Sequence record: NC_054926.1
Direction: 5' to 3' (one strand)
Origin: Escherichia phage vB_EcoM_OE5505
Length of the DNA stretch: 64,000 bases
Shown here: piece by piece, positions 1 to 64,000 of the stretch
Numbering within the stretch: the stretch's first letter is position 1
Layout: the number at the start of each line of letters is the position of its first letter
Made by a program: the position numbers and the translations under genes
Notes under the pieces: model-generated
Told to the model about the DNA's origin: nothing
The model's input: the letters and a program-made list of their open reading frames with translations, nothing else
Databases searched by the model: none

Positions 1-897
1 ATCGCTGAAGGTATGGCTACTTCTATCGCTGAACTTCAGGAAGGTTTCAACGGTTCTACCGATAACCCATGGAATGAAATGGGCTTCCGTATCGATAAAC
101 AAGTTATCGAAGCTAAATCTCGTCAGCTGAAAGCTGCTTACTCTATCGAATTAGCACAAGACCTCCGCGCTGTTCACGGTATGGATGCTGATGCTGAACT
201 GTCTGGTATTCTGGCTACCGAAATCATGTTGGAAATCAACCGTGAAGTTGTTGATTGGATTAACTACTCAGCTCAGGTTGGTAAATCTGGTATGACCCTG
301 ACTCCGGGTTCTAAAGCTGGTGTATTTGACTTCCAGGATCCGATTGATATTCGTGGTGCTCGCTGGGCGGGTGAATCCTTTAAAGCTCTGTTGTTCCAGA
401 TTGACAAAGAAGCAGTTGAAATTGCTCGTCAGACCGGTCGTGGTGAAGGTAACTTCATTATCGCTTCCCGTAACGTAGTTAACGTTCTGGCTTCAGTTGA
501 TACTGGCATTTCTTATGCTGCACAGGGTCTGGCTACCGGCTTTAACACTGATACTACCAAGTCAGTATTTGCTGGTGTTCTGGGTGGTAAATACCGTGTA
601 TATATCGACCAGTATGCTAAACAGGATTATTTCACCGTAGGTTATAAAGGTCCGAACGAAATGGATGCTGGTATTTACTATGCTCCATATGTAGCTCTGA
701 CTCCGCTGCGTGGTTCTGATCCGAAGAACTTCCAACCGGTAATGGGATTCAAAACTCGTTACGGTATCGGTATCAACCCATTTGCAGAATCCGCTGCTCA
801 GGCTCCGGCTTCTCGCATCCAGAGCGGTATGCCTTCTATTCTGAATAGCCTTGGTAAAAACGCTTACTTCCGCCGTGTATATGTTAAAGGTATCTAA
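1..897 (+). CDS. 23: Major capsid protein gp23, C-terminal part (5' end lies outside the window; frame open from position 1)
   Basis: Translation matches the T4 gp23 C-terminus as recalled; followed by a terminator hairpin. Confidence 0.9.
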   Translation: MAEGMATSIAELQEGFNGSTDNPWNEMGFRIDKQVIEAKSRQLKAAYSIELAQDLRAVHGMDADAELSGILATEIMLEINREVVDWINYSAQVGKSGMTLTPGSKAGVFDFQDPIDIRGARWAGESFKALLFQIDKEAVEIARQTGRGEGNFIIASRNVVNVLASVDTGISYAAQGLATGFNTDTTKSVFAGVLGGKYRVYIDQYAKQDYFTVGYKGPNEMDAGIYYAPYVALTPLRGSDPKNFQPVMGFKTRYGIGINPFAESAAQAPASRIQSGMPSILNSLGKNAYFRRVYVKGI

Positions 898-910
898 TCT
901 TTGACGATTT

Positions 911-940
911 AAGGGACCTTCGGGTCCCTTTAGTTGTTTT
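911..940 (+). terminator. Rho-independent terminator after gene 23
   Basis: AAGGGACC-TTCG-GGTCCCTT stem-loop followed by a T-rich run. Confidence 0.6.
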
Positions 941-945
941 TATGG

Positions 946-953
946 TATAAATA
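946..953 (+). promoter_or_regulatory. T4 late promoter for gene 24
   Basis: Exact TATAAATA about 27 bp upstream of the gene 24 ATG. Confidence 0.55.
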
Positions 954-980
954 AATCATATAAACTGAAAGGAAAGCGCA

Positions 981-2264
981 ATGGCTAAAATCAACGAACT
1001 TCTGCGCGAATCAACCACAACGAATAGCAACTCAATCGGTCGCCCAAATCTCGTTGCTTTGACTCGCGCTACCACTAAATTAATATATTCTGACATTGTA
1101 GCAACGCAAAGAACTAATCAACCTGTTGCTGCTTTTTATGGTATCAAATACCTTAACCCGGATAACGAATTTACATTTAAAACTGGTGCTACTTACGCCG
1201 GCGAAGCTGGGTATGTAGACCGAGAACAAATCACAGAATTAACAGAAGAGTCTAAATTAACTCTCAATAAAGGCGATTTATTCAAATATAATAACATCGT
1301 TTATAAAGTATTAGAAGATACACCATTTGCTGATATTGAAGAAAGCGATTTAGAATTAGCTCTTCAGATTGCAATTGTTCTTTTAAAGGTTCGTCTATTT
1401 TCTGATGCTGCAGTAACAAGCAAATTTGAAAACTCTGATAGCGAAATTGCGGATGCTAGATTCCAGATTAATAAATGGCAAACCGCAGTTAAATCTCGTA
1501 AACTTAAAACTGGCATCACAGTCGAATTAGCACAAGATTTAGAAGCAAATGGATTTGATGCTCCTAATTTCTTGGAAGATTTGCTTGCAACTGAAATGGC
1601 GGATGAAATCAATAAAGATATTCTACAGTCTTTGATTACAGTATCAAAACGCTATAAAGTTACAGGAATTACTGATACTGGATTCATTGATTTGAGTTAT
1701 GCATCTGCACCTGAAGCTGGTCGTTCATTATACCGAATGGTGTGTGAAATGGTTTCACATATCCAAAAAGAATCAACTTATACAGCAACGTTCTGTGTTG
1801 CTTCAGCTCGTGCCGCTGCGATTCTTGCTGCATCAGGTTGGTTAAAACATAAACCAGAAGATGACAAATATCTTTCACAAAATGCCTACGGGTTCTTAGC
1901 TAATGGTTTACCGCTTTATTGCGATACCAACAGTCCATTAGATTATGTAATCGTTGGTGTAGTAGAAAATATTGGTGAAAAAGAAATTGTTGGATCAATT
2001 TTCTATGCCCCGTATACAGAAGGTCTTGACTTAGATGACCCTGAACATGTAGGTGCATTTAAAGTTGTAGTTGATCCAGAAAGTTTGCAGCCATCTATCG
2101 GTTTATTAGTTAGATATGCTTTATCTGCAAATCCTTACACTGTAGCAAAAAATGAAAAAGAAGCAAGAGTAATTGATGGTGGAGACATGGATAAAATGGC
2201 GGGTCGTTCAGATTTGTCTGTTTTATTAGGTGTTAAGCTACCAAAAATTATCATTGATGAATAA
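981..2264 (+). CDS. 24: Capsid vertex protein gp24
   Basis: 427-aa ORF near-identical to T4 gp24 as recalled. Confidence 0.9.
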   Translation: MAKINELLRESTTTNSNSIGRPNLVALTRATTKLIYSDIVATQRTNQPVAAFYGIKYLNPDNEFTFKTGATYAGEAGYVDREQITELTEESKLTLNKGDLFKYNNIVYKVLEDTPFADIEESDLELALQIAIVLLKVRLFSDAAVTSKFENSDSEIADARFQINKWQTAVKSRKLKTGITVELAQDLEANGFDAPNFLEDLLATEMADEINKDILQSLITVSKRYKVTGITDTGFIDLSYASAPEAGRSLYRMVCEMVSHIQKESTYTATFCVASARAAAILAASGWLKHKPEDDKYLSQNAYGFLANGLPLYCDTNSPLDYVIVGVVENIGEKEIVGSIFYAPYTEGLDLDDPEHVGAFKVVVDPESLQPSIGLLVRYALSANPYTVAKNEKEARVIDGGDMDKMAGRSDLSVLLGVKLPKIIIDE

Positions 2265-2270
2265 AACAAA

Positions 2271-2296
2271 GGGACCGAAAGGTCCCCCTTTTTATT
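2271..2296. terminator. Bidirectional terminator between convergent genes 24 and rnlB
   Basis: GGGACC-GAAA-GGTCCC hairpin with T-run on one side and A-run on the other. Confidence 0.55.
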
Positions 2297-3300
2297 TAAC
2301 TTACCAATTCAATCCAAGCCGGACGAAGTACATCTTGTACCATTTTAACTAATTCCTTCTTAATCAAAGAAGGATTATCCGCTTGAGTTAGAGTAATACC
2401 TTCACGAGAAGTTTCTTCCAAAATATCTTGAACCGTTAGTCCCATCACCTTTCCAAAATCTTTTGGACCAATTTCACCAATTTTAGAAATAACGTTATTT
2501 ACTCGGTTCAGTGTAACGTAACAAGCTAAAATTCCAACCAATTTGTTATCAGCTTCTGACAACTCAACTTTAGCTTTAATAGGCTTATCAGACTTTTTCT
2601 TTTCACTAAATTTAGAGTTCTTGCATTTGATAGCTACGCGATTGCCATTAGGCATCCAAGAAGGATAACAAGGTTTCAATACATATCCTTCAGCGGTAAA
2701 TACTTCGCCTTTTACTTCAGCATTCCAAACGCATTTATTTGCATCAACTAATCCAGCATGGTCTACCGTAAAATTATAATCCTGGACGACAGAATCTAAA
2801 TCATTTGGCAATTTAATAAGTTCTTCAAATTTACCGCGACCTAAAAGTGGAGCCATTTTAAATTTAAATGTATTGCAGAATGATTCCATCATATAATCAT
2901 CGACATAAGTCACATCACCACTTTCTGTAGTAACAATAATGTCAAATACATAAAAATCTTTATCGCCATAATCGACATTCTTCTGAATGCCAGGTCCGGC
3001 GAATTCACCGAAGACTTGATAAGATACAACCGCTGAAGTTTCCATAATATCTTGTACTGCTTTAATGGAATCAGCGTAATTCTTCAAAATAATTTCATAC
3101 CCAAAGAAATCTTCAGCAGGAAGAATAGGACCAGTGCGTTTAGCACAAGTTACTTTATCACGCTCAATAATTAATGAGAAATTTGTGCCATGAATCTTTT
3201 CACGAGCTACCCATTCGCCACCAGTCAATCCTAAACTATAAAGTTTTTCAATGAATTTAGAATTGTAATGATTTTCAAGACTGCTATACTTTTTAAACAT
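2296..3300 (-). CDS. rnlB: RNA ligase 2 (Rnl2)
   Basis: 334-aa ORF matching T4 Rnl2 N-terminus ([16 protein letters not shown]...KIHGTNFS). Confidence 0.85.
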
Positions 3301-3309
3301 AATTAATCC

Positions 3310-3588
3310 TCAAAATGTAATTTCTAACCAATCACCATCACGCTGATCACTATTGACTTTAAAGCTAAATCCTTCTTTTCTCAGCCAATCACCAATTTCT
3401 TCAGTAATCAATTTATCGCGAGCAGTACAATAATAACTAAAATATGTTTTACCTTGTTCAGCTGCTTTATTAGCAAGTTCCGAAAAATCTTTAATAAAAC
3501 ACTCTAGCTTAAACTGTTTACTTTTAAGTGCTTTTTCGCGTAATCGATTAGCAAAAGATTCATTTTCATAAAGATCATACTGTTCCAT
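3310..3588 (-). CDS. Hypothetical protein (position of T4 24.2)
   Basis: 92-aa ORF, tightly packed with neighbours. Confidence 0.55.
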   Translation of the reverse strand: MEQYDLYENESFANRLREKALKSKQFKLECFIKDFSELANKAAEQGKTYFSYYCTARDKLITEEIGDWLRKEGFSFKVNSDQRDGDWLEITF

Positions 3589-3591
3589 TTT

Positions 3592-3789
3592 TCACCTTTT
3601 ATTAATATGTCTTTTTCTATAGACAACTTTTTCTCGAGTTTCAAATTTATTCTTAGCAGTCATAGCTCGAGCCCATAATACAGCCACTTCTTTCGCCTGT
3701 AAGTTTAATTCACGAGCAATTTCAATGAATGACTTTCCAGACTCATGAAGAGTAAACACCACAACCTCAGTTCTCATAATCAATCTCAT
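3592..3789 (-). CDS. Small basic protein, possible helix-turn-helix (position of T4 24.3)
   Basis: 65-aa ORF with an HTH-like segment SFIEIARELNLQAKEVAVLWARA. Confidence 0.5.
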   Translation of the reverse strand: MRLIMRTEVVVFTLHESGKSFIEIARELNLQAKEVAVLWARAMTAKNKFETREKVVYRKRHINKR

Positions 3790-3856
3790 GTTATCGAGTT
3801 GATGCCATTATATACATCATTTTCTGAGTATGTTTTGTGTGCTTTCAAAATGAAGA

Positions 3857-3875
3857 AAGGGGCCGAAGCCCCTTA
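3857..3875 (-). terminator. Hairpin terminator downstream of hoc
   Basis: AAGGGGC-CGAA-GCCCCTT palindrome followed by a T-rich tract on the - strand. Confidence 0.5.
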
Positions 3876-3884
3876 TGATTATGA

Positions 3885-5021
3885 TTATGGATAGGTATAG
3901 ATGATACCAGTTTCTAAAGCAGTTTTATGAATGATGTATCCATTGCGTGATTCTTGAACATCAACTTCTGGATAGTCTTTCATCATCTTCTGAAGAGTGT
4001 AACGATGCAGGTAGTATTTACTGTCTGGATCTTCAGTTTTCCAATCTTTACCTTCTTCGGTCATTTTTTGGATTTCATCCATAACCCACCAACCGCACCA
4101 GATATAAGCTGAAGTACGATGTGGAAGAGGATGAACATAAGGCAATTCACCTTCTGGTTCCGGAGCAACTTTATCAGTTACCTGAACTTGGCCTGTTGCT
4201 TTAACTGTTTTACTATCATAGTCGGTTGCTGTAACGACAGCAGTAACTTCAATAGTTTGACTTCCAATAGATGAGGTGTCAATGGTGTATACGTTAGTTG
4301 ACCCTTCTACAGGAGAAGAATCTTTCTTCCATGAATAAGTAATTTATGCTGCTTCAGGTGCTCCAGTAACATTAGCCGTAAATGTAGCCGAAGCATCTTG
4401 CTGAACGTTAATAGAAGGAGGAGTCAATGTAACCTGTGGATTCATTGTCTTCTTATTAACTGTCAATGATACTTCATTAGAAGTAACTTCCTTTTCATTG
4501 TAATTTTCTGCAGTTACTTGCGCTACACATTTAATTCTTTTTACTCCACTTGTAGTTGGAGTATAGTTAAATGTAGAGTTAGTTTCTCCACCAATTTGAG
4601 AATCATCTACATACCACTTATATGTAGCAGACGCTCCATCAGGTTGAGAAGCTAAGGCAGCAGTAAATTGAACTGGAGTTCCGATTACTCCTTCCGAAGG
4701 ACTATCAGGAGTTACTGTTATTGTAGTAGTCTGTGTCTTATTTTGAACTGTGATAGTTGTCGTAGTTTCTGCTGTTTCAGGTTCAGCTTCAGATTCTGGA
4801 ACTGTATTTGTTGCAACCACCTTAATAGTCTTTTGACCTGCAGGTCCTTTTAGTACATAGCTAAAAGTTGCTTCAGCTCCATCCTGTGGAACATTATCTA
4901 CACTCCAAGCATAGGTAATAGTTCCACCTTCAGTTTGACCACTGGGTGCAGCAGTAAACTGCTTGGTTTCATCAATAACTCCTGTTGGGGTTTTAGGAGT
5001 TATATCAACTGTAAAAGTCAT
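3885..5021 (-). pseudogene. hoc: hoc (outer capsid Ig-like decoration protein) interrupted by one in-frame TAA at 4344-4346
   Basis: ORF 4344..5021 matches the Hoc N-terminal domains; the same frame runs with no further stop through 3885 and encodes the Hoc C-terminal capsid-binding region (…ELPYVHPLPHRTSAYIWCGWW…). Confidence 0.8.
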
Positions 5022-5030
5022 AAGTTATCC

Positions 5031-5711
5031 TTATTTTAATGTTACGAAAGAAGAATTGCGTGTTTCACGAATTAGAACTGATCCATCACGATTAATGTAG
5101 TAAATTAAGCTAAATAACGTTTGGTGCGCCGACGCGTGTTCAAAACTAGTTGGGTGAGATTTCCAATCCGGAGTTTCAGCAATCCATTGATAAATCCACC
5201 AAGGAACAGTACAGAATCCTGGATTTTTTCCAATCAGCTGAAGATTCGGACTAAAGTTTTCCGGAAGAGTAAATACAGACGGCTTTTCAAATTCAATAAT
5301 CTCAGCTACAGCCTGTTCGAATTTTTCTTCAACAAAAGGAGTATCTTCAATCAAAACATCAGTATTTTCAGGAATTTTATCCGTTTCTACTACTTCAATT
5401 TTAATGTCAGATTTAACCGGAGAATCAATCAGAAGTGCTGCCTCTGGATTGACTTCTTCATCGTCATATTTTAATCCGTCTGCGGCATCAGCAGCATCGA
5501 TTAAGTCTTTAATAGATAACCCATCAGTCTCTGGCATAGGTTCACTAGCGAGCTTCTGGAGGGCTTCTTCAATATCATTAACGATATTATCAAAAGATTT
5601 ATTCTTTTTGACCTTTATACCAAACTGTTCAGCATATTCAGCTAATTTAGCTTTAGCTTCTTTATTATCATCAAGAGCCTTCAGCTCTGCAATATAATCT
5701 TTATCTATCAT
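5031..5711 (-). CDS. inh: Acidic 226-aa protein at the T4 inh position (prohead protease inhibitor-like)
   Basis: Size and position between hoc and uvsW; assignment by synteny. Confidence 0.6.
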   Translation of the reverse strand: MIDKDYIAELKALDDNKEAKAKLAEYAEQFGIKVKKNKSFDNIVNDIEEALQKLASEPMPETDGLSIKDLIDAADAADGLKYDDEEVNPEAALLIDSPVKSDIKIEVVETDKIPENTDVLIEDTPFVEEKFEQAVAEIIEFEKPSVFTLPENFSPNLQLIGKNPGFCTVPWWIYQWIAETPDWKSHPTSFEHASAHQTLFSLIYYINRDGSVLIRETRNSSFVTLK

Positions 5712-5724
5712 AATATTTCCTCAG

Positions 5725-5732
5725 TATAAATA
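5725..5732 (+). promoter_or_regulatory. T4 late promoter upstream of uvsW
   Basis: TATAAATA about 30 bp upstream of the uvsW ATG. Confidence 0.5.
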
Positions 5733-5761
5733 TAGATATATTTATTACATGGTATTTAGAC

Positions 5762-7273
5762 ATGACTGACATTAAAGTACATTTTTATGATTTTAGTCAC
5801 GTGAGAATTGATTGTGAAGAAAGTACATTTCATGAACTCCGTGATTTCTTTAGCTTTGAAGCTGATGGGTATCGTTTTAATCCGAAGTACAAATATGGTC
5901 ACTGGGATGGACGAATTCGTCTTTTAGATTATAATCGCCTTCTTCCATTCGGTTTAGTCGGGCAAATTAAAAAGTTCTGTGATAACTTTGGCTATAAAGC
6001 CTGGATTGACCCGCAAATTAACGAAAAAGAAGAATTATCAAGAAAAGATTTTGATGAATGGCTTTCTAAATTAGAAATCTATTCAGGAAATAAAAGAATT
6101 GAACCGCATTGGTATCAAAAAGATGCAGTGTTCGAAGGATTAGTTAATCGTCGTAGAATTCTTAATCTTCCAACATCCGCAGGTAAATCTTTAATTCAAG
6201 CTTTGCTTGCTCGGTATTATTTGGAAAATTATGAAGGCAAAATTCTTATTATTGTTCCAACAACTGCTCTGACAACTCAGATGGCTGATGACTTTGTTGA
6301 CTATCGTTTATTCAGTCATGCAATGATAAAGAAAATCGGTGGTGGAGCATCAAAAGATGATAAATATAAAAATGATGCACCGGTCGTTGTTGGTACATGG
6401 CAAACTGTAGTAAAACAACCGAAAGAATGGTTCTCACAGTTTGGAATGATGATGAATGATGAATGTCATCTTGCTACAGGAAAAAGTATTTCATCTATCA
6501 TATCAGGTTTAAATAACTGCATGTTCAAATTCGGTTTGTCTGGTTCATTACGTGATGGCAAAGCCAATATCATGCAGTATGTTGGAATGTTCGGTGAAAT
6601 ATTTAAGCCAGTAACGACCTCTAAATTAATGGAAGATGGACAAGTAACTGAGTTAAAAATTAATAGTATTTTTCTTCGCTATCCCGATGAGTTCACTACT
6701 AAATTAAAGGGAAAAACTTACCAAGAAGAAATAAAAATTATTACTGGGCTTAGTAAAAGAAATAAATGGATCGCTAAATTAGCTATTAAGCTTGCACAAA
6801 AAGATGAAAACGCTTTTGTCATGTTTAAACACGTATCGCACGGTAAAGCTATTTTCGATTTAATTAAAAATGAATACGATAAAGTTTATTACGTATCAGG
6901 GGAAGTTGATACCGAAACCCGCAATATAATGAAAACCTTAGCTGAAAACGGTAAAGGAATAATTATAGTAGCTAGTTATGGTGTATTTTCTACTGGTATT
7001 TCAGTTAAAAATCTGCATCACGTTGTTTTAGCACACGGTGTTAAATCTAAAATTATTGTATTGCAAACAATAGGTCGCGTATTACGTAAACATGGTTCTA
7101 AAACAATCGCAACAGTCTGGGACCTCATAGATGATTGTGGTGTTAAGCCAAAATCTGCTAATACGAAAAAGAAATACGTTCATTTGAACTATCTTTTAAA
7201 ACACGGCATTGATCGTATTCAGCGCTACGCAGATGAAAAATTTAATTACGTAATGAAAACAGTTAATTTATAA
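5762..7273 (+). CDS. uvsW: UvsW DNA/RNA helicase
   Basis: 503-aa ORF matching T4 UvsW; helicase motifs (PTSAGKS Walker A, DECH box). Confidence 0.9.
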   Translation: MTDIKVHFYDFSHVRIDCEESTFHELRDFFSFEADGYRFNPKYKYGHWDGRIRLLDYNRLLPFGLVGQIKKFCDNFGYKAWIDPQINEKEELSRKDFDEWLSKLEIYSGNKRIEPHWYQKDAVFEGLVNRRRILNLPTSAGKSLIQALLARYYLENYEGKILIIVPTTALTTQMADDFVDYRLFSHAMIKKIGGGASKDDKYKNDAPVVVGTWQTVVKQPKEWFSQFGMMMNDECHLATGKSISSIISGLNNCMFKFGLSGSLRDGKANIMQYVGMFGEIFKPVTTSKLMEDGQVTELKINSIFLRYPDEFTTKLKGKTYQEEIKIITGLSKRNKWIAKLAIKLAQKDENAFVMFKHVSHGKAIFDLIKNEYDKVYYVSGEVDTETRNIMKTLAENGKGIIIVASYGVFSTGISVKNLHHVVLAHGVKSKIIVLQTIGRVLRKHGSKTIATVWDLIDDCGVKPKSANTKKKYVHLNYLLKHGIDRIQRYADEKFNYVMKTVNL

Positions 7274-7287
7274 GGGCTTCGGCCCTT
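7272..7287 (+). terminator. UUCG-tetraloop hairpin after uvsW
   Basis: AAGGGC-TTCG-GCCCTT immediately after the uvsW stop; no clear T-run, so it may be a stability or attenuation element. Confidence 0.35.
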
Positions 7288-7298
7288 TGGAGAAAAAG

Positions 7299-7529
7299 AT
7301 GTTACTAGAATTTAAACAATTTCTTTATGAAGCTTCTATTGATGAATTTATGGGTAAAATTGCCTCTTGTCAAACAATAGAAGGTCTAGAAGAACTTGAA
7401 GCTTATTATAAGAAAAGAGTTAAAGAAACTGAATTAAAAGATACTGATGACATCTCAGTCAGAGATGCTTTGGCAGGAAAAAGAGCTGAATTAGAAGATT
7501 CAGACGATGAAGTAGAAGAAAGCTTTTAA
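7299..7529 (+). CDS. Small acidic protein (position of T4 uvsW.1)
   Basis: Track ORF starts on TTG at 7287; ATG at 7299 is preceded by GGAGAAAAAG. Confidence 0.55.
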   Translation: MLLEFKQFLYEASIDEFMGKIASCQTIEGLEELEAYYKKRVKETELKDTDDISVRDALAGKRAELEDSDDEVEESF

Positions 7530-7584
7530 ATTAAAAAAGGCCCAACCAAAAAGGAAGGGCCAAAACTATAGACTAAAGGTCACA

Positions 7585-7752
7585 CTATAGCAAAAGTTGT
7601 GTTTCATTTAATTGTTCTTCCGAACTTTCTGAAACTGGTAGTTCTTTAATGTAATTATAACAAGGCCCAGGATGTACAGGACCTTTGTCTGTTTCAACAA
7701 CCAATGCAGAATCGATTGGAGTTTTACAGACAACGCAAATCTTATCTGACAT
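7585..7752 (-). CDS. 55-aa Cys-containing small protein (position of T4 uvsY.-1), not in the ORF track
   Basis: Manual translation MSDKICVVCKTPIDSALVVETDKGPVHPGPCYNY…; CxxC plus a third Cys; TATAAATA-like late promoter upstream on the - strand. Confidence 0.45.
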   Translation of the reverse strand: MSDKICVVCKTPIDSALVVETDKGPVHPGPCYNYIKELPVSESSEEQLNETQLLL

Positions 7753-7780
7753 GATTGTCTCCTCTAAATTATATATCTAT

Positions 7781-8005
7781 TTATATAACTCTCATATGCA
7801 TATCAATGCCCATATCTTTAGAATAAAAATATTCATCAAGATATCCGGCAAATTTTCCTTTAATATAAAGAACATCTTCACCGCACGGGTGGTCGGCCAG
7901 GATACGAATATCCTGACGCTTAAGATTATGCTTTTTCATTAAGAATTGAATTTCCGTTTCGAATTCTTCTTCATAATTAAAAGCATCATCAATGCTATAT
8001 TTCAT
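7781..8005 (-). CDS. Hypothetical protein (position of T4 uvsY.-2)
   Basis: 74-aa ORF ending 1 nt from the uvsY stop region. Confidence 0.55.
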   Translation of the reverse strand: MKYSIDDAFNYEEEFETEIQFLMKKHNLKRQDIRILADHPCGEDVLYIKGKFAGYLDEYFYSKDMGIDMHMRVI

Positions 8006-8418
8006 TATTTTCCAGCCTCAAATGCTCGCATGTCTTGAATATGCTTAATAGCAAATCCGCGTGATTTAATAGCATCAAGAGCTCCGCTACAGAAATCCAA
8101 TAAAATTCCCCAATATTGCAATGAAGTATCAACTTTTAAAACATCCTTATCAGCTGATAGAACTGTCTTCATTTCTGATTTCTCATAACGGTCCATACTA
8201 AATTCATCACCATCTCCTCGTCCCGAGTAGTAGTCTAATTTAGCTTTAAGAGCAACTTTTTTCTGTGCTTCAATTCTAAGCATTTCCTTTTTAATACTTG
8301 AATGCTTATTAAGCCATTTACTATATAACATCACATTATTAGCTGCTTCATACTGTAATTTAGTCGAATCTATAAACACATCTTTCTTCAATTCTTCTTG
8401 AAGATCTTCTAATCTCAT
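8005..8418 (-). CDS. uvsY: UvsY recombination mediator
   Basis: 137-aa ORF matching T4 UvsY. Confidence 0.9.
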   Translation of the reverse strand: MRLEDLQEELKKDVFIDSTKLQYEAANNVMLYSKWLNKHSSIKKEMLRIEAQKKVALKAKLDYYSGRGDGDEFSMDRYEKSEMKTVLSADKDVLKVDTSLQYWGILLDFCSGALDAIKSRGFAIKHIQDMRAFEAGK

Positions 8419-8458
8419 ATTGTTCTCTATTCAATTGTTATTGGATGGACTTAGATTC

Positions 8459-8486
8459 ATTATACCACGTTTATACGTGAAGCATT
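8459..8486 (-). promoter_or_regulatory. MotA-dependent middle promoter for uvsY
   Basis: MotA-box-like AATGCTTCA about 20 bp upstream of a TATAAT -10, both on the - strand. Confidence 0.4.
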
Positions 8487-8880
8487 ATACTCTGTTACTG
8501 GAAGCCAGTTGTAGTTTTATCTGCTCAATATCATCAGGGTTATCGATGACTGAAAAGCGTATTTCTACTATCAGAGTATAATCATCATAAACCGGTATTA
8601 CATTAACTGCTAATTTATCAATACGTGGCTCGTAGTTTCTTACTGCGCTTTCAATGTTACGCTCAACGGTATCAGCAGTAAGAGGAGTCATATTCTCAAA
8701 AAGCTGATCAGATAAATCGCATCCAAATTCAGGGTCAAACGGTCTTGAACCTTTTCTTGTTGTAATAATTCCTAAAAGACTATTTTTAATTGACCTTAAT
8801 CCAAGTGATCTTGAAACGTCTTTGTTCCAATCCATTTTCATCTCTGGGTCAATATCAGAATAAAGCTTATTAATTGCCAT
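8485..8880 (-). CDS. 25: Baseplate wedge protein gp25
   Basis: 131-aa ORF matching T4 gp25; start overlaps the gp26 stop (TAATG). Confidence 0.9.
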   Translation of the reverse strand: MAINKLYSDIDPEMKMDWNKDVSRSLGLRSIKNSLLGIITTRKGSRPFDPEFGCDLSDQLFENMTPLTADTVERNIESAVRNYEPRIDKLAVNVIPVYDDYTLIVEIRFSVIDNPDDIEQIKLQLASSNRV

Positions 8881-9506
8881 TACAATAGCTCAAAGAATTC
8901 TTTGAGTCCTCTTATTACATGAGCGTGAGTTTTTCCACACTCTGGACATTTAATTGGAACAGCCAAATAAACAGTAGGCTTTAAAAGCATATCTTTTATA
9001 GCTACAATATCTGACTCTGTGATGATAGAATATAAATCTTCTAGTTCCTTTTCATTTAAGTCTTCAACTGGAATGCTTTCCCCGTTAGCATGAATCGTTT
9101 CTATACATGATACTATCATGTGGGCTATATTTTTATCATCAAAAATTTTAGGGTATCGGAATTTAATTTTAATGTCACCCAGTGTATACCAAAGGTCTTC
9201 TGGTGCATCTATTTGTGTATGTAATAGATTTATATGGGTTGGTATTTCAGTTCCGCAGGTGCACTTCCAGGAGTTTTCGTGATTAACTTCTCCAAGAGAA
9301 TGCGCCCATAAATGAATCAACAATAGTTCTGATTCTTGGCGATTTAAATCTTTTGCATTTGTGCAGTCTTTGATTAGCTTTTTAACAATTACTTCTACAG
9401 AACCATTATTTTTGGCAGTAATAAGTTCTAGATATTCTTTAAGAGTAAATGCGCGACAGTTGATTATTTTAGAACCAACTCTCACATCAAATTTGTATTC
9501 ATACAT
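8880..9506 (-). CDS. 26: Baseplate hub protein gp26
   Basis: 208-aa ORF at the conserved position divergent from gene 51. Confidence 0.8.
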
Positions 9507-9527
9507 ATTTAGCTCCTTTATTTATCA

Positions 9528-9539
9528 TATTTATAAATA
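9528..9539. promoter_or_regulatory. Palindromic divergent late promoters for genes 26 (-) and 51 (+)
   Basis: TATTTATAAATA is its own reverse complement and carries TATAAATA on both strands. Confidence 0.5.
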
Positions 9540-9556
9540 GAATAAAAGGAGCATCT

Positions 9557-10309
9557 ATGGCAAACATTATTCGTTGTAAATTACCAGATGGTGTTCATCG
9601 TTTTAAACCATTTACGGTAGAAGATTATCGAGATTTTTTGTTAGTTCGAAACGATATAGAACATCGGTCACCACAAGAACAAAAAGAAATAATTACTGAT
9701 TTAATTGATGATTATTTTGGAGACTATCCGAAGACTTGGCAACCATTTATATTTTTGCAGGTATTTGTAGGTTCAATAGGTAAAACTAAAGTACCAGTCA
9801 CATTTGTATGTCCAAAATGTAAAAAAGAAAAGACAGTTCCATTTGAAATATATCAAAAAGAATTAAAGGAACCTATTTTTGATGTAGCTAATGTTAAAAT
9901 TAAATTAAATTTTCCTTCTGAGTTTTATGAAAATAAAGCAAAGATGATTACTGAAAATATTCATTCTGTTCAAGTAGATGAAATGTGGTATGATTGGAAG
10001 GAAATTAGTGAATCGAGTCAAATAGAACTTGTTGACGCCATCGAGATAGAAACATTAGAAAAAATTCTCGATGCAATGAATCCTATTAATTTAACATTGC
10101 ACATGTCGTGTTGTGATAAGTACATTAAAAAATACACTGATATAGTAGATGTGTTTAAGCTATTAGTTAATCCAGATGAGATATTTACTTTTTATCAAAT
10201 TAATCACACGCTTGTAAAAAGTAATTATAGCTTAAATTCAATAATGAAAATGATTCCTGCCGAGCGCGGATTCGTATTAAAACTGATTGAGAAGGATAAA
10301 CATCAATGA
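9557..10309 (+). CDS. 51: Baseplate hub assembly protein gp51
   Basis: 250-aa ORF, synteny with T4. Confidence 0.8.
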
Positions 10310-11481
10310 GTATGTTACAACGTCCTGGATATCCAAATCTCAGCGTTAAATTATTTGAGAGTTATGACGCTTGGAGTAATAATAGATTTGTTGAATTAGC
10401 TGCTACTATTACCACATTAACTATGCGTGACTCTCTTTATGGTCGAAATGAAGGAATGCTGCAGTTTTATGATTCTAAAAATATCCACACAAAAATGGAT
10501 GGAAATGAAATAATTCAAATTTCTGTAGCTAATGCAAACGATATTAATAATGTTAAAACACGAATTTATGGATGCAAGCATTTTTCCGTGTCAGTAGATT
10601 CAAAAGGCGATAACATCATTGCTATTGAATTGGGAACTATTCATTCTATAGAAAATCTTAAATTTGGTAGACCATTTTTCCCTGATGCAGGTGAATCTAT
10701 AAAAGAAATGCTTGGTGTCATTTATCAAGACCGCACATTATTAACTCCAGCAATAAATGCTATAAATGCTTATGTTCCTGATATTCCATGGACTAGTACA
10801 TTTGAAAATTATTTGTCCTATGTAAGAGAAGTTGCTCTAGCTGTAGGAAGTGACAAATTTGTATTTGTGTGGCAAGACATCATGGGAGTTAACATGATGG
10901 ACTATGATATGATGATAAATCAAGAACCATATCCAATGATTGTAGGTGAGCCATCTTTAATAGGTCAATTCATCCAAGAATTAAAATATCCATTGGCATA
11001 TGATTTTGTTTGGTTGACTAAATCAAACCCGCATAAACGTGATCCAATGAAAAATGCTACTATCTATGCTCATTCGTTTTTAGATTCTTCACTGCCAATG
11101 ATTACTACAGGAAAGGGTGAAAACTCTATTGTAGTGTCAAGGTCAGGTGCTTATTCTGAAATGACTTATAGGAATGGCTATGAAGAAGCTATTCGTCTTC
11201 AAACTATGGCGCAATATGATGGCTATGCTAAATGTTCTACTGTCGGTAATTTTAACTTGACTCCTGGTGTTAAAATTATTTTTAATGATAGTAAAAACCA
11301 ATTTAAAACAGAATTTTACGTTGATGAAGTTATCCATGAATTATCAAATAATAATTCAGTAACTCATCTATATATGTTCACTAATGCAACGAAACTGGAA
11401 ACAATAGACCCAGTTAAGGTTAAAAATGAATTTAAATCTGATACTACCACTGAAGAAAGTAGTTCTTCCAATAAGCAATAA
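10306..11481 (+). CDS. 27: Baseplate hub protein gp27
   Basis: 391-aa ORF, same length as T4 gp27; ATGA overlap with gene 51. Confidence 0.85.
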
Positions 11482-11959
11482 AGAAGTTTCTATTCCTAAA
11501 ATGGGTCTTAAACATTATAACATTTTAAAAGATGTTAAAGGCCCTGATGAAAATTTAAAACTTCTTATTGATTCTATTTGTCCGAATTTGTCACCGGCAG
11601 AAGTTGATTTCGTTTCTATTCATTTATTGGAATTTAATGGAAAGATTAAATCTCGTAAAGAAATAGATGGCTATACTTATGACATTAATGATGTTTATGT
11701 ATGCCAAAGATTAGAATTTCAATACCAAGGAAATACATTTTATTTTAGACCTCCTGGAAAATTTGAACAATTTTTAACGGTGAGCGATATGTTATCTAAA
11801 TGCTTGCTTAAGGTCAACGATGAAGTTAAAGAAATTAATTTTCTTGAGATGCCAGCATTCGTTTTAAAATGGGCAAATGATATTTTTACAACTTTAGCAA
11901 TTCCTGGCCCTAATGGTCCAATAACTGGAATTGGCAATATTATTGGATTATTTGAATGA
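11426..11959 (+). CDS. 28: Baseplate hub distal subunit gp28
   Basis: 177-aa ORF overlapping the 3' end of gene 27. Confidence 0.75.
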
Positions 11960-13728
11960 AAAAGCCACAAGAAATGCAAACGATGCGTAGAAAAGTTATT
12001 TCAGATAATAAACCAACACAGGAAGCGGCTAAATCCGCTTCCAATACTTTATCTGGACTTAATGACATTTCTACAAAATTGGATGATGCTCAAGCTGCTT
12101 CTGAATTAATAGCTCAAACCGTTGAAGAAAAATCGAATGAAATAATTGGAGCAATTGACAATGTAGAAAGCGCAGTGAGTGATACTACTGCTGGTTCTGA
12201 GTTAATTGCTGAAACTGTAGAAATTGGCAACAATATTAATAAAGAAATCGGTGAATCACTCGGAAGTAAATTAGATAAATTAACGAGTTTACTAGAACAA
12301 AAAATTCAAACAGCTGGAATTCAACAGACAGGAACCAGCTTAGCTGTAGTCGAAAGTGCTATTCCCGTTAAAGTTGTTGAGGATGATACAGCTGAATTTG
12401 TTGGTCCATTATTACCAGCTCCTGAAGCAGTTAATAATGATCCTGACGCTGATTTTTTCCCTGCCCCTCAACCAGTTGAACCTAAGCGAGAGTCACCGGA
12501 AGAAAAACAGAAAAAAGAAGCATTTAATTTAAAATTATCTCAAGCTTTAGATAAATTAACAAAGACTGTTGATTTTGGATTTAAAAAATCCATTTCAATT
12601 ACTGATAAAATATCAAGCATGCTATTTAAGTATACTGTCAGTGCTGCTATTGAAGCTGCTAAAATGGTTGCATTAATAATGGCTGTTGTTATTGGAATAG
12701 ACCTACTGATGGTTCATTTTAAATATTGGTCAGATAAATTTTCAAAAGCCTGGGATTTGTTTAGCACTGATTTTAAAACTTTTTCAAGCGAAACCGGAAC
12801 TTGGGGTCCTTTATTACAGAGCATCTTTGAATCTATTGATGAAATTAAAAAGTTCTGGGAAGCGGGAGATTGGGGCGGTTTGACGGTAGCTATTGTAGAA
12901 GGGCTTGGAAAGGTTCTTTATAATTTAGGAGAGCTTATTCAATTAGGTATGGCTAAATTATCTGCAGCAATTCTTCGAGTCATTCCTGGCATGAAGGATA
13001 CTGCTGATGAAGTAGAAGGAAGAGCATTAGAAAATTTCCAAAATTCTACTGGAGCATCTCTTAATAAAGAAGACCAAGAAAAAGTAGCAAATTATCAAGA
13101 TAAACGAATGAATGATGATCTTGGCCCAATAGCAAAAGGATTAGACAAAATTGCGAACTGGAAAACTCGTGCATCTAACTGGATTCGTGGTGTAGATAAT
13201 AAAGAAGCATTGACTACTGACGAAGAACGTGCAGCAGAAGAAGAAAAATTAAAACAACTTTCACCGGAAGAAAGAAAAAATGCTTTAATGAAAGCTAATG
13301 AAGCCCGTGCCGCGATGATTCGTTTTGAAAAATATGCTGATTCAGCTGATATGAGTAAAGACTCAACAGTTAAATCAGTTGAAGCTGCCTATGAAGACCT
13401 TAAAAAACGGATGGATGACCCGGATTTAAATAATTCACCGGCAGTTAAAAAAGAACTTGCTGCTAGATTTTCTAAAATTGATGCTACTTATCAAGAGCTC
13501 AAGAAAAATCAGCCTAATGCCAAACCTGAAACTTCTGCTAAATCGCCAGAAGCAAAACAAGTCCAGGTAATAGAAAAGAACAAAGCACAACAAGCTCCTG
13601 TTCAACAAGCATCTCCTTCAATCAATAATACTAATAATGTTATTAAGAAAAATACTGTCGTTCATAATATGACACCCGTAACGAGCACAACTGCTCCTGG
13701 TGTATTTGGCGCGACTGGAGTTAATTAA
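11956..13728 (+). CDS. 29: Tail tape-measure / baseplate hub protein gp29
   Basis: 590-aa ORF, length and position as T4 gp29. Confidence 0.85.
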   Translation: MKKPQEMQTMRRKVISDNKPTQEAAKSASNTLSGLNDISTKLDDAQAASELIAQTVEEKSNEIIGAIDNVESAVSDTTAGSELIAETVEIGNNINKEIGESLGSKLDKLTSLLEQKIQTAGIQQTGTSLAVVESAIPVKVVEDDTAEFVGPLLPAPEAVNNDPDADFFPAPQPVEPKRESPEEKQKKEAFNLKLSQALDKLTKTVDFGFKKSISITDKISSMLFKYTVSAAIEAAKMVALIMAVVIGIDLLMVHFKYWSDKFSKAWDLFSTDFKTFSSETGTWGPLLQSIFESIDEIKKFWEAGDWGGLTVAIVEGLGKVLYNLGELIQLGMAKLSAAILRVIPGMKDTADEVEGRALENFQNSTGASLNKEDQEKVANYQDKRMNDDLGPIAKGLDKIANWKTRASNWIRGVDNKEALTTDEERAAEEEKLKQLSPEERKNALMKANEARAAMIRFEKYADSADMSKDSTVKSVEAAYEDLKKRMDDPDLNNSPAVKKELAARFSKIDATYQELKKNQPNAKPETSAKSPEAKQVQVIEKNKAQQAPVQQASPSINNTNNVIKKNTVVHNMTPVTSTTAPGVFGATGVN

Positions 13729-13736
13729 GGAATAAT

Positions 13737-14831
13737 ATGGCAATTGTTAAAGAAATAACTGCTGATTTAATTAAAAAGTCCGGTGAGAAAATTTCAGCCG
13801 GACAGAGTACTAAATCAGAAGTAGGAACTAAAACATACACAGCCCAGTTTCCAACTGGGCGTGCTAGTGGGAATGACACTACAGGGGACTTCCAGGTAAC
13901 AGATCTATATAAGAATGGATTATTATTTACTGCATACAATATGTCATCTAGGGATTCTGGAAGTCTCAGAACGATGAGATCTAACTACTCTTCTTCATCT
14001 TCTAGTATTTTACGTACAGCCAGAAACACTATCAGTAATACAGTATCAAAACTGTCAAATGGATTAATATCAGATAATAATTCAGGAACAATAAGTAAAG
14101 TTCCTGTTGCAAATATTCTTTTACCGAGATCTAAATCTGATGTTGATACATCATCACATAGATTTAACGATGTTCAAGATAGTCTTATTACAAAAGGTGG
14201 AGGTACTGCTACTGGCGTGTTAAGCAATATGGCTTCAACTGCAGTATTTGGAGCACTGGAAAGTATAACACAAGGTATAATGGCTGATAATAATGAACAG
14301 ATTTATACGACAGCCAGAAGTATGTATGGTGGTGCTGAGAATAGAACTAAAGTGTTCACTTGGGATTTGACTCCGCGTTCCACAGAAGATTTAATGTCTA
14401 TTATTAATATCTATCAATATTTTAACTATTTTTCTTATGGTGAAACGGGTAAATCTCAATATGCTGCTGAAATAAAAGGATATCTAGATGAGTGGTACCG
14501 TTCTACTTTTATTGAGCCGTTAACTCCAGAAGATGCAGTTAAAAATAAGACGTTATTTGAGAAAATGACATCGAGTTTAACTAACGTTCTTGTAGTTTCA
14601 AACCCGACAATTTGGATGGTGAAAAACTTTGGTGCAACATCTAAGTTTGATGGAAAAACGGAAATATTCGGTCCATGTCAAATCCAGAGTATCAGATTTG
14701 ATAAAACACCTAATGGTAACTTTAACGGATTAGCTATTGCTCCAAATCTCCCTAGTACATTTACTCTCGAGATTACTATGAGAGAAATTATCACGTTAAA
14801 CCGTGCTTCTTTATATGCGGGGACTTTTTAA
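13737..14831 (+). CDS. 48: Baseplate tail tube cap gp48
   Basis: 364-aa ORF, synteny. Confidence 0.85.
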   Translation: MAIVKEITADLIKKSGEKISAGQSTKSEVGTKTYTAQFPTGRASGNDTTGDFQVTDLYKNGLLFTAYNMSSRDSGSLRTMRSNYSSSSSSILRTARNTISNTVSKLSNGLISDNNSGTISKVPVANILLPRSKSDVDTSSHRFNDVQDSLITKGGGTATGVLSNMASTAVFGALESITQGIMADNNEQIYTTARSMYGGAENRTKVFTWDLTPRSTEDLMSIINIYQYFNYFSYGETGKSQYAAEIKGYLDEWYRSTFIEPLTPEDAVKNKTLFEKMTSSLTNVLVVSNPTIWMVKNFGATSKFDGKTEIFGPCQIQSIRFDKTPNGNFNGLAIAPNLPSTFTLEITMREIITLNRASLYAGTF

Positions 14832-15796
14832 TGTATTCTTTAGAGGAATTTAATAATCAAGCAATAAACGCAGATTTCCAACGTAATAATATGTTCAGCT
14901 GTGTTTTTGCTACAACTCCATCAACTAAAAGCTCTTCGTTGATAAGTTCAATTAGCAACTTTTCTTATAATAACTTGGGCCTAAATTCAGATTGGTTAGG
15001 ATTAACTCAAGGCGATATTAATCAGGGAATTACTACGCTAATTACAGCTGGCACACAAAAACTGATAAGAAAATCAGGGGTTAGTAAATATCTTATTGGT
15101 GCCATGAGTCAACGTACAGTTCAAAGTTTATTAGGCTCATTTACAGTTGGTACATATTTAATTGACTTCTTTAACATGGCATATAACTCATCTGGATTGA
15201 TGATATACTCTGTAAAAATGCCAGAGAATAGATTATCCTATGAAACTGACTGGAACTATAATTCTCCTAATATTCGTATAACTGGGAGAGAATTAGACCC
15301 TTTGGTTATTTCATTCAGAATGGATTCAGAAGCTTGTAACTATCGTGCAATGCAAGACTGGGTTAACGCTGTTCAAGACCCAGTAACTGGATTGCGTGCT
15401 TTGCCGCAAGATGTCGAGGCAGATATTCAGGTTAATCTTCATTCTCGCAATGGATTACCACATACTGCGGTGATGTTCACTGGATGCATTCCAGTGTCCG
15501 TAAGCGCTCCTGAGTTATCATATGATGGAGATAACCAAATAACTACATTTGATGTTACTTTTGCGTATAGAGTGATGCAGGCTGGAGCAGTTGATAGACA
15601 AGCTGCCATTGAATGGCTTGAATCTGCTACTATAAATGGTATTCAAAGCGTTCTCGGAAATAGTGGAGGTGTTACTGGACTATCTAATTCGCTTTCACGA
15701 CTTAGTAGATTAGGGGGAACTGCAGGAAGCATTTCAAATATTAACACTATGACAGGAATTGTCAATTCGCAAAGTAAAATATTAGGAGCAATATAA
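14831..15796 (+). CDS. 54: Baseplate tail tube initiator gp54
   Basis: 321-aa ORF, synteny. Confidence 0.85.
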   Translation: MYSLEEFNNQAINADFQRNNMFSCVFATTPSTKSSSLISSISNFSYNNLGLNSDWLGLTQGDINQGITTLITAGTQKLIRKSGVSKYLIGAMSQRTVQSLLGSFTVGTYLIDFFNMAYNSSGLMIYSVKMPENRLSYETDWNYNSPNIRITGRELDPLVISFRMDSEACNYRAMQDWVNAVQDPVTGLRALPQDVEADIQVNLHSRNGLPHTAVMFTGCIPVSVSAPELSYDGDNQITTFDVTFAYRVMQAGAVDRQAAIEWLESATINGIQSVLGNSGGVTGLSNSLSRLSRLGGTAGSISNINTMTGIVNSQSKILGAI

Positions 15797-15800
15797 CAAT

Positions 15801-15830
15801 GGGGACCGAAAGGTCCCCATATTTTATTTA
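15801..15830. terminator. Terminator after gene 54 (bidirectional hairpin)
   Basis: GGGGACC-GAAA-GGTCCCC followed by ATATTTTATTTA. Confidence 0.6.
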
Positions 15831-16114
15831 CGGAATGAAATAAAAGCAGCAACTGAAGCAACAGAGGTTTCTTCAATATAAACCTCAATTTTTACCGGAG
15901 CTTCTGACTCAAATTTACCTGTTACTACACCTTGGAAAATACTTTCAGTCTGTTCTGGCTTTGAAAAATTTTCAGAAGGAAAAATTCCGAACTTTTTATC
16001 TGTTCCAAAAATTTTGATAAATTCATCATAAACTGCTTCATTAAAAGCGTTATCAGCAGGAATAACGCCTTCAACTACAAGTTCTTGACCTAAAAAGCGT
16101 AAAGAAGATTTCAT
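15824..16114 (-). CDS. Hypothetical 96-aa protein between gene 54 and the alt genes
   Basis: ORF with GAGGAA ribosome-binding site and an early-type promoter upstream. Confidence 0.55.
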   Translation of the reverse strand: MKSSLRFLGQELVVEGVIPADNAFNEAVYDEFIKIFGTDKKFGIFPSENFSKPEQTESIFQGVVTGKFESEAPVKIEVYIEETSVASVAAFISFRK

Positions 16115-16145
16115 TTTGTGTTCCTCATGTTATGTCAGTAAGACT

Positions 16146-16175
16146 ACTATAACACAACACGAGGGACTTGTAAAC
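16146..16175 (-). promoter_or_regulatory. T4 early-type promoter
   Basis: GTTTAC -35, 17-bp spacer, TATAGT -10 on the - strand; about 40 bp nearly identical to the alc promoter region at 31941-31980. Confidence 0.45.
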
Positions 16176-18226
16176 TACATTTTGAACTTTTTAGACATTC
16201 CGTTGATGTTAACCAAAGAAGCTAAGATTTGAGAAACTTCGCTTTCCTCTTCTTTTGATTCTTCTACAAGGAATTGATTAAATCCAGCCATTGGACGAAC
16301 TTCACCAGTTTCCATTAGATGGTCGCCATCATATACTGATTCTTCTAATTGTTCAGAAGGAGGAACGATTGTACCTTCGATTAGATACTTGTTATAAGCA
16401 GTTTCTTTCATAAAGTAAGTACTTACTTTATTAATCTTCAGTAAAATTCCACGTGGTAGAATAATTTCAGCTTCTGACGGAAATCCTGATAAATGACCCG
16501 GAACGATAACTTTGATTCGCTCAGCTCCTTTAATTACCATACCCACGCTAGTTTCAGCATCTTCATTAGCATATGTAGAATGACTACCCATATGCATCAA
16601 ATCTTCTGCATCAACGGAACCTTCTCCTTCACCAGAAAATACTGCGCCGGAATCATCTAGAGCCATATAGTTTTTACCATGCTCACCGAAGATATTTGGT
16701 TTAAGCGATGTGGATACGAAGTTCTTGAAATAGAACATTTTATTTTCAATGTTATGACGCAAAGTTTTAAAGGTAACTTCTTGTCCACGGTAAAGTGTAG
16801 TTCCTGGAGGAAGAACTGAACCTTTAGCGAATGCAGAATCAAGCGTCTCAATATGTTTAATAGCTCGTTCCATATATTCTTCACGGGTAGAATCTGGTTT
16901 ACCCAAAAGGAACGAGTTCATTTCAACATATGAATCTGCACAATAATCTTCAATTACATCAGATTCAGCTTGAGTTAATCCTTTTGGAGTTACTTCAGTG
17001 CTTGCGTATTCATATGCCTGAGCAGCAGATTCATTAATCAATTTATAAATGCCATTCATGACAAATTGAATAATAGCTGTCTTTTCATCTGGCGTAGCTT
17101 TAGAACCTTTAACCAAATCATTGATAATTTTCTTAATAACATCAAAGCTATTAGAAATATTAATATCAGCAAGATCGCTTAAAATTTTATCAGTCTTATA
17201 ATCAAAGAATTCTTTATTCTTTAAATATTCTTGAGAACCTTGATATGTTATATCGCTCTGTAACTTGATAGATGGATCACGTAAACGTGCATGGGCTAAT
17301 GCAATATGATTTCGGAAGCTTTCGAGTTCATAATCACTAGATTTAAAACGAGAAGCGCTTCTCATACCGCCTATAGCTCCTTTGCTGAAGTTTGAACCAA
17401 TTTGAATAACGCCAGAGTTCATTGGTCCTTCTGCTTTATACACCGGAACTTTAGATTCAAACTCTTGATATTTCTTAGCAGCGAAGCTATCACCCTGAAG
17501 TGAAGCATCAACAGTAGAATATTGAGCTTGTGCTGCTAATCGACGACTAATTTTAGTTTTCTGAATAACAGCTTGGTCCGTGCGCTTATCATTTTCTAAA
17601 GCAATAGAAGCAGCAACAGCTTTAGGAACAGCATTACCTGTTTTAACATCTACATAAACATCACCAACCTTTGATTCAACTTTTGTGAATAACTCAGTTG
17701 AAATAGGAGGTACACCTGGAATGTCTTCTAAATTGGCATTTTTACGATAAACCATAATATATGCGTACTTTTTATCATAATCCCAGATTTCCTTTAAAAG
17801 AACATATCGACCTGCTCCTTTAGTACGTACTAAACGGTCAGCAATAACTTGCATTTGACGAGCTGCGCCATTTGTTTTACTCTTTAGTACACGGAATAAG
17901 CACGCGTCAATTTTATACTGCTTCATTGTTTGAAGAGCAGTATCAAAAACGGCATTAATGACACCAATTGGATTTCCACCCAAGTTTTTAAGCTTAACTA
18001 ATGATAGTTTCTCATTAACACCTATCATTACGATATGCATCATTTTATCGCCTGGCTTAACGTTTTTATTCGTATCACCACCAGAGGTGTATGTACAAAA
18101 TCTAAATCCAGGAAGCACGCTTTCTTCGCCGGCTTGAATAGCAAAAATTTGTGGTATTTTATGCTTAGGATTTAAGTTAACAACCGGCGCCGAAGCGCCG
18201 TCAAATAATTCTGTAATAAGTTCCAT
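16175..18226 (-). CDS. Alt-like ADP-ribosyltransferase, diverged paralog of alt
   Basis: 683 aa; shares the MELITELFD N-terminus and overall architecture with the adjacent alt product; R (LYRGQ), STS (FVSTSL) and ExE (EAEIILPRG) motifs retained. Confidence 0.75.
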   Translation of the reverse strand: MELITELFDGASAPVVNLNPKHKIPQIFAIQAGEESVLPGFRFCTYTSGGDTNKNVKPGDKMMHIVMIGVNEKLSLVKLKNLGGNPIGVINAVFDTALQTMKQYKIDACLFRVLKSKTNGAARQMQVIADRLVRTKGAGRYVLLKEIWDYDKKYAYIMVYRKNANLEDIPGVPPISTELFTKVESKVGDVYVDVKTGNAVPKAVAASIALENDKRTDQAVIQKTKISRRLAAQAQYSTVDASLQGDSFAAKKYQEFESKVPVYKAEGPMNSGVIQIGSNFSKGAIGGMRSASRFKSSDYELESFRNHIALAHARLRDPSIKLQSDITYQGSQEYLKNKEFFDYKTDKILSDLADINISNSFDVIKKIINDLVKGSKATPDEKTAIIQFVMNGIYKLINESAAQAYEYASTEVTPKGLTQAESDVIEDYCADSYVEMNSFLLGKPDSTREEYMERAIKHIETLDSAFAKGSVLPPGTTLYRGQEVTFKTLRHNIENKMFYFKNFVSTSLKPNIFGEHGKNYMALDDSGAVFSGEGEGSVDAEDLMHMGSHSTYANEDAETSVGMVIKGAERIKVIVPGHLSGFPSEAEIILPRGILLKINKVSTYFMKETAYNKYLIEGTIVPPSEQLEESVYDGDHLMETGEVRPMAGFNQFLVEESKEEESEVSQILASLVNINGMSKKFKM

Positions 18227-18229
18227 GAT

Positions 18230-20287
18230 TTATCCTTGAACGAACTTGTAAGGCATGTTTGCAATATCTATACAAGACGCAATAATTCCAAGAGATGATT
18301 CTACTTTCTGTTTAACATTTGATGAAACAAATGATGCAAAGTCAACTCTGTCTTCTACTTCAATATCACCTGTCATTGTAACTACTTCGCCGGTTTCCAT
18401 TAGACGGTCACCGTCATAAATTACCGATTCGGTGAGTTCTTCTGTGGTCATAACTTCAGCTTGAATAAGCTTGTTGTTAGTTTTAACTGTTCCATCATTG
18501 TAAGATGCATCGGTTATTTTATTAACTTTGACCATTAATCCACGTGGCAAAATGACTTCCATTTCATTTGAAGGTGCTAAACTTCCACCTGGTAAAACAA
18601 CATTGACTTTATCAGCCCCAGTAATAACCCATCCAATTCCAACTAAATTATCGCTAGAATTTACTAGTCCTTCATCAGTTTTATCAATAGAAACACTTAA
18701 ACGCTTTTCGTCTGGTAAAACACCCACAGATGAATCAGTCATCCAGGTACCAAAAATATTTGGATATAATGATGTTGACACAAAATTTCTAAAATAAAAA
18801 ACTCGATTTTTTACCAGTGCTTCATATATTGAAGGTAACATTCGTTGTGAACGATACAAAGTAATACCTTTTGGTAATCGTTCACCATTTTTAAAGGCTG
18901 AATCTAAATTATCAATAGCTTTTTCTATGTCAGATGCTGTCAAAATACTTGTACGCTCATCTGGATTATATAATCCCAAAAGAGCATTATTTATGTCTAC
19001 ATATCCTGAACCTACGTATTCACGAATTCCGCGTTTTTGTGCTGGTGTGTATTTAGATGAATCTTTATTTTCGACTATAGGATGTAATGACCATCCAGCG
19101 GTAAGAGCATATCCACGCAATTCTCTTCGAATAATCTTTGTTTTTATTGCATTCCAAGAATTTTGTACTAACTCATTCGCAGCATCTTGATTTAAATGCG
19201 AATGCTTGTTAATGTTTCTTTCTAACCAAGCACCTTTATATTTTTCTAAAGTATCATCAACTATAGAAGCAATAGTTTCTAAAGTTTTTATTGAAGTAAT
19301 AGATTCTTTTCGTAATCTTTCTAAAGCTTTATTTTTTATTTCTGCATTAACATCAGATTCTTTATCTTCAGGAATTATAGAAGCTTCTCTGAATGCCATT
19401 CCAGCTGTAACACTACTAAGAGCATTCTCTAATGCAAATCCTGAAGTAGAAATAACAGTTAATTCATTAGCGTCAGAAATTAAAGGAGCGTCAGCAGGTT
19501 TATTTAATTCTGCTGCTGAAGCCTCAAATTTTTGAAACATCGGCGTTTCAAATCTAGAAGATTCCAATGATTGACTTTGCGCAATTGCTCTACGGGAAAT
19601 TTTAACTTTAACGATTACAGCTTGGTCAGAACGTTTATCATTTTCTTGCGCAATAGATGCTGCAATTGCCTCATTTTTAGTTACTTGAGCTCCAGTATCT
19701 TTATTGATATAAACATCACCGACCTTCGATTCAACTTTAGTAAAGAGCTCAGTACTAATTTCCGGAACTCCCGGAATGTCTTCTAGTGATACATTTTTGC
19801 GATGTATAAGAATATATGCATACTTTTTATCGTAATCCCAGAGTTCCTTAAGAAGGACGTATCTGCCACCTGAACGACTGCGGATAAGTCTATCAGCAAT
19901 AAGTTGAATTTGACGAGCTTGACCAGCAGTTTTAGACTTAAGAATACGGAGCATGCAGGCATCAATTTTATACTGACGCATCGTTTGCATTGCAACTGTA
20001 AAAACTGAATTGATATAATTAATTGGGCTTGGACCAAGACCTTTTAATTTAGCAATTGAACCTTTAGCAGTTAATGTAAAAGGAACAATATGCATCATTT
20101 TATCGCCCATCTTTAAATCGCGATTAGTATCACCTCCAGATGTATAGGTACATAAACGAAAGCCTGGTTGTTCAATTGCATCATCAACATGAACTGAAAA
20201 AATTTGCGGTATTTTCTTCTTTGGATTTAAGTTTGTAATCGGAAGAGTAGTATCTTCGTCAAATAATTCTGTAATAAGTTCCATCAT
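18230..20287 (-). CDS. alt: Alt ADP-ribosyltransferase (packaged, injected with the DNA)
   Basis: 685-aa ORF near-identical to T4 Alt as recalled; R (LYRSQ), STS and ExE (EMEVILPRG) motifs. Confidence 0.85.
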   Translation of the reverse strand: MMELITELFDEDTTLPITNLNPKKKIPQIFSVHVDDAIEQPGFRLCTYTSGGDTNRDLKMGDKMMHIVPFTLTAKGSIAKLKGLGPSPINYINSVFTVAMQTMRQYKIDACMLRILKSKTAGQARQIQLIADRLIRSRSGGRYVLLKELWDYDKKYAYILIHRKNVSLEDIPGVPEISTELFTKVESKVGDVYINKDTGAQVTKNEAIAASIAQENDKRSDQAVIVKVKISRRAIAQSQSLESSRFETPMFQKFEASAAELNKPADAPLISDANELTVISTSGFALENALSSVTAGMAFREASIIPEDKESDVNAEIKNKALERLRKESITSIKTLETIASIVDDTLEKYKGAWLERNINKHSHLNQDAANELVQNSWNAIKTKIIRRELRGYALTAGWSLHPIVENKDSSKYTPAQKRGIREYVGSGYVDINNALLGLYNPDERTSILTASDIEKAIDNLDSAFKNGERLPKGITLYRSQRMLPSIYEALVKNRVFYFRNFVSTSLYPNIFGTWMTDSSVGVLPDEKRLSVSIDKTDEGLVNSSDNLVGIGWVITGADKVNVVLPGGSLAPSNEMEVILPRGLMVKVNKITDASYNDGTVKTNNKLIQAEVMTTEELTESVIYDGDRLMETGEVVTMTGDIEVEDRVDFASFVSSNVKQKVESSLGIIASCIDIANMPYKFVQG

Positions 20288-20307
20288 AGCCTCTCTAGTG
20301 TTTATTC

Positions 20308-20315
20308 TATTTATA
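20308..20315 (-). promoter_or_regulatory. Late promoter for alt
   Basis: TATAAATA on the - strand about 20 bp upstream of the alt ATG. Confidence 0.5.
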
Positions 20316-20320
20316 AAATT

Positions 20321-20338
20321 AAAGGCCCGAAGGCCTTT
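20321..20338 (-). terminator. Tetraloop hairpin between the 62-aa ORF and alt
   Basis: AAAGGCC-CGAA-GGCCTTT. Confidence 0.4.
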
Positions 20339-20525
20339 AATAATCTAGTGGTAAGAGAGTACGGTATATTTCAAACTTTGGACCTTTTTCATAGGCATCA
20401 AATGTTTCTGTGAATTTATTATAAGCGTATGCATCTACAAATTCGAGAATGACTTGTGATACAGAAGTAGAAACATCTCCACCTTCTTTTTGAGCAATGA
20501 CAATTGTTTCTAAGTAAGCTTTCAT
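20337..20525 (-). CDS. Hypothetical 62-aa protein between genes 30 and alt
   Basis: ORF; start overlaps the ligase stop. Confidence 0.5.
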   Translation of the reverse strand: MKAYLETIVIAQKEGGDVSTSVSQVILEFVDAYAYNKFTETFDAYEKGPKFEIYRTLLPLDY

Positions 20526-21985
20526 AAACCAGTTACCTCATGAAAATCACCAAATACATCCTCGAATGTATTAGCTTTAGTTTTATCTTCACGCAAACGA
20601 ATCGCAATCGGAAGAAATAATTTAACGTAATCAGTGCGGCCATCAGATTTTAACCAACCGTTGCATTCGCACTCTAGAATTTTTCCAATATAATAATTTT
20701 GGTTTTCCATAATGCGAGTACGGTCAAGTTCATGCGATTTTACACCGGCTTTATCTTTTAAGCCTGAACCAGCATTTACCTTAATTTTTCCACACTCTGA
20801 TTCAAGAATAAATCCACCCGCTTTAGTAGGGTCTTTACGGTGAGGATAAATTCCTACAATTTTTAAATCAACATCAATTACTTCTTTAAATTTATAGAGA
20901 TTTTTTGAACGAGCATTTTCCCATAATCCATCGATATTTTTGAGAATAATACCTTCAAGACCTTGGTCAATATACTTTTTATAAATTACCTTAGCTTCAT
21001 CTAGGTTATTTACTACTTGGTTTTCAATTAAAATTACTTTATCATATCCTGATGTCATTTGTTCTAGTTTAGAAAAACGTACATCATATTTTAAACGAAA
21101 CGCCGGAAGACCGTATATTTCTACTAACGGGACATAATCCCAGACCTGAAACTTCATGCATTGAGCTTCTTTTTCTGAAATAGTTCCCTTTAAAGATTTA
21201 TTGGCAATTCCATTAGAAGCAGTACGAGATTCAGCTACTTCGGCGAATTCTTTAGCTTTACTAATTTCAGGATAAGCATCAAAAAGAAAATCTAGGCCTT
21301 CTGGTTCCTTTTCAACTTGCTCATGGTATACCAATTCGCCATCAATTAACACACCTTCTGGATGAATCTGGCGGGCTTCAGCGGTCATTTTGATTAACTC
21401 TTCCTTAAGAAGGTCTAATCCTAGATATTCATTACCAGCTCGTGATAAAAGACGAACATCATCTAATTCATCACCTCTAACTTCAGCAAAACACCGAGCT
21501 CCATCAGCTTTTAACTGGGCAAAGGCTGGAAATTTAATATTCTTATTAATGCCTTTTTCATCATAAGAACTTGCCAGCATTTGAGGTTGTTCAGGAATTA
21601 AACCTGGCCAAACTTTGTTTGCAATAGATACTGAAGCACCACATTCAAGGTCTCGCATCATCACTCGACGCAAAACTTCAACATCATCTTTTTTACCATC
21701 GGTGATGTATCCAGTTAATTCCTCAATTGCCGCATTTCCAGTCAATTTCCGAGTAGCTAACGTGAATTCAATGAAGTCAAGCATATCGGTAAGAGTCAAC
21801 ATTCCAAAACTCTGGGTAGCAATACCAGGTTTAGGCCATTTCTTGATATAATACTGTAACCCACGAGAATAAGTCAGACGATATACTCGTTTAAGCAATT
21901 CATTATCTTTATTCTTTTCAAGAATTGCTTGCTTCTGTTTAGTTGAACCAATAGATGCTATTTCGTTCAGAATTTTAAGAATCAT
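20522..21985 (-). CDS. 30: ATP-dependent DNA ligase gp30
   Basis: 487-aa ORF matching T4 DNA ligase (MILKILNEIASIGSTKQKQAILEKNKDNELLKRVYRLTYSRGLQYYIKKWPKP…). Confidence 0.9.
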   Translation of the reverse strand: MILKILNEIASIGSTKQKQAILEKNKDNELLKRVYRLTYSRGLQYYIKKWPKPGIATQSFGMLTLTDMLDFIEFTLATRKLTGNAAIEELTGYITDGKKDDVEVLRRVMMRDLECGASVSIANKVWPGLIPEQPQMLASSYDEKGINKNIKFPAFAQLKADGARCFAEVRGDELDDVRLLSRAGNEYLGLDLLKEELIKMTAEARQIHPEGVLIDGELVYHEQVEKEPEGLDFLFDAYPEISKAKEFAEVAESRTASNGIANKSLKGTISEKEAQCMKFQVWDYVPLVEIYGLPAFRLKYDVRFSKLEQMTSGYDKVILIENQVVNNLDEAKVIYKKYIDQGLEGIILKNIDGLWENARSKNLYKFKEVIDVDLKIVGIYPHRKDPTKAGGFILESECGKIKVNAGSGLKDKAGVKSHELDRTRIMENQNYYIGKILECECNGWLKSDGRTDYVKLFLPIAIRLREDKTKANTFEDVFGDFHEVTGL

Positions 21986-22251
21986 TGTTCATCCTTTAGA
22001 GTTTGGTTTACAGCTCTATTATAAATCAATTCATCATTAAGCTCAGTCAAAGACCTGTGGTACGTGGTTCTAACTTTATTTCCTTGCATCCAGTGCTTGA
22101 CGTAAATGAAACCTTGCTCTACACATTTTTTAAAAATTCGTTCGTCTTTTTGAGCTCGGAATTCTGGATTGCATCTAAAAAATTGATTTACGTGACCGTA
22201 ATCACGTGTAGTATTACCTTCATTTTCATAAATAGTGTGAACAACAAACAT
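21982..22251 (-). CDS. Hypothetical protein (30.1 position)
   Basis: 89-aa ORF. Confidence 0.55.
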   Translation of the reverse strand: MFVVHTIYENEGNTTRDYGHVNQFFRCNPEFRAQKDERIFKKCVEQGFIYVKHWMQGNKVRTTYHRSLTELNDELIYNRAVNQTLKDEQ

Positions 22252-23090
22252 TAGAATGCTCCTTGGAAAATATTATCACCACTAGTAGGTCTATTATACA
22301 AATACTCTATGCCACCAGGTTTAATATAGTTCCATGTCTGAAACGGATGTGTCTGATATGGATGATATAGATGATTATAAGGATTAAATCCAGGAGTTCT
22401 CCAGGTAGTGTTCCAAGGAAAAGAATCGTTTTTGATCATCTTCTCGATTGCATCTTTTATAGCTTTTTCACTATCAAAGCTTTCTTTATTTTCCTTTGGT
22501 GAAAAAAGCTTATTCTCTACATCGTTCCATGTATAAACTCGCTGAGCAGTTTTTGGAATATTGTCACGCTCTCCTCGAGCCATCCAATAAACAGGAACAT
22601 TTAATATTTCACTCGCGTGATCGCAGTGGTGAGCGAGATCGTCAATATAACAAATTACGTTATATTTCTCTTTTGCCTTTTTGAACAACTCTTCTTTTGA
22701 AGAATCATGACCACACATCATTACTTCTGAGAAGGCACCAGGAAAAAGAGCATTCAAATTAAATTGACGATTCAGCAGAGCGTCAATAGAATCACCCAGT
22801 GCTGTAACAGCTACAAAATTATAATCTTCTTTTAATTTGTTAATTACACACAGAGCATCTTTATATGGAGACAAGTAACGAATAAAATCCGAACGATTGT
22901 ATTTTTCAATTAACTTGACGCCAAGTTCTTCATCACAATTAAAAAGTTTACCTGGAGAAATAAATTTCTCATCTTGGATCATTTTTAAAATATGTTCCAA
23001 CGGAAGGTTATATTTCTGGGCAAAATAAGGAAGGCCTGATTGCCAGCTTAAACATACTCCATCAATATCAGTTAAAATAGTAGGCTTCAT
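22251..23090 (-). CDS. HAD-superfamily-like hydrolase (30.2 position)
   Basis: 279-aa ORF with N-terminal LTDIDGV, resembling HAD motif I (DxDGT/V). Confidence 0.6.
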   Translation of the reverse strand: MKPTILTDIDGVCLSWQSGLPYFAQKYNLPLEHILKMIQDEKFISPGKLFNCDEELGVKLIEKYNRSDFIRYLSPYKDALCVINKLKEDYNFVAVTALGDSIDALLNRQFNLNALFPGAFSEVMMCGHDSSKEELFKKAKEKYNVICYIDDLAHHCDHASEILNVPVYWMARGERDNIPKTAQRVYTWNDVENKLFSPKENKESFDSEKAIKDAIEKMIKNDSFPWNTTWRTPGFNPYNHLYHPYQTHPFQTWNYIKPGGIEYLYNRPTSGDNIFQGAF

Positions 23091-23545
23091 AAAGAGTCTC
23101 TTAATAGGTTTAACACATCAATAAATTCAGCTTCGGTTAGTATTGTATCATCTTTTGTTAGACCACTAGCCATGCTGTGCTTCAAAACTTTTCCTTTCGA
23201 GGCTTGTAATGCATCGCGAAAGCCCCTATTTTGGATCGCTGCTTCAAAATATGCATTTGTGTATAATTCTTTCCACGCTGGGGAGTATCTTGAAAATGGA
23301 ACTCCAAGCCAGAAGAGGGTCCCACGGTCCTGAGCTCTAGCATAAGACCTTCCAGCTTGTTGGGCGGCAAGCCCGGATAACCCAAATATACGACGTTGTT
23401 GTTCAACGTTTTTCACCTTGCATCCTTGGAGGAATCCTTCAAGACCTCCAAATTGAATACCATCCATAACGAAAGGCCAATGGGCGAAATTACTTAATGC
23501 ACATGATGGCCACCTAAAATTACTTCTAATCTCTAACTCAGACAT
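23087..23545 (-). CDS. NADAR (DUF1768/YbiA-like) domain protein (30.3 position)
   Basis: N-terminal SNFAHWPFVMDGIQFGGLEGFLQGCK fits the NADAR signature; track start is TTG at 23551, ATG at 23545. Confidence 0.55.
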   Translation of the reverse strand: MSELEIRSNFRWPSCALSNFAHWPFVMDGIQFGGLEGFLQGCKVKNVEQQRRIFGLSGLAAQQAGRSYARAQDRGTLFWLGVPFSRYSPAWKELYTNAYFEAAIQNRGFRDALQASKGKVLKHSMASGLTKDDTILTEAEFIDVLNLLRDSL

Positions 23546-23744
23546 TTTCAATGCTTATAATTTCAACATCAGCCCAATGACCATAGCAAGGAAGACGAAA
23601 TTCAACTGGCCAGTTAGGGTCCTTTTCTAATATAATAGACTTAACTTGTGGTTCTTCATGTTCATCAGTATATGGATTTTTATCTGTTACTTTATATGTG
23701 ACCTTAATGTACTGAATTCCAAAAATCTTATTAATTATATTCAT
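23538..23744 (-). CDS. Hypothetical 68-aa protein
   Basis: ORF in the gene 30 to rIII small-gene cluster. Confidence 0.45.
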   Translation of the reverse strand: MNIINKIFGIQYIKVTYKVTDKNPYTDEHEEPQVKSIILEKDPNWPVEFRLPCYGHWADVEIISIENV

Positions 23745-23938
23745 ACTAGTTCCTTTAATCCGTAGATAGGAGATAATTCATCGCCCATATGAAGGTCTTC
23801 ATTTCCATCTACCCAAGAAACAATATAAGCCTCTTTTATTTGAATACCACTCCATTTAAACGGAGGTAGAACCTTAGAAATTAATCCAGGTATACCAACT
23901 CCCTTTAATTCAACGGTTTGACCTAAAAAGAATTTCAT
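23741..23938 (-). CDS. Hypothetical 65-aa protein
   Basis: ORF, ATGA overlap with its neighbour. Confidence 0.45.
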   Translation of the reverse strand: MKFFLGQTVELKGVGIPGLISKVLPPFKWSGIQIKEAYIVSWVDGNEDLHMGDELSPIYGLKELV

Positions 23939-24225
23939 TAGAACCTCATCTGAAAACCGTGCGATTTAACATTACCGCCATTAATATCAGAACTATTAAT
24001 TTCGCGTGCAATTGAAGGATCAATGTCAATTTCACGATTGAGTTTAGCGATAGCTAGAGTATCACGCCCATTTACAGTACGAAACTCTAAAGGGCAGACT
24101 GCATTAACATAGTTTTTAATCGATTCACTGGTAGGTTGCAAATGAGCAGGAAGGTCTTTAGGCGCCTTAGAGAAAACCACTTCACAGAAATTTTTGCGGG
24201 TATCAAAATAAGTAGTCATAAACAT
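23938..24225 (-). CDS. Hypothetical protein, about 95 aa (30.5 position)
   Basis: ATG at 24225 is preceded by GAGGAAAA and a GGGGC-TTCG-GCCCC hairpin; the track ORF extends upstream through the hairpin. Confidence 0.5.
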   Translation of the reverse strand: MFMTTYFDTRKNFCEVVFSKAPKDLPAHLQPTSESIKNYVNAVCPLEFRTVNGRDTLAIAKLNREIDIDPSIAREINSSDINGGNVKSHGFQMRF

Positions 24226-24265
24226 AGTATTTTCCTCAGTAAGGGGCCGAAGCCCCTGTTTTATT

Positions 24266-24631
24266 TTAAATATCAAATTCGTTAAGAACTACATCAAAGA
24301 TTGCTTCAAGATGCTCAGGTTTAGCTCTGTTACTCAAAATATGACGAATCCAAGTTTTAACCAGAAGCTTACGATTGACGCCATTCCAGCAAGGATGAGT
24401 CCCTAAATCACGTTGACGAAAATCATCATCTAATGCGATTTTAAAAGAAGAACCTTCTTTCGTGATTGAAACCGTGATGCCATTTTCAAATCGCATATAA
24501 ACGTAGTTAGGAGTCATATACTGTTCAATTTCGCATACTGATCCATTTTGATGTTTCCAAAGGCAGATGGTATCAATAGAACCTGCAATACCATTAGAAA
24601 CATATTTACGTTCAAAGTTGATGTAGTTCAT
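24266..24631 (-). CDS. Hypothetical 121-aa protein
   Basis: ORF with upstream early-type promoter. Confidence 0.5.
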   Translation of the reverse strand: MNYINFERKYVSNGIAGSIDTICLWKHQNGSVCEIEQYMTPNYVYMRFENGITVSITKEGSSFKIALDDDFRQRDLGTHPCWNGVNRKLLVKTWIRHILSNRAKPEHLEAIFDVVLNEFDI

Positions 24632-24699
24632 TTTTATTCTCCGAGATGTTTAATTGTGGTACAGGTATATAATATCATGTCCTGTACCAAAGTAAACAA

Positions 24700-25032
24700 T
24701 TATTTTACTACTTTCCAATGCTTCATGTCAAGTTTACCAACTTTTTTCATCTTCTCAATTAAGCGTTCGGCACGTTGGCGAGCTGTAACATAATGCCATT
24801 CGCCTAATTCATTTTGTTCAATTTTTCCAACGATTACTGTATTCAATTCATAAATCCAACCAGTAAAGAAATTATGAACTTGAATTGTAAAGGTGAAATC
24901 TGTTCCCATACCTTCTGTTGTTTCTACTTCAATAATATCACCTTCAACTGCCATTAAGAACCACATAGTTTCATCATATTTACCATTGAAGCATTTAGTT
25001 TTAACTGCAGCGTTCAGATTAATCGTTTTCAT
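24700..25032 (-). CDS. Hypothetical 110-aa protein
   Basis: ORF with AAGGAG ribosome-binding site and upstream early-type promoter. Confidence 0.55.
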   Translation of the reverse strand: MKTINLNAAVKTKCFNGKYDETMWFLMAVEGDIIEVETTEGMGTDFTFTIQVHNFFTGWIYELNTVIVGKIEQNELGEWHYVTARQRAERLIEKMKKVGKLDMKHWKVVK

Positions 25033-25055
25033 TTTATTCTCCTTTGTTTGTGTAA

Positions 25056-25089
25056 GATAATACTATCACAAAGGAACTATACTGTAAAC
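25056..25089 (-). promoter_or_regulatory. T4 early-type promoter
   Basis: GTTTAC -35 and TAGTAT/TATTAT -10 on the - strand. Confidence 0.4.
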
Positions 25090-25122
25090 AACTTTATGCA
25101 ATCTTTGGAAAATAAAAAAGGA

Positions 25123-25142
25123 CTCCCGAAGGAGTCCTCAAC
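25123..25142 (-). terminator. Hairpin terminator
   Basis: AGGACTCC-CGAA-GGAGTCCT followed by a T-run on the - strand. Confidence 0.5.
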
Positions 25143-25319
25143 TTATGCTTTCTGCTTACCAAAACGAGAAGCATCATCTCGAAGAACCGCACGTGCTCGA
25201 CGCATGATCTTCTCAACAGTTTGATTGATACGAGAGTTCGACACACGCTTGTAGCCAGCGCGTTTAGAATCACCAACTTTCTTTTCAACTGCTTTCTTTG
25301 CTTTAACTTGTTTTGCCAT
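25143..25319 (-). CDS. Small basic protein (lysine/arginine-rich)
   Basis: MAKQVKAKKAVEKK…; start chosen at the internal ATG, an upstream in-frame ATG at 25361 is also possible. Confidence 0.4.
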   Translation of the reverse strand: MAKQVKAKKAVEKKVGDSKRAGYKRVSNSRINQTVEKIMRRARAVLRDDASRFGKQKA

Positions 25320-25606
25320 TATAAATTCTCTTTTAAATGAAAATGCAGGACTTATTGGCATTGCCTGCGCAAGCCCTCAAGGGGAACATAGGTTTTGAAT
25401 ATTTACCGACAGGATAACCATAAACCTCGTCAACATACCACCAAGACTTACACAGATAACACTTTTCTGACGCATGATAGTAACATTCAAGAGGTACACC
25501 ATAAAACTGCCGGGGTCTTAAAACTATAATGATTCGCAAATCATTAATCAGACAGTTCGATGGCTCCTCGATTTAGCTCACACTAAGGCAGTGAATCTCC
25601 AATAAA

Positions 25607-25855
25607 TTACTTCAGTGTTACCACAAAGTGACGAACTGCTTTTCGTGCAGCAGAAGCCAAAGGCTTAGCATATTTAAGTTCATCTTTTTCCTGAAGCTCA
25701 GCAGCTAATGCAGTTTGAGCAGGATTCAGATGTTTGAAATAACGCAGGATTTCAAGAGCTTCGGCTTCAACATCAATAGATGCGCCATAGTTTTCGTGAC
25801 CATTATTCCATGCGTTTCGTTGCAGTTCAAGAGCGTGTTGTAATTGTTTAATCAT
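25607..25855 (-). CDS. rIII: rIII lysis-inhibition accessory protein
   Basis: 82-aa ORF matching T4 rIII in length and sequence as recalled. Confidence 0.8.
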   Translation of the reverse strand: MIKQLQHALELQRNAWNNGHENYGASIDVEAEALEILRYFKHLNPAQTALAAELQEKDELKYAKPLASAARKAVRHFVVTLK

Positions 25856-26002
25856 TTAAAAATTCTCGTTAGAGATTAAAACTCGGTAGTCACGTTCTTC
25901 TGAATTTCATCTTCTTTCGACAGATCTCTCAGTTGTAGACTACCACATAGAATTGTTCGGTTAACTTATTATTCCGACATCCAATTCATATTATTATTTA
26001 TA

Positions 26003-26338
26003 TCACTTATAAAGACACGGAATAGCTTTATAGTGACAGGTAACGAATTTTTGTTTAATTTCTTTTGGCTGCTTAAGACCCAGAGCTACAAAAGGATGCG
26101 GAACATTTCGAATTTGACCAACTGGAAGAGAAGTCAAATCACCAACTTCGCAGAAACCTTCAGGAACATCAGGACCGACAGAGTGAACTACACACAGTTC
26201 AGGAACTTCACCTTGGACACGTTTACCGATAATAAGTCCTGATTCTGTAACTTCTTCATCACCCGCCTGTGCGGGTTCAGAAACTAAAATAACATATTCA
26301 CCGACAGCACGAATTGGTAGCTGTTGTACTTCAGACAT
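26003..26338 (-). CDS. 31: Co-chaperonin gp31 (GroES-like)
   Basis: 111-aa ORF matching T4 gp31. Confidence 0.9.
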
Positions 26339-26394
26339 TGTTTTTCCTTTTTGTTAACAGATGAATTAATAATAACAAATAATTCTTAAAGCAT

Positions 26395-26703
26395 TTATTT
26401 ACCAATAAATTGAAGCAAATGCTCAACTTTCATACCATTAACGGAAATCAATTTGTCAATAGAAAAACCTCGCCATGCACCAAGCTCAACATCAAATACT
26501 GGAATCATATCAGTAGATTCTTTCCGAGTAGATTCAGTTAATTTACCAGTTTGCATGGTTGGCATAAAGTCTGCGTCACGAGTACCTTTCATAGTACGAA
26601 TAGTACCATCAGACTTTTCAAAAACTACGTTTGAAACACCCATGGACAATTTAGTTTTCAAAATTTCACGAATTGCTACTTTCTGCTCAGTTGTCAGTTT
26701 CAT
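26395..26703 (-). CDS. Hypothetical 102-aa protein
   Basis: ORF between cd and 31. Confidence 0.5.
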   Translation of the reverse strand: MKLTTEQKVAIREILKTKLSMGVSNVVFEKSDGTIRTMKGTRDADFMPTMQTGKLTESTRKESTDMIPVFDVELGAWRGFSIDKLISVNGMKVEHLLQFIGK

Positions 26704-26940
26704 TTATTTACCTATCACAGTTTTAATATGAGTTGTTCCACGTTCTTTAAGGGTGGAAAGTAATTTTTGGCATTTTTCTAAATCAGATTTCCAACTATAT
26801 GGTCTATCAATACTAGTCCAATCAGTTTTATAATACTGTTTCCATTTAGAGAAAAAATATTTCTTATACTCTACAGCAAATGAGATGTTCTCATTAGAAT
26901 AAGAACTAATTGCTGTGAGCTTTACCAAACGAAATTTCAT
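26704..26940 (-). CDS. Hypothetical 78-aa protein
   Basis: ORF between cd and 31. Confidence 0.45.
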   Translation of the reverse strand: MKFRLVKLTAISSYSNENISFAVEYKKYFFSKWKQYYKTDWTSIDRPYSWKSDLEKCQKLLSTLKERGTTHIKTVIGK

Positions 26941-27521
26941 TATTCACCACAGAATTCGTTGATATTTTCCCAGTTTAACTTATTCAAGTTTTTCTTAGGA
27001 ACATTAAACACTTCAATACCTGCATTTCGCAGAATATCATCCCAGCCAGGTTTATTTTTATCGTATGTTTCGCAATAAACCAGCTTTTTAATACCAGATT
27101 GAGCTATCGCTTTTGCACAATCTGGACAAGGAGAAAGTGTTACATACATAGTAGCACCTTCAATAGAAGAACCATTTCGTGCAGCAAACAAAATTGCATT
27201 TAGTTCAGCATGAATTTCATTTTTAGACGACCATTCAGAGTGAGCGCTGCGATGTTCTTTCGCCAAGACAAAACGATCAGTTGAACAAAATGATACGCAT
27301 TCAGGCTTATGGCCTTGAATGATAGTGTGTTTAGGCTTATTCAACAACCAACCTTGCTCAGCGGCATAATCACAACAGTTCACACCACCAGCAGGTGAAC
27401 CATTATATCCGGTAGAAATAATACGTCCATTCTTTTCAATTACTGCTCCTACCTTCCAGGAGCAGCATTTTGATTCTTGTGATACTAAATATGCAATTTG
27501 AAGTACTGTACTCGCTTTCAT
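26940..27521 (-). CDS. cd: dCMP deaminase
   Basis: 193-aa ORF with a cytidine/deoxycytidylate deaminase zinc motif (HAELNAI…PCPDC). Confidence 0.9.
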   Translation of the reverse strand: MKASTVLQIAYLVSQESKCCSWKVGAVIEKNGRIISTGYNGSPAGGVNCCDYAAEQGWLLNKPKHTIIQGHKPECVSFCSTDRFVLAKEHRSAHSEWSSKNEIHAELNAILFAARNGSSIEGATMYVTLSPCPDCAKAIAQSGIKKLVYCETYDKNKPGWDDILRNAGIEVFNVPKKNLNKLNWENINEFCGE

Positions 27522-27856
27522 TTCATAATCACCAGATAAGCAGATTTAGCAGTTTCAACACGATAAATTTCATGACGAAGTTTAGTTATACTTTTAATAA
27601 CAGAACTAATTATATTCTGCCCATCTTTAAAGCGGTTTTTCTTATCAATAAAAATTGCGCCAGCCATCTTTTTGTGAAGCTCAACTGGATACTTCGTCAC
27701 AATAATAGCATCATACACAGAAGGATGAATACTGTTCACCAGAGTATCATTCATTAAAGTTATTCTAATGAACTGTGCTGTTTCAGAATCAAGCGCTCTA
27801 TGATCGCCAGTATCATTTTCAAGACAATTATCAATTATATCAGTTAAATTCATCAT
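27518..27856 (-). CDS. Hypothetical protein (cd.1 position)
   Basis: 112-aa ORF. Confidence 0.45.
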   Translation of the reverse strand: MMNLTDIIDNCLENDTGDHRALDSETAQFIRITLMNDTLVNSIHPSVYDAIIVTKYPVELHKKMAGAIFIDKKNRFKDGQNIISSVIKSITKLRHEIYRVETAKSAYLVIMK

Positions 27857-28089
27857 AGTACGCCATACACCCTTTGTGCTTCAACTAATCCATCAAAATC
27901 CAATTTGAGATGTGTTATTTGGTCACCATCACCTGGATTCACAATTACTAATACTGAACGAGGAGTCTCGGTAATAACACGAACCGATGTTTCAGGAAAT
28001 CGTTCAGAAACCTTATTTACCAATTCTTGAGCAAATAGTTTAACTTTTTCTTGGAATTCTTTAACAGTAATTGGTTTTTCGCTTAGCAT
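27853..28089 (-). CDS. Hypothetical protein (cd.2 position)
   Basis: 78-aa ORF. Confidence 0.45.
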   Translation of the reverse strand: MLSEKPITVKEFQEKVKLFAQELVNKVSERFPETSVRVITETPRSVLVIVNPGDGDQITHLKLDFDGLVEAQRVYGVL

Positions 28090-28610
28090 GTTGATCCCAG
28101 CTCCTTACTTTCAACGTTTTTAACTAATTTGACAGAAACTAATTCGGCATCTTGGGTAATCATTACCGGGCCTTCTTCATACTCTTCAAGATATTCTAGA
28201 GCTTTCTTTTTAGCTTCTTCCTTCGTATCAGTTTGAGCATAGATATAGAACATACAACCAGTAATACCTACTACTTTCCACTTAATTTCTTTATCAGCTT
28301 TAATTTCAAATTTACTGACAGAATCATCTTTTTGAACTTCTTCGAAAAAAGAATATTCTAACATATAAGCAATTGAAAATAACGGGCTAACTTTATAGGA
28401 TTCGCCCATTACATCAACAGCTTTATACCAGCAATCGTCAATTTCGCGTTTAATGCTAATAACATTTTTCGCAGGATCTATTTTTACTTTAAATGAATTT
28501 TCCCCAATAAACTGGGCAATTCGTTTATTAGCCCCACAAGTTTCATTAAAAATATCTTTATATCCAGCTTTAAAGCGATAAACCTTACCTTCTTCAAACC
28601 ATTCGCTCAT
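28083..28610 (-). CDS. Hypothetical 175-aa protein (cd.3 position)
   Basis: ORF with GAGGAAAT ribosome-binding site and upstream early-type promoter. Confidence 0.5.
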   Translation of the reverse strand: MSEWFEEGKVYRFKAGYKDIFNETCGANKRIAQFIGENSFKVKIDPAKNVISIKREIDDCWYKAVDVMGESYKVSPLFSIAYMLEYSFFEEVQKDDSVSKFEIKADKEIKWKVVGITGCMFYIYAQTDTKEEAKKKALEYLEEYEEGPVMITQDAELVSVKLVKNVESKELGSTC

Positions 28611-28672
28611 TTCAATTTCCTCATTTGTTTTGGTAGAGCTATAATATCACAACTCTACCGTAAAGTAAACTA

Positions 28673-28948
28673 TTAAATTGCTTTGAATTCTGATGTCTGT
28701 GATTCAAAACGAATATCGCCTTTGATAACTAACTCAGCATCAAGACCAAATACGACAATGATATGCGCAGAACCTGGATACAGCGTAATGGCGATAGAAT
28801 CCACCTGGTCTGGAAGCAAAGTGTTCAATACATGAGTCACTTGAGCATGAATTCGAAGCTCAGCTGCGTTATCAAGCTTTTCAAACATATTATTAGCGAT
28901 AATTTGGCTAAACACTACTTCTACGATTTTAGAATAAGTCGGAAACAT
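28673..28948 (-). CDS. Hypothetical 91-aa protein
   Basis: ORF. Confidence 0.45.
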   Translation of the reverse strand: MFPTYSKIVEVVFSQIIANNMFEKLDNAAELRIHAQVTHVLNTLLPDQVDSIAITLYPGSAHIIVVFGLDAELVIKGDIRFESQTSEFKAI

Positions 28949-28950
28949 AT

Positions 28951-29151
28951 TTACCTCACATAATTTTCTTCAAGCCAATCAATAACATCCAACGCATTAT
29001 CAAAAGTTGAACCATCTACTTTGTCTTCTGTTTCATAATCAAGAACATCTAAACCTACTCTTCCATCAACAATAGGCCATAAACAAAATAGATATTTCTT
29101 TTCTTTTTCAATCTTATCACAAAGACGATAAATCTTTTCTATGTTATTCAT
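28951..29151 (-). CDS. Hypothetical 66-aa protein
   Basis: ORF. Confidence 0.45.
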   Translation of the reverse strand: MNNIEKIYRLCDKIEKEKKYLFCLWPIVDGRVGLDVLDYETEDKVDGSTFDNALDVIDWLEENYVR

Positions 29152-29340
29152 AAGTTTTCCATGGTAAAGGCAGTTTAGTTTTCTTTACTGTTAGTTCAAC
29201 ATCAGGATTCTTTTCTCTTAATTTAAGGCATTCCTCCCATGCTCTATTTTCACTAGTAAATACACAAAATTGCCCATTACTAGTACCAACTAAACCGCTA
29301 TTTACAATAACAATAGCCCAAGTTTCATGGTGCCAAGCCA

Positions 29341-29341
<1 letters not shown>
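29144..29341 (-). CDS. Hypothetical 65-aa protein
   Basis: ORF. Confidence 0.45.
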
Positions 29342-30562
<1,221 letters not shown>

Positions 30563-30566
<4 letters not shown>

Positions 30567-30793
30567 TTATTTTTCTCAACCAATGATTGAATATAATCAT
30601 GCAGGTCTTTAGATGCTTTGCCCCACTTATTTTGATATTCATTTTTGAGATTAGCACGTGATTGAGCTAATAAAACATCATTAGTTGGAGGTAAAGATTC
30701 TAATCGTTGAATCTGGCGTCCATAAATCATTGCAGCCATCTCAGATTCATAAATCAATCCTTTGAGATGTTCAAATTGATGCCATGAAATCAT
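30563..30793 (-). CDS. Hypothetical 76-aa protein
   Basis: ORF. Confidence 0.4.
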
Positions 30794-31089
30794 TTACATT
30801 TATCCTCTTTTAGCTCTTGACGATAATAACATATCATAGTTTTTTGGTCATGTACATATCGTTTTACATCATTAAGCCAAATGCGAAATTCCTGGGAATC
30901 TTCAAATGGCATACCGACCCAAGCTTTGCCATCAATAACTTTAACTTGCCAAGATAGTTTAGCTTCGTCATATGACTTTATTTGCACAGGCCAATTAGGA
31001 TGAACTGTTTCTTTCTTTACTTCTAGAGGCTTTGTCGAACAACCAACTAGAAGACCAATAGATAATATTACTGCTGATAGTTTAATCAT
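30790..31089 (-). CDS. Outer-membrane spanin (lipoprotein)
   Basis: Signal peptide with lipobox-like LLVGC (MIKLSAVILSIGLLVGCSTK…). Confidence 0.6.
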   Translation of the reverse strand: MIKLSAVILSIGLLVGCSTKPLEVKKETVHPNWPVQIKSYDEAKLSWQVKVIDGKAWVGMPFEDSQEFRIWLNDVKRYVHDQKTMICYYRQELKEDKCK

Positions 31090-31439
31090 TTAGAAAGGTC
31101 CTGGATGTCTTCTGCGAACTTGTTGAAGGAGTTGTTGATTTGTTTTTCAACCAATCCTGGCTTATGAGCCACCACATCCGCCTTCTTTGCATCTTTGCGC
31201 AGTTTTTCATTTTCACGCTCAATAGCAGCAATTGCCTCACGATTTTTATTATTCATCGCATCAATATAATTATACTGAATTCGCAAATTATCTAATGCTA
31301 AAGCGTTTTCATTGGCCGTTTTTGTAATTTCAGTAACCGATGTTTCTAATCTTTCTACCTTATTTTTTAAAATAATAGATGTTCCGCCAAATGCTATTAC
31401 AAGTAATAGCAATCCAGCTGTAAAATTACTTACATGCAT
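31086..31439 (-). CDS. Inner-membrane spanin
   Basis: N-terminal transmembrane helix (GLLLLVIAFGGTSIIL) followed by a coiled-coil-like region; overlaps the lipoprotein gene. Confidence 0.6.
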   Translation of the reverse strand: MHVSNFTAGLLLLVIAFGGTSIILKNKVERLETSVTEITKTANENALALDNLRIQYNYIDAMNNKNREAIAAIERENEKLRKDAKKADVVAHKPGLVEKQINNSFNKFAEDIQDLSK

Positions 31440-31936
31440 AAAGTTTTAATAACCTCTACAATATCGTCTTGAGAAAGACCGTTAATTAAAATATGATGTT
31501 CAGCTGGAGATTTAGAAATTTTAAAGCATGCCTCAACATCTTCTGCCATATCTGATGCACTACGATTTGGATTACTAATTCCAAGACGATGTTTTCCAGT
31601 CAAAGGATTAACGATGATATAGCATTTACAACTATTGATATGAACATTAGGTTGAGTCTGATTAATGAACACTTCACAATCATACTTAGCGAGTTGATTT
31701 TCTAAAAAGACTTTCATCTCCTCAACCGCATCAGGAAGCATATCACGGGCTTGCTCAAGACGACGATTTCGATATTCTTTAATGGTCGTTTTCCGCTTGA
31801 CTTGCTTAGCTAAATCTTTCTTAAGATCAGTGATATATCCAACTCGACGATTTCCTTTGAATACAGAAATCCCATCTGTAGTATCACCGTATGCTTCAAC
31901 GACCATTTCAGTAGTAATAAGCTGCAAATCCATCAT
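31430..31936 (-). CDS. alc: Alc (inhibitor of host transcription on cytosine DNA)
   Basis: 168-aa ORF at the T4 alc position between rnlA and pseT; assignment mainly by synteny. Confidence 0.7.
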   Translation of the reverse strand: MMDLQLITTEMVVEAYGDTTDGISVFKGNRRVGYITDLKKDLAKQVKRKTTIKEYRNRRLEQARDMLPDAVEEMKVFLENQLAKYDCEVFINQTQPNVHINSCKCYIIVNPLTGKHRLGISNPNRSASDMAEDVEACFKISKSPAEHHILINGLSQDDIVEVIKTLCM

Positions 31937-31964
31937 AAAGTCCTCATGTTATGTCAGTAAGACT

Positions 31965-31994
31965 ACTATAACACAACATAAGGAACGTGTAAAC
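31965..31994 (-). promoter_or_regulatory. T4 early-type promoter for alc
   Basis: GTTTAC -35, 17 bp, TATAGT -10; near-identical copy of the element at 16125-16175. Confidence 0.45.
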
Positions 31995-31997
31995 AGC

Positions 31998-33585
<1,588 letters not shown>

Positions 33586-33590
33586 AATAA

Positions 33591-33612
33591 AATGGGCCTT
33601 GCGGCCCACTCC
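33591..33612 (-). terminator. Hairpin between nrdB and denA
   Basis: GGGCC-TTGC-GGCCC. Confidence 0.35.
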
Positions 33613-34791
33613 TTAAAAGTATTTTTTAAAACTCATCATAACTTTATCATCAACATCATTATCAATCTGTGCAACAAGGTAAGATGACAATTCTACTTCT
33701 TGTGGCGCAGATTGAACATTATCAGAATTAAGATATTCACGAATCCAAGGATATGGATGTTTAACCGGAGCATCGGTAATTGGGCATGGAAGACCACACT
33801 GCTTCATACGAGATACAGTTAAGTAATCAATAAAGCTCCACATGCTATTTGTATTTAATCCAGGAACATCTCCATCTTTAAATAAATGAACTGCCCAATC
33901 TTTTTCTTGGCGGTTAACTTCCATGAAAATATCAACTGCTTCTTGTTCACACTCTTGAGCAATTTTAACCCATTCATCGCCATCAGTACCAGATTGAAGT
34001 TGACGAATAATATATTGGGTGCCTTTAAGGTGAAGCTGTTCATCGCGTGCAATGAACTTCATAATCTTGGCATTACCTTCCATGATTTCCATGTTCTTAT
34101 GGAAGTTAAAGGTACATGCAAAAGATACATAAAAACGAATAGCTTCCAATGCGTTGATTACATGCAAACAGAGGTAAAGAGATTTCATTAGCTCACGCTT
34201 CCAATATGTCTCATGCTCAATAGCATCTTCAATAACGTCTTCGTCTGCATTAATTTCTTTTTGGTATTCGATATCAGCTTTAGCGTTTTCCCAATAACGA
34301 GTTTTAATCAGAACATCATCATAATAACGTCCAATGGATTCAGCACGTTTCATAATAGCTTCATCTAATACAATCTCATCAAATACCTTCGATGGATCAG
34401 TATAAAGATTTCGCATGATATGAGTATATGAACGACTGTGAATAGTTTCACTAAAAGTCCATGTAGCAACCCATGTATCAAGACTTGGGTCTGAAATTAA
34501 TGACATAAGTACAGCAGACGGCGCACGACCCTGAATGCTATCTAAAAGTGATTGATACTTCAGGTTGTTAGTAAAAATATTTTGCTGGTACTGAGGAAGC
34601 TTATTAAACTGTGCAGCATCCATCATTAAGTTTACTTCTTCAGGACGCCAGAAAAATGACAACTGCTTTTCGGTTAAATCTTCAAAAACTTTATGACGTT
34701 GAATATCATAACGCGCAATACCAAGACCTGAACCAAAAAACATAGGTTCTTTTAAAACATCAACTGGGTTTGTATTAAAAACTGTGCTCAT
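33613..34791 (-). CDS. nrdB: Ribonucleotide reductase small subunit, uninterrupted
   Basis: Single 392-aa ORF with iron-centre ExxH motifs; no intron. Confidence 0.9.
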   Translation of the reverse strand: MSTVFNTNPVDVLKEPMFFGSGLGIARYDIQRHKVFEDLTEKQLSFFWRPEEVNLMMDAAQFNKLPQYQQNIFTNNLKYQSLLDSIQGRAPSAVLMSLISDPSLDTWVATWTFSETIHSRSYTHIMRNLYTDPSKVFDEIVLDEAIMKRAESIGRYYDDVLIKTRYWENAKADIEYQKEINADEDVIEDAIEHETYWKRELMKSLYLCLHVINALEAIRFYVSFACTFNFHKNMEIMEGNAKIMKFIARDEQLHLKGTQYIIRQLQSGTDGDEWVKIAQECEQEAVDIFMEVNRQEKDWAVHLFKDGDVPGLNTNSMWSFIDYLTVSRMKQCGLPCPITDAPVKHPYPWIREYLNSDNVQSAPQEVELSSYLVAQIDNDVDDKVMMSFKKYF

Positions 34792-34842
34792 AAATTTTCC
34801 ACTTAGTTAATAGATAGTGACTCGTCCATGAGTCAAATTATA

Positions 34843-37107
34843 TCATAATTTACAGGATGAACAATCTTCAGCTTTTGGAGTTTCTATTTCATAATCATCA
34901 GTACCAGAACCATCACGGGTATTATGATAATAGAAATTTTTTCCGCCAAAATACCAAAAATACAAAAGGTCATCAATCATTATTGACATTGGAACCTTTC
35001 CTTTTGGAAAAATCTGCGGGTCATAATATGTATTCGCTGAAGCTGATTGACATACCCATTTCAGCATAATAGCTACCTGCGTAAGATAAGGTTTATTACC
35101 TTTCTTAGCTAATTTCCACGTATAATCATATAGGTCTATGTTATGCTCAATATTGGGCACGACTTGATTAAAGGAGCCCTCTTTTGATTCTTTAACAGAG
35201 ACTGGTCCACGTGGAGGCTCGATACCGTTTGTACTGTTAGAAACTTGGGAAGATGACTCACATGGCATAAGTGCTGATAATGTGCTATTACGGATGCCAA
35301 AGAGCTTAAGGTCTTCCCGCAGCGCCGACCAGTCACAAACGTATTTTGGAGCTGCGATTTGGTCAATCTTTTTATTGTACCAGTCGATAGGTAATTCGCC
35401 TCGAGACCAACGAGTGTCTGAATAATATTCGCAAGGTCCTTTTTCTTTGGCGAGCTTAATGGATGCTTTAATGAGTCCATACTGTAATCTCTCAAATAGT
35501 TCATGTGTTAAATCATTAGCATCTTCATAAGAAGCAAAGTTACTTGCCAGCCAAGCTGCATAGTTGGTAACACCTACACCGAGGTTACGACGCTTTTTAG
35601 CTTTTTCTGCTTCAGGAACTGGATATCCTTGGTAATCCAACAGATTATCAAGAGCACGAACTTGAACTTCTGCCAATTCATTAATTTTATCTTGGTCTTG
35701 CCAGTCAAAATTATCTAGTACGAATGCAGAGAGAGTACACAATCCAATTTCAGCATCAGGACTATTCACATCATTTGTTGGAATAGCAATTTCACAGCAC
35801 AAGTTACTCTGGCGAATAGGTGCCTTTTCACGAATAAACGGAGTATAGTTATTCGTATTATCAATGAACTGCACATAAATCCTTGCTGTTCCTGAACGTT
35901 CAGTCATGAGCAATTCAAATAGTTCACGGGCTTTAATACGCTTTTTACGAATATTAGGGTCTTTTTCTGCTGCTTCGTATAATTCACGGAAACGGTCTTG
36001 GTCTTTAAAATAAGAATAATAAAGCTCTCCACCCATTTCATGGGGACTGAACAAAGTAATGTAATCGTTCTTTCCAAAACGTTCCATCATCAAATCATTC
36101 AGTTGAACACCATAATCCATATGACGAATGCGGTTTTCTTCTACGCCTTTGTTATTTTTCAAAACGAGAAGATTTTCAACTTCCAAATGCCAAATAGGAT
36201 AATAAGCAGTAGCAGCGCCGCCACGAATTCCACCCTGTGAACATGATTTAACTGCAGTCTGAAAATGTTTCCAAAAAGGAATAACACCAGTATGGCGTAC
36301 TTCACCCATGCCAATCTTAGAACCTTCAGCACGAATCATACCAACGTTAATACCAATTCCAGCGCGTTTAGAGATATATTCAACAATCGAAGCGGAAGCC
36401 TTATTGATAGACTTCAATGAATCTCCTGCCTCAATAACAACGCATGAACTGAACTGTCGAGTCGGAGTACGGCAACCAGCCATAATAGGAGTTGGCAGTG
36501 AAATCTGTCGAGTAGATACTGCTTCATAAAAACGAATAACATGTTTTAATCTATCAACAGGTTCATCTTGATGCAATGCCATTCCAATAGTCATAAATGC
36601 AAACTGTGGAGTTTCATAAATTTGACCAGTGGTTTTATCTTTAACTAAATATTTTTCTTTTAATTGCATCGCCCCGGAATAAGTAAATTCCATATCCCGT
36701 TCGTGCTTAATTTTTGATTCTAAAAATGTAATTTCTTCTGCTGAATATTTTGACAACAATTCAGGGTCATATTTACCTTCATTTACACAGTAAGAAATAT
36801 GGTCAATAAATGAACGTGGTTCATACTGCCCATAAACATGCTTACGAAGAGCAAACATTAAACAGCGTGCAGCTACATATTGATAATCAGGCTCTTCAAC
36901 CGAAATAGAATTCGCAGCGGCCTTAATGACAATAGTCTGAATATCATCAGTTGTCATTCCATCACGGAGATAAGATTTAATATTTTCATATAATTCATAA
37001 GGATCTACTGATGTTCCTTCAGCTGCCCAAGATAAAACTTTAATAATTTTTTGCGGGTCAAAGCTCTGAGAAACACCACTACTTTTGATAACATTAATTA
37101 ATTGCAT
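34843..37107 (-). CDS. nrdA: Ribonucleotide reductase large subunit
   Basis: 754-aa ORF, ATP-cone N-terminus and class I RNR features. Confidence 0.9.
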   Translation of the reverse strand: MQLINVIKSSGVSQSFDPQKIIKVLSWAAEGTSVDPYELYENIKSYLRDGMTTDDIQTIVIKAAANSISVEEPDYQYVAARCLMFALRKHVYGQYEPRSFIDHISYCVNEGKYDPELLSKYSAEEITFLESKIKHERDMEFTYSGAMQLKEKYLVKDKTTGQIYETPQFAFMTIGMALHQDEPVDRLKHVIRFYEAVSTRQISLPTPIMAGCRTPTRQFSSCVVIEAGDSLKSINKASASIVEYISKRAGIGINVGMIRAEGSKIGMGEVRHTGVIPFWKHFQTAVKSCSQGGIRGGAATAYYPIWHLEVENLLVLKNNKGVEENRIRHMDYGVQLNDLMMERFGKNDYITLFSPHEMGGELYYSYFKDQDRFRELYEAAEKDPNIRKKRIKARELFELLMTERSGTARIYVQFIDNTNNYTPFIREKAPIRQSNLCCEIAIPTNDVNSPDAEIGLCTLSAFVLDNFDWQDQDKINELAEVQVRALDNLLDYQGYPVPEAEKAKKRRNLGVGVTNYAAWLASNFASYEDANDLTHELFERLQYGLIKASIKLAKEKGPCEYYSDTRWSRGELPIDWYNKKIDQIAAPKYVCDWSALREDLKLFGIRNSTLSALMPCESSSQVSNSTNGIEPPRGPVSVKESKEGSFNQVVPNIEHNIDLYDYTWKLAKKGNKPYLTQVAIMLKWVCQSASANTYYDPQIFPKGKVPMSIMIDDLLYFWYFGGKNFYYHNTRDGSGTDDYEIETPKAEDCSSCKL

Positions 37108-37424
37108 AAGTCCTCAACTTGAAAATCGTCTTTAAACAGTCGGTTAACTATATGAGCTATTATATCACCATGACACGGCTTTGGTTTACATGTGCATCCT
37201 AGCCTCATTCCACGTAAAGGCTCTAAATGCGCTTTAGTTATTTCTCCGGATTTAATTCGACGTATAAAATCTTTTTTGAATAATTCAATGGCAGCCTCCC
37301 GGCTGCCAGCATCTTTACCGACGTAATTTCCCCAAAATGTACCACGGTGAATATTAACATCAAAGTCGGATTTATATTTATTCACTACCTGGCATAGACG
37401 GCCCGCGCGGTGATAATTCGTCAT
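37098..37424 (-). CDS. Hypothetical protein (nrdA.1 position)
   Basis: 108-aa ORF. Confidence 0.5.
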
Positions 37425-37641
37425 ATTGTTTTTCCGTTAAAACAGTAATATCATAGTAACAATCTGAAGAAGTTTTAACTGTAGAAATTTTATTATCAAA
37501 ATACTCACGAGTCATTTTATGAGTATAATATTTTTTGCCATAAATGATAATAGGCTGATTTGGTCCTGGAACTTCTAACTCACTTGGGTTAGGAAGTGTA
37601 AAAAGAACTACACCAGAAGTATCTTTAAATCGTAAAATCAT
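37378..37641 (-). CDS. Hypothetical protein (nrdA.2 position)
   Basis: 87-aa ORF. Confidence 0.45.
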
Positions 37642-37664
37642 AAATCCTCACAATTAAATTAAAA

Positions 37665-38525
37665 TTACACCGCCATTTTTCCTTTAATAGGAGGGTGTGA
37701 TTCATAGTTGTTAAGAACAAAATTATGCGGCTTTGCGAATTGACTCAACCAAAATACCTGCGATTCTGTGTCCCATTCATCAAATTCATCTGGAAATTTT
37801 AATTGCAATTCGCATAAATCCATAGGTTCACGACGTAAAATTTCTTTACATTGTTCTACGTGATTCATATAGATATGAGTATTACCACCGGAAAATATCA
37901 AATCTCCCGGAATAAGATTACACATCTTAGCTACAATATGAACTAACGCAGCATATGATGCAATGTTGAATGGCAAGCCCAAGAACACGTCAACACTTCT
38001 TTGATACCACTGTAAATCCAAATAGCCATTACGCACATTAAATTGATAGAACATATGACAAGGCGGTAATGCCATCTGCTTGAGTTCAGCTGGATTCCAT
38101 GCAGAAACAATTTGACGCCTATCATTTGGCAGTTTTTTAATACGATCAATAACTTCTATAATTTGGTCTACACCGCCAAAATCACGCCACTGTTTTCCAT
38201 AAATTGGACCAAGTTCACCGCTATTGTATCCTAAATCTTTTGCTTGATTTTCGTAATTTTCATCCCAGACTGTTTTGCCTTGGATTAACGAATCATGTTG
38301 AATTAATCGCAAATCATTGACATTTGTGCTTCCCGATAAAAACCATATTAGCTCAGCAATGCAAGCTTTCCAGGCGAGCTTCTTAGTTGTTACTGCAGGA
38401 AAACCTTTAGTTAAATCCCAGCGTAATTTAGTACCGAACAAAGCAATTGTTCCTGTGCCTGTTCGGTCATCGGTTTCATAGCCATTTTCAAAAATGTCTT
38501 TAATTAAATCTTGGTATTGTTTCAT
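37665..38525 (-). CDS. td: Thymidylate synthase, uninterrupted
   Basis: Single 286-aa ORF with the active-site PPCH motif; no intron. Confidence 0.9.
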   Translation of the reverse strand: MKQYQDLIKDIFENGYETDDRTGTGTIALFGTKLRWDLTKGFPAVTTKKLAWKACIAELIWFLSGSTNVNDLRLIQHDSLIQGKTVWDENYENQAKDLGYNSGELGPIYGKQWRDFGGVDQIIEVIDRIKKLPNDRRQIVSAWNPAELKQMALPPCHMFYQFNVRNGYLDLQWYQRSVDVFLGLPFNIASYAALVHIVAKMCNLIPGDLIFSGGNTHIYMNHVEQCKEILRREPMDLCELQLKFPDEFDEWDTESQVFWLSQFAKPHNFVLNNYESHPPIKGKMAV

Positions 38526-38570
38526 TTAGTACCTTATATAAATTATAATACATTTTATGAAGCTAAATAA

Positions 38571-38930
38571 TCAATACGGTTTAGCATCAAATTTTCTCTC
38601 AATTTCAGGTGTGAAATATAATTCTTTACCACGTTTGGAAAAGCGACCAATAATATGATAATTATTCTCATCAAACATGATATTACCAATATCCATAGCT
38701 TTCAACCAAATATCGATATTTCTATCCAGCTTTATGTCAAAATTCCAATACGGAGAACTATTACCGAAAATACTGCAAGCGGATTCAGTGAAACAACTGC
38801 TATAAATCTTGTCTTTAGGAACTACTAATTGATAGACACCTTTAATAAACTGAGGACCTTGCCATTTTGGCTGTTTCGCGTCTTCTTCTAATAGAATAGG
38901 GTAATAATTAAAATTCATATTTTCCGCCAC
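38571..38930 (-). CDS. Hypothetical 115-119-aa protein inserted between frd and td
   Basis: ORF with weak initiation signals (GTG at 38930 or ATG at 38918); no motif recognised. Confidence 0.4.
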   Translation of the reverse strand: MAENMNFNYYPILLEEDAKQPKWQGPQFIKGVYQLVVPKDKIYSSCFTESACSIFGNSSPYWNFDIKLDRNIDIWLKAMDIGNIMFDENNYHIIGRFSKRGKELYFTPEIERKFDAKPY

Positions 38931-38938
38931 GCGTTATT

Positions 38939-39765
<827 letters not shown>

Positions 39766-39775
39766 ATTATTTTCC

Positions 39776-40018
39776 TTAAACAGACTTTTTCACAATTTTC
39801 CAATCAGCTTTAAACTGCTCGACGTCAGAATGGTAAATCCAAAATCCTGCGCTTTCTCCATCCTCATAAAGAGGGCATCCATCACATTCATCTTCCCATC
39901 CCATGCCACGTAAAAGATGTTCAGCTTTTTCAACAAGTTCAGAATCTTTACCGATGATATTAAAATACCATTTACCTCTAACTTCTGAATCTTTGATGCT
40001 CTGGCGTTGTAATCTCAT
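39776..40018 (-). CDS. Hypothetical protein (frd.2 position)
   Basis: 80-aa ORF with upstream early-type promoter. Confidence 0.45.
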   Translation of the reverse strand: MRLQRQSIKDSEVRGKWYFNIIGKDSELVEKAEHLLRGMGWEDECDGCPLYEDGESAGFWIYHSDVEQFKADWKIVKKSV

Positions 40019-40127
40019 TTTATTCTCCTTAGCAAGCTTTAATCAAAAGATATAAACAGACCAACATAACTGCTGCCATAATATAAGGTGCGAACATTTT
40101 CTTTTCTCCATTAGTTTTGATAGGGTA

Positions 40128-40157
40128 ATAGTATCACACTACTACCCTTCTGTAAAC
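40128..40157 (-). promoter_or_regulatory. T4 early-type promoter
   Basis: GTTTAC -35, 18 bp, TACTAT -10 on the - strand. Confidence 0.4.
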
Positions 40158-40522
40158 TACTTTTTGAAAGTTTTTCGCAAAAGTTCAATGATTTCATCTA
40201 CATTGTTTTCGTCAACAATGCAGTGAATTTTTGTTACGCCAGAAACTTTGTCTTTGACTTCATCTTCTTCAGAAGTCGGTTCTTTATACTCACGAAAACA
40301 ATGAAATTCGTCTTCACAAACGTTAAAGTAAAAATGCTTTCCATTTGCGCATTCAATGTGTTTTATTACTCTAAATCCATCAACAAAGAAAGCTTCTTTA
40401 ACTTCAAACCATCCGCCATTTTCTTGAATAATTTTAACTATTGCTGAATTAGAACGTGGGCGATAATTAATAAATGTATCAATAAGTCTTGGAACAAGTT
40501 CATACTTTTTACCGATATACAT
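40157..40522 (-). CDS. Hypothetical 121-aa protein (frd.3 position)
   Basis: ORF. Confidence 0.5.
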   Translation of the reverse strand: MYIGKKYELVPRLIDTFINYRPRSNSAIVKIIQENGGWFEVKEAFFVDGFRVIKHIECANGKHFYFNVCEDEFHCFREYKEPTSEEDEVKDKVSGVTKIHCIVDENNVDEIIELLRKTFKK

Positions 40523-40566
40523 TATGTTTTCCTCATTTTAACGGGGCTGTAATAGCCCCTTGATAA

Positions 40567-40794
40567 TTATTGTTCAATCAATCCCATGTAAAATTCTGCG
40601 TCTTCAGAATCCATACCATCACAATATTCATTAGCCATAAAGCGGGTGAGGTCTTCAAGAGGACCTTCAATAACGATTTGAATACTCCAAAAATTAGAAT
40701 CTTGCACGCTTGTGATACTAAGTTCAGGATAACGATTACGAATAATTTCTTCGATATATTCAAAATCAACGATGTCAATATCAACTTTAGCCAT
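40567..40794 (-). CDS. Hypothetical acidic protein, about 75 aa
   Basis: ATG at 40794 follows AAGAGGAAAA; the track TTG start at 40857 lies upstream of the promoter -10. Confidence 0.45.
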
Positions 40795-40832
40795 ATTATT
40801 TTCCTCTTTAATCATCAGCAGTATTGCCGATA

Positions 40833-40867
40833 GTTGTATAGTACCATGGAAGGACAAGGATGTAAAC
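40833..40867 (-). promoter_or_regulatory. T4 early-type promoter
   Basis: GTTTAC, 18 bp, TGGTACTATAC extended -10, with an upstream A/T-rich tract. Confidence 0.45.
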
Positions 40868-40887
40868 AGTTTTGTGAAAAAATTTTT

Positions 40888-40915
40888 GAAATAAAAAGGG
40901 GACCTCTAGGGTCCC
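40888..40915 (-). terminator. Terminator downstream of gene 32
   Basis: GGGGACC-TCTA-GGTCCCC hairpin followed by a T-run on the - strand. Confidence 0.6.
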
Positions 40916-40938
40916 CAATTAATTAGTAATATAATCTA

Positions 40939-41844
40939 TTAAAGGTCATTCAAAAGGTCATCTAGGTCCGTGTCATCAGCACTAGATGAACTGCCAGAGC
41001 TTGAGCTCATAAAATCATCTTCAGTTTTTGTATTGAAGTCATCAACATTGAATGCATCCAAATCATCAGCAACTTTATCAGCTTTCTTAGCAGCAGTTGC
41101 AGCAGCACCGCCCATCACAGCAGTTCCCATAACTTGACCGAATTTAGTGCTCAGTTCTTCAAACGATTTGAATTTATCTTTAGAAGTCATTTCAGAAAGG
41201 TCAACCATTTGTTCGAACAGTTCTTTCTGGAAAGATTCATCGTCAATGTTTGGAATCGCAGATTGATTCAGGAATTTAGATTCGTCGTAGTTACTAAATC
41301 CAGAAACCTGTTTAACTTTCAGTACAAAGTTAGCACCTTCCCACGGACAAGTTACATCAACCGGAGTTTCACCCATTTCAACATCAACCGCAATCATCGC
41401 GTTGATTTTATCCCAGATTTTCTTACCGAAACGATATTTAAATACTTTACCTTCATTTTCTGGAGCAGCTGGGTCTTTTACAACAAGAATATTAGCCCAG
41501 TAAGAAGTTTTACGTTTAACAAGACTGTACTCTTTATTGTCAGTGTTGTACAGATCATTTTTACTGATGTACTGACATACTGGACAAGAATCGTAATCAC
41601 CATGGGTAGATGAACATGTTTCAATATACCATTTACCATTTTTCTTGAAACCGTGATTTACAAGAATTGCGAATGGTGCTTGTTCATCATTTTTAGACGG
41701 AAGAAAACGAATTACTGCTTGACCGTTACCCGCATTATCGAGTTTCAGTTTCCACTCGCCTTTATCTTCAGAAGAAAAACCTTTATTGCCATTCAGTTTA
41801 GCCATTTGTGCAGCAAGTTCAGCAGTAGATTTACGTTTAAACAT
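40939..41844 (-). CDS. 32: Single-stranded DNA-binding protein gp32
   Basis: 301-aa ORF matching T4 gp32, including the acidic Ser/Asp-rich C-terminal tail. Confidence 0.9.
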
Positions 41845-41898
41845 TTTATTTCCTTTTTAATTTAATTTAATTAACAGTTGGTGCTATGACACTTTACC

Positions 41899-42531
41899 TC
41901 ATAGCTGGCATAATTCGCAATACTCTGGGTCTTCGAGAGGTATCCAACCTGAGTTGAAATACTTTACCATCGATTTAGCAGTTGTATCAGTTATATTTAT
42001 ATTACCTTTAACTCTTCGCCATCCAGGAGTTTTACCGTACAGATTAGAGGATAATAATAACACATAATTCTCGTAAGCAATATGAGATAATTTCCAAGAC
42101 TCTATATTAGCTCGTGATGTTTTCCAAGGTCTAAAATCGTCACGGTTCATATAATTAGCCAATCTCATATGCTCTCTAACTTCCGGGTCTTTGGCTGGAT
42201 GAGTTTCACCACTCACACCAAATCCACCACCAGCATATACCAGATTAAAATAGTCTGGATTATCTCTGGCATTTACTTCAAGTTGGTATTTTCGTTCTGC
42301 TTCAATAACATCCAAGTCATCATCAATTTGAATTATTTTAACGCTCGGTTTTTGAAGCATTAGCGCATTCAAAAATCTTTTTTGTTTACATGAGCTCCAG
42401 TATTCCTTTCCGGAAGAGTCATATATTATTCCGTTCTCAAATGAGCAATTTAATTTACTACCGATATAATAGTATGGCGGAGTCTTATTTTTGACACGGT
42501 CTTCAAATGTAAACCAATATACTATATTCAT
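41899..42531 (-). CDS. Hypothetical 210-aa protein between genes 32 and 59, possibly a degenerate GIY-YIG-type endonuclease
   Basis: N-terminal IVYWFTF…(9 aa)…YYYIGSK loosely resembles a GIY…YIG motif; it sits where T4 carries a freestanding homing endonuclease. Confidence 0.45.
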   Translation of the reverse strand: MNIVYWFTFEDRVKNKTPPYYYIGSKLNCSFENGIIYDSSGKEYWSSCKQKRFLNALMLQKPSVKIIQIDDDLDVIEAERKYQLEVNARDNPDYFNLVYAGGGFGVSGETHPAKDPEVREHMRLANYMNRDDFRPWKTSRANIESWKLSHIAYENYVLLLSSNLYGKTPGWRRVKGNINITDTTAKSMVKYFNSGWIPLEDPEYCELCQL

Positions 42532-42532
42532 A

Positions 42533-43186
42533 TCAATACTTGCAAGATTTCACAGTTTCAATGAAAACATTTTTAGCTTTCTGTGAATCAATATTTAAAA
42601 TTTTTCTATAAGCCTTTAACTTTATAGAATAATTATTCCAGACTAAATTATCAGTCTGTTCATCATGTTTATCAATTATATTTAAAAACGAATCAAGCAA
42701 GATAAACGTCTCAAACGAAATTATGTTCGATTGAAGTAGTTTAAAAATATAACTTGATTGAACTTTTGGATTATATTCAAAAATTTCTTTAAAAGCAGAA
42801 ACTTCAACTTTTTTACTGAAATAGTAAATGTTGCGAATATCTTCTTCAAACTTAAATTTAATTTGCTTCAAGCGTCCGATATATTCACGATAAAACACAA
42901 GTGCATCAGCGTCAGAGATGTCACCAATCCAAGCATCTTGGTTAGCTACAAGATTGCTAATAAAAATTAAAGTTAATTCTTTTAATTTATACTTTTCTGA
43001 TAGCTTTTGGAAAAAATACTTATCCCTTCGCTTTTGATAAGCGGCATCAGACACCCGCATGCACCAATTATACTTAATTACATCATACTTTCCATTCATA
43101 TGTTGTTTTATCATTAAGTATAATTTATAAACTGATTTACCATCAATGTATCTTTCACCACCAGCAGGCATGCGGAGTTTAATCAT
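42533..43186 (-). CDS. 59: Helicase loader gp59
   Basis: 217-aa ORF at the conserved position. Confidence 0.8.
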   Translation of the reverse strand: MIKLRMPAGGERYIDGKSVYKLYLMIKQHMNGKYDVIKYNWCMRVSDAAYQKRRDKYFFQKLSEKYKLKELTLIFISNLVANQDAWIGDISDADALVFYREYIGRLKQIKFKFEEDIRNIYYFSKKVEVSAFKEIFEYNPKVQSSYIFKLLQSNIISFETFILLDSFLNIIDKHDEQTDNLVWNNYSIKLKAYRKILNIDSQKAKNVFIETVKSCKY

Positions 43187-43521
43187 AGTAGAAAATCTAA
43201 TGTATTAGTTTTTTCACAACGAACAACAGAAGGACGCAAAAGATTTTCGTCGATAGCTTCTGACTGAATTTTTTCAATTATACCCGAAGGAATAAATTTA
43301 GCAAATTGAGTTTCAGGAATAGAGTTTTCTTCTAAGAATGCTGTTGTAGCTTCAAGATAACTCATTCCAAACTCTTCTACCATTTTTTCAATAATAAATC
43401 CATTTTCTTGACGATCAAGAAGCTTTGCTATTTCATCCTTTTCTTTCTTGATTGAAAGTTCTTTTTCTGAAAGACCGGTCTCATCGACCGGACGAATGTC
43501 ATTTAGAGAAAACTGTGTCAT
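43183..43521 (-). CDS. 33: Late transcription accessory protein gp33
   Basis: 112 aa from MTQFSLNDIRPVDETGLSEKEL; track start is TTG at 43530. Confidence 0.85.
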   Translation of the reverse strand: MTQFSLNDIRPVDETGLSEKELSIKKEKDEIAKLLDRQENGFIIEKMVEEFGMSYLEATTAFLEENSIPETQFAKFIPSGIIEKIQSEAIDENLLRPSVVRCEKTNTLDFLL

Positions 43522-43768
43522 AAAGTTCAACTACCTCTTCAGTTTCAGCTTCAAACACATCACGGTTATCTTTATGATACAAAGCTAATAGACGATTAAA
43601 CATCTTACCATCAACGCCAAGTTCATCTTTGGCACGAATTCGAATATCTTTAATCAGTTCATTATAACCGGAAATTTTCAGTTTATGATCAGATGCTTCT
43701 TTAATAAATTTAGCCAAGTCTTCGCCATGGATAGCTTCATCAAATTCAACCATTTCTTTTTTAGCCAT
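43499..43768 (-). CDS. dsbA: Double-stranded DNA-binding protein DsbA
   Basis: 89-aa ORF matching T4 DsbA. Confidence 0.8.
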   Translation of the reverse strand: MAKKEMVEFDEAIHGEDLAKFIKEASDHKLKISGYNELIKDIRIRAKDELGVDGKMFNRLLALYHKDNRDVFEAETEEVVELYDTVFSK

Positions 43769-43776
43769 TATTCACC

Positions 43777-44694
43777 TCAAAATTCATTAATGCTATTAGT
43801 TAATTTAGAAAGACCCGCTTTTACAAAATATGAATAAATTTTGCCACGCGGTGGTAATTTATATGAATTATAGTAATTCACAATGTTTGAAGCAATATTA
43901 TCAGGAATATAATCAAAATCAATTAGAACTAAATTTTCTTTATAACGATTATACTCAGATTCTGAGAGAAGCACCTTAGCTTGCTCACGGTCATTAGCAA
44001 TAGCTTCAACGATTGAAGTTTTCATTGAAGGAGTTCGTTCACCTTCAACTCTGGTAAACCAAAAGTCAGATCGTACTTTAACTGAAGCAACGTTATCCTT
44101 TTTGTCGCCTTTAAGGATTTTAGTCATACAGTCAATTTCAGCAGAACCGCTTTTAATTTTAACCCATTTCTTATGCATCGGTGACCATTGCTTAACATTT
44201 GGATATTTGTGAAGCTGTGTAAAGTCACCATCCGACGAAATGATTAAAATCTTGTGTCCTTCTAAAGAGAACTTTTTAACAAGAACAGCAATATGGTCAT
44301 CTGCTTCATACTTATCAATATCCATAACAATGTATGGCATATAAGCTTTCAATTCATCTATAACTTTATGGCTGGATTCAAAATAACCTTCCCAGTCCCA
44401 AGTAGATTCTTCTCGTGCTTTTCCACGGTTTTTCTTATAATAATAAGCAAAATCACGACGCCAGTATCCAGATTTCGCGTTATCAATACACAGCACAATT
44501 TTAGTGTATCCAAGCGTTTTTGCTTTTTTGACATTAAACTTAATTGAGTTCAATATCAAATGACGAACCATTGATAAATTAATTTTTTCTTTATCTGGGA
44601 AGTTTACCAGAGCAGTTGAAAGAGCAATTTGACTAAAGTCAATAAAGCAAATTCCTTCTTTGTAATCTTCATCCAGCATCATTTCTAAATCCAT
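43777..44694 (-). CDS. rnh: RNase H / 5'-3' exonuclease
   Basis: 305 aa from MDLEMMLDEDYKEG; track start is TTG at 44709. Confidence 0.9.
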   Translation of the reverse strand: MDLEMMLDEDYKEGICFIDFSQIALSTALVNFPDKEKINLSMVRHLILNSIKFNVKKAKTLGYTKIVLCIDNAKSGYWRRDFAYYYKKNRGKAREESTWDWEGYFESSHKVIDELKAYMPYIVMDIDKYEADDHIAVLVKKFSLEGHKILIISSDGDFTQLHKYPNVKQWSPMHKKWVKIKSGSAEIDCMTKILKGDKKDNVASVKVRSDFWFTRVEGERTPSMKTSIVEAIANDREQAKVLLSESEYNRYKENLVLIDFDYIPDNIASNIVNYYNSYKLPPRGKIYSYFVKAGLSKLTNSINEF

Positions 44695-44756
44695 ATGAAC
44701 CTCGTTCAATTAGTTAGATTTCTATTATATACTATCTAAATCTTAAAGTAAACAGG

Positions 44757-44764
44757 TATAAATA
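44757..44764 (+). promoter_or_regulatory. Late promoter for gene 34
   Basis: TATAAATA about 35 bp upstream of the gene 34 ATG. Confidence 0.55.
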
Positions 44765-44798
44765 CTTATTATTGAAAACACAATAGGAGCCCGGGAGA

Positions 44799-47700
44799 AT
44801 GGCCGAGATTAAAAGAAAGTTCAGAGCAGAAGATGGTCTGGACGCAGGTGGCGATAAAATAATCAACGTAGCTTTAGCTGATCGTACCGTAGGAACTGAC
44901 GGTGTTAACGTTGATTACTTAATTCAAGAAAACACAGTTCAGCAATATGATCCAACTCGTGGATATTTAAAAGATTTTGTAATCATTTATAATAATCGTT
45001 TTTGGGCAGCAACGGATAATATTCCAAAACCTGCTGGAAATTTTAATAGAATTCGTTGGAAAGCATTACGTACTGATGCCGTATATACAACCGTATCATC
45101 TGGACCATATCAATTAAAATCCGGAGAAGCAATTTCAGTAGATACATCAGTTGGCAATGACATTGAGTTTACTTTACCACCTTCTCCGCTTGATGGAGAA
45201 ACCGTAATAATTCAAGATATCGGTGGAAAACCTGGCATAAATCAGGTTAAAATAAATTCTTCAAATCAGAGTATTGTCAATTTTAGAGGTGAACAGGTAC
45301 GTTCAGTTTTAATGACTCATCCAAAGTCACAGATGATATTCATTTTTAATAATCGTTTGTGGCAAATGTATGTTGCTGATTATAGCAGAGAAGCTGCGAT
45401 TGTTACTCCATCGACTGCGTATCAAGCACAATCTAATGATTTTATCGTACGTAGATTTACTTCTGCTGCACCAATTAATGTTAAACTTCCGAGATTTGCT
45501 AATCATGGCGATATTATTAATTTCGTTGATTTAGATAAACTGAATCCACTTTATCATACAATTGTTACTACATACGATGAAACGACTTCAGTACAAGAAG
45601 TTGGAACTCATTCCATTGAAGGCCGTACATCGATTGACGGTTTCTTGATGTTTGACTATAATGAGAAATTGTGGAGATTGTTTGACGGGGATAGTAAAGC
45701 ACGTTTACGCATTATAACAACTAATTCAAATATTCGTCCAAATGAAGAAGTCATGGTATTTGGCGCGAATAATGGAACAACCCAAACAATTGAACTTCAG
45801 CTTCCGACTGATATTTCTGTTGGTGATAATGTTAAAATTTCCATGAATTACATGAGAAAAGGACAAACAGTTAAAATCAAAGCTGCTGGTGAAGATAAAA
45901 TTGCTTCTTCAGTTCAATTGCTGCAATTCCCAAAACGTTCAGAATATCCGCCTGAAGCTGAATGGGTAACAGTTCAAGAATTAGTTTTTAATGGTGAAAC
46001 TAATTATGTACCAGTTTTGCAACTTGCTTATATAGAAGATTCTGATGGAAAATACTGGGTTGTACAGCAAAACGTTCCAACAGTTGAAAGAGTCGATTCT
46101 TTAAATAATTCTACTAGAGCAAGATTAGGCGTAATTGCTTTAGCTACACAAGCTCAAGCAAATGCTGATTTAGAAAATTCTCCACAAAAAGAATTAGCAA
46201 TTACTCCAGAAACGTTAGCTAATCGTACTGCTACTGAAACTCGCAGAGGTATTGCAAGAATAGCAACTACTGCTCAAGTGAATCAGAACACCACATTCTC
46301 TTTTGCTGATGACCTTATCATTACTCCTAAAAAGCTGAATGAAAGAACTGCTACAGAAACTCGCAGAGGTGTTGCTGAAATTGCTACGCAGCAAGAAACT
46401 AATACAGGAACCGATGATACTACAATCATCACTCCTAAAAAGCTTCAAGCTCGACAAGGTTCTGAATCATTATCTGGTATTGTAACTTTTGTATCTACCG
46501 CAGGAGCTACTCCAGCTTCTAGTCGTGAATTAAATGGTACGAATGTTTATAATAAAAACACTAATAATTTAGTTGTTTCACCTAAAGCTTTGGATCAGTA
46601 TAAAGCTACTCCAACGCAACAAGGCGCAGTAATTTTAGCAGTTGAAAGTGAAGTAATTGCTGGACAAAGCCAAGAAGGATGGGCAAATGCGGTTGTAACG
46701 CCAGAAACGTTACATAAAAAGACATCAACTGATGGAAGAATTGGTTTAATTGAAATTGCTACGCAAAGTGAAGTTAATACAGGAACTGACTATACTCGTG
46801 CAGTCACTCCTAAAACTTTAAATGACCGTAGAGCAACTGAAAGTTTAAGTGGTATAGCTGAAATTGCTACGCAAGTTGAATTCGACGCAGGCGTCGACGA
46901 TACTCGTATCTCTACACCATTAAAAATTAAAACCAGATTTAATAGTACTGATCGTACTTCTGTTGTTGCTCTATCTGGATTAGTTGAATCAGGAACTCTC
47001 TGGGACCATTATACCCTTAATATTCTTGAAGCAAATGAGACACAGCGTGGTACACTTCGTGTAGCTACACAAGTTGAAGCTGCTGCAGGAACATTAGATA
47101 ATGTTTTAATAACTCCTAAAAAGCTTTTAGGTACTAAATCTACCGAATCGCAAGAAGGTGTTATTAAAGTTGCAACTCAGTCTGAAACTGTGACTGGAAC
47201 GTCAGCAAATACTGCTGTATCTCCAAAAAATTTAAAATGGATTGTGCAGAGTGAACCTACATGGGCAGCTACTACTGCGATAAGAGGTTTTGTTAAAACC
47301 TCATCTGGTTCAATTACGTTCGTTGGTAATGATACAGCTGGTTCTACGCAGGACTTAGAACTATATGAGAAAAATAACTATGCAGTATCACCATATGAAT
47401 TAAACCGCGTATTAGCAAATTATTTGCCGTTAAAAGCAAAAGCTGTAGATAGTAATTTATTAGATGGTTTAGATTCACTCCAGTTCATTCGTAGGGATAT
47501 TGCGCAGACGGTTAATGGTTCACTAACCTTAACACAACAAACGAATCTGAGTGCCCCTCTTGTATCATCTAGTACTGCTACGTTTGGTGGATCAGTTTCG
47601 GCAAATAGTACATTAACTATTTCTAATACTGGAACAGCAACTCGTCTGATTTTTGAGAAAGGACCTCAAACTGGGACGAACCCAGCTCAAACGATGACAG

Positions 47701-48668
47701 TCAGAGTGTGGGGAAATCAATTCAGCGGTGAATCGGACACAACACGTTCTACTGTATTTGAAGTTAGTGATGAAACGTCTAGTCACTTTTATTCTCAGCG
47801 CAATAAAGCTGGTAATATAACATTTAATATCAATGGTACAGTAACACCAATAAATGTGAATGCTTCAGGCACATTGAATGTGAATGGCGTAGCAACATTC
47901 GGCAGTTCGGTGACCGCACAGGGTGAATTTATAACCTATAGTGCAAACGCATTTAGAGCTATTAGTGGTAATTACGGATTCTTTATCAGGAATGGTGGCA
48001 GCATCACACATTTTATGCTCACTGAATCTGGCGACCAGACCGGTGGATTTAATGGATTACGTCCTTTATCTATTAATAATGCATCTGGTCAAGTAACGAT
48101 TGGTGAAAGCTTAATCATTGCCAAAGGTGCTACTATAAGTTCAGGTGGTTTAACTGTCAACTCGAGAATTCGTTCTCAGGGTACTAAAACCTCTGATTTA
48201 TATACTCGTGCGCCAACATCTGATACTGTAGGATTCTGGTCAATCGATATTAATGATTCAGCCACTTATAACCAGTTCCCGGGTTATTTTAAGATGGTTG
48301 AAAAAACTAATGAAGTGACTGGGCTTCCATACTTAGAACGTGGCGAAGAAGTTAAATCTCCTGGTACATTGACTCAGTTTGGTAACACACTTGATTCGCT
48401 TTACCAAGATTGGATTACTTATCCAACTACCCCAGAAGCGCGCACCACTCGCTGGACACGCACATGGCAGAAAACCAAAAACTCTTGGTCAAGTTTTGTT
48501 CAGGTATTTGATGGGGGTAACCCTCCTCAGCCGTCTGATATCGGTGCTTTACCATCTGATAATGCTATAATGGGGAATCTTACTATTCGTGATTTCTTAC
48601 GAATTGGTAATGTTCGCATTATTCCTGACCCAGTGAATAAAACGGTTAAATTTGAATGGGTTGAATAA
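44799..48668 (+). CDS. 34: Long tail fibre proximal subunit gp34
   Basis: 1289-aa ORF, same length as T4 gp34; internal tail-fibre repeat array. Confidence 0.9.
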   Translation: MAEIKRKFRAEDGLDAGGDKIINVALADRTVGTDGVNVDYLIQENTVQQYDPTRGYLKDFVIIYNNRFWAATDNIPKPAGNFNRIRWKALRTDAVYTTVSSGPYQLKSGEAISVDTSVGNDIEFTLPPSPLDGETVIIQDIGGKPGINQVKINSSNQSIVNFRGEQVRSVLMTHPKSQMIFIFNNRLWQMYVADYSREAAIVTPSTAYQAQSNDFIVRRFTSAAPINVKLPRFANHGDIINFVDLDKLNPLYHTIVTTYDETTSVQEVGTHSIEGRTSIDGFLMFDYNEKLWRLFDGDSKARLRIITTNSNIRPNEEVMVFGANNGTTQTIELQLPTDISVGDNVKISMNYMRKGQTVKIKAAGEDKIASSVQLLQFPKRSEYPPEAEWVTVQELVFNGETNYVPVLQLAYIEDSDGKYWVVQQNVPTVERVDSLNNSTRARLGVIALATQAQANADLENSPQKELAITPETLANRTATETRRGIARIATTAQVNQNTTFSFADDLIITPKKLNERTATETRRGVAEIATQQETNTGTDDTTIITPKKLQARQGSESLSGIVTFVSTAGATPASSRELNGTNVYNKNTNNLVVSPKALDQYKATPTQQGAVILAVESEVIAGQSQEGWANAVVTPETLHKKTSTDGRIGLIEIATQSEVNTGTDYTRAVTPKTLNDRRATESLSGIAEIATQVEFDAGVDDTRISTPLKIKTRFNSTDRTSVVALSGLVESGTLWDHYTLNILEANETQRGTLRVATQVEAAAGTLDNVLITPKKLLGTKSTESQEGVIKVATQSETVTGTSANTAVSPKNLKWIVQSEPTWAATTAIRGFVKTSSGSITFVGNDTAGSTQDLELYEKNNYAVSPYELNRVLANYLPLKAKAVDSNLLDGLDSLQFIRRDIAQTVNGSLTLTQQTNLSAPLVSSSTATFGGSVSANSTLTISNTGTATRLIFEKGPQTGTNPAQTMTVRVWGNQFSGESDTTRSTVFEVSDETSSHFYSQRNKAGNITFNINGTVTPINVNASGTLNVNGVATFGSSVTAQGEFITYSANAFRAISGNYGFFIRNGGSITHFMLTESGDQTGGFNGLRPLSINNASGQVTIGESLIIAKGATISSGGLTVNSRIRSQGTKTSDLYTRAPTSDTVGFWSIDINDSATYNQFPGYFKMVEKTNEVTGLPYLERGEEVKSPGTLTQFGNTLDSLYQDWITYPTTPEARTTRWTRTWQKTKNSWSSFVQVFDGGNPPQPSDIGALPSDNAIMGNLTIRDFLRIGNVRIIPDPVNKTVKFEWVE
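46131..47244 (+). repeat. Array of about nine diverged 35-45-aa coding repeats within gene 34
   Basis: Recurrent TETRRG(I/V)A.IAT…N(T)GTDDT.IITPKKL-like units in the translation. Confidence 0.6.
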
Positions 48669-48676
48669 GAGGTATT

Positions 48677-49792
48677 ATGGAAAAATTTATGGCAGAGTTT
48701 GGACAAGGATACGTCCAAACGCCATTTTTATCGGAAAGTAATTCAGTAAGATACAAAATAAGCATAGCGGGTTCTTGCCCGCTTTCTACTGCGGGGCCAT
48801 ATGTTAAATTTCAGGATAATCCCGTTGGAAATCAAACATTTAGTGCAGGTCTTCATTTAAGAGTTTTTGACCCTTCTACGGGAGCATTAGTTGATAGCAA
48901 GTCATATGCTTTTTCTGCTTCAAACAATACAACATCTGCCGCTTTTGTCAGTTTCATGAATTCTTTGTCAAACAATAGACTTGTTGCTATATTAACTAGC
49001 GGAAAGGTTAATTTTCCTCCTGAAGTGGTATCTTGGTTAAGGGGAGCAGGAACTTCAGTTTTTCCATCAGATTCAGTATTGTCAAGATTTGACGTATCAT
49101 ATGCTGCTTTTTATACTTCTTCTAAAAGAGCTATTGCATTAGAGCATGTTAAACTAAGTAATAGAAAAAGCACAGATGATTATCAAACTATTTTAGATGT
49201 TGTATTTGATAGTTTAGAAGACGTCGGAGCGACAGGATTTCCAAAAAGAACTTATGAAAGTGTAGAGCAATTCATGTCAGCAGTTGGTGGAACTAATAAC
49301 GAAATTGCGCGATTGCCAACTTCAGCTGCTATAAGTAAACTTTCTGACTATAATTTAATTCCTGGTGATGTTCTTTATCTTAAAGCACAGTTATATGCTG
49401 ATGCTGATTTACTTGATCTTGGAACTACAAACATATCCATTCGTTTTTATGATGCATCAAATGGATATATTTCCTCGACCCAAGCTGAGTTTACTGGGCA
49501 AGCTGGGTCTTGGGAATTAAAAGAAGACTATGTAGTTGTTCCAGAAAACGCCGTAGGATTTACGATATATGCACAAAGAACTGCTCAAGCAGGTCAAGGC
49601 GGCATGAGAAATTTAAGTTTTTCTGAAGTATCAAGAAATGGCGGCATTTCAAAACCTGCCGAATTTGGCGTCAACGGTATTCGCGTTAATTATGTCTGTG
49701 AATCGGCTTCACCTCCAGATATAATGGTACTTCCTACACAAGCCTCTTCTAAAACTGGCAAAGTGTTTGGGCAAGAATTTAGAGAAGTTTAA
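48677..49792 (+). CDS. 35: Long tail fibre hinge protein gp35
   Basis: 371-aa ORF, synteny. Confidence 0.8.
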   Translation: MEKFMAEFGQGYVQTPFLSESNSVRYKISIAGSCPLSTAGPYVKFQDNPVGNQTFSAGLHLRVFDPSTGALVDSKSYAFSASNNTTSAAFVSFMNSLSNNRLVAILTSGKVNFPPEVVSWLRGAGTSVFPSDSVLSRFDVSYAAFYTSSKRAIALEHVKLSNRKSTDDYQTILDVVFDSLEDVGATGFPKRTYESVEQFMSAVGGTNNEIARLPTSAAISKLSDYNLIPGDVLYLKAQLYADADLLDLGTTNISIRFYDASNGYISSTQAEFTGQAGSWELKEDYVVVPENAVGFTIYAQRTAQAGQGGMRNLSFSEVSRNGGISKPAEFGVNGIRVNYVCESASPPDIMVLPTQASSKTGKVFGQEFREV

Positions 49793-49797
49793 ACTGA

Positions 49798-49822
49798 GGG
49801 AGCCTTCGGGTTCCCTTTTTCT
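49798..49822 (+). terminator. Terminator after gene 35
   Basis: GGGAGCC-TTCG-GGTTCCC hairpin followed by a T-run. Confidence 0.55.
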
Positions 49823-49823
49823 T

Positions 49824-49831
49824 TATAAATA
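49824..49831 (+). promoter_or_regulatory. Late promoter for genes 36-37-38
   Basis: TATAAATA about 24 bp upstream of the gene 36 ATG. Confidence 0.55.
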
Positions 49832-49854
49832 ATATTAAAATAAAGGGGCATATA

Positions 49855-50505
49855 ATGGCTGATTTAAAAGTAGGTTCAACTGTAGGTGGATCTGTCATTT
49901 GGCATCAAGGAAATTTTCCATTGAATTCAGCCGGTGACGATGTACTCTACAAATCATTTAAAATATATTCAGAATATAATAAACCACAGGCAGCTGATAA
50001 CGATTTCGTTTCTAAAGCTAATGGTGGTACTTACACCGGTCCAATTACTATTAATTACGGGGTAAATAGTTATCTTCAATTAAGTAATAATGAAACCCCC
50101 ATTCGAATTCGTTCTGGTGGCGGTACCGGTAATACTCTTGTAGTTGGCGGCTCTTCCGGCGGTATTAGTTTTAGACCTGCAGGTAGTGAAATCACTACTG
50201 GACAAATTACTATTACACCAGAAGGTTTGACAACATTTACCAGGGCTGTAACGGCTCCATCGATAACTGTTACATCTACTCCTTCCGCAGCATCTGATGT
50301 TACTCGTAAAGATTATGTTGATGGAGCAATAAATACTGTTACAGCAAATGCAAACTCTAGGGTATTACGCTCTGGAGACACTATGACAGGAAATTTAACT
50401 GCGCCAAACCTTTTTTCACAGAATCCTGCATCTCAACCTTCACACGTTCCACGATTTGACCAAATCGTAATTAAGGATTCTGTTCAAGATTTCGGCTATT
50501 ATTAA
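49855..50505 (+). CDS. 36: Long tail fibre distal connector gp36
   Basis: 216-aa ORF, synteny. Confidence 0.8.
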
Positions 50506-50513
50506 GAGGACTT

Positions 50514-53498
50514 ATGGCTACTTTAAAACAAATACAATTTAAAAGAAGCAAAACTGCAGGTCAACTTCCTGCTGCTTCAGTATTAGCCGAAGGTGAATTG
50601 GCTATTAATTTAAAAGATAAAACAATTTTCACAAAAGATGACTCAGGCAATGTTATAGAATTAGGTTTAAAATATGGAGGAACTATAAATGGATCTTTAG
50701 AGGTTACAGAAAATATAACTGGAACTTTAATTGGAAATTCTAGTACAGCTACTAAATTGCAAACACCTAGGAAAATTAATGGTATATCTTTTGATGGATC
50801 AAAGGACATTACACTAACTCCATCTGATATAAATGTAAATAGTACAACATTTATAAAAAATAATGGCGAATTACCTGTTGATGCTAATTTAGATGAGTAT
50901 GGGCCTGTTGAAGAATATCTTGGTGTTTGGTCGAAAGCAACTTCAACCAACGCTCAACCAGCAAATAAATTTCCAGAAGAAAATGCTGTAGGTGTGCTAG
51001 AAGTATTTGTGGCCGGTCAATTTGCTGGTACTCAGAGATATACAACTAGATACGGAAATGTTTATATTCGTTCCTTGACTGCTACATGGAACGGAGTAAA
51101 TGGTCCGTGGAGTGTGTGGCGAAATATTCAATCCGGTACTCGTCCACTGTCAACAACAATTGATCTTAATGATCTAGGAGGCGCTGAACACTTTGGTTTG
51201 TGGCGAAATAGTTCAAATTCTATTGCTACCTTTGACAGAAATTTCCCAGAAGAGGGGTTGTCAGCTCAAGGACTTTTAGAAGTATATGAAGGTGGAAACT
51301 ATTCTCGCACACAGAGATATACGACCAGATTTGGTGTTGTTTATACTCGCTGTCTTGCTGCTGCATGGGATGCATCTGCGCCTAATTGGGGACCGTGGCA
51401 ACAAGTCGGTAATGTCACACCAGCGACTTTCTATGATGGAGATCTGAATGATTTTAAAACTCCTGGGTTATATAATATTTTAGGCACTGATGCCGTTATT
51501 AACTGTCCTACCGGTGAAGGTTTGCCGACTGTTATTGTTGGTTTGCTGGAAGTTAAACAGCGTGCTTCTGGTGGTGCTATTTTCCAAAAATTTACTACTG
51601 CCGGAACAGGTGCAACTACCCGCGATCGTATTTTTGAGCGTGCATATACCGGCGGTGTTTGGGGTACATGGAACGAAGTATATACATCTTACTCTCTTCC
51701 AATTACTTTGGGTATGGGTGGTATTAAATCTAACTTAGCAGAGTTAGACTGGCAAACATTTGATTTTGTTCCTGGTAGTATGTTTAGCGTTCCTTTGAAC
51801 AAAATAAAGAACATGCCAGCTAATATGGATTGGGGTACGATTGACGGAAACTTAATTATGTTTTCTGTTGGTCCTAGCGAGCACACTAGCACAGGACGTA
51901 CTGTTCAGGTTTGGCGTGGTACTGTATCCCAGACAAACTACCGTTATTTTGTCGTTCGTGTGTTCGGTAATTCTGGAAATAGAACTTGCACAGTCCGCCG
52001 TGTTGTTCTTGAAGATGGTCGCCACACATGGACAGCTCAACAAGATTTTAATGGTGCTGTTAACTTCGGTGCTCCTACCAATTTTAACTCTACTGTTAAC
52101 CTTAATAACACTACCACATTTAAAACAGAAGTTAAATTCCGCTCGTCGACTGCATTCCGTATGTATGGCGGAAAATTTGGTACATTTTTACGTAATGATG
52201 GAGAGAGTCTTTATATTCTTTCCACCGACGAAGATGATCAAGATGGAAACTTTAATACAAATAGACCTTTCCGTTATGAATTAAGAACTGGTGATGTTAC
52301 TTTAGGTGGTACTAGTGGTGCTAACGTTTTAATTTTAAAACGTGATTCTCTCACCGCATTTTTTGGTGGTGATATTAACATGAAAGGCTTGATGACTTTT
52401 GACGCCGGACGTTTAGGATCACGAGATTATTTTAAATTTAACCATTGGGGTGATAGCAATAACGCTCGTGATAACATTATTCAGTTAGAAGACAGCAAAG
52501 GCGCTCATTTTTCCACTGAACGTACTTTAGCGACTGGTGCAATTAAGACTAAATTTTTTGGTGAAATTGAATCCGATGGTAAATTGGTTATTAAACGTCC
52601 GGGTGATTCTATTGTATTATCAGCACCTGCTAGTAATTCTTTGCATATTCGTGGTGACGTAGACGGGACTGGTAACTGGTATATTGGTAAGGGTGGTGAT
52701 GATAATGGATTAGCGTTCTATAGTTATGCTACTAATGCTGGTGTATACATTACAAACGCAGGGGATATCACGCTAAGTCCAAAAGGCGTCGAAATGGCTC
52801 AGGTCAATAACGTTCGATTATATGTTCATGGTGAACGTTGGACCGCTAGTCAACCAGGTGATTGGGGCAGTCAGTGGCAAGTGGAAGCGCCAATATTCGT
52901 CGATCATGGTTATGTTTCACAGGATTGTTATTATCCAATTATTAAAGGAAGAAGTGTAGTCACCAATCAAGGGTTTGTAACTGCCGTCGATCTTGGTATT
53001 CGTCGTGTCAATAACAATTGGGGACAAGCAATTATTCGTGTTGGATCTGCGGAGGCATCGCCAGCGGCTGGACACCCTAACGCGGTATTTGAATTTCATT
53101 ACGACGGTACTTTCTATTCTCCTGGTAATGGTAACTTTAACGATGTGTATATTCGTTCCGATGGTCGTCTTAAGATTAATAAAAAAGAGCTAGAAAACGG
53201 AGCACTTGAAAAAGTATGCCGACTGAAAGTTTATATTTACGATAAGGTTAAGTCTATTAAAGATCGTAGTGTTATTAAACGTGAAGTTGGTATTATTGCT
53301 CAGGACCTTGAAAAGGAATTACCGGAAGCTGTATCTAAAGTTGAAGTTGATGGATCTGATGTTCTGACAATTTCTAACTCCGCTGTAAATGCTCTTTTAA
53401 TTAAGGCTATCCAAGAAATGAGCGAAGAAATTAAAGAATTGAAAACTCCTTTCTTTACTAAAATTACTCGCAAAATTAGTAAATATTTTAAATTCTAA
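50514..53498 (+). CDS. 37: Long tail fibre distal subunit gp37, T2-type with a C-terminal intramolecular-chaperone-like domain
   Basis: 994-aa ORF; N-terminus [31 protein letters not shown]; C-terminal about 110 aa (…[28 protein letters not shown]…[16 protein letters not shown]…) resembles autoprocessed tail-fibre chaperone domains. Confidence 0.85.
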
Positions 53499-53532
53499 CA
53501 ACAAGGGGCAACGCCCCCTTTGGAGATAAATT

Positions 53533-54333
53533 ATGGCAGTAGTTGGTGTTCCTGGTTGGATTGGTAGTTCATCCGTAAATGAAACAGGACAACGATGGAT
53601 GAGTCAAGCGGCTGGTCAATTAAGATTGGGTGTTCCTTGCTGGATGAGCCAATTCGCCGGACGCTCAAAAGAGATTATTCATACCGTAACAGCAAACCAC
53701 AATTTTAATGGTCAGTGGTTCCGTGATAGATGCTTTGAAGCTGGCGGTGCACCTATTGTATTCAATATTGTTGGTGATATCGTTTCTTATTCTAAAGATG
53801 TGCCACTTTTCTTTATGTATGGTGATACGCCTAATGAATATGTTGTTCTTAATATTCATGGTGGTGTTCATATGTGGGGTCGTGGTGGTAATGGTGGATA
53901 CACTCACTCAGGAGGCGACGGTAACGGTACACAAGGCGGTCATGTTATTCAAAATGATATCGGTGGACGGCTTCGTATTTGGAACTACGGTGTTATAGCT
54001 GCTGGCGGTGGCGGCGGTGGTGGTATTGCATATCGTCCACACTCAGGGGCAAACTGGCAAGATATCGGTGGCGGTGGTGGTCGACCTTTCGGTGGCGGTG
54101 GTGGTGGCGGTTATTCCGGTGGTGCTGCTTCGTATGAAGGTCCGGGTGGTGGTTATGACTATGGTAACGCACACTCCGGCGCAGGTGGTAATGCTGGTGC
54201 TGCTGGTCAGAATGCATGGTATGACGGTGGTAAAGTTCTTAAAGTTGGTGTTGGTGGTGCGTCTGGTCATGCAGTGTTTGGGTCTTCTCCAACTTGGGGT
54301 GCTGTTGGAGCAATATATGGTCCAAGAGTATAA
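53533..54333 (+). CDS. 38: Receptor-recognising adhesin gp38 (T2/T6 type) with glycine-rich motifs
   Basis: 266-aa ORF; conserved N-terminal domain, then poly-Gly blocks ([10 protein letters not shown]…[19 protein letters not shown]) separated by variable segments. Confidence 0.8.
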
Positions 54334-54363
54334 TTTGAATAAATATCCTTAAAAGGAGGGTCT

Positions 54364-55020
54364 ATGGCAGCACCTAGAATATCATTTTCGCCCTCTGATA
54401 TTCTGTTGGGTGTTCTAGATCGCTTGTTCAAAGATAACGCTACCGGGAAGGTTCTTGCTTCCCGGGTAGCTGTCGTAATTCTTTTGTTTATAATGGCGAT
54501 TGTTTGGTATAGGGGAGATAGTTTCTTTGAGTACTATAAGCAATCAAAGTATGAAACATACAGTGAAATTATTGAAAAGGAAAGAAATGCACGCTTTGAA
54601 TCTGTCGCCCTGGAACAACTCCAGATAGTTCATATATCATCTGAGGCAGACTTTAGTGCGGTGTATTCTTTCCGCCCTAAAAACTTAAACTATTTTGTTA
54701 ATATTATAGCATATGAAGGAAGATTACCTTCAACAATAACTGAAAAATCACTTGGAGGATATCCTGTTGATAAAACTATGGATGAATATACAGTTCATTT
54801 AAATGGACGTCATTATTATTCCAACTCAAAATTTGCTTTTTTACCAACTAAAAAGCCTACTCCCGAAATAAACTACATGTACAGTTGTCCATATTTTAAT
54901 TTGGATAATATCTATGCTGGAACGATAACCATGTACTGGTATAGAAATGATCATATAAGTAATGACCGCCTTGAATCAATATGTGCTCAGGCGGCCAGAA
55001 TATTAGGAAGGGCTAAATAA
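54364..55020 (+). CDS. t: Holin t
   Basis: 218-aa ORF matching the T4 holin (single transmembrane segment VAVVILLFIMAIVWY, large periplasmic domain). Confidence 0.9.
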   Translation: MAAPRISFSPSDILLGVLDRLFKDNATGKVLASRVAVVILLFIMAIVWYRGDSFFEYYKQSKYETYSEIIEKERNARFESVALEQLQIVHISSEADFSAVYSFRPKNLNYFVNIIAYEGRLPSTITEKSLGGYPVDKTMDEYTVHLNGRHYYSNSKFAFLPTKKPTPEINYMYSCPYFNLDNIYAGTITMYWYRNDHISNDRLESICAQAARILGRAK

Positions 55021-55293
55021 TTATTTGTTCGTATACATCTCTAAATATCGATATACACTCTCAAAACCCTCGTTGAATTCGTCGATGAGGGTTTTCTTAT
55101 CTTCTTGAGTTAATTCAGAAACAATTTTACGGAATGAATTCTGATTTAACTTTCTACCTTCATGCGTTACTCCAATCTCATTCAGAAATGCAATAAAATT
55201 AGCACGATTTTCAACAATATCTTCTCTGGAAAATTTAATCAAAATAGACGCAACAGTAATAATTTCACGAACTGTATCAATGTTTTTATTCAT
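55021..55293 (-). CDS. asiA: Anti-sigma-70 factor AsiA
   Basis: 90-aa ORF matching T4 AsiA. Confidence 0.9.
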   Translation of the reverse strand: MNKNIDTVREIITVASILIKFSREDIVENRANFIAFLNEIGVTHEGRKLNQNSFRKIVSELTQEDKKTLIDEFNEGFESVYRYLEMYTNK

Positions 55294-55454
55294 TAACTAT
55301 ACCACTCAATTAGTTGACTTTGTTATAATATCATCAGACACTTGATTTGTAAACTGGTCTGTGTTATTTTCTTCAAAAATTTTTTCTACGAATTCCTTGA
55401 ACGACTCACGTTCCTGAGCTACATTGTGCTCGATTACCTTTTCAAGATTATAAC

Positions 55455-55733
55455 TCATTCGAAATAATCTTCAATTTCGTAATCATGCACATAAATCATT
55501 ATAGTTTCTAATACATCATCAATACTTTTTCCTGGAACTGGAATTACGTAAAAATATCCTGCTTTTGAGAGGTCTTTATAAGTTCCAATCAAGAAATCAT
55601 TATTCTCAAGATGCAGTTCTTCAACTAATTCATTAACAATTGAGTGGTATAAATTTGGTAGAAACTTATATAGCTTTTCTAGAATATCAATTTTGATTGT
55701 GTATTGAACCACGGACTGAGAATCAATAATCAT
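55455..55733 (-). CDS. arn: Arn (anti-restriction nuclease, McrBC inhibitor)
   Basis: 92-aa acidic ORF matching T4 Arn in length and sequence as recalled. Confidence 0.8.
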   Translation of the reverse strand: MIIDSQSVVQYTIKIDILEKLYKFLPNLYHSIVNELVEELHLENNDFLIGTYKDLSKAGYFYVIPVPGKSIDDVLETIMIYVHDYEIEDYFE

Positions 55734-55810
55734 AGACCTTCCCCTTATGTTTCTGTTTGCGATTAGATTCTTTAAACGCTTTCTTCTTATCCTTATGGAC
55801 AGAAGCTTTA

Positions 55811-56035
55811 TTAAAATTGTGTTTTGCGACTAAATTGTTCATAGTGCTGAATTACCTCTCTCAAACACTTGCATGTGAATGAAAACTTTTTAGCTACACC
55901 ACATTCAAATATATGTTCTCTTAAATCACGTGTGTCAGTATATCCCATCTCAACAATAAAATGTCTTATTAGATTTTTATCTTTATCATTGAGAGAATTA
56001 AAATAATCGGATTTTGAATTAATTTCCCTGGCCAA
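55811..56035 (-). CDS. Hypothetical 74-aa protein with a Cys cluster
   Basis: ORF; CGVAKKFSFTCKC segment. Confidence 0.45.
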   Translation of the reverse strand: MAREINSKSDYFNSLNDKDKNLIRHFIVEMGYTDTRDLREHIFECGVAKKFSFTCKCLREVIQHYEQFSRKTQF

Positions 56036-56315
56036 ATTGAATCACCTTCAGTTGACGTTTTAGTTCTTTTATCATTTCTTCGTTCATCGCAATATAAAGA
56101 TCGCGTAAAACAGGTTTTAGCATTCCATTTACCGGAGAACTAAATGGGCATACATAATCTTTTCCTACGAGCTTTTTAGTGAATTCCATATCACAAAACT
56201 GAAATGCAGGTTCATTAGCATAAATTCCCCAATTGGTTGACATCATTTTATTGGCATATTCCAATGCTTGGATTTGATTAGTAATTCCATCAATTTGAAA
56301 CTTTTTAATATTCAT
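56019..56315 (-). CDS. Hypothetical 98-aa protein
   Basis: ORF. Confidence 0.45.
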   Translation of the reverse strand: MNIKKFQIDGITNQIQALEYANKMMSTNWGIYANEPAFQFCDMEFTKKLVGKDYVCPFSSPVNGMLKPVLRDLYIAMNEEMIKELKRQLKVIQFGQGN

Positions 56316-56782
56316 TAGTAAAGGTCCTCGGAGTAAAGTTCTTTTTCACTACCACCACGTTCAATACGCACTTGTCCAGCGTAAGTTGCAATAATCATTG
56401 CTTCTTCACGTGTCCAGTAATTGCTATACTGGTCAATAAATCCTTGGTCTTCACCACAAACATGGTCTGATACAAGTTTATCACTTACCTGGTCAAGAAC
56501 TTCAGCCATATCTTTAGAATAATGACGAGCACCAGGAATAACCAGAGTCCCACCATCTTTTAACTTAAAGCGGTTGGCTGCACACACAATTCGACGTTGA
56601 TATTTTTCATTATTGTTCCAATGAGCTACTTGCCAACAGATTTCAGGAACCTCTTCTAAAACATCCTCTTCCGTATATTCGGTGTAGTCGCCATAGGCCT
56701 GTAATTTAGCTGCTAGACTTTCTGGAGTTTCACGTAATAAAGCCAGGTCTAATAATTCAAGACGCTCTTTGAAGGTTTTCAT
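56315..56782 (-). CDS. Hypothetical 155-aa protein
   Basis: ORF. Confidence 0.5.
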
Positions 56783-56930
56783 TTGGTTTCCTCAACACTT
56801 TTAATTTTTATAGCTTGTTTAGAACTTTCAAAGCATTGACAATATACTCTTACCGCATCAAACTGGTTGGCCGCTTTAAGATGGACTACACCTTCGTCGT
56901 TATAAAATTCTACGACAATTTTAAATGTTT

Positions 56931-57260
56931 TCATTTAAACCATCCTTTAATACGTTGCCATAAAGTTTTCTGTTGAGCTTTGTTAACACCAATTGAACGA
57001 ATAACTGGTTGAGATTCCTGAAATTCTTTATAATCAGCAAGGTAAATTTCGTAAGCTGCATCCGTAAATGAACTTATCGCTGCCATAAAATTATTGCGAA
57101 TACCTACTGGAGCATCTTTACTTTCACGAATAATCATGTATTTACCAGTCTTAATCTTTACGATAGTTCCAAGATAAGCTCCATGGTACCAGATGTCCCA
57201 ACCCTCTTGAGTAGGTTCTACACAACGACGAAGTTCATTGACAATTTCTAACTTGTTCAT
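56931..57260 (-). CDS. Hypothetical 109-aa protein
   Basis: ORF. Confidence 0.5.
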   Translation of the reverse strand: MNKLEIVNELRRCVEPTQEGWDIWYHGAYLGTIVKIKTGKYMIIRESKDAPVGIRNNFMAAISSFTDAAYEIYLADYKEFQESQPVIRSIGVNKAQQKTLWQRIKGWFK

Positions 57261-57270
57261 TATTTATTCC

Positions 57271-57906
57271 TCACAGTTCAGATGCTACAGTGATTACAGC
57301 TTCAATGTTTTCTGCCGAGCGTTTAATGTCAAGATACACATTACCGTTTTTAGCGATTTTACATGACATTCCGATATCAGTAAATTTCTGAATATGATGT
57401 TCCATCATTTTGTATCCAAAAATTCGCATATTTCCATTATTGTTAATTTCAAAATTACGAATTCCGTGAGCGCGTTTTTCTAAAATGGCAAGATAATTAC
57501 TACGATAAGTTTCAACCTTTTTAAGAACAAATCCATTTTCATCTAAAAGTTTTAACATGAGGTCTTTATCTTCTTCCATATCAGAAGTAATCTCACGAGC
57601 TTTACGAGTTGCTCGTTTTTTCAGTAGTTCAGGAGCATTTTCCTGTGCATATAAAGTTGCCGCATTTGAAATAATATCCTGAGCTTCACCAGTAATGATT
57701 AATCCATCACCAGATTTCTCCACCAGGCCTTTTTTAATCAATACCCCAATATTACTATTAACTACTGCGTTACCTAAATCTGGATGCACCTCACGAACTT
57801 CTGCGGCTGTAATGAAATCTTTCTTAGCAATGGTAATTAAAATCGCAGCAGTTTTTTCATTCAGAACATCGTTAGAAGCTTTGATGATGTAAGTTACTTT
57901 AGACAT
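57271..57906 (-). CDS. motA: MotA middle-transcription activator
   Basis: 211-aa ORF matching T4 MotA. Confidence 0.9.
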   Translation of the reverse strand: MSKVTYIIKASNDVLNEKTAAILITIAKKDFITAAEVREVHPDLGNAVVNSNIGVLIKKGLVEKSGDGLIITGEAQDIISNAATLYAQENAPELLKKRATRKAREITSDMEEDKDLMLKLLDENGFVLKKVETYRSNYLAILEKRAHGIRNFEINNNGNMRIFGYKMMEHHIQKFTDIGMSCKIAKNGNVYLDIKRSAENIEAVITVASEL

Positions 57907-57943
57907 TTTAATCTCCGTTTCAGTTCATTTATTTGATAGGTCT

Positions 57944-57972
57944 ATAGTATCATGTTTAAAGCAGAAGTAAAC
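57944..57972 (-). promoter_or_regulatory. T4 early-type promoter for motA
   Basis: GTTTAC, 17 bp, TACTAT on the - strand. Confidence 0.45.
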
Positions 57973-58011
57973 ACTTTTTTGCACTCTTTTTCAAGAGCTC
58001 TAATAAAGTAC

Positions 58012-58239
58012 TTACTTAATGTTCAGATTACGAACTTCGATTTCGTCTTCATGGGCAAAATCAAACTGTTTGAATTCTGTGCCACCTTTAAATTTAAAAA
58101 TCATTGTGAAGAAAGTCAGAACACCAGGTTTTTCTTCACGAACTCCACAGATATCATATTCAATACCATCTACAACCAGTTTGTTAGCAGTCAGAGCATT
58201 TTTAGCTTTAACGATTTCGTTTTCGATTTTAAATTTCAT
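58012..58239 (-). CDS. Hypothetical 75-aa protein
   Basis: ORF with upstream early-type promoter. Confidence 0.5.
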   Translation of the reverse strand: MKFKIENEIVKAKNALTANKLVVDGIEYDICGVREEKPGVLTFFTMIFKFKGGTEFKQFDFAHEDEIEVRNLNIK

Positions 58240-58287
58240 TTTTGTATCTCCGGGTTGTTTGTTTCAGTTCATTTATTTGATAGTTGT

Positions 58288-58317
58288 ATAGTACCATAAA
58301 GCTTTATGCTTGTAAAC
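58288..58317 (-). promoter_or_regulatory. T4 early-type promoter
   Basis: GTTTAC, 18 bp, TGGTACTATAC. Confidence 0.45.
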
Positions 58318-58334
58318 CGTTTTGTGAAAAAAAT

Positions 58335-58369
58335 TTTAAAATAAAAAAGGGAGAGCCGAGGCTCTCCCT
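58335..58369 (-). terminator. Terminator downstream of the gene 52 operon
   Basis: GGGAGAGCC-GAG-GCTCTCCC hairpin followed by a T-run on the - strand. Confidence 0.55.
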
Positions 58370-58373
58370 AAAA

Positions 58374-58523
58374 TTACTGCATGACTGTGATAACTGTCAT
58401 GATAACACGTTGAATTCCGAACGCAAGAAGACCTCCTGCTACGGCAGGAACAACACCTAAACCCGCCAGTAAAATGCCACCAGATACTAATGCAGCGCTT
58501 GTGATACCAATGAATGGACTCAT
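58374..58523 (-). CDS. 49-aa hydrophobic peptide, not in the ORF track
   Basis: Manual translation MSPFIGITSAALVSGGILLAGLGVVPAVAGG…; start overlaps the gene 52 stop (ATGA). Confidence 0.45.
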   Translation of the reverse strand: MSPFIGITSAALVSGGILLAGLGVVPAVAGGLLAFGIQRVIMTVITVMQ

Positions 58524-59848
58524 TTGATTTCCTCTAAATCTTTGGTGTATTCTGTAACTACATCAGTAGTTTTCCAATATTCGTTTTCTTCTTTTTTGGC
58601 TTTAGCTTCTTCAGCAAGTTTCTTTGCTTCGTCGGAAGTCATATGAAAAATATTCATTCCAACTAGTTTATCAACATAAGAAGAATACATATCAATTTTA
58701 GAAAGTTCTTCGGTCAGTTCTTTGCGAGTTTTACCCTGCACAACAATTTCATCTGAAATTACTTTCTTAATGAAATGCGCCTTGGCAAAGGCTAAACGAA
58801 ATGCTGATTCAGTTTCTTTGATTTTGTTATCAATTCGTTTTTGGACATAAGTTTTACGAACTTCAACGAAGTCTTTGATTAAATCAACTACGTTATCGTA
58901 AACTTGTAGTTTTCCTTTCTCATTAATAACGGTAATATTCTGGGAACGACGCTCAATCAACCCGAAGTCTTTCATAATTTTTGCATGGCGTTCTTCTTCG
59001 TTATCGCTTAAGGAATATTCTTTACGGAATTTAACTTTAAAGCCAAACCCGTGCTCACCACAAGCATCATCCCACATAATGAAGCCTTTATCTTCAAGCG
59101 GGTCTAAGATTTTACTCACATAAGTTTCACGATCATACTTATACGGAATCTCAGTGATATTCATTTGAGTTCGTGAAGTAAACTTGTACGTTCCACGAAT
59201 TTCATATTGACCGTCAATTTCAACGACTTCACCGCGAAATTCTGGAAATTCTACCTTCGGTTTAGTTACTTTCTTTCCTTGAAGAGCTTGCAGTACAGCT
59301 TTCTTAACAGAAGAAACACTATGAGGAAGAATGTAAGTTGCATAACCAGTTGCAATACCGGAAACGCCATTAAGAAGAACAGTAGGAATAACAGGCAAAT
59401 AGAAAGCAGGCGGAATGTGTTCTTTATCTTGATGTACTGGAGCATATTCAGTATCTTTATATACGTTATAGAAATTTTTACTTACACGAGCAAAAATATA
59501 ACGACTTGCTGCTGCCTTTTGGACAGTACGAGAACCAAAGTTTCCTTGACCGTCTAACAGAGGAAAGTTATTATTCCAAGTGTTAGCCATCAAAGCACCT
59601 GCGTCTTGCGCAGAGTTTTCACCATGATGATATCCAAGGTCCGCTACACCGCCTGCGATAGAAGCGAGTTTGTGAAACTTATCTTTATTTCCTCGTGCCA
59701 AATCAAGAGCTCGAGCAATAACAAATCGTTGAACTGGCTTAAATCCGTCAATCATATTTGGAATGGCACGATTTTCAACCGTGTACATAGCATAAGCCAA
59801 TGCTTCATTATCAATGATACTTTTTAAATCACGATTATTCAGTTGCAT
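58520..59848 (-). CDS. 52: DNA topoisomerase II medium subunit gp52
   Basis: 442-aa ORF matching T4 gp52 (GyrA-like N-terminal region). Confidence 0.9.
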   Translation of the reverse strand: MQLNNRDLKSIIDNEALAYAMYTVENRAIPNMIDGFKPVQRFVIARALDLARGNKDKFHKLASIAGGVADLGYHHGENSAQDAGALMANTWNNNFPLLDGQGNFGSRTVQKAAASRYIFARVSKNFYNVYKDTEYAPVHQDKEHIPPAFYLPVIPTVLLNGVSGIATGYATYILPHSVSSVKKAVLQALQGKKVTKPKVEFPEFRGEVVEIDGQYEIRGTYKFTSRTQMNITEIPYKYDRETYVSKILDPLEDKGFIMWDDACGEHGFGFKVKFRKEYSLSDNEEERHAKIMKDFGLIERRSQNITVINEKGKLQVYDNVVDLIKDFVEVRKTYVQKRIDNKIKETESAFRLAFAKAHFIKKVISDEIVVQGKTRKELTEELSKIDMYSSYVDKLVGMNIFHMTSDEAKKLAEEAKAKKEENEYWKTTDVVTEYTKDLEEIK

Positions 59849-59852
59849 AAAT

Positions 59853-59993
59853 TTACCATACTAGTGAATGTAGTGCCATAATAACATCAGAAATGAAAAG
59901 CACGACTTGAATTAATCCGAACATTATTCCGTAATATAATGCTATCAATAAAATAGCAAGGGCTAATGAATAGCCCAAGATTTTCTTAATCAT
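59853..59993 (-). CDS. 46-aa hydrophobic peptide, not in the ORF track
   Basis: Manual translation MIKKILGYSLALAILLIALYYGIMFGLIQVVLF…. Confidence 0.4.
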   Translation of the reverse strand: MIKKILGYSLALAILLIALYYGIMFGLIQVVLFISDVIMALHSLVW

Positions 59994-60144
59994 TAGTAGA
60001 TAACAACACAAATGTTAAATATGCACACATACCCTGAGCTAAAGCTTGCGAAAACACACTGCTGGCATCAATACAGATAGTTAAAACACATGCTACTATC
60101 CAACAAATAAATGAAATAACTCCTAATAATTTTGCGATATTCAT
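59986..60144 (-). CDS. 52-aa membrane peptide (possible ac homolog)
   Basis: Manual translation MNIAKLLGVISFICWIVACVLTICID…; sits between gene 52 and stp. Confidence 0.4.
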   Translation of the reverse strand: MNIAKLLGVISFICWIVACVLTICIDASSVFSQALAQGMCAYLTFVLLSTND

Positions 60145-60151
60145 ATTTTCC

Positions 60152-60232
60152 TCACTGGCGTCCGAAGACGCCTTTAGTTTTAAGATTATTACGATAGAAC
60201 TGCATCACATGTTCGTTATGGAAATTACTCAT
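60152..60232 (-). CDS. stp: Stp peptide (activator of the host PrrC anticodon nuclease)
   Basis: Manual translation gives exactly [26 protein letters not shown]; start overlaps the ndd stop. Confidence 0.8.
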
Positions 60233-60690
60233 TAATATGCCTGCAAAACAAATTTAAAGTTATCAGCCAACATACGGTTCATTTCTTCAAGTGTTTGATA
60301 CTCAGAATGATGATTACGAGTAAACGCTAAAGCTAACTGTCCTTTTCCAAATCCCGTCGTCAGAGGTTTCATCTTAGAAGCAGGCAGATAAAATACTGTG
60401 TATACCATATTGTTATTTGCAATAGTACGTGCAAGCTGAGACCGACGTTGACGAATATGACTTAGAACTGCACTGAATCCTTGCTTAGAACGCTGATTAC
60501 CTACATAAAATCGTGCAGACACACATGGATTACTAAATGGACGACCATCTAATTTACTTACTAAAAAATAAAATCCAGGTTTAGATAAAATATCTTTATG
60601 CGGAGTTCCCAAAAACCACTCACCACCCTTGATTGTACCAATAACAGTAGCGCCTGCATTATTCAGATCAGTAACAGTCATGTATTTCAT
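60232..60690 (-). CDS. ndd: Ndd nucleoid disruption protein
   Basis: Matches T4 Ndd from [18 protein letters not shown]; ATG at 60690 follows GAGGAAAT; the track start at 60744 is an upstream in-frame ATG. Confidence 0.85.
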
Positions 60691-60748
60691 ATTAATTTCC
60701 TCTAAATTATTTTCTACTCCAAGGCCACATGAATACGCGGCCATTAAA

Positions 60749-60964
60749 TTAATCGTCGCAGTCGACGCTCAATTCCCAAAACTCTTCTACTGTATAAGTT
60801 TCAGTATCATTTTCAATACAGAAACGTTCATTACTATTATTTGCTAAAGTAGCATTAACTGTCGGTTTCTCGCTAGTGCTCTTAAGAGGTGAAATACGAA
60901 TTAACTGATCACCGTTATCTAAACAGAAAATTTCACCAACTTTTACATCTTTAAAACTTTTCAT
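60749..60964 (-). CDS. Hypothetical 71-aa protein (ndd.1 position)
   Basis: ORF. Confidence 0.45.
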
Positions 60965-61284
60965 AATTCACCTCAAGGAGTATAAAATCCAAATGCAGTT
61001 GTTGACCATCCCATCCAATATGGGAAATTTGCACCAATGTAAAACATGAGAATATAAAACCAACCACTCAGCAAATTCATCATTTTACACCATTCCAAAT
61101 TGTTTCAACCACAGATTTTAAACCATTTTGATGAATATCCATTCCGACTACCGCCATCAAATAGATTCCAACTACAACTGAACCTAAGGCAAAAATCAGC
61201 ATGAAAATGAATAAAGCCGGAAAAATATTATCGAAAAACCATTCAATAAATGTAAAAGCACTGCGTTTACGCTTCATATTTTCC

Positions 61285-61398
61285 TCACATAAATCCAAAG
61301 TAAGCGTTTAATACATCAATCATTAAAACGATTAGGAATATACTCAAAACTACTAGTATTATAACTACATTCCATATAGCTTTAACAATCTTTTTCAT
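61285..61398 (-). CDS. 37-aa hydrophobic peptide
   Basis: MKKIVKAIWNVVIILVVLSIFLIVLM…; ATG at 61398 follows GGAGGAACAGAAA and an early-type promoter (61427-61456). Confidence 0.4.
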   Translation of the reverse strand: MKKIVKAIWNVVIILVVLSIFLIVLMIDVLNAYFGFM

Positions 61399-61641
61399 TT
61401 TCTGTTCCTCCGTAGTTGATAGGGTAATAGTACCACAGAGGAACAGTCTTGTAAACAACTTTTTTAAAAATATTCGTAATAAATGTGAATACCAACTACT
61501 ACCGCTGAAACCTGTGCAACCCACCACGCACAAGCAATAAGTACAGAATTCAAAATTTTCATAATAACCTCATCACAAAAGTAAATGTTAAACAAATTAC
61601 TGGAATACTAATTAACCAAACAAAACACCACCATAATGAAC

Positions 61642-61905
61642 TCATAGTTCAATCTCAGCGATTTCCAAGTGTTTTTGTTTTATTGCCTTTTTAACACAAT
61701 CATGGACTAAATATGACCATGAATCATTATATTCTCCATTAACTAATCGTTGGAGATCTTCGCGTGATGATAAGTAAGGTTGATCTGATTCCCATTTTGA
61801 TAAAAATACTGCAGTAAAAATATCTCCTTCATCTGTAGTTGAAGTCGTAAATGCAATAAATTCACCGGTAATTTTATGTTTAACGTAAAAGAACTTAAAT
61901 TTCAT
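61642..61905 (-). CDS. Hypothetical 87-aa protein
   Basis: ORF with GGAGGAACAGAAA ribosome-binding site and an early-type promoter (61936-61965). Confidence 0.5.
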   Translation of the reverse strand: MKFKFFYVKHKITGEFIAFTTSTTDEGDIFTAVFLSKWESDQPYLSSREDLQRLVNGEYNDSWSYLVHDCVKKAIKQKHLEIAEIEL

Positions 61906-61980
61906 TTTCTGTTCCTCCGTAGTTGATAGTTGTATAGTACCACGGTCCTTGTGGTATGTAAACGGTTTTGTGAAAATTTT

Positions 61981-62538
61981 TTAAATGGAAAGATACCATC
62001 CATTGTAGTTGCTTTTTCTTACAACCTTACGAAGGTCTTCTCTGTCACCGATGAACTTCGGAGTGTACTGGATAACACCTGGATGAATTTCTTTAGTGTT
62101 GAATATAATTATACAGTCAGCGACTTGATGATTTAGAATGGGCCCTAGATTTATTCCAGAACCGTATGGATACTCTCCGCTGCATCCTGTTGTTACAGAA
62201 ATCCAACGTGAGCCAGTTTGATGTGTCTTAACTTCTACACGAAGCCCACAGTATTTTGGATGTGCTAAAACATCCCACGCGTATGTATATGGATCATCGA
62301 CATCTTCTTGACCTTTATTAACATACCCGCTTAGCCAATCTGCTACAAAAAACTCTGCGTATACAGCAATACGACATCTTTCAATAACTTCTGCTTTATC
62401 CTGGTTCGGGTTTTGTTTTAAAGAGTATCTTGCAGTATCAGCAATTTTGACCTTCATTTCACTAGTCAAGTCACTGTTCGATAGGGTAAATGTCGGAATC
62501 TGAAATAGTCTCTGTAAACCCGGATTCGTTTTCTGCAT
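61981..62538 (-). CDS. denB: Endonuclease IV
   Basis: 185-aa ORF matching T4 DenB. Confidence 0.85.
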   Translation of the reverse strand: MQKTNPGLQRLFQIPTFTLSNSDLTSEMKVKIADTARYSLKQNPNQDKAEVIERCRIAVYAEFFVADWLSGYVNKGQEDVDDPYTYAWDVLAHPKYCGLRVEVKTHQTGSRWISVTTGCSGEYPYGSGINLGPILNHQVADCIIIFNTKEIHPGVIQYTPKFIGDREDLRKVVRKSNYNGWYLSI

Positions 62539-62800
62539 TTAGACTTTCCTTTTTACCACTGAGATAAGCGTTATATACTTTAAGAGTGCCGTAATAAATT
62601 CGGTCATTTTCATCTAAAGACTCGCGGTCAAGTTCATCGAGCTCCTTTTTATCCATGACTATAACATCATTACAGTAAAGAAACCCAAGTTTTTCGTGAC
62701 CAAACTCAAATTTATTACAGTACACAATATTAGCGTGATGATTTCCGTGCAGTTTAATCTCTTTTATGTCGGAATCACCGATATTCATACAATAAATCAT
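62471..62800 (-). CDS. Hypothetical protein upstream of denB
   Basis: 109-aa ORF overlapping the denB start; the true start may be internal. Confidence 0.4.
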   Translation of the reverse strand: MIYCMNIGDSDIKEIKLHGNHHANIVYCNKFEFGHEKLGFLYCNDVIVMDKKELDELDRESLDENDRIYYGTLKVYNAYLSGKKESLNAENESGFTETISDSDIYPIEQ

Positions 62801-62818
62801 AATTTTTCCTTAAAACAA

Positions 62819-62834
62819 AAGGGCCGAAGCCCTT
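62819..62834 (-). terminator. Tetraloop hairpin
   Basis: AAGGGCC-GAAG-CCCTT with a flanking T-run on the - strand. Confidence 0.4.
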
Positions 62835-62838
62835 TATT

Positions 62839-63033
62839 TTACTTGAATTGTGCAATTCTTTTCTCTAGACATTCAGCATAAGATTTCATTGAGATGAACT
62901 GCGAAAGTAGCAGTTCTTGCTCAACTACACTAACTGTTAGAAACTTTGCGCTTTCTAAAAATTTACTCAGTGCATTAATTTTGAGCATTAATTGATCGTA
63001 TTCTTCTTTTACTCGTGCTTGATAACCTAACAT
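62839..63033 (-). CDS. Hypothetical 64-aa protein downstream of rIIB
   Basis: ORF. Confidence 0.45.
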   Translation of the reverse strand: MLGYQARVKEEYDQLMLKINALSKFLESAKFLTVSVVEQELLLSQFISMKSYAECLEKRIAQFK

Positions 63034-63061
63034 AATTTTCCTTAGTTAAGGGCCGAAGCCC

Positions 63062-64000
63062 TTATTTAAATTGTTCAGTAACGTCTTCAACTACTTCGTA
63101 TTGGCAGGTACGCATTTTAGCGTCGTTGTAATCAATCGGAATTGATACCACATCGCGAGGATGCACTTTAACTTTTACGACTCGGCTGGTTGAACTGCCA
63201 AAGTGACGAATATAAGATTTAGAACACACATGCAGACCGCGAGAACAAGTTTGTGTATCATCGTCATTCACACGAGTACGTGGCATTTTAACTACTTTAC
63301 CAGGGCTGTTATCAAAAGTATTTGAATGACAGTCAAAGTAATTGCTGCGAACTACTTTCCAAGCATAGAAGTAACCGTCTTCTGTAATTTCAATATCGTT
63401 TGCTACCAAGAAATCAAAGAGTCGAGATACCGCTTTTTGGCTTGGGTTTTCCAACAGATTTTCCAAGAACGGAAAATAGAATTCAAAGTTTTCGCCTTTT
63501 TCCATCGAGTCAAGAATACGATCAACCAAACCAGACCGCAATTCAATATTTTGATAGAACAAGCTTCCACCTTCAATTCGAACATCGCCGGAAATATATT
63601 TTTCAACAGCGCGACGAACATTAATTTTTTGTGCCGCTTCTTCCAACTTATCCGCTACAAGCAGATTAAGAATTTCCTGGAAGTTTGAATGAGTATTAGG
63701 AGTTGCGTTATAAGTTACACCGTCAACAGTAATTGAAATGAATTTTTTAGATGCATTCCAAATAATGTCAGATTTAGCAACTGGAGCAATAACTGCATCG
63801 CTATTAACTTTAACTGTAATATCACCACTAATAGTAACTTTAGAGCGTTTAGCTTCTTCAGCATTTTTCAAAACACGACGGATTGTGTCAACCGATACAC
63901 CTTGCCAATCAGCCAATTCCTGTTGGGTGTAATTACCACTTGAATACAGCTTAACAATTTCAGCTTGTTCGTTTTTGGTCAGGCATTTAATATTGTACAT
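63062..64000 (-). CDS. rIIB: rIIB membrane-associated protein
   Basis: 312-aa ORF, same length as T4 rIIB; its ATG is the last three bases of the window. Confidence 0.85.
   Translation of the reverse strand: MYNIKCLTKNEQAEIVKLYSSGNYTQQELADWQGVSVDTIRRVLKNAEEAKRSKVTISGDITVKVNSDAVIAPVAKSDIIWNASKKFISITVDGVTYNATPNTHSNFQEILNLLVADKLEEAAQKINVRRAVEKYISGDVRIEGGSLFYQNIELRSGLVDRILDSMEKGENFEFYFPFLENLLENPSQKAVSRLFDFLVANDIEITEDGYFYAWKVVRSNYFDCHSNTFDNSPGKVVKMPRTRVNDDDTQTCSRGLHVCSKSYIRHFGSSTSRVVKVKVHPRDVVSIPIDYNDAKMRTCQYEVVEDVTEQFK

Follow-up and report, generated by a model that had tools for sequence, protein, structure and literature searches.

The head outer capsid protein gene (hoc) of Escherichia phage vB_EcoM_OE5505 is interrupted by a single in-frame ochre codon, and the probable explanation, in our assessment, is a recent and genuine null mutation of Gln226 to ochre that would give Hoc-less capsids. 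The phage is a Tequatrovirus with a genome of 168,756 bp and is an isolate from a 2019 coliphage survey (PMC6563267). We examined a stretch of 64,000 nucleotides of this genome, referred to here as the window, and coordinates are those of the window unless another sequence is named (Table 1). As written, hoc of OE5505 is a pseudogene or null allele and not a functional gene. Whereas intact Tequatrovirus Hoc (T4 P18056; PDB 5VF3, 8T1X, and 8T9R) is one polypeptide, the OE5505 frame is interrupted at codon 226, so that the domains of an intact Hoc are present as coding sequence only and are not joined in a single open frame.

Identity of the hoc locus and its interrupted frame

Translation of the locus from position 5021 to position 3885 yields 225 sense codons (MTFTVDITPK...ANVTGAPEAA), the TAA at codon 226, a further 152 sense codons (ITYSWKKDSS...GIIYTYP), and the normal TAA at 3885-3887. 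A preliminary description of the window, made from the sequence alone, had noted an in-frame ochre after ...VTGAPEAA in a gene that is otherwise intact, and both the translation and the comparison with intact alleles bear this out: the 456 nt 3' of the stop are identical at 455 positions to the corresponding part of the intact PYps32T and Sf21 alleles. The open frame described downstream of the stop is also present, but the length given for it, 153 codons, includes the final stop, and the sense codons number 152.

The assignment of the gene to hoc, likewise made in that description, agrees with all of our comparisons. With Gln restored at 226, residues 1 to 378 of the resulting 378-aa protein align to residues 1 to 376 of T4 Hoc (5vf3_Z; E = 9e-222), and the gene occupies the T4-like position between inh and 24.3/24.2/rnlB. 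Pfam identifies a PKD domain at residues 102 to 173 and an Ig I-set domain at residues 195 to 280 of the repaired protein, which has no exact match in the protein collection. At the DNA level, hoc has matches in 677 phage records, labelled Hoc, head outer capsid protein, or similar, and its identity to the 13 alleles that we aligned ranges from 89 to 99% (89% for T4). On these matches, the gene is the three-Ig-domain form of the Tequatrovirus head outer capsid protein gene. The order of genes is that of T4 (rnlB, 24.2, 24.3, hoc, inh, uvsW), with hoc on the same strand as inh and as 24.3/24.2/rnlB, and the order inh-hoc-24.3-24.2-rnlB is common to T4, ESh25, and phage 107. The Inh protein encoded next to hoc is an exact match to QBQ79510.1 of vB_EcoM_OE5505.

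The gap between inh (5031-5711, minus strand) and uvsW (5762-7273, plus strand), at 5711-5762, is without a homing endonuclease gene. Elsewhere this gap holds segE (in T4) or a homing endonuclease gene (in ESh25 and ECML-134).

Judged from the ATG and the Shine-Dalgarno-like motif ahead of it, hoc retains intact signals for the start of translation. A hairpin resembling an intrinsic terminator follows the gene, and there is an annotated terminator at the corresponding site of phage G29. This hairpin makes hoc the last gene of its transcription unit, and no polar effect on other genes would therefore be expected from the stop. Neither inh nor hoc has a late promoter (TATAAATA) just upstream of it on the minus strand, and sigma-70-like matches were no commoner than in shuffled sequence.

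Table 1. Features of the hoc locus in the window, and disrupted hoc genes of other phages
Feature	Position	Strand	Remarks
Whole hoc locus	3885..5021	-	379 codons, including the internal ochre and the normal stop
Translated sense codons (225)	4347..5021	-	Ig-like domains 1 and 2 and about the first third of Ig-like domain 3
Premature ochre, TAA	4344..4346	-	hoc codon 226, equivalent to T4 Gln224; CAA in every relative examined
Untranslated in-frame codons (152)	3888..4343	-	Remainder of Ig-like domain 3; C-terminal capsid-binding domain in full
Capsid-binding domain homolog	3888..4175	-	Codons 283-378, equivalent to T4 residues 281-376
86-aa ORF	3885..4145	-	In-frame TTG start, codon 293; QBQ79508.1/YP_010072468.1
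Shine-Dalgarno-like AAGGA	5028..5032	-	6 nt upstream of the hoc ATG (5019-5021); overlaps the inh stop (5031-5033)
Intrinsic-terminator-like hairpin, AAGGGGC-UUCG-GCCCCUU plus T-rich tail	3857..3874	-	10 nt past the hoc stop
Flanking ORF, inh	5031-5711	-	From the window ORF list
Flanking ORF	3592-3789	-	From the window ORF list
Flanking ORF	3310-3588	-	From the window ORF list
Flanking ORF, rnlB	2296-3300	-	From the window ORF list
ECML-134 hoc (NC_025449)	L018:3838-4968	-	Single in-frame stop at Trp306 (AYI*CGWW)
T2 hoc (AP018813)	L009:5400-6581	-	Annotated as three fragments
G29 hoc (vB_EcoM_G29, MK327940)	L005:301-1774		From the same survey as OE5505

Comparison of the ochre codon with other alleles

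We aligned 14 hoc alleles with MAFFT, namely, those of the window, ESh25, AR1, G29, PYps32T, ZCEC15, T4, T2, Sf21, KNP1, ES12, LF73P3, Sa45lw, and FL33. Codon 226 is CAA (Gln) in 13 of the 13 other alleles, T4 included, in accordance with the change from CAA to TAA that the preliminary description had proposed by comparison with T4. Because all 13 carry CAA, the alignment identifies the lesion as one C-to-T transition at coding nt 676, which is a G-to-A change at position 4346 of the plus strand. ESh25, whose hoc is the closest full-length relative (98.0% identity), differs at codon 226 by this single C/T difference. Across the 1,137 positions of the gene, three are private to OE5505: 329, 676 (the stop), and 739.

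A 101-nt query centered on the stop was compared by megablast with 50,697 phage records. Seventeen records were identical to it at 100 of 101 positions, and not one of the 496 matching records was identical at 101 of 101. The degenerate pattern for the TAA allele (GCN TAA ATT ACN TAY TCN TGG AAR AAR GA) had no match in the viral_contigs, genome_contigs, or metagenome_contigs collections, but the control pattern for the CAA allele found just two loci in viral_contigs, so that a negative result in these collections says little. The apparent uniqueness of the allele rests mostly on the 101-nt comparison, for which the records were those of INPHARED. We considered programmed readthrough or recoding and rejected it because the stop is conserved in no relative (CAA in the 13 alleles; 0 of 496 identical 101-mers).

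Downstream frame, age of the lesion, and assembly quality

The open frame downstream of the stop is not a product of chance. From base composition, 152 open codons have a probability of 2.6e-5, shuffling of the downstream 456 nt gave stop-free sequences in 3 of 200,000 cases, and the other two frames of the same stretch hold 6 and 16 stops. Measured against more distant alleles, dN/dS downstream of the stop was 0.02 to 0.27 and no higher than upstream. The gene has one lesion and no indels relative to three-Ig alleles. By these measures, hoc of OE5505 is free of pseudogene decay, with neither multiple lesions nor relaxed constraint. The lack of decay downstream of the stop implies that the inactivation is either very recent or an artifact.

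To check the assembly, we mapped 96 annotated proteins of phage 107 on the 64-kb window by tblastn. This phage is the closest overall relative; its identity of 97.5% over 20 kb is the highest for a deposited phage. An in-frame stop was found in hoc only (1 of 96 reference proteins), and no other gene had a frameshift. The mapping raised a few other flags, none of them a broken gene: gp23 falls beyond the window, and the homolog of gp24.3 aligned over 91% of its length. With hoc as the sole broken gene among 96, the assembly is not generally poor, and we rejected poor overall quality as an explanation (one stop or frameshift among 96 genes in 64 kb). A lone stop-creating substitution in a dispensable gene, within 64 kb that is otherwise clean, is as expected of a real mutation without purifying selection.

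A reference-free scan of the window returned 10 pairs of open segments in the same frame split by one stop. Since no mapped reference protein other than Hoc is interrupted by a stop, the remaining pairs represent neighboring genes. At 16175-20344 (minus strand), ORFs of 704 and 684 codons share a frame with one TAA between them; this pair was rejected as a broken gene, because it corresponds to two tandem Alt-like ADP-ribosyltransferase genes of relatives.

The other two flags of the mapping, likewise no gene breaks, are differences from phage 107. The homolog of gp37 (distal long tail fiber), at about 50514-53500 on the plus strand, aligns to that of phage 107 over the first 53% only, and its receptor-binding distal half is diverged. 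In the region syntenic to L016:40434-40766, the window lacks a counterpart of a 110-aa hypothetical protein that phage 107 encodes.

Pieces of the gene and their annotation

The stop falls within Ig-like domain 3 and precedes the capsid-binding domain. In T4 Hoc, this domain comprises residues 281 to 376 (PMC10385173), and we mapped it on OE5505 through the end-to-end match with T4 Hoc, allowing for one 6-nt (2-codon) difference in length near nt 232. The homolog of T4 residues 281 to 376 begins after codon 226, which upholds the statement in the preliminary description that a truncated product would be without the capsid-binding domain.

In the public record of vB_EcoM_OE5505, the gene appears as two separate "Hoc-like head decoration" CDSs of 225 and 86 aa, and the split is uncommented. 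The survey paper makes no mention of Hoc and describes the genomes as sequenced and assembled with PacBio RSII/HGAP or Illumina MiSeq/SPAdes (PMC6563267). The 225-aa fragment is an exact match to QBQ79509.1/YP_010072469.1 (ORF 4344..5021). The 86-aa ORF opens with a TTG that lies 66 codons past the stop, its ribosome-binding context is weak (AAGG with a spacing of 4 nt), and it misses the initial ~10 residues of the capsid-binding domain. Given this context, the ORF is probably not expressed, and the 86-aa CDS is probably an annotation artifact. The correct annotation would be a single disrupted gene or pseudogene in place of the two CDSs.

Origin of the stop and its expected consequences

The preliminary description had left three origins side by side, namely, a very recent inactivation, a laboratory hoc-minus allele, and a sequencing error, and very recent inactivation is the best supported of them on the basis of the few private positions (3 of 1,137), the lack of decay, and the position of hoc as the sole broken gene of 96. 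A single, very recent C-to-T change would have turned Gln226 (CAA) into ochre inside Ig-like domain 3. The base after the premature stop is A, and translation would end at UAA-A with release of a soluble fragment of 225 residues that comprises Ig1, Ig2, and a third of Ig3. As this fragment would have no capsid-binding domain, the centers of the gp23 hexamers would be left empty and the virions would be Hoc-less. Hoc is nonessential in the laboratory (PMC10385173), and the phage should therefore be viable and plate normally. Fixation of the mutation most likely came about by drift or through a bottleneck, whether in nature, not long before the phage was isolated, or in the course of plaque purification and propagation. 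If OE5505 behaves as T4 hoc mutants do, normal plating would be accompanied by a loss of Hoc-dependent antigenicity and particle dispersion, and, by the same analogy, the free Hoc sites on its capsid could take Hoc supplied in trans. Mucus adherence, another surface property that depends on Hoc, would be lost as well.

The closest parallel is T4 HAP1, in which a spontaneous C496T mutation changes Gln166 of hoc to ochre and Hoc is not incorporated into the capsid (PMC3127757, PMC10580926). In both phages, a single C-to-T change converts CAA to TAA within the Ig-like region, upstream of the capsid-binding domain, which is lost, and the remainder of the gene is intact. Hoc-less capsids, as shown for HAP1, are expected of OE5505 as well. 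The stop lies at codon 166, in Ig domain 2, in HAP1 but at codon 226, in Ig domain 3, in OE5505, and whereas the loss of Hoc was shown on HAP1 capsids, the virion phenotype of OE5505 is predicted from its sequence. We rejected HAP1 itself as the source of the allele: C496T and Gln166 belong to T4, and the change in OE5505 is at nt 676, codon 226, of a phage that is not T4.

An error of sequencing, assembly, or consensus would mean that the phage really carries CAA and encodes an intact 378-aa Hoc, the T being a miscall or a minority variant. We regard this as unlikely, although it has an appreciable chance of being true. It is compatible with a single-base difference found in one deposited genome only and with a repaired protein that is a normal Hoc, and it accounts for the lack of downstream decay equally well as a very recent mutation does. 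T-even DNA is also heavily modified, which may disturb some sequencing chemistries. However, the residual consensus errors of PacBio HGAP and Illumina SPAdes assemblies are mostly indels and not substitutions, and of the 96 genes mapped over 64 kb, hoc alone is interrupted by a stop or frameshift. In addition, the stop falls in one of the few dispensable structural genes, which is the prediction for a real mutation without selection, and real-looking hoc lesions are found in independent genomes, that of HAP1 having been confirmed experimentally. A laboratory allele, deliberately made or selected (for example, in a phage-display strain or a mutagenized stock), is scarcely credible. The change from CAA to TAA is a classical outcome of GC-to-AT mutagenesis, and hoc-minus strains of T4 are in wide use for display, but this genome is not that of T4 (89% identity to T4 in hoc; 97.5% in the best 20-kb match to a deposited phage), and the known HAP1 allele is at another codon (Gln166). 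The occurrence of the split in the public record of a survey isolate, together with the 89% identity, makes a laboratory hoc-minus strain very unlikely.

Bypass of the stop or compensation for it is also unlikely, and we would put its chances very low. A suppressor tRNA or readthrough would yield full-length Hoc, and a restart at the TTG of codon 293 would yield a free capsid-binding domain. T4-type phages encode tRNAs of their own (up to 12; PMC6563267), and those of OE5505 are clustered beyond the window. The perfectly preserved downstream frame speaks for bypass, and the 86-aa TTG ORF, with AAGG 4 nt upstream, spans most of the capsid-binding domain and is a publicly annotated CDS. Against bypass, UAA followed by A is a stop context that is not leaky, and the 64-kb window contains no tRNA genes. 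The allele is private to one genome and is hence not a programmed feature. The only plausible restart is weak, with a poor Shine-Dalgarno sequence and spacing, a start far past the stop, and a product that drops the beginning of the domain. Moreover, the equivalent ochre in T4 HAP1 yields Hoc-less capsids. A recent and genuine null mutation thus remains the reading that we favor.

Other disrupted hoc genes

Inactivation of hoc is recurrent in deposited T-even genomes, and OE5505 represents a new allele of a well-known type of event. ECML-134 resembles it in several respects: it is an environmental Tequatrovirus, its hoc has one stop in a frame that is otherwise intact, and the gene is annotated as two "Hoc-like head decoration" CDSs. 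The stop of ECML-134, however, lies inside the capsid-binding domain, so that all three Ig-like domains are translated, whereas OE5505 loses the whole domain. The T-even phage T2 also has an inactivated hoc in this syntenic position, but the damage is multiple: 11 nt are deleted near codon 56 and 1 nt near nt 488, and the frame is shifted once more near the 3' end. Whereas the T2 gene is an old pseudogene in decay, that of OE5505 has one lesion and no decay. In G29, hoc has an insertion of 343 nt relative to the three-Ig form, a length not divisible by three, and its annotation consists of two overlapping "PKD domain protein" CDSs; this is either a frameshifted gene or an indel error. Short Hoc fragments from SV76, BYEP02, a T4 variant, and ENA/Logan contigs fall in the same protein clusters.

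The recurrence could reflect selection and not drift, with OE5505, ECML-134, G29, T2, and T4 HAP1 being convergent adaptive knockouts of the Ig fibers of the capsid, but we consider this improbable. The adaptive setting may be, for example, enrichment or propagation on laboratory hosts, or niches where the adhesion or immunogenicity conferred by Hoc is costly. In a variant of the same idea, two useful products may be made, a free Ig fragment and a capsid-binding stub that arises by restart from the 86-aa ORF.

If the mutation is real, OE5505 would be a natural Hoc-less Tequatrovirus. It would then provide a comparator other than T4 in studies of what Hoc contributes to particle dispersion, immunogenicity, and mucus adherence, and its free Hoc sites could make it a display scaffold. 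Alongside ECML-134, T2, and G29, it indicates that hoc is lost repeatedly in isolates. Because Hoc shapes the interaction of the virion with animals, such losses matter in the choice of therapeutic phages. The practical value is modest, and hoc of OE5505 reveals no new mechanism.

The length of hoc differs among very close relatives. We compared the gene of the window (3885-5021) with those of AR1 (L004:301-1725), PYps32T (L006:301-1725), and Sf21 (L010:301-1725) and with protein P0031. OE5505, ESh25, and ZCEC15 have a hoc of 1,137 nt with three Ig-like domains. The genes of AR1, PYps32T, and Sf21 are 1,425 nt long, with 288 extra nt (one more Ig-like domain) after about nt 292, and the remaining sequence is up to 98.9% identical. 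A Hoc of 282 aa, apparently with two Ig-like domains, also exists.

Follow-up and report, generated by a model that had tools for sequence, protein, structure and literature searches.

In phage T4, the textbook count of ADP-ribosyltransferases (ARTs) is three: Alt, ModA, and ModB. About 40 copies of Alt are present in each head and are injected with the DNA. Alt ADP-ribosylates the alpha subunit of host RNA polymerase (Arg265) as well as other host proteins. The modA and modB genes are early genes located elsewhere in the genome, and their products are about 200 aa in length. Both are R-S-E ARTs of the Alt/VIP2 clade, paralogs that are not packaged (PMC5512222). The sites at which prohead protease gp21 cleaves T4 Alt have been determined by mass spectrometry as ITE-6 (ITE↓L) and LTE-619 (LTE↓S) (PMC5694885). 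Partial or full duplications of alt were noted already in 2006 (PMC1524935).

T4 is the exception in this respect. About four fifths of the sequenced Tequatrovirus-like genomes encode a fourth ART, Alt2, which is intact and strongly conserved and carries the motifs that are tied to head packaging and gp21 processing in T4 Alt. As a sequence feature, Alt2 has been deposited and annotated hundreds of times already. In this study, the alt locus was analyzed in a stretch of 64,000 nucleotides from Escherichia phage vB_EcoM_OE5505 (NC_054926.1), called the window below. We consider it probable that the locus encodes two paralogous, late-made T-even mono-ADP-ribosyltransferases, and that Alt2, like Alt, would be packaged in the head, injected, and arginine-specific, with a target set different from that of Alt.

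Organization of the alt Locus

The two genes are adjacent on the minus strand (Table 1). Only ATC separates the alt stop codon TAA (18230-18232) from the Alt2 start codon ATG at 18226, a gap of 3 nt. The first ATG of alt is the end of the ORF at 20287, and the second (20284) is the start annotated in T4. The upstream protein shares 99% aa identity with T4 Alt (NP_049811); at the sequence level, its gene is the ortholog of T4 alt, encoding the head-packaged ART Alt. Alt and Alt2 are 41% identical across their full length (BLASTP, E 1e-160), a similarity far above chance. PF03496 (ADPrib_exo_Tox) recognizes Alt with 121.7 bits and Alt2 with 71.9 bits at a gathering score of 23.4, and phrog_802 matches both from end to end (aa 1-683 in each; E 4.5e-262 for Alt and 2.5e-253 for Alt2). 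NCBIfam gave a family for neither protein. The downstream gene can be assigned as a diverged but conserved paralog of full length. A sequence-only reading of this DNA had described two adjacent minus-strand ORFs of 683 and 685 aa, 3 bp apart, with a common MELITELFD N-terminus and layout but diverged sequences, the upstream copy matching T4 Alt and the downstream copy being a paralog. All of this was recovered in the present analysis.

The locus lies where the T-even Alt family is found, between gene 30/alt.1 and alt.-3/gene 54, behind a late promoter box. This box, TATAAATA, is the sole minus-strand occurrence in the alt region, and the established T4 late-promoter consensus suggests that it works as a late promoter. 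As a candidate terminator, the hairpin between alt.1 and alt would shield alt against early transcripts coming from upstream; its stem is short, which is why a consensus terminator scan did not flag it. Alt2 has no promoter of its own and is located behind the late promoter box of alt. Between alt and the end of alt.-3, neither the consensus scan nor the sequence revealed a terminator. Both genes would be carried on one late transcript from the TATAAATA box, and translation of Alt2 may be coupled to that of alt via the AAGGA inside the end of alt.

Table 1. Features of the alt/Alt2 locus, given as positions in the window; residue numbers are those of Alt2
Feature	Position	Strand	Remarks
Bidirectional terminator hairpin between converging alt.-3 and gene 54	15799..15820	.	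9-bp stem, 6 GC pairs, both strands
alt.-3 (DUF5498), conserved downstream neighbor	15824..16114	-	PF17602, E 3e-62
Early-type promoter-like site TTTACA-17-TATAGT (with TG)	16146..16174	-	Directly past Alt2 stop, before alt.-3; consensus match only
Alt2 (slot 2)	16175..18226	-	683 aa, N-terminus MELITELFDG; ORF listing
Alt2 modules			N-terminal module aa 1-235; variable helical middle aa 236-410; R-S-E ART domain aa 411-620; C-terminal tail aa 621-683
Alt2 segment deleted in T4 (1,693 bp)	16195..17887	-	Bounded by CTAAA microhomology
L627-E628-E629, predicted C-terminal gp21 motif (L-x-E↓S)	16340..16348	-	Followed by conserved VYDGDHLMETGEV; aligned to T4 Alt LTE-619↓S
E585-A-E587 (ARTT E-x-E)	16466..16474	-	GFPS just before; invariant in 16-sequence alignment A3; aligned to VIP2 SEKEILL and Lmo0066 EEAEVLF
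S505-T506-S507 (in FVSTSL)	16706..16714	-	S505 and S507 invariant in A3
Catalytic Arg480 (in LYRGQ)	16787..16789	-	Invariant in A3; aligned to VIP2 VYRW
A-run position where T4 is 1 bp short	18067..18067	-	Frameshift that divides the T4 remnant, giving alt.-1 and alt.-2
Codons 1-6 (MELITE), predicted N-terminal propeptide with gp21 motif I-T-E at its end	18209..18226	-	Identical to T4 Alt ITE-6 site (PMC5694885)
alt (slot 1, T4-type allele)	18230..20287	-	685 aa from first ATG, N-terminus MMELITELFDE; ORF listing
Shine-Dalgarno AAGGA for Alt2	18233..18237	-	Within last codons of alt; junction sequence TTCAAGGATAAATCATG
T4-type late promoter box TATAAATA	20308..20315	-	About 20 nt upstream of alt start codons; context ...TTTTATAAATAGAATAAACACTAGAGAGGCTATGATG
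GC hairpin GGCC-TTCG-GGCC (20324-20335), then T-rich tract	20316..20335	-	Between alt.1 and alt; read from sequence
alt.1 (Pfam 'Phage_blade'), upstream neighbor	20337..20525	-	PF24647, E 1.9e-29; overlaps end of DNA ligase gene 30 (20522-21985)

A Remnant of Alt2 in T4

According to the sequence-only reading, an identical arrangement in the T4 reference would make the pair ordinary conserved content. The arrangement is not found in T4. Instead, T4 alt.-1 (NP_049810) and alt.-2 (NP_049809) are the locus orthologous to Alt2, in which a 1-bp frameshift and a 1,693-bp deletion have disrupted the gene. Of the remnant's 337 nt, 322 agree with the 5' end of Alt2 in the window, and 397 of 414 nt agree in the 3' flank; the identity is collinear, with the same flanks. 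The deletion junction of T4 is contiguous in 91 phage records. In addition, the PHROG families of the two small T4 ORFs match Alt2 with 138 and 131 bits. The T4 record annotates alt.-1 and alt.-2 as 'an old duplication of the first part of gene alt', a description that we reject. Since they are collinear with Alt2, are accounted for by the frameshift and the deletion, and have these PHROG matches, alt.-1 and alt.-2 are what is left of a full-length paralog. In T4 and its closest kin, Alt2 was lost by deletion, so it is dispensable on some hosts. The pair is ordinary content nevertheless: the gene is intact in about 400 phage records, the alt/Alt2 pair belongs to the conserved and already annotated content of the genus, and it is laboratory T4 that lost the second gene.

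Distribution, Selection, and Age

The records with intact Alt2 were found in GenBank at an identity of at least 90% and include T2, RB51, wV7, and Sf24. The orthologs in these four phages, in Paracelsus (Bas36), fFiEco06, and others share 96.9-99.6% aa identity, with equal 3-bp spacing and synteny. In the window's Alt2, two residues are missing: an Ala-Val repeat unit at about aa 203 that all 11 other orthologs compared possess. In GenBank, the protein is labeled 'Alt2', 'alt.-2', 'Alt-like' (twice), or as a second 'Alt-like RNA polymerase ADP-ribosyltransferase'. Intact Alt2 is missing from about 18% of Tequatrovirus-like records, T4 among them, and is therefore not essential. A pair of the alt/Alt2 type is also present on a divergent contig (74% identity) and in Dhakavirus.

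As the IMG/VR scan gave five loci only, orthologs for the selection test were taken from GenBank phage records. The dN/dS of Alt2 is 0.045 overall (12 orthologs) and 0.015-0.076 by module, with a pS of about 0.17. The constraint is tightest in the N-terminal module (0.015), and the ART domain has a value of 0.046. Every module of Alt2 is subject to strong purifying selection. A decaying duplicate or pseudogene is ruled out by the overall dN/dS together with the intact ORF in about 400 genomes. In a tree of the ART domain, slot 2 of Dhakavirus groups with Alt2, and the slot-2 clade has a bootstrap of 99-100%. This rules out a recent lineage-specific duplication, and the tree places the alt/Alt2 duplication before the split of Tequatrovirus and Dhakavirus.

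Divergence of Alt and Alt2

Compared by sequence, the N-terminal module is conserved between Alt2 and T4-type Alt (68% identity over aa 1-235 of Alt2), the middle regions are nearly unrelated (13%), and the ART domains have diverged (33%). The ARTT loop is GFPSEAE in Alt2 and LAPSNEME in Alt. PF26846 (Tevenvirinae_ADPRT) is precomputed on P0001 (98% identical; a protein cluster of 772 members) and on P0009, and was not reported by the local Pfam scan. Alt2 resembles T4 Alt in its length, four-module layout, MELITE propeptide, C-terminal L-x-E↓SV..YDGD.LMETGE site, R/STS/ExE residues, late-gene context, and position between genes 30 and 54. It differs from T4 Alt in its low identity, above all in the middle and the ART domain, and in its membership of a separate, old slot-2 clade.

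Because the middle and the ART surface with the ARTT loop differ so strongly, Alt2 probably modifies host proteins other than those modified by Alt. The sequence-only reading had raised the delivery of two packaged ARTs with possibly different targets, an idea with which the sequence evidence is consistent. A difference in sequence need not imply a difference in targets, however: T4 Alt on its own already modifies many different proteins. Alt2 could be a redundant backup of Alt that acts on the same targets (Arg265 of RNA polymerase alpha and others) for dosage or robustness. Its family, its catalytic type (E-x-E, arginine-specific), and its expression context are all those of Alt, and T4 thrives without it. 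We regard redundancy as unlikely, since the duplication predates the split of the two genera, with a well-supported slot-2 ART clade, and since low identity to Alt in the middle and ART regions is combined with tight conservation among orthologs, which is typical of subfunctionalised paralogs.

Predicted gp21 Processing and Packaging

Both gp21 sites of T4 Alt, ITE↓L and LTE↓S, are found in the window's Alt. The N-terminal motif is MELITE↓LF in both proteins, and the C-terminal motif is LTE↓SV in Alt and LEE↓SV in Alt2, as read at the sequence level. The pattern (L/I)-x-E occurs at both cleavage positions in 11 of 11 family members compared. The N-terminal prohead-protease site, which the sequence-only reading had raised for each ORF, is present as a motif in both proteins, as is a C-terminal one. 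In the library searched, nothing relevant was found on Alt2, on second alt genes, or on virion proteomics of the second protein, and a paper on Yersinia T4-like phages (PMC7917993) holds no Alt proteomics.

In the proposed pathway, Alt and Alt2 would enter the prohead core through their common N-terminal module. Prohead protease gp21 would trim each protein past the N-terminal I-T-E and past the C-terminal L-x-E, and both proteins would leave the head with the DNA to enter the next host. An active Alt2 that is made late and stays unpackaged would act in the producing cell, for example on host or phage proteins at assembly or lysis. There is a precedent in the unpackaged ModA and ModB of T4, which belong to the Alt/VIP2 clade of R-S-E ARTs as well (PMC5512222). 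Those two are non-injected paralogs, and the type that they represent is a short stand-alone ART with no head-targeting module, whereas Alt2 has the full Alt architecture of 683 aa, with the N-terminal module and predicted propeptides. We find this course quite unlikely: the N-terminal Alt module has been kept in its entirety as the most constrained part of the protein, along with both gp21 motifs, and would have no obvious role in a protein that stays outside the head.

If Alt2 is injected together with Alt, as we favor, its action would fall in the first seconds after infection, on targets overlooked so far because the model phage is without the gene. The alt locus may be a two-slot cassette of injected effectors, in which a constant head-targeting module and cleavable tails are combined with exchangeable 'warheads' (middle and ART domain). 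At least three types of 'warhead', namely T4-type Alt, T2-type Alt, and Alt2, would be in circulation in Tequatrovirus. Alt2 would hit a host target distinct from that of Alt, which may be a toxin or a protein of host defence, and the host range would change when a slot is lost or exchanged. This extension is a tentative one, and we hold it with less than even confidence.

The ART Domain

The catalytic motifs are LYRSQ in Alt and LYRGQ in Alt2, FVSTSL in both, and EMEVILPRG in Alt and EAEIILPRG in Alt2. The R, S-T-S, and E-x-E motifs had been read in both ORFs from the sequence alone, with loss of the catalytic Glu residues on careful alignment named as an argument against activity. The motifs are present as quoted, and E585 and E587 are retained in Alt2. 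R480, S505, S507, E585, and E587 show no variation among the 16 homologs of alignment A3. In the family alignment, the S505/S507 pattern is kept in 10 of 11 sequences, and dhaeg slot 2 has S-A-S. The Arg and E-x-E of Alt2 are in register with the catalytic Arg and E-x-E of VIP2. As enzymes of the E-x-E type, Alt and Alt2 would each move ADP-ribose from NAD+ onto arginine residues.

A sequence search of the PDB with full-length Alt2 gave no match at E<=0.01, and the isolated ART domain gave weak matches to VIP2, Lmo0066, and Vis. An AlphaFold2 model of Alt2 was built on the 16-sequence alignment and used only for confirming the ART fold. Its mean pLDDT is 58.9, with values of 70-87 only in parts of the ART core, and because of this low confidence the structural support is restricted to the ART core. 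With this model, the top 50 Foldseek matches were all R-S-E ART toxins, including Vis (4xzk; E 4e-8, target TM 0.64), and the ART region matches Vis, C3, VIP2, Certhrax, and CDTa. The R-S-E toxins C3, VIP2, iota-Ia, and Vis (PF03496) share the fold of the catalytic domain and the R, S-T-S, and E-x-E motifs with Alt and Alt2. These toxins, however, are secreted bacterial proteins with B-component-binding domains or none, whereas Alt and Alt2 have the phage head-targeting N-terminal module and gp21-cleaved propeptides (predicted in Alt2). A catalytically dead Alt2, with a role as decoy or as an internal or structural protein of the head, is highly improbable, since nothing specific speaks for it beyond the lower Pfam score of a more diverged ART domain, and against it stand the invariant catalytic residues, the low dN/dS of the ART domain, and a fold search that returns active R-S-E toxins.

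Two full-length alt-type genes in tandem

The sequence-only reading had proposed two tandem minus-strand alt-type genes, and the six-frame ORF list contains the same pair (see the table). Only ATC separates the stop codon of alt (TAA) from the ATG of Alt2, a gap of 3 nt. The upstream protein, Alt, is 99% identical to T4 Alt, in agreement with that reading. The downstream protein, Alt2, had been taken for a diverged paralog, and pairwise alignment of the two ORFs gives 41% identity over the full length (E 1e-160). Both proteins pass the Pfam model ADPrib_exo_Tox (PF03496), and each is matched along its whole length by phrog_802, "Alt-like RNA polymerase ADP-ribosyltransferase". The tandem-gene finding is real, and its first interpretation was essentially right. 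By its neighbouring genes, the region is the segment of a T4-like genome that runs gene 29-48-54 / alt / gene 30. One neighbour, alt.1, long a conserved hypothetical, matches the curated Pfam family "Phage blade protein" (PF24647, E 1.9e-29). The alt gene starts with two adjacent in-frame ATGs (MMELITE..., window 20284-20287), the second of which is the start in the T4 annotation.

Features of the alt locus (window positions unless a locus is named)
Feature	Position	Strand	Remark
gp48	13737-14831	+	
gp54	14831-15796	+	
Terminator	15799-15820		only strong one; after alt.-3
alt.-3 (DUF5498)	15824-16114	-	
Early-type promoter-like site	16146-16174	-	TTTACA-17-TATAGT, with TG; directly after Alt2 stop, before alt.-3
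Alt2	16175..18226	-	683 aa, MELITELFDG...
alt	18230..20287	-	685 aa, MMELITELFDE...; T4-type allele, as in T4, fFiEco06, Paracelsus
Late-promoter box TATAAATA	20308-20315	-	~20 nt upstream of alt start
alt.1 (Phage_blade)	20337-20525	-	
DNA ligase gp30	20522-21985	-	
T2-type alt allele	L008 (phage T2) 504-2597		also RB51, wV7, Sf24, Nami, WL-3, BMB16

A GC hairpin and a T-rich tract lie ahead of the late-promoter box of alt. There is no second late-promoter box between alt and Alt2, and the Shine-Dalgarno sequence of Alt2 (AAGGA) lies inside the last codons of alt. The simplest reading is that a single late bicistronic message would carry both genes. The early-type promoter-like site is conserved in T4. 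This site may allow early expression of alt.-3 that does not depend on the late alt genes.

The broken Alt2 of phage T4

Whether T4 carries the second copy had been left open. The T4 reference (NC_000866) does not have the same arrangement; it has only a broken remnant of Alt2. Behind alt it has two mini-ORFs of 186 bp (alt.-1) and 204 bp (alt.-2), which its annotation calls "an old duplication of the first part of gene alt". These ORFs correspond to the 5' end of the window Alt2, with 322/337 nt identical when the T4 segment is aligned to the window. One base pair missing from an A-run (window 18067) interrupts the T4 gene and splits alt.-1 from alt.-2, and a 1,693-bp deletion between short CTAAA repeats (window 16195..17887) shortens it. 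Identity continues into the 3' flank with alt.-3 (397/414 nt). Alt2 scores 138 and 131 bits against the PHROG families of the two mini-ORFs, and Alt 78 and 70 bits. Since the 5' remnant and flank are collinear and the mini-ORF families score higher on Alt2, T4 carries the wreck of an Alt2 gene rather than a partial duplication of alt.

Modular structure and allelic variation

When T4-type Alt, T2-type Alt, and Alt2 were compared with one another, the protein proved to be modular. The N-terminal module (~235 aa) is 99-100% identical between Alt alleles and 68% between Alt and Alt2. Alt and Alt2 hardly resemble each other in the helical middle (aa 236-410; 13% identity), and even the Alt alleles are only 33% identical there. 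The ADP-ribosyltransferase (ART) domain, which has a variable insert, shows 33% and 64% identity, respectively. Its ARTT loops read LAPSNEME in Alt, LGIATEAE in the T2-type, and GFPSEAE in Alt2. The C-terminal tail is 44% identical and contains the conserved core SV(I)YDGDxLMETGEV.

The first slot, occupied by alt, is dimorphic in Tequatrovirus, with a T4-type allele of 683-685 aa and a T2-type allele of 698 aa. Between the alleles, the first 250 aa and the C-terminal tail hardly differ, but the middle is only 15-54% identical. Between them dN is ~0.21, mostly in the middle and ART regions, and dS is ~0.5. An intact Alt2 accompanies either allele.

Putative packaging signals and predicted active site of Alt2

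In T4 virions, mass spectrometry placed the cuts made in Alt by the prohead protease gp21 after ITE-6 and LTE-619, with removal of 6 and 63 residues (PMC5694885). This ITE-6 numbering counts from the second of the two ATGs of alt. Alt is present at ~40 copies per head (PMC9026906). An N-terminal gp21 site had been suggested as a check in each ORF, and the start of Alt2, MELITE|LF, is identical to that of Alt. LEE|SV of Alt2 aligns with LTE|SV of Alt, and (L/I)-x-E is kept at both positions in 11/11 family members from four genera. Both motifs and the strong constraint on the N-terminal module form the main argument, a sequence-based one, that Alt2 would be packaged and processed like Alt.

Alt2 is under strong constraint, with a dN/dS of 0.045 (mean dS ~0.2, 12 orthologs). 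By module, dN/dS is 0.015 in the N-terminal module, 0.076 in the middle, 0.046 in the ART domain, and 0.028 in the C-terminal tail. R480, S505, S507, E585, and E587 do not vary in a 16-sequence alignment (42-95% identity); the catalytic triad is kept, glutamates included. When the isolated ART domain was compared with the PDB using phmmer, LYRG aligned with VYRW and SEAEIIL with SEKEILL of VIP2. The AlphaFold2 model of Alt2 has low overall confidence (pLDDT 58.9), with parts of the ART core at 70-87. With this low-confidence model, the top 50 Foldseek hits are all ART toxins of the R-S-E (R / S-T-S / E-x-E) class, namely Vis, Certhrax, C3bot, VIP2, and CDTa (E 4e-8 to 3e-5, target TM ~0.6). 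Because its ARTT motif has the E-x-E rather than the Q-x-E form, Alt2 is predicted to be arginine-specific, like T4 Alt.

The window Alt2 lacks two residues at ~17620 (K202/A203), one Ala-Val unit of PKAVAVAAS that is kept by 11/11 other orthologs compared. The difference is an in-frame slip of a short repeat that lies in a linker modelled with low confidence.

No functional study of Alt2 was found in the literature searched. Its constraint, sequence signatures of a processed head protein, intact predicted active site, and diverged, putatively substrate-recognising half would make it a reasonable experimental target.

Relatives and evolution

A divergent metagenomic contig has the order ligase-Alt-Alt2-DUF5498-gp54, with Alt2 74% identical and likewise a 3-bp gap. 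Dhakavirus phage dhaeg has a full-length pair, and Mosigvirus EP32a a single copy. In contrast to the full-length pairs of Tequatrovirus and Dhakavirus, Krischvirus MIZ3 combines a full-length Alt with a short ART of 274 aa. This second-slot protein (L018 5053-5877) is a stand-alone, phrog_15144-like ADP-ribosyltransferase without the N-terminal module. In the second-slot protein of dhaeg (L017 4001-6124), S-A-S replaces S-T-S, and the Arg and E-x-E are kept.

Neighbour-joining trees were built from a family alignment of the window, L008, L016, L017, L018, and L019 proteins. In the ART-domain tree, the second-slot proteins of Tequatrovirus and Dhakavirus form one clade (99-100% bootstrap), and the first-slot proteins with the single Mosigvirus copy form the other (96-100%). 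The duplication is therefore older than these genera. The N-terminal module instead clusters by phage lineage, grouping both dhaeg proteins with Mosigvirus (97% bootstrap). This discrepancy suggests that the putative head-targeting module either co-evolved with the head (prohead core) of each phage or was homogenised by gene conversion.

Distribution and existing annotation

Megablast with the whole locus matched 527 phage records, 376 of them with >=80% of the locus covered. Tblastn with Alt2 found ~400 records at >=90% identity and full length, including T2, RB51, wV7, Sf24, SHFML-11, PYPS2T, AR1, PP01, and several BASEL phages. The nearest relative is in Yersinia phage PYps55T (99.6%), and in a large protein collection 772 sequences stand behind the Alt2 cluster representative. 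Among ~500 Tequatrovirus-like records, ~80% have an intact Alt2 versus ~18% with the T4-type deletion. In 91 records, some from independent isolates such as slur14, TB004, Lv5cm, fPS-2, and FL44, the sequence runs straight across the deletion junction, so the deletion is a natural minority allele. Within the genus, the alt-Alt2 pair is the predominant arrangement.

RefSeq labels both proteins "Alt-like RNA polymerase ADP-ribosyltransferase". Alt2 is named alt.-2 in the RB51 record, "distinct from Sf24gp48 and T4 Alt" in that of Sf24, and "ADP-ribosyltransferase Alt2" in that of the BASEL phage Paracelsus. According to the fFiEco06 record, the N-terminus of the protein is similar to T4 Alt.-1 and Alt.-2. 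Nolan et al. (2006) had already included among the paralogous duplications of alt both T4 alt.-1/alt.-2 and ORFs from RB49 and 44RR, with a full-length one in 44RR (PMC1524935). As the majority state, with hundreds of annotated deposits and a paralogy already recognised in the literature, the pair is not novel as a sequence feature.

A 164-bp segment of the 32-kb record MG010123.1, "Staphylococcus phage SAJK-IND" (31733-31896), shares 96% identity with the alt.-3 region of T4 and is annotated "prohead core scaffold protein". This record is probably contaminated or mislabelled.

Follow-up and report, generated by a model that had tools for sequence, protein, structure and literature searches.

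The open reading frame between genes 32 and 59 of Escherichia phage vB_EcoM_OE5505 encodes the T4 SegG protein, a free-standing homing endonuclease with a divergent GIY-YIG domain

The sites cut by free-standing homing endonucleases are hundreds to thousands of bp away from the endonuclease genes, so that resection of the break must reach the homology flanking the gene; SegG of phage T4 presumably cleaves at a distance of a few hundred bp from where its gene is inserted. SegG is reportedly an active free-standing GIY-YIG homing endonuclease, said to have been described as such by Liu, Belle, Shub, Belfort and Edgell in 2003 (J Mol Biol 334:13), and according to the same work it reportedly cuts gene 32 of the segG-less phage T2, into which it is copied together with flanking T4 sequence (marker exclusion). 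The table of a review of T4 mobile elements gives segG as a free-standing GIY-YIG endonuclease gene of demonstrated activity, located in the 32-59 interval, and names gene 32 as the place of cleavage (PMC2988022). The passages of that review on this locus describe segG as a promoter-less cassette transcribed from upstream promoters, place the middle and late promoters of gene 32 within it, and report that the segG-32 transcript is processed by RNase E (PMC2988022). A second source attributes to SegG the exclusion of the T2L markers of gene 32 when T4 is crossed with T2 (PMC2330249), and a third states that SegG mediates its own transfer, together with gene 32, into T2 and that the gene 32 mRNA pseudoknot overlaps ORF32.1/segG (PMC535899). 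The endonuclease activity, gene 32 target, homing and marker exclusion discussed below are taken from such literature via secondary citations, and would apply to the locus described here through the identity of its protein with that of T4.

We analyzed a stretch of 64,000 nucleotides of the phage genome (NC_054926.1), referred to here as the window. The open reading frame listing of the window contains an ATG-initiated frame of 210 aa on the minus strand at 41899..42531, which starts with MNIVYWFTFEDRVKNKTPPYYYIGSK and lies between genes 32 and 59, as the first-pass annotation of this DNA had stated without giving the strand. The genes concerned are as follows.

40939..41844, minus strand: gene 32 (gp32 ssDNA-binding protein, 301-aa ORF), from the T4 annotation of the matching region
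41899..42531, minus strand: segG coding sequence, 210 codons plus a TGA stop at 41899-41901, from identity with T4 SegG and membership of PHROG 7504
42533..43186, minus strand: gene 59 (gp59, helicase loader, 217-aa ORF), the upstream neighbor, from the T4 annotation

Like both of its neighbors, the frame is on the minus strand; its start codon begins 1 nt past the stop of gene 59, and 54 nt separate its own stop codon from the gene 32 ATG. Gene order across frd, frd.1-3, 32, segG, 59, 33, dsbA, rnh and 34 is as in T4, within a window that is overall a mosaic Tequatrovirus, its nearest record being 97.5% identical across 24 kb. Comparison by BLASTP showed that the protein is identical to T4 SegG (AAD42455.1) at 210 of 210 residues, and the DNA is 99.8% identical to that of T4 (AF158101.6), from which it differs at 1 of 633 nt; the T4 record annotates the matching segment as 'SegG homing endonuclease; site-specific DNA endonuclease; GIY-YIG family'. 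The first-pass annotation had pointed to segG in the gene 32-59 interval of T4 and proposed an alignment with the T4 protein, and in pointing to segG it was right. The notion that the frame encodes merely a divergent relative of SegG is ruled out, as the protein is T4 SegG itself.

Several Tequatrovirus records match the frame at 100% DNA identity. A megablast search with the 633 bp recovered 140 phage records, all of them full length and 95-100% identical (at least 99% in 115 records and 95-99% in the other 25). Among the PHROGs families, the protein matches phrog_7504, 'homing endonuclease', with an E-value of 1e-133, and gives further weak matches to other homing-endonuclease families. The gene is intact and full length in all seven other segG-carrying loci that we compared (eight of eight genomes including the window), and the 36 nucleotide differences among those loci produce only 5 amino-acid changes, i.e. 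the variation is mostly synonymous. Since the same 633 bp recur in 140 records, remain intact with few amino-acid changes and are placed directly after gene 59, the frame is not a chance reading frame. The best explanation overall, to which we assign a probability of about 0.97, is that it is segG, once named ORF 32.1, which in T4-type phages encodes a free-standing homing endonuclease that cuts gene 32 of relatives lacking segG.

In phage PEC04 (KR233165.1; 960-1592 of locus L015) segG is annotated from an internal start as a protein of 153 aa. We rejected a truncated gene in this phage, as the full 210-codon frame is intact and the shorter product is an annotation artefact of the internal start, with no decay. 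A record named 'Escherichia phage T4' (OL964745.1, 159,752 bp) has a SegG match at 137448-138068 that is just 71% identical and is annotated as two homing endonuclease coding sequences; it may represent a disrupted or recoded segG. A 98.6%-identical SegG also occurs in PV654520.1, a 142-kb record labelled as a Pseudomonas phage (host P. aeruginosa), where a gene from Tequatrovirus would not be expected; the record may be mislabelled or contaminated.

Sequence elements of gene 32 extend into segG. The promoter-like motifs among them were located by pattern, because the sigma-70 promoter and terminator scan, whose results were no better than those for shuffled sequences, does not cover T4 middle and late promoters.

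42054..42079, minus strand: MotA-type middle-promoter-like element for gene 32 (TGCTTA, 15 nt, TATTAT), 235 nt upstream of the gene 32 ATG, found by pattern search
41994..42001, minus strand: T4 late-promoter consensus TATAAATA inside segG, an exact match 157 nt upstream of the gene 32 ATG
41883..41905, minus strand: hairpin GCUAUGA/UCAUAGC (arms located, hairpin predicted), forming the 5' part of the translational-operator pseudoknot in the mRNA of gene 32

In phage ASO78A, the nearest relative, the annotation has a T4-type middle promoter at the position equivalent to the first element, and the literature is consistent with a putative promoter role for both motifs. The 5' arm of the predicted hairpin includes the last codons of segG and its stop, and marks the 3' junction of the segG insertion. 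An Rfam search of the operator region gave nothing relevant, with one chance match resembling a snoRNA (E 0.11).

These elements bear on whether segG is still a working gene. It could be a decayed and inactive remnant, kept only because gene 32 has its promoters and part of its mRNA operator there, as promoter-like elements and a pseudoknot arm inside the frame could preserve the DNA without preserving the protein; a degenerate GIY-YIG motif without a Pfam match would fit such a remnant. We regard this possibility, which the first-pass annotation had raised as a decayed homing endonuclease, as very improbable. The identical T4 protein is reported in the literature to be active and to home efficiently, and catalytic-type residues are invariant across a family of approximately 500 clusters (see below). 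Decay is also argued against by the full-length frame in every carrier examined (8/8) and by the ratio of 36 nucleotide to only 5 amino-acid differences.

Close relatives differ in whether they carry segG at this one intergenic site, a presence/absence polymorphism. A query spanning gene 32, segG and gene 59 matched 858 records, 139 of which contain segG (at least 80% query coverage), and most of the other approximately 350 records at 95% identity or higher match in two pieces with 72% coverage, i.e. they have an empty site. In the empty-site phage RB32 the spacer between genes 59 and 32 is 99 nt long and holds its own TTGCTTA and TATAAATA elements together with a T2-type pseudoknot sequence. 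Compared with RB32, the left (5') junction of the segG insertion is the gene 59 stop codon, and at the right (3') junction homology resumes at CCAGCTATGA, which comprises the last segG codons, the stop and the 5' arm of the pseudoknot hairpin.

We also compared the adjoining part of gene 32 between phages with and without segG. An exact-pattern scan of viral contigs for the start of gene 32 gave just 4 loci, and GenBank phage records were therefore used: 16 in total, 8 with and 8 without segG, a small and phylogenetically non-independent sample.

41602..41793, minus strand: haplotype linked to segG, covering nt 52-243 in the 5' part of the gene 32 sequence (extending ~240 nt), from 8 segG-carrying against 8 segG-less phages

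Variants at nt 52/53 occur in seven of the eight carriers and in none of the eight phages lacking segG, and nt 57 tracks segG too. A 3-nt indel after nt 63 is found in 6/8 carriers against 0/8, as is a variant at nt 243 (again 6/8 against 0/8), and nt 227/228 read CA in all eight carriers and in two of the eight others. Fisher p values for these associations, computed over 16 related genomes, range from 0.001 to 0.007, and beyond about nt 260 of gene 32 the same comparison of 8 with 8 phages gave no association with segG. Because nt 227/228 (window 41617-41618) are CA, residue 76 of gp32 is Thr and not Asn: the codon is ACA in 8/8 carriers and AAC or AAT in 6/8 phages without segG, a nonsynonymous difference. 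Such a linked haplotype is the pattern expected of a co-conversion tract between segG and a cleavage site located in gene 32, a few hundred bp from its start. It possibly contains changes that confer immunity on the target site, and codon 76 could fall within the SegG target or close to it. The gene 32 changes that accompany segG, that at codon 76 above all, may protect the host genome from self-cleavage.

In order to place the protein among GIY-YIG endonucleases we considered its motifs, profiles and predicted fold. The AlphaFold2 model of SegG, built from a 26-sequence alignment, has a mean pLDDT of 91, with a strand-strand-(hairpin)-helix-strand-helix layout in its N-terminal part and an all-helical C-terminal half; confidence is low for the linker between the two domains (residues ~101-115).

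42217..42531, minus strand: GIY-YIG-type catalytic N-domain (residues ~1-105), with a strand (IVY), a strand (YIG), an inserted beta-hairpin, a helix, a strand, the E79 helix and then N96
41902..42186, minus strand: all-helical C-terminal domain (residues ~116-210), presumed to be the DNA-binding/target-recognition module

An exhaustive HMM search recovered at least 504 representative clusters (50% identity; E ≤ 1e-3) that have residues ~1-105 in common, and from its matches we built a family alignment of 123 sequences (A4). The first-pass annotation had quoted the start of the protein correctly (MNIVYWFTF…PYYYIGSK) and had seen in it a degenerate GIY-YIG signature, a description that agrees with what we found. 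The first motif is I3-V4-Y5, without Gly, its Y5 lying within predicted strand 2-8; the second is Y22-I23-G24 in predicted strand 21-26, after a spacer of 16 residues compared with the usual ~10-11. Position 3 is I, V or L throughout the SegG-like family, and T4 SegA, B, C, E and F likewise lack the Gly in an alignment of N-termini, indicating that the 'GIY' Gly is not required in Seg-type members.

Among the 123 family representatives, conservation coincides with the hallmark positions: Y5 is found in 121/121, Y22, G24 and N96 in 123/123 each, I23 in 117/123 and E79 in 122/123. Also near-invariant are K26 (121/123), Y44 and S47 (122/123 each) and R12 (105 of 113 non-gap rows). E79 sits in predicted helix 75-85, and both E79 and N96 align with the Glu and Asn regions of Seg proteins and I-TevI by hhalign and BLASTP, the register to I-TevI E75 being uncertain by 1-2 residues. 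The Y44-x-(G/S)-S47 motif corresponds to GY-x-GSG of SegA, B, C and E. The absence of an obvious nearby catalytic Arg, which the first-pass annotation had remarked upon, holds for the family as well, as no Arg conserved at the position of I-TevI R27 was found among the 123 representatives. K51-R52 of SegG opens predicted helix 51-59 and aligns with K-R of SegB, and R52 was considered as an equivalent of the catalytic Arg; it was dropped for the family as a whole because position 52 varies, being mostly G, L, E, N or D among the representatives.

We compared the 123-member alignment by hhalign with a set comprising the N-termini of T4 I-TevI, I-TevII, SegA, B, C, E and F. SegG residues 1-104 matched over 91 columns with a probability of 96.6% and an E-value of 5.2e-10, compared with just 59% and 9e-5 for the smaller 26-sequence SegG profile. 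In BLASTP, SegG is collinear with SegB over residues 4-103 at 27% identity, and Foldseek ranked I-TevI (1ln0) first for the SegG model, at an E-value of 1.3 that is not significant. Pfam returned no family for SegG even at E ≤ 10, NCBIfam had no match for the protein, and searching PDB sequences gave noise only, whether the query was the protein or the 26-sequence profile; none of the 29 homologues recovered by a word-indexed search has a precomputed Pfam domain. Profile-profile and fold comparison, together with the conserved catalytic residues, place the predicted N-domain in the GIY-YIG superfamily, as a divergent Seg-type domain.

That the protein is unrelated to GIY-YIG enzymes and resembles the motif by accident, another suggestion of the first-pass annotation, is the least probable reading of all: the empty Pfam, NCBIfam and PDB sequence searches and the non-significant Foldseek match would suit it, but the hhalign match is to bona fide T4 GIY-YIG enzymes, the alignment with SegB is collinear, conservation falls on the Tyr, Tyr-x-Gly, Glu and Asn hallmarks, and relatives of SegG carry NUMOD modules typical of homing endonucleases. 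The first-pass annotation had held that the lack of a GIY-YIG profile match would refute its idea, and Pfam is indeed empty. This is nevertheless misleading, because an active enzyme and a family of approximately 500 clusters are invisible to PF01541 and NCBIfam, so that a right idea would be wrongly refuted. The lesson for automated scans is that curated profile libraries overlook the experimentally active SegG enzyme family.

Downstream of the SegG-like N-domain the family varies. PF01541 was matched by none of the 123 relatives scanned, and PF19835 gave weak matches in only 6 of them (best E-value 3e-4). NUMOD3 DNA-binding motifs occur in 81 of the 123, and a few relatives have NUMOD1 or an I-TevI-type zinc-finger domain after the N-domain. 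A tblastn search found SegG-like sequences in 272 phage records; full-length relatives at 34-58% identity also adjoin the helicase-loader gene, and matches confined to the N-domain adjoin endonuclease VII (gene 49) or rpbA in other phages. This points to a modular build, in which a conserved nuclease domain is combined with interchangeable DNA-binding modules at different loci. The C-terminal domain of SegG would presumably serve in DNA recognition, and one of the conserved basic residues, R12 or K26, may replace the canonical Arg. We also put forward, tentatively and as something we think rather doubtful, that the SegG-like N-domain constitutes a large GIY-YIG subfamily (at least 504 clusters) missed by Pfam and NCBIfam, with an active site that is perhaps rearranged (no helix-1 Arg, a beta-hairpin after YIG, and K26 or R12 as the substitute), and, separately, that Thr or Asn at gp32 residue 76 could decide between immunity and sensitivity of the target.

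With segG as the identity of the frame, the literature and the features described above suggest how the gene would act. Having no clear promoter of its own, segG would be transcribed from upstream promoters, with low-level translation beside the gene 59 stop codon (partly our inference). According to the literature, SegG would make a double-strand break in gene 32 of a coinfecting segG-less relative such as T2; the helical C-terminal domain would bind the target and the N-terminal GIY-YIG domain would cleave it, with a flexible linker between them. Cleavage of the GIY-YIG type would depend on Mg and leave 2-nt 3' overhangs. The break would then be resected and repaired by recombination on the segG-carrying template, a repair through which the recipient is reported to acquire segG along with the neighboring 5' part of gene 32 ('intronless homing'), with which our haplotype data are consistent; the genetic outcome would be the exclusion of T2 gene 32 markers. 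Loss of segG may be discouraged, as has been suggested in the literature, by the embedded promoters of the essential gene 32 and by the operator overlap, both of which we located as sequence elements: a clean deletion would be costly because gene 32 promoters would lie inside the gene and its last codons overlap the gene 32 pseudoknot.

Compared with T4 SegG, the gene itself shows no difference: the protein (210/210), the locus, the embedded promoter-like sequences of gene 32 and the pseudoknot overlap are the same. The gene is already fully known, and the finding is real but ordinary; nothing about it is biologically new, because segG is a textbook case of intronless homing and of T2/T4 marker exclusion. 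The surroundings are those of a different mosaic Tequatrovirus, with 21 differences from T4 in gene 32 and without the other homing endonuclease genes that T4 has in this region. Inspection of four intervals (13-2264, 5031-7273, 33613-37107 and 37665-38525) left segG as the sole T4-type homing endonuclease gene of the window: gp23 and gp24 are adjacent, with no segD, as are inh and uvsW, with no segE; nrdB is uninterrupted and abuts nrdA, with no nrdB intron/I-TevIII and no mobE; and td is an uninterrupted 286-aa frame, with no td intron/I-TevI. Elsewhere in the window, an 81-aa frame at 39520-39765 (minus strand) abuts frd, where T4 has only a gap of ~70 nt between frd and frd.1, and matches phrog_3183 (unknown function) with an E-value of 8e-43. 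A Hoc-like head decoration frame at 4344-5021 (minus strand) encodes only 225 aa with one PKD/Ig-like domain detected, compared with 376 aa for T4 Hoc.

SegG and the T4 proteins SegA, SegB, SegC and SegE (PF19835, SegE_GIY-YIG) are all free-standing and intergenic, and in each a GIY-YIG domain at the N-terminus is followed by a DNA-binding region (presumed in SegG) at the C-terminus. They share the (x)xY, YIG and Y-x-G-S-(G/S) motifs, the helix Glu and (Y/F)N, and in our alignment none shows an Arg aligned with I-TevI R27, whose role another residue may fill in the Seg-type domains. Identity between SegG and SegB is ~27% over 100 residues. Unlike these four proteins, SegG has a motif spacer of ~16 residues, an extra beta-hairpin (residues ~30-37) after YIG, and a helical C-terminal domain without the NUMOD3 motif, and it has K26 where they have His. 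[quoted passage not shown] While I-TevI is encoded within an intron and cuts near its insertion site, the free-standing SegG is described in the literature as cutting gene 32 internally, at a distance.

Follow-up and report, generated by a model that had tools for sequence, protein, structure and literature searches.

We analysed a 64,000-nucleotide stretch of Escherichia phage vB_EcoM_OE5505 (NC_054926.1), referred to here as the window, in which an intact 266-aa open reading frame was assigned to gene 38. The features of the locus, all on the + strand, are as follows.

49824..49831, + strand: T4-type late promoter TATAAATA, an exact match upstream of gene 36
50514..53498, + strand: gene 37, distal long-tail-fibre subunit of 994 aa, predicted to be capped by gp38 (ORF and Pfam)
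53157..53495, + strand: predicted self-cleaving intramolecular chaperone domain, gp37 aa 882-994 (Peptidase_S74, SDGRLK)
53522..53525, + strand: Shine-Dalgarno GGAG, 7 nt 5' of the gene 38 ATG (direct reading)
53533..54333, + strand: gene 38, receptor-recognizing adhesin (intact 266-aa ORF; Pfam, PDB and Ox2 similarity)

Gene 38 starts with ATG and ends with a TAA stop codon at 54331-54333, which is included in the interval 53533..54333. It begins 34 nt past the stop of the 994-aa gene 37 ORF, and 30 nt beyond its end starts a 218-aa ORF identified by Pfam as a T holin (gene t). With ORFs of 1289, 371 and 216 aa upstream of gene 37, the ORFs and their Pfam matches give the local gene order 34-35-36-37-38-t, that of the T-even long-tail-fibre cluster. 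The G+C content of gene 38 (48%, and 53% over the 3' half, compared with 36% in the window as a whole) is raised because the gene contains 70 glycine codons, 52 of which are GGT, and is not evidence of foreign origin.

The exact late promoter at 49824 matches the position of the late promoter annotated 5' of gene 36 in phage ASO78A, and genes 36, 37 and 38 are probably co-transcribed in a late transcript starting from it. A late promoter of gene 38's own was considered and rejected, with zero exact copies of TATAAATA between 49824 and gene 38; a version with one mismatch, AATAAATA, is located 3' of gene 38 at 54338-54345 and is given as the t promoter in the ASO78A annotation. A terminator scan between genes 37 and 38 found nothing, and the GGGGC...GCCCC sequence at 53502-53522 was discarded as a gene 37/38 hairpin or terminator (-8.6 kcal/mol, z = -1.2, 27 of 200 shuffles being as stable).

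Gene 38 is an ordinary gene that is already annotated, and biologically it holds nothing new. The exact 266-aa protein of vB_EcoM_OE5505 is deposited in RefSeq as 'tail fiber protein; host specificity' (YP_010072539.1 / QBQ79579.1) and is named 'Receptor-recognizing protein gp38' in UniRef. Clustered at 90% identity, it groups with proteins of many sequenced Tequatrovirus phages, 132 members in all; 804 records of the phage collection carry a gp38 homologue, 36 of them at 95% identity or more, and many Tequatrovirus genomes match the 12-kb tail-fibre region at 95-96.5% identity. Other records name the protein differently. In ASO78A (MZ726795), the near-identical gp38 gene ASO78A_244 is labelled 'distal long tail fiber assembly catalyst', which is annotation noise, the function name of T4 gp38 having been transferred to an unrelated adhesin; the label 'tail protein and peptidase', found for gp38 in other records, is annotation noise as well.

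To what family gp38 belongs was established by profile, sequence and fold comparison. Two Pfam families, both with a curated cut-off of 25 bits, matched the protein: GP38 (PF05268) at aa 47-266 (E 1.3e-65, 221.7 bits, profile positions 1-218 of 218) and Gp38_N (PF21721) at aa 1-42 (E 1.4e-19, 70.3 bits). A sequence search of the PDB gave two distinct matches only: at E 2e-62 the receptor-binding domain of gp38 from phage PP01 (9V85), and at E 6e-44 gp38 from Salmonella phage S16 (chain D of 6F45). The AlphaFold2 model of the gp38 monomer, built from a 54-sequence alignment, had a mean pLDDT of 85.7 and a pTM of 0.78, with pLDDT below 50 at aa 1-17 only, which is attributable to the monomer having been modelled without gp37, needed for the folding of this part. 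When the model was compared with the PDB by Foldseek, three significant matches were obtained (9V85 chains C and A, and 6F45_D; E 6.5e-26 to 3.6e-20), with TM scores of 0.89 on the target 9V85 (E 6.5e-26) and 0.75 on 6F45_D (E 3.6e-20), and the next match after these gp38 adhesins had E = 0.65. The predicted fold is a beta-helix with a polyglycine-II sandwich. S16 and PP01 gp38 have in common with gp38 here a three-domain architecture consisting of attachment helices, beta-helix and polyglycine-II sandwich; they are 43% and 59% identical to it, respectively, and differ in the distal loops, the receptor being OmpC in both. The gene 38 product is thus almost certainly a gp38 adhesin of the T2/T6/S16 type, predicted to sit at the fibre tip and to bind the receptor. 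The earlier note, made from the sequence alone, had described a 266-aa adhesin of the T2/T6 type, and sequence matches and predicted fold agree with it.

Alignment and model together allowed gp38 to be divided as follows.

53533..53670, + strand: N-terminal gp37-attachment domain, aa 1-46, with W9, W22 and W37 (Gp38_N, alignment)
53671..53871, + strand: first part of the central beta-helix domain, aa 47-113 (predicted strands, pLDDT >90)
53872..54282, + strand: specificity region, aa 114-250 (39% Gly, alignments)
aa 114-122, 157-164, 179-193, 216-225 and 241-250: glycine-rich motifs GRM1, GRM2, GRM3, GRM4 and GRM5 (alignment)
aa 123-134, 165-178, 194-215 and 226-240: hypervariable segments HVS1, HVS2, HVS3 and HVS4 (alignment)
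aa 135-156: beta-helix turn between HVS1 and GRM2, within the specificity region
54283..54330, + strand: conserved C-terminal segment returning to the beta-helix, aa 251-266 (alignment and model)

The layout follows Trojet et al. 2011 (PMC3157838), who described the C-terminal half of gp38 as four hypervariable segments set apart by five glycine-rich motifs; the boundaries given here are our own assignment after that scheme. Across the gp38 references, the GRM columns and their glycines are invariant and the HVS columns are variable. Glycine makes up 26% of gp38 overall and 39% of aa 114-250, with pure runs at 158-164 (G7), 179-183 (G5), 187-193 (G7) and 205-207 (G3). The description of the region as polyglycine blocks alternating with short variable segments was borne out as to the blocks and their alternation, and 'short' applies loosely only, the segments being 12-22 aa long. 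In the C-terminal segment, P253, W255, G259, I261 and G263 are invariant and strands are predicted at 254-262; a conserved C-terminal motif of gp38 was noted by Trojet et al. (PMC3157838). Descriptions of the gp38 family, of the modular arrangement of its GRMs and HVSs, of the Ox2/OmpA subtype and of the gp38 structure have appeared since 1987.

The N-terminal domain, likewise foreseen as a conserved gp37-attachment domain, was recognized both by its Gp38_N match and by W9, W22 and W37, which are invariant in the alignment of the gp38 proteins of Ox2, M1, T2, T6 and S16. In the crystal structure of S16, three conserved Trp fix the gp38 monomer to the gp37 trimer, which offers three equivalent pockets for them (PMC6851490), and by analogy a 3:1 docking of gp37 and gp38 may be expected here. 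The partner gp37 is 90% identical to T6 gp37 as a whole, and over the C-terminal 251 aa its identity to Ox2 gp37 reaches 98%. T4 gp37 matches the first 64 residues (aa 1-64) only, and gp37 here is therefore without the needle tip of the T4 type. At its C terminus, Pfam detected Peptidase_S74 ('chaperone of endosialidase') at aa 882-940 (E 5e-11), with the motif SDGRLK at residue 882 and a predicted cut just before S882, by which the last 113 residues would be removed. C-terminal cleavage of gp37 followed by capping with gp38 has been reported for T2 and T6 (PMC3157838), and we infer cleavage before S882 from this processing and from the family. The S74 region aligns with the corresponding region of S16 gp37 (6F45_A); no alignment was obtained between the mature gp37 tip and that of S16 beyond the S74 chaperone region, so that the interface is not checkable by homology.

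It is possible, if rather doubtful, that gp38 is an adhesin that is in addition needed for the distal half-fibre to assemble productively or to be stable. Such a dual role is compatible with the sequence and with the main explanation, and homologues carry the label 'assembly catalyst' in some databases; against it, gp37 has its own folding domain.

We next compared the two portions of gp38, split at residue 114 into an N-terminal part and a specificity domain, with those of other phages. Ox2 gp38 (CAA29158.1) was 95% identical over 266 aa with no gaps (N-terminal part 94%, specificity domain 96%), and RB32 gp38 was 86% identical over the whole protein, also with no gaps. The identities for the other phages, N-terminal part first, were 70-73% and 82-83% for FL08 and AV119, 70-72% and 84-86% for SH7, KIT03 and wV7, 95% and 50% for T6 (Tsx), 89% and 50% for M1, 62% and 47% for FL18 ('type 2' OmpA), 49% and 44% for T2 (FadL/OmpF), and 47% and 41% for S16 (OmpC); for TP7, the specificity domain was 85% identical. 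The specificity domain is free of indels relative to Ox2, RB32, FL08, AV119 and TP7. By these sequence comparisons, the subtype of gp38 is the Ox2 or 'OmpA type 1' hypervariable set, the closest named type being Ox2 and not T2/T6. Ox2 gp38 (X05675; Montag, Drexler and Henning 1987-1991) also has 266 aa and the same four HVSs without indels. It differs from gp38 here at 13 residues, seven of them at codons 46-83 in a T6-like patch described below and six in the C-terminal part (K174N, A189G, R193G, S230Y, V257A and T260A, from Ox2 to the present protein). In HVS set and GRM spacing, the gp38 proteins of FL08 and AV119 ('type 1', PMC12032242), RB32 and TP7 agree with gp38 here; those of FL08 and AV119 differ in the N-terminal attachment domain (70-73% identity). 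The loop substitutions scattered between gp38 here and those of FL08, AV119, RB32 and TP7 may adjust the range of OmpA loop variants that the adhesin accepts.

As the earlier note had proposed, gp38 was aligned with T2, T6, Ox2 and S16, by which the segments were assigned and OmpA was predicted as the receptor. Because the specificity domain resembles those of OmpA-dependent phages and gp38 relatedness predicts the receptor, OmpA is probably the primary receptor of gp38. That the receptor can be predicted from relatedness of the gp38 C-terminal domain was reported in two studies (PMC12032242; bioRxiv 10.64898/2026.04.02.716166). Among the relatives, FL08 and AV119 are OmpA-dependent on MG1655 deletion mutants and belong to the broad-range 'type 1' class (Lutz 2025, PMC12032242), RB32 requires OmpA and is LPS-sensitive (Trojet 2011, PMC3157838), and TP7 was assigned to OmpA by RB-TnSeq (bioRxiv 10.64898/2026.04.02.716166). 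Ox2 binds OmpA and is a classical OmpA phage (cited in PMC12032242), and it was likewise reported to be LPS-sensitive (PMC3157838). In addition, the segment R168-P-H-S-G-A173 of gp38 is the counterpart of R165-A170, the segment through which type 1 adhesins were modelled to make contact (PMC12032242). Given the LPS sensitivity of RB32 and Ox2, OmpA alone may not suffice as the receptor.

From the 2026 screen (bioRxiv 10.64898/2026.04.02.716166), TP7 was kept as a usable receptor anchor and two stocks were set aside: the 'Ox2' stock, which is a 51-kb BtuB-dependent siphovirus (Warwickvirus), and the 'RB33' stock, which was flagged as different from GenBank KM607001. Our literature search found no adsorption or receptor experiment for vB_EcoM_OE5505. 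The locus had also been called the host-range determinant, which stands as regards the primary protein receptor; the definite article is overstated, for gp12 and post-adsorption factors also shape host range, and the secondary LPS receptor of such phages is set by the short tail fibre gp12 (bioRxiv 10.64898/2026.04.02.716166). The prediction of broad 'type 1' recognition of OmpA variants helps in choosing cocktail phages without a common resistance route, and its practical value is small.

Taken as a whole, the explanation that we favour, with good confidence, is an Ox2-type gp38 adhesin that caps gp37 and has OmpA as its most likely primary receptor. gp37 would trimerise with the aid of its own C-terminal Peptidase_S74 domain, which would then cleave itself off before S882, and a single gp38 would dock on the exposed gp37 tip via its N-terminal helices and W9, W22 and W37. 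The GRMs would form polyglycine-II helices, packed as a rigid sandwich atop the small beta-helix, and the HVSs would be the distal loops that touch the extracellular loops of a beta-barrel protein in the outer membrane.

An adhesin with another primary receptor, its specificity shifted or widened relative to Ox2 (for example to OmpC, OmpX, Tsx or LPS), is unlikely. Point changes in the HVSs can suffice to switch the receptor, as in RB68/RB51, where the single gp38 loop substitution Q206L took RB68 from OmpF to OmpW (bioRxiv 10.64898/2026.04.02.716166), and in PST compared with T6 (PMC3157838). K174N, A189G, R193G and S230Y all lie in or beside HVS2-4 relative to Ox2, and the host-range mutants of Ox2 are a further cited case of receptor switching by point changes in gp38 loops; a full-text literature search did not find the positions of the mutations in Ox2h5, Ox2h10 and Ox2h12. 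However, five independently tested phages with this HVS set are OmpA-dependent despite up to ~18% mutual divergence in the domain; N174 and G193 are the residues of the OmpA-dependent FL08 and AV119, and Y230 occurs naturally in KIT03, all of which argues against another primary receptor. It is a long shot that K174N, A189G/R193G and S230Y broaden or change receptor use relative to wild-type Ox2 in the manner of the Ox2 host-range mutants, or, as a separate matter, that the patch around G189 is a templated micro-conversion.

This patch was revealed by comparison with ASO78A gp38 (UAW58678.1), a 99.6% identical protein with A189 instead of G189. Only 3 of the 801 nt differ, and all three (54098, 54102 and 54105) fall within 8 nt in codons 189-191 of GRM3, where GCT GGC GGC in ASO78A is replaced by GGT GGT GGT, giving A189G. 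With these three changes, the sequence TCGGTGGCGGTGGTGGT (17 nt) forms a perfect direct repeat of a copy lying 24 nt upstream in the first half of GRM3, and A189G and R193G together give the uninterrupted G7 run in GRM3. Judged by its pattern, the cluster of three nucleotides seems to stem from a templated micro-conversion and not from three separate mutations; if this were true, micro-conversion between the GRM3 halves would be a small built-in route of diversification for the adhesin. G189 was absent from all other gp38 sequences examined. For the 46-nt stretch around it, an exact pattern scan of IMG/VR gave no match, and megablast of the phage collection was empty, possibly through low-complexity masking; an exact-protein look-up located the G189 allele in the deposited vB_EcoM_OE5505 protein.

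Gene 38 is also mosaic on a larger scale. Nucleotides 53641-53823 (codons 37-97) are 98-100% identical to T6 and 75-82% to Ox2, whereas gene 38 outside this interval is 97-100% Ox2-like at the nucleotide level; of the 54 nucleotides at which the gene differs from Ox2, 40 are in the patch. The patch begins in the N-terminal attachment part and lies mostly within the part encoding aa 47-113, which indicates recombination inside the beta-helix-coding part of gene 38. Patchwork evolution is typical of the gene 38 locus (Trojet 2011, PMC3157838). By the same kind of comparison, gene 37 is a mosaic too, with several breakpoints: positions 52743-52860 are 95-98% identical to Ox2, M1 and T6 versus 63-67% to ASO78A, ASO78A is essentially identical from ~53040, and identity to T6 falls to 67-83% over ~52900-53200.

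That gp38 might be a chaperone of the T4 type, aiding the folding of gp37 and absent from the virion, can be given virtually no credence: gene number and the location after gene 37 are the sole common points, besides the 'assembly catalyst' label of the near-identical gene in the ASO78A record, and direct comparison ruled it out, the best BLASTP match to T4 gp38 (NP_049864.1) having E = 9 over 21 residues. The lengths are 266 aa here and 183 aa in T4, the Pfam, PDB and fold matches all point to the adhesin family, and an S74 chaperone domain is part of gp37 itself, which is without the T4 receptor-binding tip. In T4, gp37 bears the receptor-binding tip itself and gp38 is an unrelated 183-aa chaperone, alike to the protein studied here in gene name and in its locus between genes 37 and t only. 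The adhesin assignment had been set against best homology to T4 gp38 in the earlier note, and no such homology was found.

Apart from gene 38, the gp35 hinge protein (48677-49792, + strand) showed a match of its aa 58-112 to Pfam ILEI (E 8e-8), above the curated cut-off. ILEI is the Interleukin-like EMT inducer or FAM3-type domain; a 'GG domain' common to phage gp35 and FAM3-family proteins has been described.
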